Of a stretch of 23,290 bases of DNA, positions 1-23,290 are shown in pieces. The notes below the pieces were generated by a model. That model was not told where the DNA came from, did not search any database, and worked only from the letters and a program-made list of their open reading frames with translations. Origin of the DNA: an uncultured delta proteobacterium (GTDB taxonomy: Bacteria > Desulfobacterota > Syntrophia > Syntrophales > UBA2185). Where the stretch lies: positions 1 to 23,290 of the forward strand of contig CAVSPA010000001.1 in assembly GCA_963729715.1 (NCBI GenBank), written 5' to 3'. The position numbers and the translations under genes are program-made. Positions within the stretch are counted from its first letter, which is position 1; each line of letters opens with the position of its first letter.

Positions 1-692
1 TCCTGTATCGTCTTGTAGCGGGAGAGCTCCTCGATTGTCACCAGCGTAGGAACCACCATATCAAATTCTCTCCTGCGGAAGCCTTCGAGAATCTTGTTCG
101 GGGTAAGCCAGACGTGTCTCGTTAATTCAATGCCGTCGTGAAGGGCCTCCTGGTTTGCCGGCGCCTCGGCAACAAAGAACCTGACATCATACCGGTGCGG
201 CAGGAATTCTGGTGTGATCCAGTGGGAAAAATAGTGAAGACGATCTGTGGCGAGCGTCAGTCCTTCCGTGAGGAGTATGGTTCTTAGAGTGATTTCTCCC
301 GTCTGCAATTTCTCGCGATAAGAGCGGAAGCGGCTCCGGACATCGTCCGAATCGAAGGACATCAATTTTTTATCCCTATGATAGGCCATGAGCAGGCCGA
401 CTTCTTCAAACGTCTCCCTGATGCCTGCCACCCATGCACCCAAGGCCTTCTCTGACGACGACATGTCGTGAAAGATGGCCTGCGCCTTCTTCGCGTCCAT
501 GCCTGCGCAGAGGCTTTCCATGTCTGGTGAATAATCTTCCTGATCGAGACAGCCTCCGGGGAACACATACGAGCCCGGGACGAATTTGCTGTCCATGTGT
601 CTTAAGACCATGAGGACATCAAATGCTCCCGGGTCCCTCAGTGATTGACGGAGGATGATTACCGTTGCGGCGTCTTTCGGTTTAACGGCCAT
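1..692 (-). CDS. NUDIX-family hydrolase (NUDT19-like), 3' end runs off the window
   Basis: Manual translation from ATG at 692: MAVKPKDAATVIILRQ...FVPGSYVFPGGCLD, later HYFSHWITPEFLPHRYDVRFF. FPGG and WITP..RYD.RFF are typical motifs of this subfamily. Absent from the ORF track because it is truncated. Confidence 0.85.
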   Translation of the reverse strand, partial: MAVKPKDAATVIILRQSLRDPGAFDVLMVLRHMDSKFVPGSYVFPGGCLDQEDYSPDMESLCAGMDAKKAQAIFHDMSSSEKALGAWVAGIRETFEEVGLLMAYHRDKKLMSFDSDDVRSRFRSYREKLQTGEITLRTILLTEGLTLATDRLHYFSHWITPEFLPHRYDVRFFVAEAPANQEALHDGIELTRHVWLTPNKILEGFRRREFDMVVPTLVTIEELSRYKTIQ

Positions 693-951
693 ATTTCTTA
701 ACTGCTGGGATATTAGTATTCCGCAAATCGTCTGAGACGATGTGACACTAAGGCATCACACACTTAGGGGTGCAAAAGATGTCTACGATTTGTCTTTTAT
801 TATATTAAAGGAATCAAATCTGTTTGTAAACCCCTTTATGGCAGGAGATGCTGACCACGTTCATCGGATATGCAAACGAACTTTTCTTGACTGGGGGTGC
901 ATATGTAATATACGCTGATTATTAATGCGAAGAAACGACAAGGAGATGAAC

Positions 952-2091
952 ATGTCGGAAGATTTTGAAGATGCAAACTTTTTTAGAAGAAGCTCAAGGA
1001 TTTTTCTTTTGGCTTTGTGCATGACGTTTCTCACAGTGACACCTGCCTGGTGCGATCTGCCCCATATGATCGATCCGCCTTCTTCATCGTCGATGATTGC
1101 GCTATTTAAGATGACGGGCCCCTTGGATTTCTGCGGAGAGCCTGTGCCGCTTGATAATCCGGAAGTCCGGGAGCGACTGGAAAAGGAATTTCTGGTTAGT
1201 CTCTGGAATCGTCCCCAGGTTATTCTCTGGATGAAACGCTCGGGACGCTACATGCCCTATATCGAAGAAATGCTGAAACAGAATAATATGCCCATGGACC
1301 TTAAATATGTGGCTGTCATAGAAAGTTCACTCACGTTCCATATGAGTTCCTCAAAGGGAGCGAAGGGCAGCTGGCAGTTTATGGAGGGGACGGGTAAAAA
1401 GTATGGCCTCAAGATTGACTCAGACGTCGATGAGCGGAGAAATTTTTTTTCTTCGACTAAGGCCGCCATCAATTATCTGAAAAAACTTCACGAGAAATTC
1501 GGTTCGTGGACGCTTGCGGCTGCCGCCTATAATATGGGTGAAGAGGGTCTGAAAACGGAGATGCTCCTTCAGAATACGAACAATTATTATTATCTGTATC
1601 TCCCCATGGAGACGCAGCAATATATCCTGCGGGCGATTTCTGCAAAGGAGATACTGTCCAATCCCGACAGATATGGATTCAAGCTGTCAAAGGAAGATAT
1701 TTATCCGCCCCTGCAGTTTGACCGCGTTGAACTTGTATGTGATCAGGAAACGCCTATTTATCTGGTTGCTCAGGCTGCGAAGACATACTTCAAGGTGATT
1801 AAGGATATGAACCCTGAAATCAAGGGGCATTATTTATCCAAAGGGAAATATGACATGCTGGTTCCGAAGGGTGCCGCTTCCGGATTTCAGGCGAGGTATG
1901 AAGACGTCGTGAAGAAATGGCAGGGAGAGCGCAAAGATCATGTCTATGTTGTCAAGAAGGGGGAAAATCTTTCTTCGATAAGCGCCGATTTCGGCGTGCC
2001 GCTCCCGGCCTTGCTCATCTGGAACCATCTGGGCCCTAAGAAGCAGGTGAAACCAGGTGATCGGCTGCTAATTTATCCGGAGGTGAAATAA
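952..2091 (+). CDS. Lytic murein transglycosylase (MltD-like SLT domain) with C-terminal LysM domain, exported
   Basis: IES, WQFM..TG and AAYNMG SLT motifs; C-terminal YVVKKGENLSSIS...WN LysM; hydrophobic N-terminal segment; AGGAG upstream of ATG 952 (start could be 925 or 946). Confidence 0.9.
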   Translation: MSEDFEDANFFRRSSRIFLLALCMTFLTVTPAWCDLPHMIDPPSSSSMIALFKMTGPLDFCGEPVPLDNPEVRERLEKEFLVSLWNRPQVILWMKRSGRYMPYIEEMLKQNNMPMDLKYVAVIESSLTFHMSSSKGAKGSWQFMEGTGKKYGLKIDSDVDERRNFFSSTKAAINYLKKLHEKFGSWTLAAAAYNMGEEGLKTEMLLQNTNNYYYLYLPMETQQYILRAISAKEILSNPDRYGFKLSKEDIYPPLQFDRVELVCDQETPIYLVAQAAKTYFKVIKDMNPEIKGHYLSKGKYDMLVPKGAASGFQARYEDVVKKWQGERKDHVYVVKKGENLSSISADFGVPLPALLIWNHLGPKKQVKPGDRLLIYPEVK

Positions 2092-2124
2092 CAAGAAAAA
2101 TAATCATAATGTCCTGTCGATGCC

Positions 2125-2152
2125 TTGACAATTTCAATTTAGTGACTATTAA
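2125..2152 (+). promoter_or_regulatory. Putative sigma70 promoter of groESL
   Basis: TTGACA (2125-2130), 16 nt spacer, TATTAA (2147-2152). Confidence 0.5.
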
Positions 2153-2192
2153 TTAGGAAACTTATCATTATCAGCGAGGAGGTCAAGAAATC

Positions 2193-2480
2193 ATGAAATT
2201 CAAACCATTAAATGATTACGTGCTGGTTTCCCATGTGAAAGCCGAGGAAAAGACGTCAGGCGGCATTATCATTCCCGATGCGGCAAAAGAAAAGCCGCAG
2301 GAAGGAAAGGTAATCGCTGTGGGCCCCGGCAGGCGGGACCGTGACGGCAATCGCATTGCTACGGAATTGAAGGCGGGAGACCGGATTTTATTTGGCAAGT
2401 TTGCCGGAACAGAGATCAAGATAGACGGCGTTGAGCAGGTCATTATGAAAGAAGATGATGTATTTTGCATTATTGGCTGA
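2193..2480 (+). CDS. groES: Co-chaperonin GroES
   Basis: [32 protein letters not shown] motifs; GAGGAGG RBS. Confidence 0.98.
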
Positions 2481-2498
2481 TGAAAGGAGGATATAAGT

Positions 2499-4136
2499 AT
2501 GGCAGCGAAAGAAATCAAATATGACGCGGTCGCCCGTGAAAGGATTATGAAAGGCGTAGAAACTCTGGCCGGCGCTGTAAAAGTGACGCTTGGGCCGAAG
2601 GGACGGAATGTTGTTATCGCAAAATCCTGGGGCGCCCCGACGATTACCAAGGACGGAGTAACTGTGGCAAAGGAAATAGAGCTGGAGGATAAATTTGAAA
2701 ACATGGGGGCGCAGATGGTGAAGGAAGTGGCCTCCAAGACCTCTGATGTGGCCGGAGACGGCACCACGACTGCCACTATTCTGGCAGAAGCTATATACCG
2801 TGAAGGATCGAAACTCGTAGCCGCCGGAATGAATCCCATGGCACTCAAAAGGGGTATCGATAAAGCGGTGCAGATTGTTGTCAACGAATTGAAGAAGATG
2901 TCCAAGCCGATAAAGGACAAGAAAGAGATTACCCAGGTCGGCACAATCTCCGCCAATAACGATGCGACCATTGGTGAGATCATTTCCGAGTCAATGGAAA
3001 AGGTGGGCAAGGAAGGCGTCATTACAGTTGAGGAAGCGAAATCAATTGAGACGGCCTTGGAAGTCGTTGAAGGGATGCAATTTGACCGCGGTTACATCTC
3101 GCCCTATTTTGTAACGGACCCGGAAAAGATGGAAGTAAACATGGAGAGTCCATATATTCTTCTTAACGAGAAAAAGATAAGCAACATGAAGGATATGCTG
3201 CCCATATTGGAGCAGATTGCCAAAACGGGTAAGCCTCTCGTAATAATCGCGGAGGATGTGGAAGGCGAGGCCCTGGCAACGCTCGTTGTCAACAAGATCC
3301 GCGGCACCCTGAAATGTGTGGCGGTGAAAGCCCCCGGTTTTGGCGACAGGAGAAAAGCCATGCTCGAGGACGTAGCTATTTTGACAGGGGGGAAGGTCAT
3401 TTCAGAGGACCTCGGCATCAAGTTGGAAAGTATTACCTTAAAAGACATGGGAACATGCAAACGCCTGCACATAGACAAGGATAACACGACCATCATCGAC
3501 GGAGGTGGGAAGAAATCCGACATCGAAGGAAGGGTGAAGCAGATCCGTACTCAGATTGAGGAAACCACGTCGACCTACGACAAGGAAAAATTGCAGGAAC
3601 GCCTGGCGAAATTGGTCGGCGGTGTTGCGGTTATCAAGGTCGGCGCAGCAACGGAATTTGAGATGAAGGAAAAAAAGGCGCGCGTAGAGGATGCATTGAA
3701 TGCAACACGCGCCGCTGTTGAGGAAGGCATCGTACCGGGCGGTGGAGTTGCATATCTGCGGAGTTTGCCTGCCCTGGCAAAGGCCAAGGTCGCTGACGAT
3801 GAAAAGTATGGGATGGATATCGTTAAACGGGCCATCGAAGAACCAACGAGGCAGATTGCCATAAATGCGGGGTATGAAGGTTCCGTTGTCGCGGAGAAGA
3901 TTAAGGCGGGCAAGGATGATTTTGGATTCGATGCGGATACGGGCAAGTATGCGAATATGACAAAGGCAGGGATTATCGATCCCACGAAGGTATCCCGTTT
4001 TGCCCTTCAGAACGCCGCTTCCGTGGCTTCGCTGCTTTTGACGACAGAAGCCATGATTGCTGAGAAACCCAAGAAGAAGACGGCGCCGCCTATGCCGGGA
4101 GGAATGCCACCCGACATGGGAGATTATGACTACTAA
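2499..4136 (+). CDS. groEL: Chaperonin GroEL
   Basis: [28 protein letters not shown] and GGG motifs; 545 aa; AAGGAGG RBS. Confidence 0.99.
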
Positions 4137-4140
4137 AAAC

Positions 4141-4189
4141 AAAATCCCCCCTGAGCCTTTTCCAAAAAGGAGTGACGGGGGGATTTTTT
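4141..4189. terminator. Probable bidirectional rho-independent terminator between convergent groEL and M28 peptidase
   Basis: AAAATCCCCCC (4141-4151) pairs with GGGGGGATTTT (4177-4187); inner CCTTTT/AAAAGG stem; A-tract before and T-tract after. Confidence 0.8.
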
Positions 4190-4192
4190 GTA

Positions 4193-5200
4193 TTACGGCA
4201 GTGAAGAAGCCGTAAGGTCTTTGGCCGCCTGTATCAGGCCTTTTAACAGATCAGACATCTTATCAAAGTCCAGCGTGTCAATGGTGTCTGTTTCCGTGTG
4301 GTAATTCGGATTTCTGAAAAAGGCGGTATCTGTTACCATGATGGCAGGATACCCCATTTTCCAGAAGGATTGGTGGTCGGAAAAATCTACGCCGGGAACA
4401 GAACTGAGCGCAGACAAGGTTTCGACGGGGATGGGCGAGCTTGCCCTCAGGGAATCCTTGACCTTCCCAACGAGGCTTGCCGACTTTAGATTGCCGACTA
4501 TGGCTATGAAATTCGGGGTGGATGGATAAAACAGGCTCGTCATGGGAAACGGGTACGTCTGGCCGTCCTTTTCATTGGTATAATATCCGAGCATCTCAAG
4601 GCAAATCATAGACGTTATGTTTTCATTCCTCGCTTTAGCCTCCCTTGCGTAGATATAACTTCCCATTTGTTCGGATTTAAATATAGGAGGTTCTTCAATT
4701 ACGAAAAAAATCAACTTCAACGTCCTGTCAGGTGAAAGGTCCTTCAATGCCCTGGCGATCTCGAGAAGAATGGCAACGGCGCTGGCGTTGTCATCAGCGC
4801 CGGGTGTTCCGCGCACGGTGTCATAATGAGCGCCGATAATTACGGTTTCACCGGGAAGTTTTACTCCCTTCCTTGAAGCGATGATGTTGCTGTATTTTTT
4901 CCCATTGTAGGTGAACGTATGAAGGCTGGGTACATAGCCGAAGGCCTTGAGGCAGTCGACGATATACTCTTTTGTCTCTTCTATTTTGTCATATTCCCGT
5001 GCGCTTCTTGAACCGATATCGACGGTCAAATATTTTACATGCCTGTGCAGCTTACGGGTATCGCCGATAAGAGTCGTGTCAGGCCTCTTGACTGAGACAG
5101 AGGAGCCAGACCTTACTTTCAACAAGGAGTAGGTAAGGTATACCGCGAGAAAAATCACGAACCATACGGTATAGCGAATCAATTTTTTCTTCATTGCCAT
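4193..5200 (-). CDS. M28-family Zn peptidase with N-terminal membrane anchor
   Basis: GAHYD, PGADDNASAVA, EEPP, SDH and YHT..D motifs. Confidence 0.9.
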   Translation of the reverse strand: MAMKKKLIRYTVWFVIFLAVYLTYSLLKVRSGSSVSVKRPDTTLIGDTRKLHRHVKYLTVDIGSRSAREYDKIEETKEYIVDCLKAFGYVPSLHTFTYNGKKYSNIIASRKGVKLPGETVIIGAHYDTVRGTPGADDNASAVAILLEIARALKDLSPDRTLKLIFFVIEEPPIFKSEQMGSYIYAREAKARNENITSMICLEMLGYYTNEKDGQTYPFPMTSLFYPSTPNFIAIVGNLKSASLVGKVKDSLRASSPIPVETLSALSSVPGVDFSDHQSFWKMGYPAIMVTDTAFFRNPNYHTETDTIDTLDFDKMSDLLKGLIQAAKDLTASSLP

Positions 5201-5335
5201 AAATCAGCACCGCTTATTCGCTAAATGTTATACGCCACTGCTCACGCTATTATAACCAAAAACGAATGGCGAGAGAAATAAAATCTGAAACGTCCGGATG
5301 AGGTGAAATCACGCATTTTCTTGTGGCTTTTTCTC

Positions 5336-5364
5336 TTGATAATGATCTTTCTTTAGGATATAGA
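5336..5364 (+). promoter_or_regulatory. Putative sigma70 promoter of tRNA-Val
   Basis: TTGATA, 17 nt spacer, TATAGA, ending 11 nt before the tRNA. Confidence 0.5.
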
Positions 5365-5375
5365 AAGCACCTAAA

Positions 5376-5450
5376 GGGCGGTTAACTCAGGGGGAGAGTG
5401 CTACCTTCACACGGTAGAAGTCACTGGTTCAAATCCAGTACCGCCTACCA
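5376..5450 (+). tRNA. tRNA-Val (anticodon CAC)
   Basis: Acceptor GGGCGGT/ACCGCCT, anticodon arm CTACC-TTCACAC-GGTAG, T-arm GGTTCAAATCC, encoded CCA. Confidence 0.96.
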
Positions 5451-5713
5451 ATGATATCAAACGGTTAACCATGCTCGGTTAATCTTTATTCATAAATAAA
5501 ATCTGACCAGTTCCATAAGAATTGCGTTTTCCGGCTCCGGAAGAGGCAGTTCGGATTCATGCTTCTTGCAATTTATGTAAATACTGTATCCGGGCTGCCT
5601 GTAAAGTCATGTCGTATGCCGGGCTTTGCCGCCCGGGGCGCCTTTCTTGTTTCGCTTTGTAATTCCGACAGATATTTTCAAAGCTCCATGCTGAAAGTTT
5701 AAGAGGTGTCGTC

Positions 5714-6124
5714 ATGGCCGTTGCAGGCGATAAGAAGATTCTCATTGTAGATGATGAAGCGTCAATTCTCGCCATGCTGAAGGATACTCTCAGTATGGCA
5801 GGCTACAAGGTGCGAGCAGCCAAAAATGCGGAAGAGGCGCTTAAGATTCTTAAAACAGAGACGATCATGGTTATGTTCTTAGACCTCAGACTGCCGGGAA
5901 TGAACGGTATAGACCTCTGCTGGAAGATCCGGGAGAAGGATAAGATCTCCATCGTCTATGCCTTTACGGGATACAGCACTTTTTATGGCCTCCTCGAATG
6001 CCGCGCTGCCGGGTTTGACGATTTTTTTGTCAAGCCCGTACCCGTCAAATTGCTCCTAAAGGCGGCCAAGGACGCATTCGAGAAACTCGGAAGATGGAAA
6101 GCCCGCGATTATGATCTGATGTGA
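5714..6124 (+). CDS. Single-domain response regulator (CheY-like receiver)
   Basis: ILIVDDE, LDLRLPGMNG, FTG and KP motifs; AGAGG RBS. Confidence 0.92.
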   Translation: MAVAGDKKILIVDDEASILAMLKDTLSMAGYKVRAAKNAEEALKILKTETIMVMFLDLRLPGMNGIDLCWKIREKDKISIVYAFTGYSTFYGLLECRAAGFDDFFVKPVPVKLLLKAAKDAFEKLGRWKARDYDLM

Positions 6125-6240
6125 GCCTGCTATAAGTTATCCTTCATCGCCCTTGATCATTTAGAATTCAAGAGTCATCCTAAACATCCAGACGCGGCAG
6201 TTCTTCACATGACTGTATGCCTTGCTTGAAGGTACCTTCG

Positions 6241-7230
6241 TCAAGCGACGGAAATTTTCAGAGTTCCCCCCCTGCCGAGGATGTCGTGAAGATGTATATA
6301 TCCTTTGAGTCGGTTCTTCCCGTTCACAACAGCAAGGGTAGTTATCTCCTCCTTTTGCATATATTCTATGGTGCGGGCAAGAGATGCGTTTTCCTCGATC
6401 GTTTTTGGTGATGAAGTCATTACATCATCGATAGTTTTGTCTCTAAAATCCGTGCCCCGCCGTACCAGACGTCGCAAATCACCGTCCGTCAAAATTCCCT
6501 GCAAAGAATTCTCCCTGCCCGTGATGAGAACGAATCCCAGGTTGCCTCTGTCCATTTCTTCAATTGCCTTAACGGCTGATGCACCGGAACGAACTTTGGG
6601 AATCTGTGCGCCTGTTATCATGACATCTCTTACCTTGGCCCTCAGGCGCTGTCCGAGATTTCCGGCAGGATGAAATCTGTGAAAATCCTTCTCGTTAAAT
6701 TTTCTTTTCTCAATCAGGACAGCCGCCAGAGCGTCTCCCATAGCTAAACACGCCGTGGTGCTTGAAGTCGGGGCCAAGCCGAATGGGCAGGCCTCTCTTT
6801 CCACACCGACATCGATGACGACATGACTTGCCCTTGCAAGCGTTGAGGAGAGGTTGCCGGTAAAGGAAATGAGGTGCGCGCCGATCTTTCTGATGCTGCC
6901 GATGATCATATTGAGTTCATCGGTTTCACCACTGTTTGAAATTGCCAGCATGACATCATCCTTAGTGACAATGCCGAGATCTCCATGCATGCCTTCTACG
7001 GGATGGAGGAAGAGGGCAGGTGTGCCTGTGCTCGTAAGGGTGGCAACAATCTTCTTGCCGATCAATCCGGATTTGCCTATACCGGTAACGATAACCCGGC
7101 CTTTTGATCTGTAAATAATTTTTACTGCTTTATCAAAGCTGGCGCCCACTTTGTCGACAAGATCCAAAATGCTCGCTGCTTCTATCTTCAGAACCTCTTT
7201 GGCCCGCTTCATTGATTGACTTTCTTTCAT
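6241..7230 (-). CDS. kdsD: KpsF/GutQ-family arabinose-5-phosphate isomerase (SIS + CBS pair)
   Basis: GIGKSG, HGDLG, SNSGET, EACP.GLAPTSSTT, FHPAG.LG and TDGDLRR motifs. Start uncertain (7212, 7230 or 7251). Confidence 0.93.
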   Translation of the reverse strand: MKESQSMKRAKEVLKIEAASILDLVDKVGASFDKAVKIIYRSKGRVIVTGIGKSGLIGKKIVATLTSTGTPALFLHPVEGMHGDLGIVTKDDVMLAISNSGETDELNMIIGSIRKIGAHLISFTGNLSSTLARASHVVIDVGVEREACPFGLAPTSSTTACLAMGDALAAVLIEKRKFNEKDFHRFHPAGNLGQRLRAKVRDVMITGAQIPKVRSGASAVKAIEEMDRGNLGFVLITGRENSLQGILTDGDLRRLVRRGTDFRDKTIDDVMTSSPKTIEENASLARTIEYMQKEEITTLAVVNGKNRLKGYIHLHDILGRGGTLKISVA

Positions 7231-7356
7231 TGGATGCCAATGCCCTCGCAAAAAGAGAAATTGAACAAATGATATACGGGATGGAGGCTATCAGAAATTA
7301 AAATCCATGACAAGATCGATTTTCGCAGGATAACATGGACGTTCCTGTGAGATTAA

Positions 7357-7385
7357 TTGACATCTCAAGGCCAGTTAATTATACT
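7357..7385 (+). promoter_or_regulatory. Near-consensus sigma70 promoter of the transglutaminase-ABC operon
   Basis: TTGACA (7357-7362), 17 nt spacer, TATACT (7380-7385). Confidence 0.7.
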
Positions 7386-7462
7386 CCGCAAAATTGGATC
7401 GTGACCGCCGAATCCCCAATGTCAGCGGGCTTCAAAATTATCGGGCATGATCGGGACTGAGT

Positions 7463-8956
7463 ATGGCTGTCTTCAGAGTAAAACGGCATTGGATTATCGG
7501 TATAGGATTCGTAATACTATTTTTCTTGCTCCTTGCCGTTCGGCTTGATGTTCTTAATTGGGGGCGATTCAAATTATTTCCCGCGGGAGACGGCAAGGCG
7601 TCTTATGTTTCCGGGGTCCAGGAGCCGCAGGAAAAAGAATCGTGGATGAATATTACTCAGAATGGGCAAAAAATAGGGTATAGCCACAGACTTTTTTCAA
7701 AAACCGAGAAAGGGCATCATTTTTTGGAATCTGTTTTCCTGCAGATCAATAAGATGGGCGTAGTCCAGGAGATGGCAATTAAGACGGACGGAGACCTGAA
7801 TCCCGATATGACCATGTCTTCTTTTGATTTTGACCTCCGTTCGAGCCTCTTTCGTTTCCAGGCGCATGGGGTTGTAAATGGCAAGCAGGTTACACTTTAT
7901 ACGGAAACTCCGGGCTCCGAGAAGAAGACGGTGATTAATCTCAAAGATGCGCCCCATCTGGCCAACGGTATTCTTGAGTCTGCCAACATTGCGGAAATGA
8001 AAGAGGGGGAGACCAGAAGTATCAATGTCTTTGATCCGGCAACGATGGGTCAGAGACCTATAAAGCTGACCATGCTCGGCAATGATGTAATAACAATTAT
8101 GGGTCGAGAAAAAAAGGCCAGGAAAATATCAGTTGATTTTATGGGCGCGAAGCAGCTCGCGTGGATCGGAGAGGCCGGTGATATTTTAAGAGAACAGGGC
8201 CTCTTGGGGATTACCATGGAGCAGGTTACAAAAAATCAGGCATTGGATGGATTGACTCTCGTTGCCAGTGCTGACCTGACACAGATTGCTTCCGTCCCTT
8301 CAAATGTGGTCATTGGCGATGCAGCTGCGCTGTCGATGCTGAAGGTCAAGATAACCAATATAGAGAAGACAAACCTCAAATTAAACGGAGGCAGACAAAC
8401 GTTGAAAAAGGATACACTGGTGGTTCAGAAAGAAACGATTCCGACGCGTTCCTTCCGGGTCGCAGATATTGCGGGGAATGAAGACTTTCTAAAACCCAGT
8501 CCATTTATCCAATCCGACGATCCGAAGATCGTGAGCAAAGCCATGGAGATTATTTCTCCTGATGATCCCCTCTCTGGGAGGGCTGCAAAGATTGTAGCGT
8601 GGGTTTATAAGAACGTGGAGAAACGGCCCGTACTCTCCGTTCCCAATGCCCTTGAGACACTGAACAATCTCGTCGGCGATTGCAATGAACACGCAGTCCT
8701 GGTCGCTGCGCTGGCACGGGCTGCGGGCATTCCGGCGCAGGTGGAAGTCGGACTCGTCTATCAGAGGGGAAGATTTTATTATCATGCGTGGAATGTGCTT
8801 TTTATTGGAACATGGGTTACCGCGGACGCCGTCATGGACCAGATGCCGGCGGATGTCACACATATTCGCTTCGCGCGAGGGGAGGCGGATCAGCAGATCA
8901 ATCTGATCGGCGTTATTGGGAAGGTGCGGCTTACTGTCCTCGACAAATCCAGATGA
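7463..8956 (+). CDS. Membrane-anchored transglutaminase-like (Cys-His-Asp) domain protein
   Basis: N-terminal TM helix; C-terminal GDCNEHAVL..AL.RA.GIPA, YHAW and W..AD motifs. Confidence 0.88.
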   Translation: MAVFRVKRHWIIGIGFVILFFLLLAVRLDVLNWGRFKLFPAGDGKASYVSGVQEPQEKESWMNITQNGQKIGYSHRLFSKTEKGHHFLESVFLQINKMGVVQEMAIKTDGDLNPDMTMSSFDFDLRSSLFRFQAHGVVNGKQVTLYTETPGSEKKTVINLKDAPHLANGILESANIAEMKEGETRSINVFDPATMGQRPIKLTMLGNDVITIMGREKKARKISVDFMGAKQLAWIGEAGDILREQGLLGITMEQVTKNQALDGLTLVASADLTQIASVPSNVVIGDAAALSMLKVKITNIEKTNLKLNGGRQTLKKDTLVVQKETIPTRSFRVADIAGNEDFLKPSPFIQSDDPKIVSKAMEIISPDDPLSGRAAKIVAWVYKNVEKRPVLSVPNALETLNNLVGDCNEHAVLVAALARAAGIPAQVEVGLVYQRGRFYYHAWNVLFIGTWVTADAVMDQMPADVTHIRFARGEADQQINLIGVIGKVRLTVLDKSR

Positions 8957-8984
8957 CGTCCTCATCCATCGGGTAAGGGTTGAT

Positions 8985-9740
8985 ATGAATGATCTCAAAA
9001 ACCACAACATGATCGAATTGAAGAATCTTACCAAACGCTACGGGAATACTCTGGCTGTAAACAATCTCAATCTTTCCGTATCGAAGGGTGAGATATATGG
9101 ATTCATCGGTCCTAACGGCGCCGGCAAGACAACGACGATACGTATTATGGGCGGAGTCCTTGCACCGACCGCGGGTGTAGTTGTTATCGACGGGATAAAC
9201 ATGGCCGATGATCCGGAGGGAGTCAAGCGACGGATCGGTTTCATACCTGACAGGCCCTTCATCTATGAAAAGCTGACAGGAATGGAATTCATGAGGTTCT
9301 CTGCAGACCTATATGGTGTCGATGAGCGGGCATTCCGGGATAAGGCGGAGGCACTGTTGAAAAAATTTGCCATTTTGAACTGGGCGGATGAACTCATCGA
9401 ATCTTATTCCCACGGGATGAAACAGCGTCTCATTATTTCTTCGGCCCTCCTTCACGATCCTACCGTTATTATTGTCGATGAACCGATGGTCGGTCTCGAT
9501 CCTGCGGCGATAAAAATGGTTAAGAATATGTTCCGGGAGCTTTCGCGTGGCGGTATGACAATCTTCATGTCGACTCATACCCTGGCGGTTGCGGAAGACA
9601 TCTGTGACCGCATTGGCGTCATTCACAGAGGCTCCCTTGTCGCAACCGGTACCACAGGGGACCTCAAGAGGGACGCAGGGGTGGAAGAGGCGGACCTCGA
9701 AGAAGTGTTCTTAATTCTGACGGAGGGGCAGCAAATTTAA
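8985..9740 (+). CDS. ABC transporter ATP-binding protein
   Basis: Walker A GPNGAGKTT, signature YSHGMKQR, Walker B IIVDEP, H-loop STH. Start 8985 or 9009. Confidence 0.95.
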   Translation: MNDLKNHNMIELKNLTKRYGNTLAVNNLNLSVSKGEIYGFIGPNGAGKTTTIRIMGGVLAPTAGVVVIDGINMADDPEGVKRRIGFIPDRPFIYEKLTGMEFMRFSADLYGVDERAFRDKAEALLKKFAILNWADELIESYSHGMKQRLIISSALLHDPTVIIVDEPMVGLDPAAIKMVKNMFRELSRGGMTIFMSTHTLAVAEDICDRIGVIHRGSLVATGTTGDLKRDAGVEEADLEEVFLILTEGQQI

Positions 9741-11437
9741 TGAGAGAGATTCTTGCCCTCTTGAAGCCGCGCCTTTGGTCTTTTAAGAATGGAAGTTACT
9801 CAAGGGACGCAAAGAACCGCAAATTAAAGGTGCTCCTTTTCGGCACGGTGGGCCTGCTATTCTGGGCGGGAATCTTCGCCATCTTTTATCGCGTCCTCGT
9901 CTATTTCCAGGGTATCGAGGGTTTCGGTGACGTCCTGGCCCGCAAGCTCATGTCCATGGTGCTTGTGACCTTATTTTCACTGCTTATATTCAGCAGTATA
10001 ATAACTTCTCTCACGAAGCTGTATCTCAGCAAAGACCTGATTCTCGTCCACTCCATGCCTGTATCCACGGCGAAGATATTTCTTGCACGCTGGTTTGAGA
10101 GCACGATCGACAGTTCATGGATGGTCATCGTGTACATGCTGCCGGTATTTCTCTCTTACGGCATCGTATATAAGGCGGGATTATTCTTTTATATGACGGT
10201 GAGCCTGTCAGTCATCCCGCTGTGTCTCATTGCCTCAGGCATCAGCGCGGTTGCCGTAGTTCTGGTTGCCGTGATACTGCCGGCTGGCCGCCTTAGATCT
10301 TTCTTCATTTTCCTTGGCTTTGTACTGTTTTTGATTCTGCTCATGGCATTTCGTCTGATGAGACCAGAGAGGCTCGTCAATCCCGATACCTTCGCCTCTC
10401 TCATTCTCTACTTCAAGTCTCTTGAGGCGCCGGGCTCACCTTTTCTTCCGACGACGTGGATCTTCGACAGCATACAGGCCGCCCTTCAGGGACAGGTCGG
10501 CAGTGCGGCCTTCGATCTCATCCTTACCTGGACTTTTGCCGTTGCCACGATCTTTGTAATAACCTGGATTTCAGGGGCGACGTATTTCGCCGGTTATTCG
10601 AAGGCGCAGACTACAGCGGGGCGCCTGTTTCCACCTCGCGGCCGTAGGAGCCGGGAACGGACATACATCTTGAATCATCTATCAGGCGCCGTGAGGGCGT
10701 TTGCCATGAAGGAAATCAAAACTTTTTTCAGGGATCAGACCCAGTGGCCGCAGATATTTCTCATCGTTGCCTTGATTGTCATCTATCTCTACAACTTTTC
10801 CGTTCTGCCACTCGACAAATCTCCCATAAAGACAGTGTATCTTCAGAATATCTTTTCCTTCTTGAACATGGGGCTTGCGACATTTGTTCTCACTGCAGTG
10901 GCGGCGCGATTTGTTTATCCTGCCGTGAGTATGGAGGGGGAGGCCTTCTGGATTGTACGATCATCGCCTGTCAAGATACGAACGCTTCTTTGGATCAAAT
11001 TTTGCGTGTACTATGCTCCCCTTCTCATACTGACGGAAATCCTCATCGTCGTCTCCAATCTACTCCTTCACGTAACGACGTTCATGATGGTTCTCTCGGT
11101 CACGACGGTCTTTCTTATGGTTCCGGGGATTGTATCCATGGGGGTCGGTTTTGGCGCGGCCTATCCTGACTTTCAGTCCGAAAATCCCGCGCAGTCTGTA
11201 ACAAGTTTCGGCGGTCTCCTCTTCATGATTCTCTGTGCCGGTTACATTGCTACAGTTATTGTTCTCGAAGCGGGGCCGGTCTATGCAGTCTTTATGGCAG
11301 GATTTCGCGGAGGGACCCTATCCACCCTTCAGTGGATGTGGCTTGTTGTTTCTTTTTCTCTGGTTCTCCTTCTTTGCATGCTCGCCATTATAGTGCCCAT
11401 GCGCTGGGGAGAGCGTTGCCTGAGCAGAAATGATTAG
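9740..11437 (+). CDS. Putative ABC-2-type exporter permease (multi-TM)
   Basis: Start overlaps the ATPase stop (TAATG); many hydrophobic segments; KE..F.RD and S.EG.A.W....P patterns. Confidence 0.85.
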   Translation: MREILALLKPRLWSFKNGSYSRDAKNRKLKVLLFGTVGLLFWAGIFAIFYRVLVYFQGIEGFGDVLARKLMSMVLVTLFSLLIFSSIITSLTKLYLSKDLILVHSMPVSTAKIFLARWFESTIDSSWMVIVYMLPVFLSYGIVYKAGLFFYMTVSLSVIPLCLIASGISAVAVVLVAVILPAGRLRSFFIFLGFVLFLILLMAFRLMRPERLVNPDTFASLILYFKSLEAPGSPFLPTTWIFDSIQAALQGQVGSAAFDLILTWTFAVATIFVITWISGATYFAGYSKAQTTAGRLFPPRGRRSRERTYILNHLSGAVRAFAMKEIKTFFRDQTQWPQIFLIVALIVIYLYNFSVLPLDKSPIKTVYLQNIFSFLNMGLATFVLTAVAARFVYPAVSMEGEAFWIVRSSPVKIRTLLWIKFCVYYAPLLILTEILIVVSNLLLHVTTFMMVLSVTTVFLMVPGIVSMGVGFGAAYPDFQSENPAQSVTSFGGLLFMILCAGYIATVIVLEAGPVYAVFMAGFRGGTLSTLQWMWLVVSFSLVLLLCMLAIIVPMRWGERCLSRND

Positions 11438-11449
11438 CCCTCTTATCGC

Positions 11450-12124
11450 TTAGGTAAATACTGTCCAGAGAATGGCATAAAGGAGGGCGGGCATAAAGTT
11501 TCCTATCCGGATTTTGGTAAGTCCGAGTATGTTGGTTCCGATGCCTATGATGAGGAGACCGCCGGAAGCAGTGACGGCTTCGATAACGGCGGGGTTTTGC
11601 ATAAATAGAAGCTTTGAGGACAAGAGGGTGATCGAGCCCTGGACGATAAGAACAGATAGTGCGGAGAATGCTACGCCGATACCGAGGGTGGACGCGAAGG
11701 CAATTGAGGCTACCCCGTCAAGCAATGACTTTATATAGAGTATGCTCGCGTCTCCGGACGAGCCGTCCTGGATGGAGCCGACGATCATCATGGCACCGGT
11801 AAGATAAAGAACCGAAGCGGAAAGAAAGCCCTGCACGAATGTTGAAGAGTCGGAGCGGGCACGCGCCTTGAGCCATCGCCCCAAATATTCAACACCCTGC
11901 TCGATTCTCATCAACTCCCCGGTAATTGCGCCCAACAAAACACAGCCGATGATGACGATCGGCTCTTTACCGGAAAGCGCCATTTTGAAGCCTATGAATA
12001 CGACGGAAAGGCCGAGGGCCTGTACGACAATCGTCTTGATCCTTTCCGAAAGGAACCGGCCAGCGGACATCCCGATGACGCTTCCGGCAATGATGGCTCC
12101 CGTATTTACAAGCGTTCCCGTCAA
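11450..12124 (-). CDS. DUF554 (YdfK/YqgA-like) membrane protein
   Basis: MTGTLVN..AI..GS.IG start, GAM.IVGSIQDG and KS.LDG..S motifs; TTG start with GAGG RBS. Confidence 0.88.
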   Translation of the reverse strand: MTGTLVNTGAIIAGSVIGMSAGRFLSERIKTIVVQALGLSVVFIGFKMALSGKEPIVIIGCVLLGAITGELMRIEQGVEYLGRWLKARARSDSSTFVQGFLSASVLYLTGAMMIVGSIQDGSSGDASILYIKSLLDGVASIAFASTLGIGVAFSALSVLIVQGSITLLSSKLLFMQNPAVIEAVTASGGLLIIGIGTNILGLTKIRIGNFMPALLYAILWTVFT

Positions 12125-12369
12125 TGGAAAACCTCTTTCGTATGCCTATGCTTCGACATCTATATGTGGCTAGTAACCTGTTAAACAGAATGTGTCTTAT
12201 AAGGATAACGGAACTGTTTGTCAACGGATTTTGAGAAAAGCATTTTTCGTTCTTCATATTATTTCGCAAGACGGGATCAAAAAATTAGGCTTTTGATACC
12301 TCCATATTTATGTTAATTGAAACGGCGAAAGTGTGGTCATATCTTATGGACACAGGAAGAGGGTCGGGG

Positions 12370-13098
12370 ATGACAAAAGCGGTATTCATGTCTGACGCCC
12401 ATTTGAAAAATCAGGTTGATGACGGCTATCATCAACTCATGAAGTTCCTGGATTTTCCGGAGGACCATATCGACGATCTCTTTATCCTCGGGGATCTGTT
12501 CGATTTCTGGTTCTGCCGGGACAGTCGCATCTATCCGGCGTTCAGCACCGTTATCGAAAAGCTTGCCCATCTTAAGAAGAGGGGGATGCGCATCCACCTC
12601 TTCGAGGGGAACCATGATTTCTTCCTCGCAGAGTATTTTACAAAAACGCTTGGCATAACGGTCTTCACCGAATGGGCTAATATCGATTTGGATGGCAGGA
12701 GCGTACTCATATCCCACGGGGATACTATAGACAGGACGAACAAGAAGTATATTCTTCTGAGGAAACTCCTGAGGAGCGGAATATTTTATAGGGTGCAGAG
12801 GAGCATCCCTCCATCTCTCCTGTGGAAAATAGCTCGCGCCAGCTCCGCTGTGAGCAAGGAACTCACTATTCAGACGGAAACCATCATTGCAAGGAAGATG
12901 GAGGCGTTCGCGCTGAATAGATTTCACGAAGGTATTGATGCCGTAATCGTCGGTCACTGCCACATCCCGCTTTTGAAGGAATATGAGATCGGGGGACGAA
13001 GAAAAACTTTTGTAACGCTCGGCGACTGGATCAGACACTATTCTTATCTCTGCTATGAGGACGGCCGCTTCACATTATCGTATTACAAGTCGGCTTGA
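12370..13098 (+). CDS. lpxH: UDP-2,3-diacylglucosamine diphosphatase (metallophosphoesterase)
   Basis: SDAH, LGDLFDFW, GNHDF, HGD, GHCH and LGDW motifs. Confidence 0.88.
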   Translation: MTKAVFMSDAHLKNQVDDGYHQLMKFLDFPEDHIDDLFILGDLFDFWFCRDSRIYPAFSTVIEKLAHLKKRGMRIHLFEGNHDFFLAEYFTKTLGITVFTEWANIDLDGRSVLISHGDTIDRTNKKYILLRKLLRSGIFYRVQRSIPPSLLWKIARASSAVSKELTIQTETIIARKMEAFALNRFHEGIDAVIVGHCHIPLLKEYEIGGRRKTFVTLGDWIRHYSYLCYEDGRFTLSYYKSA

Positions 13099-13182
13099 CG
13101 CGTTTCCGGAAACAGGCGGGCAGCGCTGGACATGCTGCGCCGTTTATGCTAAGCATGGGACCTACTTTTCAAAGGAGCTGTG

Positions 13183-14037
13183 ATGAATTTCGGCGGAGTT
13201 GACCCTGCATTTCCATCTTTTGAAGAGTCGGCATTGATAGTCCTGCCCATTCCTTATGACCTGACATCAACGTACCAGTCCGGGTCGCGGAGAGGACCTC
13301 ATGCCATTCTTGAGGCTTCGAGCCAGATGGAACTTTACGATGAGGAGCTTTGCAAAGAGACTTATCTGGCCGGTATTTATACACTGCCGCCGCTGGAGTC
13401 CGATGCGCGCGGTCCGGGAGAGATGGTGAACGCGGTTAGGCATGCGGTCGCTGATATTCTTTCATCCGACAAGATTCCGGTGTTGCTGGGCGGTGAGCAT
13501 AGCATTTCCTTCGGCGCCGTGCAGGCGTTCAAGGAAAAGTACCCCGGCATATCCGTCTTTCAACTCGATGCACATGCGGACCTCAGAAATTATTATCAAT
13601 GCAGTCCTTACAGCCATGCGTCTGTCGGCCGCCGCATATCAGAAATCTGTCCCCTCGTCCAAGCCGGTATCAGAAGCATGAGCGCGGAAGAAGCCGCCTT
13701 TATGAAGGAGGGCAAGATAAAAACCTTTTCCGCTGATTTTATGCTTGAAGCACACAACTGGTGGGAAGAAATATGTGCAAACTTAAGTGGTGACGTCTAC
13801 ATCACTATTGATGTCGACGTTCTTGATCCTTCCGTCATGCCTTCAACCGGCACCCCTGAGCCGGGGGGCATTTACTGGAAAGACATCTTACGTATCATGA
13901 AAGAGGTATCAAAACGCTGCCTGGTACGGGGCTTTGATGTAGTTGAGCTGTCACCTATTCCCGGCATGGTTGCCCCTGATTTCATTACTGCGAAATTGAT
14001 CTATAGAATGATGGGTTATTTGACTGAGGCGAAATAG
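13183..14037 (+). CDS. speB: Agmatinase (ureohydrolase family)
   Basis: GGEHS, DAHAD, DVDVLDPS..P.TGTPEPGG and GFDVVE motifs; AAGGAG RBS. Confidence 0.92.
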   Translation: MNFGGVDPAFPSFEESALIVLPIPYDLTSTYQSGSRRGPHAILEASSQMELYDEELCKETYLAGIYTLPPLESDARGPGEMVNAVRHAVADILSSDKIPVLLGGEHSISFGAVQAFKEKYPGISVFQLDAHADLRNYYQCSPYSHASVGRRISEICPLVQAGIRSMSAEEAAFMKEGKIKTFSADFMLEAHNWWEEICANLSGDVYITIDVDVLDPSVMPSTGTPEPGGIYWKDILRIMKEVSKRCLVRGFDVVELSPIPGMVAPDFITAKLIYRMMGYLTEAK

Positions 14038-14069
14038 GCGGGAAAATTGTAAATACAGGGAGTAGACAG

Positions 14070-15128
14070 ATGCTTACGGACTACCTGCAAACTTCAGGTG
14101 CCTATGCGATTCCCCCGATTCTCGGCTTTCTTGTTCTCATATCTCTCACCTTGATTTCCCTTCTGAGGGGCGGGAAGAATCCCGCAAATAAGCTGTTTGC
14201 CGGTATCTGTCTTACAGGCGCGTTGGTCAATGCCGACATGGTACTGGTTTCAACCATTCCGGATAAGAACCTCACCCTCACTGTAGACAGGGTACTCGAT
14301 TTCTTCTTTGTCCTTGCCTTACCCGTCTATATCCAATTCATTCGTTCCTCGGCATATCGGGCCGGAGATGGTTTGTATATGCTTCCTTTCTCATCAGTTT
14401 CGTTTTCATCTTTTTTACCCCATCAGATCTTTTTATCAGCGGATTTCAGCATTACAATTTTGGAGTGATCGGCTCACGAACTTAACAACCCTCTGGCAAG
14501 TGCGTCAAGTCTCATTCAGGCTAGTGTCGAATCAGTTGGTGAGTGGGATGTCAAAGACGGAAACAGGGATGAGGTTATACAGGATCTCGCATTCTCAATA
14601 AGCGAGTTAAAGAGGGCCGGCGACATTGTGCGGAGCCTTGTGGATCTTTCACGCCAGACCCAGGTCTACGCAGAACCTGTTAACATGAATCTTGCAATCG
14701 ATGACGCGCTCAGGGTTCTGTATAATCTGTATAAACATCTGCAGATTGAAATTGAAAAAAAATAGGACAACGACCTGCCCGTAGTAGAAGGTAATTCTGC
14801 CAATCTGGGTCAGGTGTTTATGAATGTGATCAAGAATGCTGTTGAGGCGATGGGCACAGGGCATGGGAAGATCACCTTGGTGACAGAGTATAAGAAGGAG
14901 ACGGACAGTGTATTGATCGAATGCAGGGATACCGGCAAGGGGATCACGGACGATCAAATGAAAAACATATTCGACCCCTTTTAGACGACCAAGCCGGTTG
15001 GTAAGGGAACGGGACTGGGCCTTTATATTTCTCATGAGATTGTGAGATGGGCAGGCGGGACTATCTCCGTGAAAAGCGAGGAGGGCAAAGGGTCTGTCTT
15101 TTCGATAGAGCTCCCGTGCAAGCGGTGA
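14070..15128 (+). pseudogene. Decayed membrane sensor histidine kinase (TM N-terminus + HisKA + HATPase_c)
   Basis: TM N-terminus frameshifts near 14340 (the other frame continues FLGISGRRWFVY...YNFGVIG) and joins abruptly to AHELNNPL at 14472. QVFMNVIKNA, DTGKGI, IFDPF*TTK and GTGLGL follow, with in-frame TAG at 14763 and 14982 and final TGA at 15126-15128. Confidence 0.88.
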
Positions 15129-15214
15129 GATACACGAAAAATACCGAAAAATACCTTGACAAAGGGGAGGTGTTGGTTTACAAAGCTACACTAATTTGTC
15201 AAGAATCGAGATGA

Positions 15215-15291
<77 letters not shown>

Positions 15292-15300
15292 AGAGATTAC

Positions 15301-15371
15301 AAGGGGTTAGCTGATACGGCTAATCCCTTTTCTGCATTTTGGAGGGGTTTTTCTAACGGATTTCTAACGGA
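15301..15371 (+). other. att-junction-like region: hairpin plus tandem 11-bp direct repeat
   Basis: AAGGGGTTAGC/GCTAATCCCTT hairpin (15301-15329) and TTTCTAACGGA x2 (15350-15371) directly after the tRNA 3' end. Confidence 0.6.
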
Positions 15372-15521
15372 GTAAAGAACCCCGTGCTTCCGCACGGGGC
15401 ATTAAAACTCAAAATCTAACTGCTTGGGAGCTTTTCTTCATGCTTATGATACTCAATTCCTAAAGAGCGGAAACCCTTTCCTCCCCGTGCTTCCGCACGG
15501 GGTATCCAGGGTTTGATTTTC
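15372..15521. mobile_element. 150-bp non-autonomous IS200/IS605-superfamily (ISC/PATE-like) mini-element
   Basis: Two identical subterminal hairpins CCCCGTGCTTCCGCACGGGG (15380-15399, 15483-15502). Ends GTAAAGAACCCC... and ...TTCCTCCCC-hairpin-TATCC..., followed by ATGAA. No target duplication and no ORF. Confidence 0.75.
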
Positions 15522-15744
15522 ATGAAAAGTTTCCTGCAAAAGGTCAACCTGTTGCCGATTTTAAACCTCGTCGTTGAATAGAGGTCCGTAAGTGTCCATT
15601 GTAATCTTTATACTCGAGCCATTATATTTTTACGTTGTTTCAATAGAGAGGAGATTTGAGTTCAGAGTATCGTATGCAGGTAAGAGACAATTTGAACTTG
15701 TGGAAGATCTAATACCCTTTATGTGAAACAATCAGTCTTTTCCC

Positions 15745-15858
15745 GGACAGTCAGTTCCTCTCCGGGACTTTAAGTTATCTGCTTCTCTTGTCATCATTTG
15801 CTTCTTCCTTGTTAAGCGTCCGGCGATTTTGACTGGCATACTTTCTTTCAAACGGAAA
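15745..15858. repeat. Diverged island repeat, copy A
   Basis: Shares GGACAGTCA, CTCTCCGG, CTGCTTCT and CATTTGCTTCTTCCTTGT with copy B; TTTCAAACGGAAA resembles TTTCAATCGGTAA of copy C. Confidence 0.7.
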
Positions 15859-16272
15859 TCCTTATTGACTGTACTCTTGCTTTTCTGATTCAGCCCTCCA
15901 TACAACATTTCACCTTGCAAGTGCAAACTGATTCCCATTTGAGAAGGTTTATGATACCATACGAGTTATTGAACAAAGCAGTGGGAAGAGGATCTACTCT
16001 ACAAACCATGCTCATGGGCATTAGGTGAAACACAGATTAACTCCTCCCATTTTACCCCAGTTTCCCAGCTGGTACTTTATAACATTCATTAAGCCATAAG
16101 AACACAAGGTGGTGTCAATAACCGGCGCATTTCATTTTTTATTGCTCGCTCTTGAGCATAACGGGATGAAAGGTGCTACATAGACTAACTGAGCGTGAAT
16201 CGTATTTTTCGATAAATGCAAGGAGTGAACGGTCAGATAATGGTCTCTAGACCGGAAATAAGGAGATAGCTG

Positions 16273-17352
16273 ATGTCGGAAACTGGAAAAGGGGTAAAAG
16301 AGTTGTTCGAGGAAGTGATAAATCAGGGCCTGTGCACCGGATGCGGTGCCTGCATTACAGGTTGCCCATACTTGGTTGATCATGAGGGGAGAATCGTCTT
16401 GATGGACAAATGCACCGGCGGTAACGGGGATTGTTATAAGCACTGTCCGAGGACATTTCTCGATAGGGATGCAATAAGTAGGATAGTCTTTGGGAGTTCC
16501 TATGACGATGGTGAAATAGGCCAGTTTCTTGAAATCTTTATGGCTCGATCTAAGGATCCGGAAATTAGGAAAAGAGGGCAGGATGGGGGTACCGTTACGG
16601 GCCTTCTGGTCATGGCGATGGAAGAGGGCCTAATTGATGTTGTGGCTTGTGCGCGGATGAATGAGGAAAAAGTGCCGCGGGGTTATCTTGCGCGCAGCCG
16701 TTCGGAACTGCTCCATTGTGCCGGTTCGAGTTATGAAGCTTGCCTTGCCCTGCAAGCCTACCGCAGCCTTCCCAAGGACGACCTCGAAAAAATAGCGATC
16801 GTCGGCAGAGGTTGTCAAATTGAGGCCGTGGGGAAGATGAAGCAAATCCCGCCTAAAAACAGCCCCGATCCCAGGAATATTAAGTTGAGTTTGGGACTGA
16901 TATGCGGCTGGGCTCTTTCCCAGAGCGCCTTTCATCCTTACCTGAAAGGAATCTGTGAACTTTCAAATGTCAGCAAATTCGACATCCCTCACACGCCTCA
17001 CTATTCCTTTGATGTATACTTCAATAATCATCCTGATACCATGTCACTCCCCCTTGATAAAATTAAACCCTTTATCAATCCGGCCTGTTGGTTTTGTTGG
17101 GATATGACTGCTGAATTTTCAGATATTTCCGTTGGTTCAGCAGGCGCCGAATTTCCGGGATGGAATACCGTCATCGTTCGCAGCCATGTTGGGTCCGAAC
17201 TTGTCCTCTTGGCAAACAGGAAAGGAATTTTGGAGACTCGATCTTTACCGAATCACAGATTGGAAAACCTCAAAAAGGCCGCGCTCAAGAGAAAGAATGC
17301 GGCGTATGAAAATATTGTGCAAAAGACGGGGAATGACGAGGGTCTGTTATAA
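16273..17352 (+). CDS. Coenzyme F420 hydrogenase/dehydrogenase beta-subunit (FrhB/FdhB-like) FeS flavoprotein with N-terminal ferredoxin domain
   Basis: CTGCGACITGCP, GQDGG.VT, GSSY, VG.GCQ, GLICGW and CWFCWDMTAEFSDISVG motifs; AAGGAG RBS. Confidence 0.87.
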   Translation: MSETGKGVKELFEEVINQGLCTGCGACITGCPYLVDHEGRIVLMDKCTGGNGDCYKHCPRTFLDRDAISRIVFGSSYDDGEIGQFLEIFMARSKDPEIRKRGQDGGTVTGLLVMAMEEGLIDVVACARMNEEKVPRGYLARSRSELLHCAGSSYEACLALQAYRSLPKDDLEKIAIVGRGCQIEAVGKMKQIPPKNSPDPRNIKLSLGLICGWALSQSAFHPYLKGICELSNVSKFDIPHTPHYSFDVYFNNHPDTMSLPLDKIKPFINPACWFCWDMTAEFSDISVGSAGAEFPGWNTVIVRSHVGSELVLLANRKGILETRSLPNHRLENLKKAALKRKNAAYENIVQKTGNDEGLL

Positions 17353-17435
17353 TTGAGAACCCTGCCTGGCTATATTGCCGAGAGGCATTCAGGTAAAAAT
17401 GAATAATGGAACATCTATATGCAGGGAGGTAGCGA

Positions 17436-19376
17436 ATGGCGAGTATTGGATTGGATAAATCTGGAACTGAGGTGCTTTTAATGGGCAATGAGGCTGTGGC
17501 GAGAGGGGTGATCGAAGCTGGCGTGGGGGTTGCGTCTGCCTATCCCGGAAGTCCGACTTCTGAAGTGATCCCGGCTATCGCGGAAGTCGCCAAAGAAAGA
17601 AATATTTATGTCGAGTGGTCTACAAATGAGAAGGTAGCTCTCGAAGTGGCTGCTGGAGCCTCATTTGCGGGAATCCGCGGCTTTTCGGTTATGAAACAAA
17701 ATGGGGCCAATGTTGCAGCGGATTTTCTGGTAAATCTGAATATGACCGGCATCGGCAGCGCGGGGCTGGTCATTTTTATTTCTGATGATCCCGGCGGGGG
17801 AACCAGTAACAACGAAGAGGATTCCAGGACTGTGGCAAAATGGCTTGATAATCCCTTGATGGAGCCGAGCAGCGCCCAAGAAGCCAAGGAAATGATCAAA
17901 TGGGCATATGAGGTTTCGGAGGCAGTAAATCTTGTGACCTTTGTTCGCGGCGTAGGCCGGATTTCTTATACCCGGAGTAATGTCATGCTGAACGAGCTGC
18001 CCGACAAGAATAAACCAAAGCCTTTTTTCCCCGAGATCTGGGATATGAATAATCCCCGGAAAAGCAGATTCACCTCTGGTCCATTTCCGATTTTTCACAA
18101 ACCCCTCCACGAAAAGTTGGAGAAGGCGCGGACAATTTTTGAGACCTCTTCCTTCAACCGATACCTGGGACCGGAGAAACCTGAACTGTTAATAATCACC
18201 TGTGGCGCTTGCACTTCCTATTGCATTGAAGCCATGGAAGAATTGAAATTGAACGAGGAGATTGGAATCTTAAAGTTGGGGACCACTTGGCCTCTTCCGG
18301 AAAAACTAGTGGCTCGCCATCTGATCTCCGCAAGAAAAATACTCTTCGTCGAAGAGATGGATCCCTTCGTGGAACAAAGCGTGATGGAATTGGCCGCCAG
18401 TCTGCTTCCGGCAACGGCAAAACTCAGCTTCTTCGGCGCCCGCTCGGGGCACATCACCCCTTACAATGAACTGAGCACTGACATCGTCATCGATGCCTTG
18501 TCGGATATCCTGAATGTGGCTAATCGGGGACGGGACATCGCCTATGAGAATCTATCCAGGGAAGCGGCGAAACTAGTGCCACACCGTCCCATCAACATGT
18601 GCCCGGGTTGCCCACATCGGGCGACTTTTTGGGCATTAAAGCAGGCCATTACACTGGACGGCCGCAACGGTTTTCTCTGTGGCGATGTGGGTTGTTACTC
18701 GATGGGATTTTCTGAACCGGGCTTCTTTCAATCACGTACGATGCATGCGATGGGTTCGGGTGCGGGAGTGGCCAGCGGCATGGGCAAACTGAAGCAATTC
18801 GGCTTTGATCAACCCGTGCTTGCGATATGCGGCGATTCCACTTTTTTCCATGCCGCTATGCCGGCTTTGGTCAACGGCGTTTACAATAATTCAGACTTCA
18901 CGCTACTTGTCGTTGACAACAGCGCTACGGCCATGACTGGTTTTCAGCCTCATCCGGGAACGGGACAACTGGCAACCGGCGATCCGGCGACTGTGGTTAG
19001 CATAGAAGCTGTATGCAAGGCGATGGGGGCGTTTGTTGAAGTATGTGATCCCTTTGACTTGCACAAGACGACCGATGCCTTGTTGAAGATGATGAAGAAG
19101 GAGGGTGGCACAAAGGTCATCGTCATGCGCCACATGTGCCAATTAGTGAAAGATAAAAGAAGAATTGCTCGAGAATATAAGATGCACGTGGATCCATCAA
19201 GATGCTTGGCGGACAACTGCGGCTGCAATCGGCTCTGCACGCGACTCTTCGGATGTTCCGGACTGATGGTGGATAATGAAAGCGGCAAGGCGGTTATAGA
19301 CGAGGCGCTTTGTGCCGGATGCGGGCTGTGTTCGAGCATTTGCCCGGCGAATGCAATAATCAAGGAGGCCAACTGA
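17436..19376 (+). CDS. iorA: Indolepyruvate:ferredoxin oxidoreductase-family alpha subunit
   Basis: LMGNEAVARG, YPGSP.SE, WSTNEKVALE, MCPGCPHR, GDVGCY, GDSTFFH, TAMTG.QPHPG and C-terminal CAGCGLC...CP. Confidence 0.93.
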   Translation: MASIGLDKSGTEVLLMGNEAVARGVIEAGVGVASAYPGSPTSEVIPAIAEVAKERNIYVEWSTNEKVALEVAAGASFAGIRGFSVMKQNGANVAADFLVNLNMTGIGSAGLVIFISDDPGGGTSNNEEDSRTVAKWLDNPLMEPSSAQEAKEMIKWAYEVSEAVNLVTFVRGVGRISYTRSNVMLNELPDKNKPKPFFPEIWDMNNPRKSRFTSGPFPIFHKPLHEKLEKARTIFETSSFNRYLGPEKPELLIITCGACTSYCIEAMEELKLNEEIGILKLGTTWPLPEKLVARHLISARKILFVEEMDPFVEQSVMELAASLLPATAKLSFFGARSGHITPYNELSTDIVIDALSDILNVANRGRDIAYENLSREAAKLVPHRPINMCPGCPHRATFWALKQAITLDGRNGFLCGDVGCYSMGFSEPGFFQSRTMHAMGSGAGVASGMGKLKQFGFDQPVLAICGDSTFFHAAMPALVNGVYNNSDFTLLVVDNSATAMTGFQPHPGTGQLATGDPATVVSIEAVCKAMGAFVEVCDPFDLHKTTDALLKMMKKEGGTKVIVMRHMCQLVKDKRRIAREYKMHVDPSRCLADNCGCNRLCTRLFGCSGLMVDNESGKAVIDEALCAGCGLCSSICPANAIIKEAN

Positions 19377-19987
19377 TGAGGAATGGGAAACTGAAAAAGG
19401 ATCCGTATAATGTGATTATCTCTGGGGTTGGCGGGCAGGGTAATGTTTTGCTTTCCGGATTTATCGGTACGGCATTGTTAAACGAGGGTTTTATCGTCAG
19501 CGTAGCGGACACCTTTGGCGTCAGTCAGCGAGGAGGATCTGTATCAAGCCACATCAAAATCTCAGAAAAAACCTTGTACAGTTCGGTTACACTTAAGGGT
19601 AAAGCCGATGTAATTATTGGAATGGAACCTGTCGAGACCTTGAGAACCTTGGTTTATTTCGGCAACCCTGCCGTGATAACGATCGTAAACCCCAGACCGT
19701 TCTACCCTTCCGGCGGCGTGGAATATCCGGATCTGAGCGAGGTGCGACAAACCATTGAGAAGATGTCTTCAAAAACTCAATATGTGCAAGCGACTGAGGA
19801 AGCCTTAAGAATGGGGAATCCGATATATACGAATATTATCTTGTTGGGTGCTGTCGTGGGATCGGGCGTCTTACCCCTCAGCAGAGAGTCAATGATTCCT
19901 CTTCTTGAAGAACGCTTCCCAGATAAAGTATTAGATCTTAATGTCAATGCATTCAACAAAGGGATGGCGCTCATCGCCGAGACCTGA
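19376..19987 (+). CDS. iorB: Indolepyruvate:ferredoxin oxidoreductase-family beta subunit
   Basis: TGATG overlap with iorA; GVGGQG, GVSQRGGSV.SH, N...LGA and N..AF..G motifs. Confidence 0.92.
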   Translation: MRNGKLKKDPYNVIISGVGGQGNVLLSGFIGTALLNEGFIVSVADTFGVSQRGGSVSSHIKISEKTLYSSVTLKGKADVIIGMEPVETLRTLVYFGNPAVITIVNPRPFYPSGGVEYPDLSEVRQTIEKMSSKTQYVQATEEALRMGNPIYTNIILLGAVVGSGVLPLSRESMIPLLEERFPDKVLDLNVNAFNKGMALIAET

Positions 19988-19988
19988 T

Positions 19989-20072
19989 TTGCAGTGCGGA
20001 AACATTATATGCAGAGTTGGCCAAGATGGAGCAGGTGCGGTCACGATAGACCGTCCAGAGAAACATCTGTAG
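19989..20072 (+). pseudogene. Possible N-terminal fragment of an enoyl-CoA hydratase/crotonase-family gene
   Basis: LQCGNIICRVGQDGAGAVTIDRPEKHL* resembles crotonase N-termini (I.Y.V.DGVA.ITLNRPEK); only 27 codons. Confidence 0.35.
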
Positions 20073-20102
20073 GAGCGTTCGTATAACGAAAAGGAGAAGG
20101 GC

Positions 20103-20294
20103 ATTGGTGCTGATCTGTTCGCAAGGCTGTTCTCCCTTCAGGGGAAAACTGCCCTGATTAGCGGGGGATACAAGGGCATCGGCCGTCTGTTTGCCGAGAC
20201 TTGCGCCGAGGCGGGGGCCGATGTGGCCATCGTCTCCTGGAATCAGGAAGGGTGCACATGCGCCGTCGAGGAGATTTTCGGGAGGTTCGGGGTG
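20103..20294 (+). pseudogene. Truncated short-chain dehydrogenase/reductase (SDR) N-terminus
   Basis: AAGGAG RBS, ATT in place of a start codon, then LFSLQGKTALISGGYKGIGRLFAE..AEAGADVAIVS (Rossmann GxxxGIG). Homology ends at an IS-like terminus. Confidence 0.8.
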
Positions 20295-20324
20295 ACCTGC
20301 CCCTCTAAAACTGGTCCAGTTTTT
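20293..20324. mobile_element. Solitary IS3-family-like terminal inverted repeat
   Basis: TGACCTGCCCCTCTAAAACTGGTCCAGTTTTT begins where the SDR homology stops; no partner end or transposase seen. Confidence 0.5.
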
Positions 20325-20349
20325 AATATGTAAAAATCGACCTCTTCCT

Positions 20350-20462
20350 GGACAGTCATCATCTCTCCGGTAAGGGAATTTATGCTGCTTCTTTTGTCAG
20401 CATTTGCTTCTTCCTTGTAATGTTGTTTTTCTTATTCTATTTGCTTGCACAACATTTCAATC
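20350..20462. repeat. Diverged island repeat, copy B
   Basis: About 70 bp closely similar to copy A; CTTCCTTGT...CATTTCAATC shared with copy C. Confidence 0.7.
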
Positions 20463-20541
20463 TATAATAATCAAAAAACCCTGAGAACTCTCATTTAAAA
20501 TATGGTACACGATGTTAGGACTAAAGCATCATTAGGAGGTT

Positions 20542-21240
20542 ATGCATATGAATATGAAAGTAATTAGAAGGAATCTTTTACGAGTAACAGCCATCGGTTT
20601 TATCTTGGTTTTTTTAATTGCCATTGTGCCTTCGACCCAGAATACGGCTTTCGGAGAAGAACAAAAACCAATCCAACTTTCAAAGCCCCAAATCGCCGGC
20701 AATCCTTTGATGCAGCTTTTGGCAAAGAGAAGTTCCTCACGCGAATTCAGTTCAGAACCATTACCGGTGAAAATTCTTTCAAATATGCTCTGGGCAGCAT
20801 CCGGAATCAATCGTCCGGAGTCTGGCAAACGGACTGCACCTACTGCGATCAATCGGCAAGAGATCGACATATATGTTGCAACTGCTGCTGGCCTTTACCT
20901 CTATGATGCAAAATCGAACTTTTTGAAACCGATACTGGCAGGAGATATTAGAGGAGTGACCGGTACTCAGGGATATGTAAAGGACGCTGCTGTGAACCTT
21001 ATTTATGTGGCGGATTATTCCAAGATGAGTTCATCGTCAGATGAGGCTAAAATCATGTATGCAGCGGCTGACACGGGATTCATAAGCGAAAATGTTTATC
21101 TTTATTGTGCCTCCGAAGGATTATCAACGGTCGTACGCGCGGCGATAGATAGGCCTGCCCTCGCAAAAGCCATGGGCTTACGACCGGATCAGAGGATCAT
21201 TCTGGCGCAATCGGTCGGATACCCCAAGAAACAGAAATGA
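20542..21240 (+). CDS. Nitroreductase-family (SagB/ThcOx-like) flavoprotein with signal peptide
   Basis: RSSSREF, LWAA.GINR...KRTAPTA.N, D.GFISENVYL.CASEGL and GYP motifs; AGGAGG RBS; hydrophobic leader. Confidence 0.9.
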   Translation: MHMNMKVIRRNLLRVTAIGFILVFLIAIVPSTQNTAFGEEQKPIQLSKPQIAGNPLMQLLAKRSSSREFSSEPLPVKILSNMLWAASGINRPESGKRTAPTAINRQEIDIYVATAAGLYLYDAKSNFLKPILAGDIRGVTGTQGYVKDAAVNLIYVADYSKMSSSSDEAKIMYAAADTGFISENVYLYCASEGLSTVVRAAIDRPALAKAMGLRPDQRIILAQSVGYPKKQK

Positions 21241-21401
21241 TGGGGGTAAGATGGACAGACGTGTCAATATGTAAATCGGGGTCTATCGGTAAGCGCATAA
21301 AACATAGTCAGTTTACTAGGGAGAAGGGAATGAAAAGACTCCCTTTCTCACCGTAATTCACAACGTTTTATAGAATGGTATATGCAATAGTTGTCAGTGG
21401 A

Positions 21402-21517
21402 GACAGCAGTTCTATCCGGTTGGACGATCTTGAAAATCGTATATTGGATTTTTTGTTTAGTAGCTTCCTTGTTGTTTTTTTGAATTTCCATTCTTGATGC
21501 AGCATTTCAATCGGTAA
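21402..21517. repeat. Diverged island repeat, copy C (also the 5' exon/target of the intron)
   Basis: GACGATCTTGAAAA and ATTGGATTTTTTGTTTAGT are identical to copy D; GACAG-CAGTTC..TCCGG resembles copy A. Confidence 0.7.
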
Positions 21518-22140
21518 GTGTGCCACGAGGCTGCACAAGAGATGAGGGGAGGTCCCTCGAAGTCGGCTTGCAGGAGCGGGCTTCAAACCACCTTAAGCTG
21601 CGATGGTAAAGAGCCATGGTGGTGAGCGGTAAGGAAAAGGCAGGGCATGACCCTGTCAGGTGAGGTTCAGGGAGGCGAGCGCAAGCGAACTACTTCTGAG
21701 GTGTCGAAATGAAATGGATGATGTCAGAACTGGGGGGCTTACTGATCTCCAGGATAAGTCCAGGAGGGACCTGTTTACTGCCTGGGCGGCATCCGGCATA
21801 AAGGTAGCGCGAACCTGATTCAGGCTCTTGTGTGGAACGTGGGAACCTGTCGTCCCGATGATAAGGGAGAAATTCAAGTGGAGGAAACCACAAGAATGAG
21901 AGTACCGATGCGGGGCACGGGGGCGGACCAACTCGTATTAGTGTGGAAGTTCCTGTAATGGGAATGGAGCGAAGGGGTTGGATCATCTGATCTTATTGTT
22001 TGGTCAACCAGAGATGGGAGGAGCCAGGGAATAAGATAAGACCGCTGGGTTAGCCTGGCGGCTGGATGATAAGAGCCGGATGACGGGAGACTGTCACGTC
22101 CGGATCCGTGGGACCGTGGGGGTGCGCCGCGCCACCCAAC
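21518..22140 (+). ncRNA. ORF-less group II intron (IIB, resembling bacterial class D / RmInt1-like)
   Basis: 5' GTGTG; domain V GAGCCGGATGACGGGAGACTGTCACGTCCGGATC (22073-22106) with AGC triad; 3' end ...CCACCCAAC. EBS1 TTACTGA (21739-21745) pairs with exon TCGGTAA and EBS2 TGAAATG (21710-21716) pairs with exon CATTTCA. No RT ORF. Confidence 0.92.
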
Positions 22141-22417
22141 TCTTTTAACACGCATGTTATGGATTCCATTGACATAGTACAAATGGAATTTTCCTATATT
22201 TCATCCGTCAGGAAGTAATGTCTTATAAAAAAAATTATTATAAAGGTTAAATTCAATTGGCATAAAAATGGCTGTGAATTGGGAGGAAATAGCGCCCATT
22301 ACTCTTCCATTTAATAGTTACCGCTTTTCCACATGTAACACGCCTATCTTATAAGTAAGAAACCTATTGTTTATGCGCTGTCCTTGAGCACGATACTTGA
22401 AAATATGGAGGTGTACG

Positions 22418-22795
22418 ATGAAGCGACGAGTGAGTCCCTCGATTCCTTCATGGAAGGCAGTTTTAATCTTATCGATTCTTTGCTGTCTTTGTCCTCAGAT
22501 GTCTTTGGCAACATCGCCACAGGACATGAAACTTGAATATGATGCAAGCACGCAAATGCTGACAGTCACGATCACACACCCGTCTTCTTTTCCCAATTAT
22601 CACTACATAAAATATGTTGAAATCAAGAAGAACGGAGTCGATGTGATGAAGAACACTTATAAAAATCAACCTGACCAAGCAACATTTACATACACATATA
22701 AGGTGCCCGCTGCTGAGTATGAAGAGCTGGAGGTGACAGCCACGTGTAGCTGGTACGGATACAAGACGGTAAATCTGACTGTCCGCAAGAAGTAG
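22418..22795 (+). CDS. Small secreted protein with superoxide-reductase/desulfoferrodoxin-like motifs
   Basis: GGAGG RBS, signal peptide, ITHP.....HYIKYVEI and ATCSWYG (compare SOR HP....HYI.WI and YCNLHG). Confidence 0.7.
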   Translation: MKRRVSPSIPSWKAVLILSILCCLCPQMSLATSPQDMKLEYDASTQMLTVTITHPSSFPNYHYIKYVEIKKNGVDVMKNTYKNQPDQATFTYTYKVPAAEYEELEVTATCSWYGYKTVNLTVRKK

Positions 22796-22917
22796 TCTGG
22801 ACATTCAGGTCTGCCTGCAGAAGCGAGACCAAAGTCCTACGAAGGGTCAGGGATTAAGCTGAAAGCTAACAGCATACAGCCAATGGGGAAATAAGCACTT
22901 GAACCCTAAGTGAAGCC

Positions 22918-23027
22918 TGCAATTCCGCCGGATTGACGATCTTGAAAAAGCAACAATTGGATTTTTTGTTTAGTCCTTCCTCTGAAATGTAGAATCCGAT
23001 AATTTTGCTGAGTATCCACCATTTCAA
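22918..23027. repeat. Diverged island repeat, copy D
   Basis: CCGG, GACGATCTTGAAAA (22935-22948), ATTGGATTTTTTGTTTAGT (22956-22974), CTTCCT and CATTTCAA (23020-23027) are colinear with copy C. Confidence 0.7.
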
Positions 23028-23290
23028 GTGATAGACAGTATCTAATGGCTGATATTTACTTGACCTACACGTACGTTGCTGCTTATGCTCCCTCCTTCAA
23101 ATGCAACGCCTTATCAAAAAACAGCTTTGGGACGGTACCCGTTCTTAGAAACGCCAGTTAAAAATAATCATTCCTGGTGCCAACCCGTTAGGAAAGTCGG
23201 TGAACCATTGATTTTCGGGAATAATATTTATAACTCCGATTTGAACCCCGCCTGATGCCTTAGCGGCATAATTGACTGCGCCTAACTTAC

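Follow-up and report, generated by a model that had tools for sequence, protein, structure and literature searches.

Four diverged, co-oriented repeats lie between unrelated genes downstream of a tRNA gene in an uncultured bacterium of the order Syntrophales, and the question is what these repeats are. The window analyzed comprises 23,290 nucleotides and represents the entire contig C1 of a 3.76-Mb genome (G000). In an initial annotation, copies A to D of a repeat of around 110 bp were considered to be junction sites of an undescribed gene-cassette system, minus-strand promoter plus small RNA units, or decayed ends of one IS family. All four copies and the three motif blocks assigned to them are present. 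When full copies were compared with 1000 dinucleotide shuffles, the proposed similarity held for three pairs, A-B, C-D, and B-C (each p = 0.001), and failed for A-D (p = 0.81), B-D (p = 0.22), and A-C (p = 0.051). After splitting the copies at the CTTCC core, the left halves grouped as A/B and C/D (p = 0.001), the kinship originally assigned to whole copies, whereas the right halves paired B with C (p = 0.001) and left A and B unrelated (p = 0.88). As the groupings of the two halves conflict, the copies are mosaics joined between CTTCC and TG; instead of a uniform 110-bp unit, they have a spaced two-box motif in common. Six-frame translations of the copies revealed no common frame, so they are no protein-coding ends.

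The motif consists of a left half (A/B or C/D family), a 7-bp core termed Y (CTTCCTG), and a box termed X (TTTCAAnnGGTAAT) around 44 bp further on. Intact copies also bear a mirror-image site in which X is followed by a second core, W (GTAGGTG). In G045, the genome with the least decayed copies and the most uniform sites, the boxes and cores of a full junction follow each other in the order X, W, Y, X, with 33 nt between X and W, a variable spacer between W and Y, and 39 nt between Y and X. Box X was examined in 709 distinct contexts, a set that includes motif-selected loci; in 230 of them CTTCCTG stands exactly at −44, and in 125 GTAGGTG lies at an offset from +48 to +50. The distances between core and box amount to 44 bp from Y to X and 48 to 49 bp from X to W. 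Read on the opposite strand, W-X mirrors Y-X: the inner arm of W resembles that of Y, and X lies on the same side. The arms around the cores are weakly conserved. Rarer cores share the offsets of W and Y, namely GTATTTG (+49, 10 contexts) and TTTATTG (−44, four contexts), and a CTACTTA core was found in three Nitrospiraceae loci. Box X matched the IHF consensus at seven of nine positions in 228 of 398 cases, versus 116 in shuffled sequences.

The two site types alternate in 229 of the 360 pairs of neighbors less than 5 kb apart (121 XW-YX and 108 YX-XW), 97 pairs repeat one type (80 YX-YX and 17 XW-XW), and 34 lie on opposite strands. The modules between them differ accordingly in content: those running from Y to W have a median length of 1.6 kb (n = 117) and carry cargo; those running from W to Y are shorter than 200 bp in 80 of 123 cases, the others holding the recombinase gene or sometimes other cargo. 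The left block recognized in the initial annotation is this W-to-Y spacer. Left blocks of the C/D family come after a recognizable W at six of 13 distinct loci and those of the A/B family at one of 13.

The features of the window all lie on the plus strand unless stated otherwise. A tRNA-Met(CAT) gene (15215..15291) and a phage-type integrase remnant reduced to its C-terminal tip (15522..15617, minus strand), of which a longer form occupies the same place in G008, precede the array. Copy A is composed of an A/B-family spacer ending at the core (15722..15803), core Y with the putative crossover (15804..15811), and box X (15846..15859). It is followed by a fifth, truncated right half (15870..15914), the X of which is interrupted by an element of around 200 bp, and by further boxes at 16103-16171, namely a degenerate core W (16103..16111) and an X on the minus strand (16158..16171). 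The first cargo comprises genes assigned by Pfam to the FrhB/FdhB family (16273..17352), an IorA-like 2-oxoacid:ferredoxin oxidoreductase alpha subunit (17436..19376), and an IorB-like POR subunit (19376..19987). Copy B, with a left half of the A/B family (20323..20409), core Y (20410..20417), and box X (20455..20468), precedes a nitroreductase-family gene (Pfam, 20542..21240). Additional boxes at 21344-21399, an X (21344..21357) and its partner, a degenerate core W (21391..21399), lead into copy C, which has a W-to-Y spacer of the C/D family (21400..21463), core Y (21464..21471), and a box X (21505..21517) that is split by an ORF-less group II intron (21518..22140) and continues at 22141. After a gene for a 125-aa hypothetical protein (22418..22795), a degenerate core W (22905..22912) is followed by copy D with a C/D-family left half (22913..22975), core Y (22976..22984), and box X (23022..23035). 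The cargo identities proposed initially were confirmed for the FrhB-like, IorA/IorB-like, and nitroreductase genes and for the intron; the 125-aa gene, previously called SOR-like, gave a weak desulfoferrodoxin lead at 0.90 from Atlas and no match in Pfam or NCBIfam.

Breakpoints of homology were surveyed in 278 sequences (5.3 Mb), in which the pairs are not independent of each other owing to kinship. At Y, pairs with shared upstream sequence ended at +1 to +6 in 46 of 63 cases, and those with shared downstream sequence started at −17 to −5 in 28 of 43. At X-W sites, downstream-shared pairs started at +40 to +50 in 32 of 43 cases and upstream-shared pairs ended at +55 to +58 in nine of 22, in both cases at W. 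Common flanks thus break at the Y and W cores, and both look like crossover points.

The same was observed with individual blocks of the window. The homology to G008 that covers the nitroreductase block begins exactly at 20410, in the core of copy B, and the block after copy D is 96% identical to G004 from position 22972 onward, with unrelated DNA upstream. The FrhB-iorAB block, which comes after a degenerate W in the window, is found in G003 (96%) directly after an intact X-W, and the homology of the last cargo to G010 stops at 22907. The expectation that cargo boundaries in relatives coincide with the repeats was therefore borne out for the starts at the cores of B and D and failed for the 3′ ends of the nitroreductase gene and iorB; three further nitroreductase homologs either lack an intact Y at this distance or possess another right half. 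Contigs of relatives from two of four sequencing runs (two studies) join 22979 to 15804, i.e. D left and A right at the core, and 22981 to 21476, which are arrangements in these relatives and no proof of circles; the same contigs carry an intron-free allele. At one orthologous intergenic interval, G003 and G007 are empty and free of sites, whereas G000, G008, and G009 hold different site-bearing arrays. The core-exact block starts and the D-left/A-right joins support the first of the initial options, junction sites of an undescribed cassette system.

The sites are not specific to the island in which they were noticed. An nhmmer model iterated over four rounds matched 67 places in G000 (E < 0.01), while the reversed genome gave no match; a matrix scan yielded 70 Y-X and 35 X-W sites. 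Y-X sites in G000 are clustered, with 24 neighboring pairs less than 6 kb apart versus 7.2 expected, 22 of them co-oriented. A sequence-only model detected sites in 77 of the order's 101 genomes in a survey that counted up to 52 sites per genome; with a limit of 150, it gave at least 150 sites in G045 and 50 in G005. In the phylum, 20 of 150 genomes had matches. The six genomes of one family within the order were all without sites. The exact site pattern was present in at least 122 stretches of metagenome sequence, and no match was obtained in viral contigs or in phage and plasmid collections. At 79 metagenome loci, 103 of 104 model matches were on the same strand as the seeding match. The predicted clustering in tRNA islands was not observed: three of the 46 site clusters in G000 lie within 3 kb of a tRNA gene, compared with 5.1% of random points, and boundaries at tRNA 3′ ends, as expected of a tRNA-targeting integrative element, were not found. 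The tRNA gene of the window is a neighbor that the system does not need, and the suggested link of the repeats to the integrase of the tRNA-fMet locus was not supported, the remnant being unrelated to the candidate recombinase described below.

We assign a probability of roughly 0.6 to the reading that the repeats are module junctions and likely double-stranded recombination sites of a dedicated 279-aa enzyme of the family termed P0001. That they are recombination junctions is, taken by itself, very likely; P0001 is probably the enzyme. Among 26 PF00589 matches in G000, three near-identical 279-aa genes (contigs C4, C10, and C13) represent P0001 and lie within arrays; the window contains no copy. 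P0001 scores over the PF00589 cut-off and has the R-K-H-R-H/W-Y catalytic set of tyrosine recombinases, with R142, K165, H224, R227, H251, and Y260 fully or almost fully conserved among 24 sequences. In NCBIfam it remained under all cut-offs, the nearest family being archaeal XerA (119.7 bits versus a cut-off of 220), and the best structure match was PDB 5hxy (E = 2.4e-16). Homologs amount to 84 cluster representatives at E ≤ 1e-30. Assignment to the IntDes subgroup, which is defined in an excerpt of PMC8138268 by an arm-binding domain, a shifted first Arg, replacement of His by Tyr, and restriction to Desulfovibrio, was rejected for this 279-aa protein with intact HxxR. A 200-aa recombinase encoded antisense within two G045 arrays is 27% like P0001.

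In many genomes P0001 lies between W and Y. The matrices used to test this were derived solely from G045, a genome without the gene, and the 99th percentile of the null distribution served as threshold. Of 61 recombinase loci, 31 had X-W upstream, in most cases between −160 and −186, and in none was it preceded by Y; of 70, 21 had Y downstream, mostly at +104 to +110, with no X-W in between. A reversed X sits just past the stop codon at 28 of 74 loci, and a 13-bp inverted repeat brackets the gene. G175, a genome from another order, has the same layout. As W-to-Y intervals also hold ordinary cargo, position alone is no proof of catalysis. Within the order, 21 genomes have the gene, some in broken copies, and 20 of them have sites; among the 80 without it, 57 do. 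In the phylum sample, four of eight genomes with a homolog have sites, the other four, with 42 to 51% homologs, having none by this model; at the motif-selected metagenome loci, a recombinase homolog was present in two of 79. By profile search, a P0001-family gene was absent from five site-rich assemblies (G045, G005 with its 50 sites, G109, G023, and G244); as contigs of G045 end within multi-copy elements, the gene may have been lost in assembly.

Tyrosine recombinases need identity in an overlap of 6 to 8 bp. Together with the behavior of dif modules in excerpts of PMC13141974, PMC9455709, and PMC10132070, this predicts invariant cores, crossovers between like cores only, and pairwise moves or double-crossover swaps, in agreement with the observations. 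Like cores would recombine, Y with Y and W with W, identity being needed, and a pair of modules would leave the array as a circle and integrate at another core of the same type; alternatively, a single module would be swapped by two crossovers. Its fixed spacing and partial IHF match suggest that box X may be an accessory site that binds the recombinase or an IHF/HU-like protein. X as a homology-dependent crossover point was rejected, since paired X spacers are not alike. Genomes without the recombinase gene would hold orphan arrays, for which CALINs provide a parallel (excerpt of PMC4889954).

The alternative that survives best, though we regard it as unlikely, retains the sites and the module logic and assigns catalysis to host XerC/XerD with an X-bound accessory factor, P0001 being a passenger that favors W-to-Y intervals. 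XerC/D-like genes are the only tyrosine recombinases present in all five site-rich genomes examined, G005 having besides them one fragment, and the alternation of sites resembles that of XerCD dif modules (excerpt of PMC13141974). The host dif, located once in G000 via a Syntrophus site printed in the excerpted part of PMC2731167, allowed a direct comparison, and Y, W, and X matched its arms no better than shuffles did (mean 10.0 versus 9.95 of 22), 15 of 22 matches being reached by one of 404 Y sites. The cores are 7 bp long and dif spacers 6 bp, X boxes hug the P0001 gene itself, and the family of the order without any sites is a further point against host Xer enzymes.

Less probable still is the possibility that X-W-Y-X is a small non-autonomous element, a deletion derivative of a recombinase element, and that cores were shuffled secondarily by homologous recombination or IS110. 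It would fit the recombinase gene inside the X-W...Y-X frame, the naive loci without a site, the insertion of IS110 elements at the CT of Y, and the left X boxes, which often come after terminators or attC-like hairpins. However, left and right halves are unlinked, right halves move together with the downstream cargo, and resemblance between the two X spacers of one junction does not exceed chance (p = 0.17 and 0.80). Such an element may account for the founding step, and this does not exclude P0001-type recombination at the junctions.

Dispersed minus-strand promoters with small RNAs, the second initial option, or binding sites of a global regulator are very improbable. The sites are intergenic, X has TTGAAA on its minus strand, and the IHF matches point in the same direction; yet TTGAAA followed by TAnnnT at 16 to 18 nt occurred at three of 257 sites, below the 18.8 expected, and breakpoints at cores are not predicted by this explanation. 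No Rfam family fell on the repeats, the only Rfam matches being to tRNA and intron families and, below the threshold, to OmrA-B, and base-pair covariation was absent (420 pairs versus 431.5 shuffled). Equally remote is the third option, decayed ends of one known IS family: IS110 domains do lie within 2 kb of an X box in 10 of 23 cases in G000 (11.7% of random points), but among 115 flanking ORFs scanned (116 called, one duplicate removed) one was a transposase and the remainder diverse or unknown, the sites are co-oriented without inverted terminal pairs, and terminal repeats around one transposase family, as for IS or MITE ends, were not found. An IS91-family search in G000 gave no match, and neither did its control, so it speaks for neither side.

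To our knowledge, the only well-known tyrosine-recombinase movers of single-gene blocks are integrons and the Acinetobacter dif modules. The system described here operates most like dif modules, yet its sites are not dif-like and all integron tests were negative. TnpI is a small recombinase with accessory boxes, and integron sites, like those described here, are targeted by IS110 and group II introns. Acinetobacter dif modules have alternating, inversely oriented sites that define two module types, as the neighbor pairs do here, and undergo crossovers at matching spacers with paired excision or double-crossover exchange (excerpt of PMC13141974); here, crossovers centered on sites with matching spacers are evident from the breakpoint piles at the Y and W cores. 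Like the modules described here, they carry toxin-antitoxin and metabolic cargo and have sites hunted by IS (excerpt of PMC10132070). In contrast, pdif sites have 28 bp (11-6-11) and resemble chromosomal dif, whereas Y, W, and X are no closer to it than shuffles and show fixed 7-bp cores with an accessory box 44 to 49 bp away; they are chromosomal, in tens to more than 150 copies, with a dedicated recombinase gene inside the frame.

With integrons and CALINs, the arrays have in common the co-orientation, units of one to three genes, diverse cargo, and enzyme-less arrays, but here cargo often has its own promoter region or a reversed orientation. In agreement with the initial annotation, attC cores (RYYYAAC...GTTRRRY) were found in none of 414 Y-X repeats, and an attC-like folded hairpin was rejected for 78 non-redundant sites by the same count of complementary cells that had excluded covariation. 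IntI has an extra domain of around 35 residues; P0001 has no insertion relative to XerA and reached 63.2 bits versus the IntI cut-off of 265. No integron integrase was over the cut-off in G000; as the driver it was rejected, being over the cut-off in three of five site-rich genomes and not beside the sites. Lambda-type att sites are similar in their 7-bp overlap with inverted arms and, in lambda, IHF sites (excerpt of PMC7581858). Unlike in the lambda att and TnpI-IRS systems, P0001, with 279 aa, lacks an arm-binding domain, and there are many dispersed sites, absent from the phage and plasmid collections, instead of one attP/attB pair. Archaeal XerA is the best family and structure match to P0001, which differs in being under the family cut-off, patchy, multi-copy, and additional to XerC/XerD.

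No account of these sites or of the P0001 recombinase family was found in the open-access literature. The chances are evenly balanced that they represent a third natural gene-cassette system, separate from both integrons and XerCD dif modules. In it, a mobile XerA-like recombinase would act on mutually incompatible 7-bp cores with an accessory box and so carry out a natural recombinase-mediated cassette exchange. Its chromosomal sites, tens to hundreds in number, would occur in Desulfobacterota and in some Nitrospirota, and the exchange would shuffle much of the accessory genome of syntrophs, GTATTTG, TTTATTG, and CTACTTA being further orthogonal cores. A separate system with as many as 150 or more chromosomal sites would, if true, explain much of the accessory-gene turnover in syntrophs, organisms central to methanogenic ecosystems. 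With it would come a sequence-based rule by which mobile modules could be marked across hundreds of genomes and, if true, a small recombinase with naturally orthogonal cores open to plasmid tests.

IS110 and the group II intron are parasites of the site, and having parasites of its own suggests a target that is both old and abundant. Copies of IS110 interrupt Y and duplicate its CT, thus targeting Y, which is a further point against the sites being IS ends. In G045, one and the same IS end opens four contigs, each time joined to a different right half. As assessed by eye, five of six copies of the intron family of the window lie just after the GTAA of an X box.

At L019:9190-10110 and at homologous loci, the 279-aa tyrosine recombinase gene of the P0001 family is bordered on both sides by a 13-bp inverted repeat, the left copy of which lies directly 3' of a -10-like box; the repeat could allow the 5' end of the mRNA to pair with its 3' end, or it could be an additional crossover. 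Each of the three recombinase copies in G000, the genome that contains the window, is immediately followed by small genes assigned by eye as toxin-antitoxin-like (L019:10230-10978, L015:15977-16482, and L021:11936-12244). The chromosomal dif of this host was located on the minus strand of contig C4, near position 260900, with 24 of 28 positions identical to the Syntrophus aciditrophicus site.

In five loci (L019, L093, L107, L249, and L258), the left-hand X boxes of the sites begin exactly where attC-like hairpins stop, which suggests that integron cassettes form part of the cargo. In the site-rich genome G045, at least five modules (in L247, L248, L249, L254, and L259) carry genes assigned by eye to the HU/IHF-like family, and these may be linked to box X. 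The G045 arrays also contain, in antisense orientation, two copies of a 200-aa tyrosine recombinase consisting of the catalytic domain only (L254:5780-6382 and L305:4121-4723).

Within the window, a group II intron whose family targets box X occupies 21518-22140, and a relative of intact length is present in G000 at C3:370029. Near copy A, a 156-bp MITE with an identical hairpin at each end was found at 15362-15526; it has at least eight copies in G000 (98-99% identity) and is absent from the corresponding place in the compared genome G008. The fifth X box is interrupted by a non-coding element of approximately 200 bp (15912-16116), which gave no match in an Rfam search and has 83-93% matches in several genomes of the genus. 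The sensor kinase gene at 14070-15129 lacks approximately 1.15 kb internally versus several relatives and contains an in-frame stop. A short-chain dehydrogenase fragment (20090-20320) terminates at an IS-like end, and in two relatives left halves of the A/B family follow a similar IS-like end.

Follow-up and report, generated by a model that had tools for sequence, protein, structure and literature searches.

A class D group II intron without an ORF points to a putative cassette-junction system in an uncultured Syntrophales bacterium

The window analyzed here, a stretch of 23,290 nt that is one whole contig of a 19-contig, 3.76-Mb assembly of an uncultured member of the Syntrophales, contains copies A to D of a repeat, and copy C is interrupted by a group II intron. 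This raises the question whether the intron belongs to a lineage that is specialized on the repeat, as an earlier note on this DNA had proposed by analogy to group IIC-attC introns and to RmInt1 in ISRm2011-2. The answer that we prefer, with a probability of roughly 0.6, is that an RmInt2-like intron homes into an accessory site of a cassette system that resembles integrons or dif modules.

The intron starts with GTGTG at 21518 and ends with AC at 22140, boundaries that were taken from the sequence. Rfam families match at 21544-21661 (RF01999, 116 bits) and at 22071-22140 (RF00029, 45.8 bits). The GUGYG start, the AY end, domain V and the pairing of both EBS1 and EBS2 are those of group IIB, while relatives have a domain VI that is about 8 nt longer. 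The main elements are as follows.

21518..22140, + strand: group IIB intron without ORF, 623 nt, of the class D (RmInt1-like) lineage
21710..21714, + strand: EBS2, working 5 nt, pairs with 21505-21509 (exon -13 to -9)
21739..21745, + strand: EBS1, with the delta base C at 21738
22141..22142, + strand: start of the 3' exon, IBS3 = T, extends the right arm of the core

Judged from its sequence, this is a real group II intron, predicted to be self-splicing and mobile, and an element of an ordinary kind. It had been expected that copy C should also occur without an intron and copies of the other types with one, and both situations were found. Contigs of public runs skip the intron (aligned at 85% likeness, with sides of 32-40 letters): in the RNA run X15 the exons are joined directly from 21517 to 22141, and in the DNA run X2 and in X15 there is also a passage from 21517 to 22143 with 2 other letters in between. 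Because the intron-skipping form is present in the DNA run too, it represents an empty allele and not splicing. An intron-free paralog of copy C (G000 C3:71029-70896) is 86% identical over 139 nt, and an intron-free allele in locus L363 (81% over 97 nt, with an identical IBS1) is situated directly behind a gene for a 279-aa recombinase. Homologs of the intron occupy A-type and B-type copies elsewhere. A search of viral contigs with the intron 5' pattern yielded 0 matches.

The intron is about 89% identical over 507 nt (domains I-III) to three ORF-bearing copies elsewhere in the genome. Two of these encode an intact RT-maturase of 430 aa, and in the third the RT is split in two frames. The protein scores over the cut-off of TIGR04416 and contains the Pfam domains RVT_1 and GIIM only; class D is characterized by RT-maturases of about 420-430 aa that, like this one, lack an endonuclease domain. 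It also carries the class D C-terminal motif, given as LX3AX3PXLF[V/A]HW in the accessible text of PMC4615759, with one change, F for A, and its best plasmid matches are ltrA proteins of Rhizobium/Sinorhizobium (65-67% identity). By RT domains, motif and best matches, the intron is assigned to a class D clade without endonuclease, of which it is a non-autonomous member lacking an ORF. It would probably be served in trans by the RT of a relative that has an ORF, in analogy to the cases described in the accessible parts of PMC4424553 and PMC2882425.

Among the matches listed, the complete copies that were found by domain I comprise 20 ORF-less, 16 full-length and 2 odd ones, and 14 further long loci are without a domain V match. 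ORF-less copies are thus about as common here as full ones, in contrast to the rarity of bacterial group II introns without an ORF that is stated in the part of the review consulted (PMC4424553). A comparable case, as far as the accessible text describes it, is TeI3 of Thermosynechococcus (PMC2882425), which shares ORF-less copies, good EBS/IBS pairing, EBS retargeting and a helper RT in the same genome. However, TeI3 is of class CL, has an endonuclease, and was described for one genome, whereas the ORF-less copies of the present clade are spread across many genomes.

EBS1 pairs with 21511-21517, where the exon's last 7 bases lie, and one of these pairs is G-U; the eighth pair that the earlier note had counted is the linker base at -8. 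Similarly, its 7-nt EBS2 is literally present, as 21710-21716 matches 21503-21509, but folding places the last base of the match at the edge of a stem, and pairing is kept across homologs for the first 4-5 nt only, so that the working EBS2 is confined to about 21710-21714. The motif CATTTCA was confirmed in copies B and D, as was the variant reported for copy A. Yet these three copies have 2 EBS1 mismatches each and have kept IBS2 alone, and therefore they are not free targets of the window's intron.

The predicted covariation of EBS and IBS was borne out. The metagenome sample contained, among the matches listed, at least 291 loci with 192 intron 5' ends and, after removal of duplicates and of flanks shorter than 20 nt, 162 distinct flanks. 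Of the 71 homologs with a readable EBS1 loop, again among the matches listed, 49 have at least 5 EBS1 pairs to their own exon, compared to a mean of 9.7 and a maximum of 20 in 1000 shuffles. EBS1 pairing with the exon is therefore beyond chance, and EBS2 also varies with the target. This pairing and the empty allele suggest that the intron retrohomed into its site by EBS1 and EBS2, with the relative's RT as the putative helper.

The target itself turned out to be part of a larger arrangement. A profile built from copies A to D retrieved 36 copies at E<1e-3 and 40 at 1e-2 from the genome and 0 from the reversed genome. Open reading frames cover 85% of the genome, but 39 of the 40 copies lie outside of them, and 23 of the 40 are located between co-oriented genes, versus 572 of 2000 intergenic points chosen at random. 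One end, searched with a strict pattern, was present in 199 of the 339 genomes of the order, with up to 55 sites per genome (a count of the table gives 51 control hits, spread over 43 genomes), and a strict pattern for the other end had a patchy distribution in 29 of 251 genomes of the phylum, with 1 control hit. With about 40 copies in the genome, the repeat is indeed the abundant and conserved target that had been postulated, but the designation as an island repeat does not hold, because it is genome-wide and order-wide. The repeats have no Rfam match at E up to 1, which argues against an RNA family. A coding remnant was rejected by eye, based on the location outside of called ORFs and on conservation that is confined to spaced patches.

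The intron flanks reveal how the repeat is built. Among the matches listed, the commonest target (82 flanks) is a quasi-palindromic core of 13 nt, TTWC-N5-GWAA, followed by T, and this T is found directly 3' of 27 of 28 core-type insertions. A second target group (22 flanks, among the matches listed) has a GTAGGTG site, here called site2. An empty core is present 44-48 nt upstream of 18 of the 22 site2-type insertions (0.84 expected), and for 8 of 26 core-type insertions (0.99 expected) site2 follows 44-48 nt downstream. For 21 of 75 core insertions (2.9 expected) a third site with the sequence CTTCCTG (site0) lies upstream at a distance of 45-49 nt, in 20 cases at exactly 47 nt. A scan of the genome yielded 68 CTTCCTG-core and 28 core-GTAGGTG units, versus 15 and 4 in the reversed sequence. 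A junction begins with a core and, after 46 nt, the GTAGGTG site; the inner piece, either about 20-70 nt or a gene, separates the latter from the CTTCCTG site, which is followed after 47 nt by another core and then by cargo. In sequence logos all three sites show a 7-mer that is framed by arms resembling TTT and TAA; the middle of the core is variable, and the CTTCCTG and GTAGGTG 7-mers were fixed by the search pattern. Recombinases of the lambda family use a 7-bp overlap. An interpretation of site0 as inverted site2 was discarded (1/79, below chance), and a direct hybrid of site2 and site0 was found in no clear case.

The window contains the following junctions and genes.

15215..15291, + strand: tRNA-Met(CAT), left edge of the array
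15802..15858, + strand: copy A; site0 ends at 15814, followed by the spacer and the core at 15846-15858; scores 11.3 and 15.1
ends at 15920, + strand: second site0-spacer-core unit after copy A; scores 9.3 and 7.1
16273..19987, + strand: FrhB-like and 2-oxoacid oxidoreductase alpha-/beta-like genes between A and B (Pfam)
20408..20467, + strand: copy B; site0 ends at 20420, 47 nt, core at 20455-20467
20542..21240, + strand: nitroreductase-family gene, cargo between B and C (PF00881, E 1.7e-23)
21344..21356, + strand: upstream unoccupied core, end of the nitroreductase unit; score 15.3
21390..21402, + strand: putative degenerate site2 (GTAGGTG-type), 46 nt after the upstream core; weak score of 1.6
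21403..21461, + strand: inner piece between site2 and site0
21462..21474, + strand: site0 (CTTCCTG-type) of copy C; score 9.2
21505..21517, + strand: occupied core of the TTWC-N5-GWAA type, with IBS2 at 21505-21509, linker at 21510 and IBS1 at 21511-21517; score 21.0; putative accessory site at the start of the cassette
22397..22795, + strand: small hypothetical gene, cargo between C and D, no Pfam match
22975..23034, + strand: copy D; site0 ends at 22987, 47 nt, degenerate core

At copy C the whole chain of core, site2, inner piece, site0 and core is present at 21344-21517, with a weak middle site and a core-to-core distance of 161 nt. The distance between its site0 and core is 43 nt due to a 4-nt loss, as revealed by the alignment with the L363 allele. 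Members of the family of its inner piece also precede copy D and occur in other places, next to spacers that differ, and copy B matches the region behind the recombinase gene in L327 with 81% identity over 101 nt. Site-rich genomes contain arrays of junction units around unrelated genes, in the same order as in this genome. The cargo of the arrays is metabolic, regulatory, or of the toxin-antitoxin type (for the 125 ORFs in arrays of other genomes, the starts were read by eye). HU/IHF-like and PilZ-like genes, as we take them to be from their N-terminal sequences, recur in several arrays (L389, L391, L393, L399; G054).

Several additional features of these regions were observed. Just before the tRNA gene, at 14070-15130, the window carries a sensor-kinase-like gene that is, by eye, broken by several frameshifts or stops. 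The 156-nt element at 15371-15526, a repeated palindrome, is 98-99% identical at 7 other places of the genome, with additional partial copies, and is probably a MITE. Another MITE-like repeat, of 200 nt, is present at G000 C4:448662 and in no fewer than 12 further locations (92-98% identity). At five places (G000 C4:447147, C4:12151, C8:4339, C10:109529, C6:435948) an inverted core 115-120 nt before the core replaces the GTAGGTG end, and a similar inverted core ends at 16159 of the window, on the minus strand.

Is the intron, then, specialized on the repeat? Among the matches listed, 24 of 81 core-type 5' flanks resemble the A-D repeat beyond the IBS. Of the core insertions with both flanks, 17/27 show the repeat (junction) context; among motif matches of this genome that carry no intron the share is 46/210 (p=2.5e-5), and 43/107 (p=0.05) among the intergenic ones of these. 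The remaining 10 of the 27 fail both context thresholds, and the window's own insertion is among these because of the 4-nt loss in its spacing of site0 and core. Among the matches listed, 79 core-type 5' flanks include 22 of the CTTCCTG type, 6 after a terminator, 2 after an attC-like hairpin, and 49 with no recognizable feature upstream of the core; most of the 49 lack the 3' flank, where the other end of the junction would show. The modest p value for intergenic matches and the 49 featureless flanks would be expected if the intron were unspecialized and recognized a relaxed motif of 13-20 nt, of which the repeat ends are the commonest intergenic source. The targeting of RT genes or of other introns by further variants of the clade points in the same direction, as do the many label changes on the intron tree. 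We nevertheless regard this explanation as somewhat unlikely, because the second EBS variant targets a different site of the very same junction (the 18 of 22 cases mentioned above), the flank of one insertion (L210) terminates with a sequence of the site0 type, and of the 7 perfect targets in the genome 5 are intergenic and junction-core-like, 2 of these occupied.

In the tree of domain I (80 rows, EBS masked) the core label changes 15 times versus 26.3 times after shuffling, and the GTAGGTG label 7 versus 10.6 times, with bootstrap values that had not converged. The target labels cluster on this tree, yet they switch often. Therefore, the specialization proposed by the earlier note stands with regard to the abundant, conserved target and the covariation, but a core of 13 nt is read and not the whole repeat, and a single, fixed specialist lineage is contradicted by the many switches of target type. 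Junctions are the main target of the intron clade, they are read via 13-20 nt, and retargeting is frequent. The intron variants would retarget among the sites by EBS changes, as the sites are abundant, conserved, and intergenic.

The proposed analogies fared differently. Pairing by EBS sequences as in RmInt1 and RmInt2 was verified, but recognition of a hairpin as in group IIC-attC introns was not found. An identity with the latter was rejected, because EBS2 covaries and because only 2/79 flanks pass the attC hairpin test, with the hairpins about 20 nt upstream. According to the accessible text of PMC4615759, Sinorhizobium meliloti carries RmInt2 within inverted repeats that belong to ISRm17, and RmInt1 within ISRm2011-2. 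As described there, they share with the present intron the assignment to class D, the absence of an endonuclease, homing into repeated ends of a mobile element that is guided by EBS1, EBS2 and, presumably, EBS3, a relaxed EBS2 and, for RmInt2, the T at +1. In contrast to the targets described there, the target here is a recombination-type junction and not the inverted repeat or gene of a transposase, and sister variants use different sub-sites of one junction. Group IIC-attC introns (PMC4424553) and IIB introns in integrons (PMC7923331) likewise parasitize recombination sites of gene cassettes, as far as these sources were accessible, but IIC introns read a DNA hairpin (PMC4424553), while the window's intron reads the sequence by EBS1 and EBS2.

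The copies also reveal where flanking sequences have changed partners. Pairs that share the right flank (n=5) have the spacer in common as well (0.72-0.96 identity), but have an identity of 0.12-0.32 left of -70, whereas for pairs that share the inner piece (n=7, one of them a near-duplicate) identity falls to 0.34-0.54 in the spacer; the pairs of both groups thus diverge at the CTTCCTG site. Of the right alignment ends at 68 sites, 20 are at site0 (two bins, -5 to +4), compared to at most 4 in any other bin; about one quarter of the ends at site0 are ends of IS110 or MITE elements. A duplicate of 440 nt spans from site0 to site0, and 8 contigs of run X2 leave the reference at 22981, in site0 of copy D. 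Breakpoints at the GTAGGTG site are weaker (28 sites, few ends on each side); two recombinase copies clearly diverge just before it. These results suggest that the invariant 7-mers CTTCCTG and GTAGGTG behave as strand-exchange points of a site-specific recombination. Because shared sequence breaks at the 7-mer sites, the core is not the exchange point, and an IS-like element from core to core, with the core as the crossover, was rejected. From the breakpoints we infer that the core, with its variable spacer, is an accessory site, which might be bound by a protein at a fixed distance. The three site types of the cassette junctions are related, and the core is the one that the window's intron targets. 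Neither cassette circles nor excised forms were observed.

Three types of IS110 elements use the CTTCCTG site and are inserted at its CT; the convergence of IS110 and of introns, including a second, IIC-like family near one core insertion, fits sites that are old, abundant, and harmless to hit. These elements, and introns with an EBS that fits a site type other than that of their own flank (L023, L207, L208), could also mean that parasites made the swaps, by homologous recombination between IS110 or intron copies and subsequent precise loss, and that the repeat, a conserved element upstream of genes, has a regulatory function or binds a protein. The intergenic position of 39/40 copies, which mostly point at the downstream gene, would be in line with the latter. 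However, the breakpoints avoid the core, although it is the commonest intron site, and the right flank is accompanied by the three bases that precede the intron-type junction of site0. Moreover, the cargo is functionally unrelated, and neither sigma-70 promoters nor terminators are in excess at 20300-23290 (4 sigma-70 matches versus 5.3 in shuffled sequences). We therefore regard this explanation as quite improbable.

Which enzyme might act at the 7-mers? In this genome, 3 intact copies of a gene for a 279-aa tyrosine recombinase are located between GTAGGTG and CTTCCTG sites. The protein consists of PF02899 and PF00589 only (core-binding and catalytic), and the RKHRH pentad and the tyrosine can be read from its sequence; these are the properties of simple tyrosine recombinases as defined in the accessible text of PMC8138268, which names the subgroups Xer, Rit, TnpA, Integron, TnpR, Brujita, and IntKX. 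All NCBIfam profiles stay under their cut-offs, the best being archaeal XerA with 120 of 220 bits. Relatives are numerous (at least 1773 at E<=1e-30), and 51 of the 339 genomes of the order contain the gene. Of the recombinase loci with at least 60% identity and both flanks, 25/38 are bordered by a site on one side or both, 13 of them on both, compared to 0/6 loci below 60% and 0/21 loci of other recombinases, a rough control. The best core is found 154-165 nt after the recombinase stop codon in 19/32 loci (1.0 expected). A strict site is present in 44/51 genomes with the gene versus 155/288 without it (counted by hand, with related genomes not being independent). A simple tyrosine recombinase such as this family is the likeliest enzyme, for which we see about an even chance.

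However, in metagenome assemblies a close homolog was absent from 5/5 of the site-richest genomes of the order, and elsewhere in the phylum it was present in 1/5 site-rich and 0/5 site-free genomes. Altogether, the recombinase was absent from 9/10 high-copy genomes tested, and the inner slot is also filled by other small recombinases and by ordinary genes. The arrays may outlive the enzyme, as clusters of attC sites do. Alternatively, the same architecture could be run by host XerC/XerD or by another recombinase or transposase, with the 279-aa gene as a passenger; the units could then also be transposon-like elements that extend from the CTTCCTG site to the GTAGGTG site. Apart from the site-rich genomes without the gene, this would be compatible with single units between housekeeping genes and with genome G570 (70 contigs, 18 strict sites), which has 4 tyrosine-recombinase matches, the two best with XerC/XerD-like scores. 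We consider it unlikely, because the center of 7 nt and the TTT/TAA flanks differ from the 11+6+11 organization of dif (accessible text of PMC6449649), the genome has a separate dif-like site with a 6-nt center (a pick among 15 loose matches), the sites are patchy in the phylum (29/251) although Xer is universal, and the link to the sites holds down to a recombinase identity of 62%. A second recombinase of 200 aa was rejected as the common enzyme, as it occurs in 20/339 genomes and is absent from this one.

The recombinase ORF is bracketed by an inverted repeat of about 13 nt, before the start and after the stop (L305:1140-2050, L318-L367). The inverted repeat has at least 9 nt in 28/44 close and 4/8 distant homologs, with compensatory changes in the 54% group, and could be an end-to-end duplex of the mRNA or a binding site.

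A tentative general picture, which we rate at slightly less than even odds, is that Syntrophales and scattered other Desulfobacterota have an undescribed, integron-like shuffling of cassettes. It would involve two non-interchangeable crossover sites (CTTCCTG and GTAGGTG), each with its accessory site at a fixed 46-47 nt, and a simple tyrosine recombinase whose loss can leave tens of sites per genome in place, and it would be old and abundant enough for class D introns to have split among sub-sites and for three IS110 types to have converged. The set of junction sites is widespread and apparently undescribed, and sediment bacteria appear to swap cassettes there. A literature search, limited largely to openly accessible main texts, returned no account of them; the Geobacter multicopy-sequence supplements of PMC2996986 could hold a related repeat.

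Known cassette systems differ from this one in several respects. An integron was rejected, because TIGR02249 (IntI) did not exceed its cut-off in the genome (63 of 265 bits for the 279-aa protein), and attC sites were rejected because the site logos are without the palindromic RYYYAAC/GTTRRRY ends. The dif modules of Acinetobacter, as presented in the accessible text of PMC6449649, are similar in that accessory genes are situated between short recombinase-type sites with two classes of central sequences. A further similarity is that such sites reportedly attract insertion sequences. In contrast to these modules, the present sites have a 7-nt center, TTT/TAA arms and extra sites at 46-47 nt, and they are chromosomal and dispersed; a dif/pdif identity was thus rejected, as the 28-bp site is lacking. 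The rAID-1 arrays of Bacteroidales, likened here by description (accessible text of bioRxiv 10.1101/471110), share gene arrays, repeated intergenic motifs and an adjacent XerD-like simple tyrosine recombinase. They are defined there by more than 44% identity to the Bacteroidales recombinase and by immunity genes as cargo, and differ in phylum, in cargo, and in the organization as one array behind the recombinase instead of many dispersed ones.

The value of the intron is that of a pointer, since its targets map a junction system by which a large part of the accessory genome is organized in syntrophic sediment bacteria. If the 7-mers are true crossover points, they would represent a further route of cassette assembly beside integrons and dif modules. 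The exact sites and the candidate enzyme can be tested on plasmids in E. coli, and a small recombinase with two orthogonal sites would suit cassette exchange. Furthermore, nature provides a series of EBS variants for related sites, which is a test bed for the retargeting of class D introns.

The survey of intron flanks also included some unusual loci. A second, IIC-like intron family (short domain V, sites after terminators) was found 17 nt upstream of one core insertion, the class D copy with the split RT at G000 C4:226650-228564 (L008, L375), a tandem use of one junction by two intron families. In L044 (G006:C243) an unrelated gene-like stretch separates the first 95 nt of the intron from domains V-VI, which looks as if the intron ends had carried a passenger. 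In L225 and L241, and by eye in L165, L190, L203, and L265, the core is located about 20 nt after attC-like hairpins, which suggests that integron cassettes feed into these units. L201, L211, L252, L253, and L258 have another EBS variant and a target end TGGAGATA or similar. By eye, a GATATCAC-like motif recurs about 45 nt upstream in their flanks, possibly a parallel junction system.
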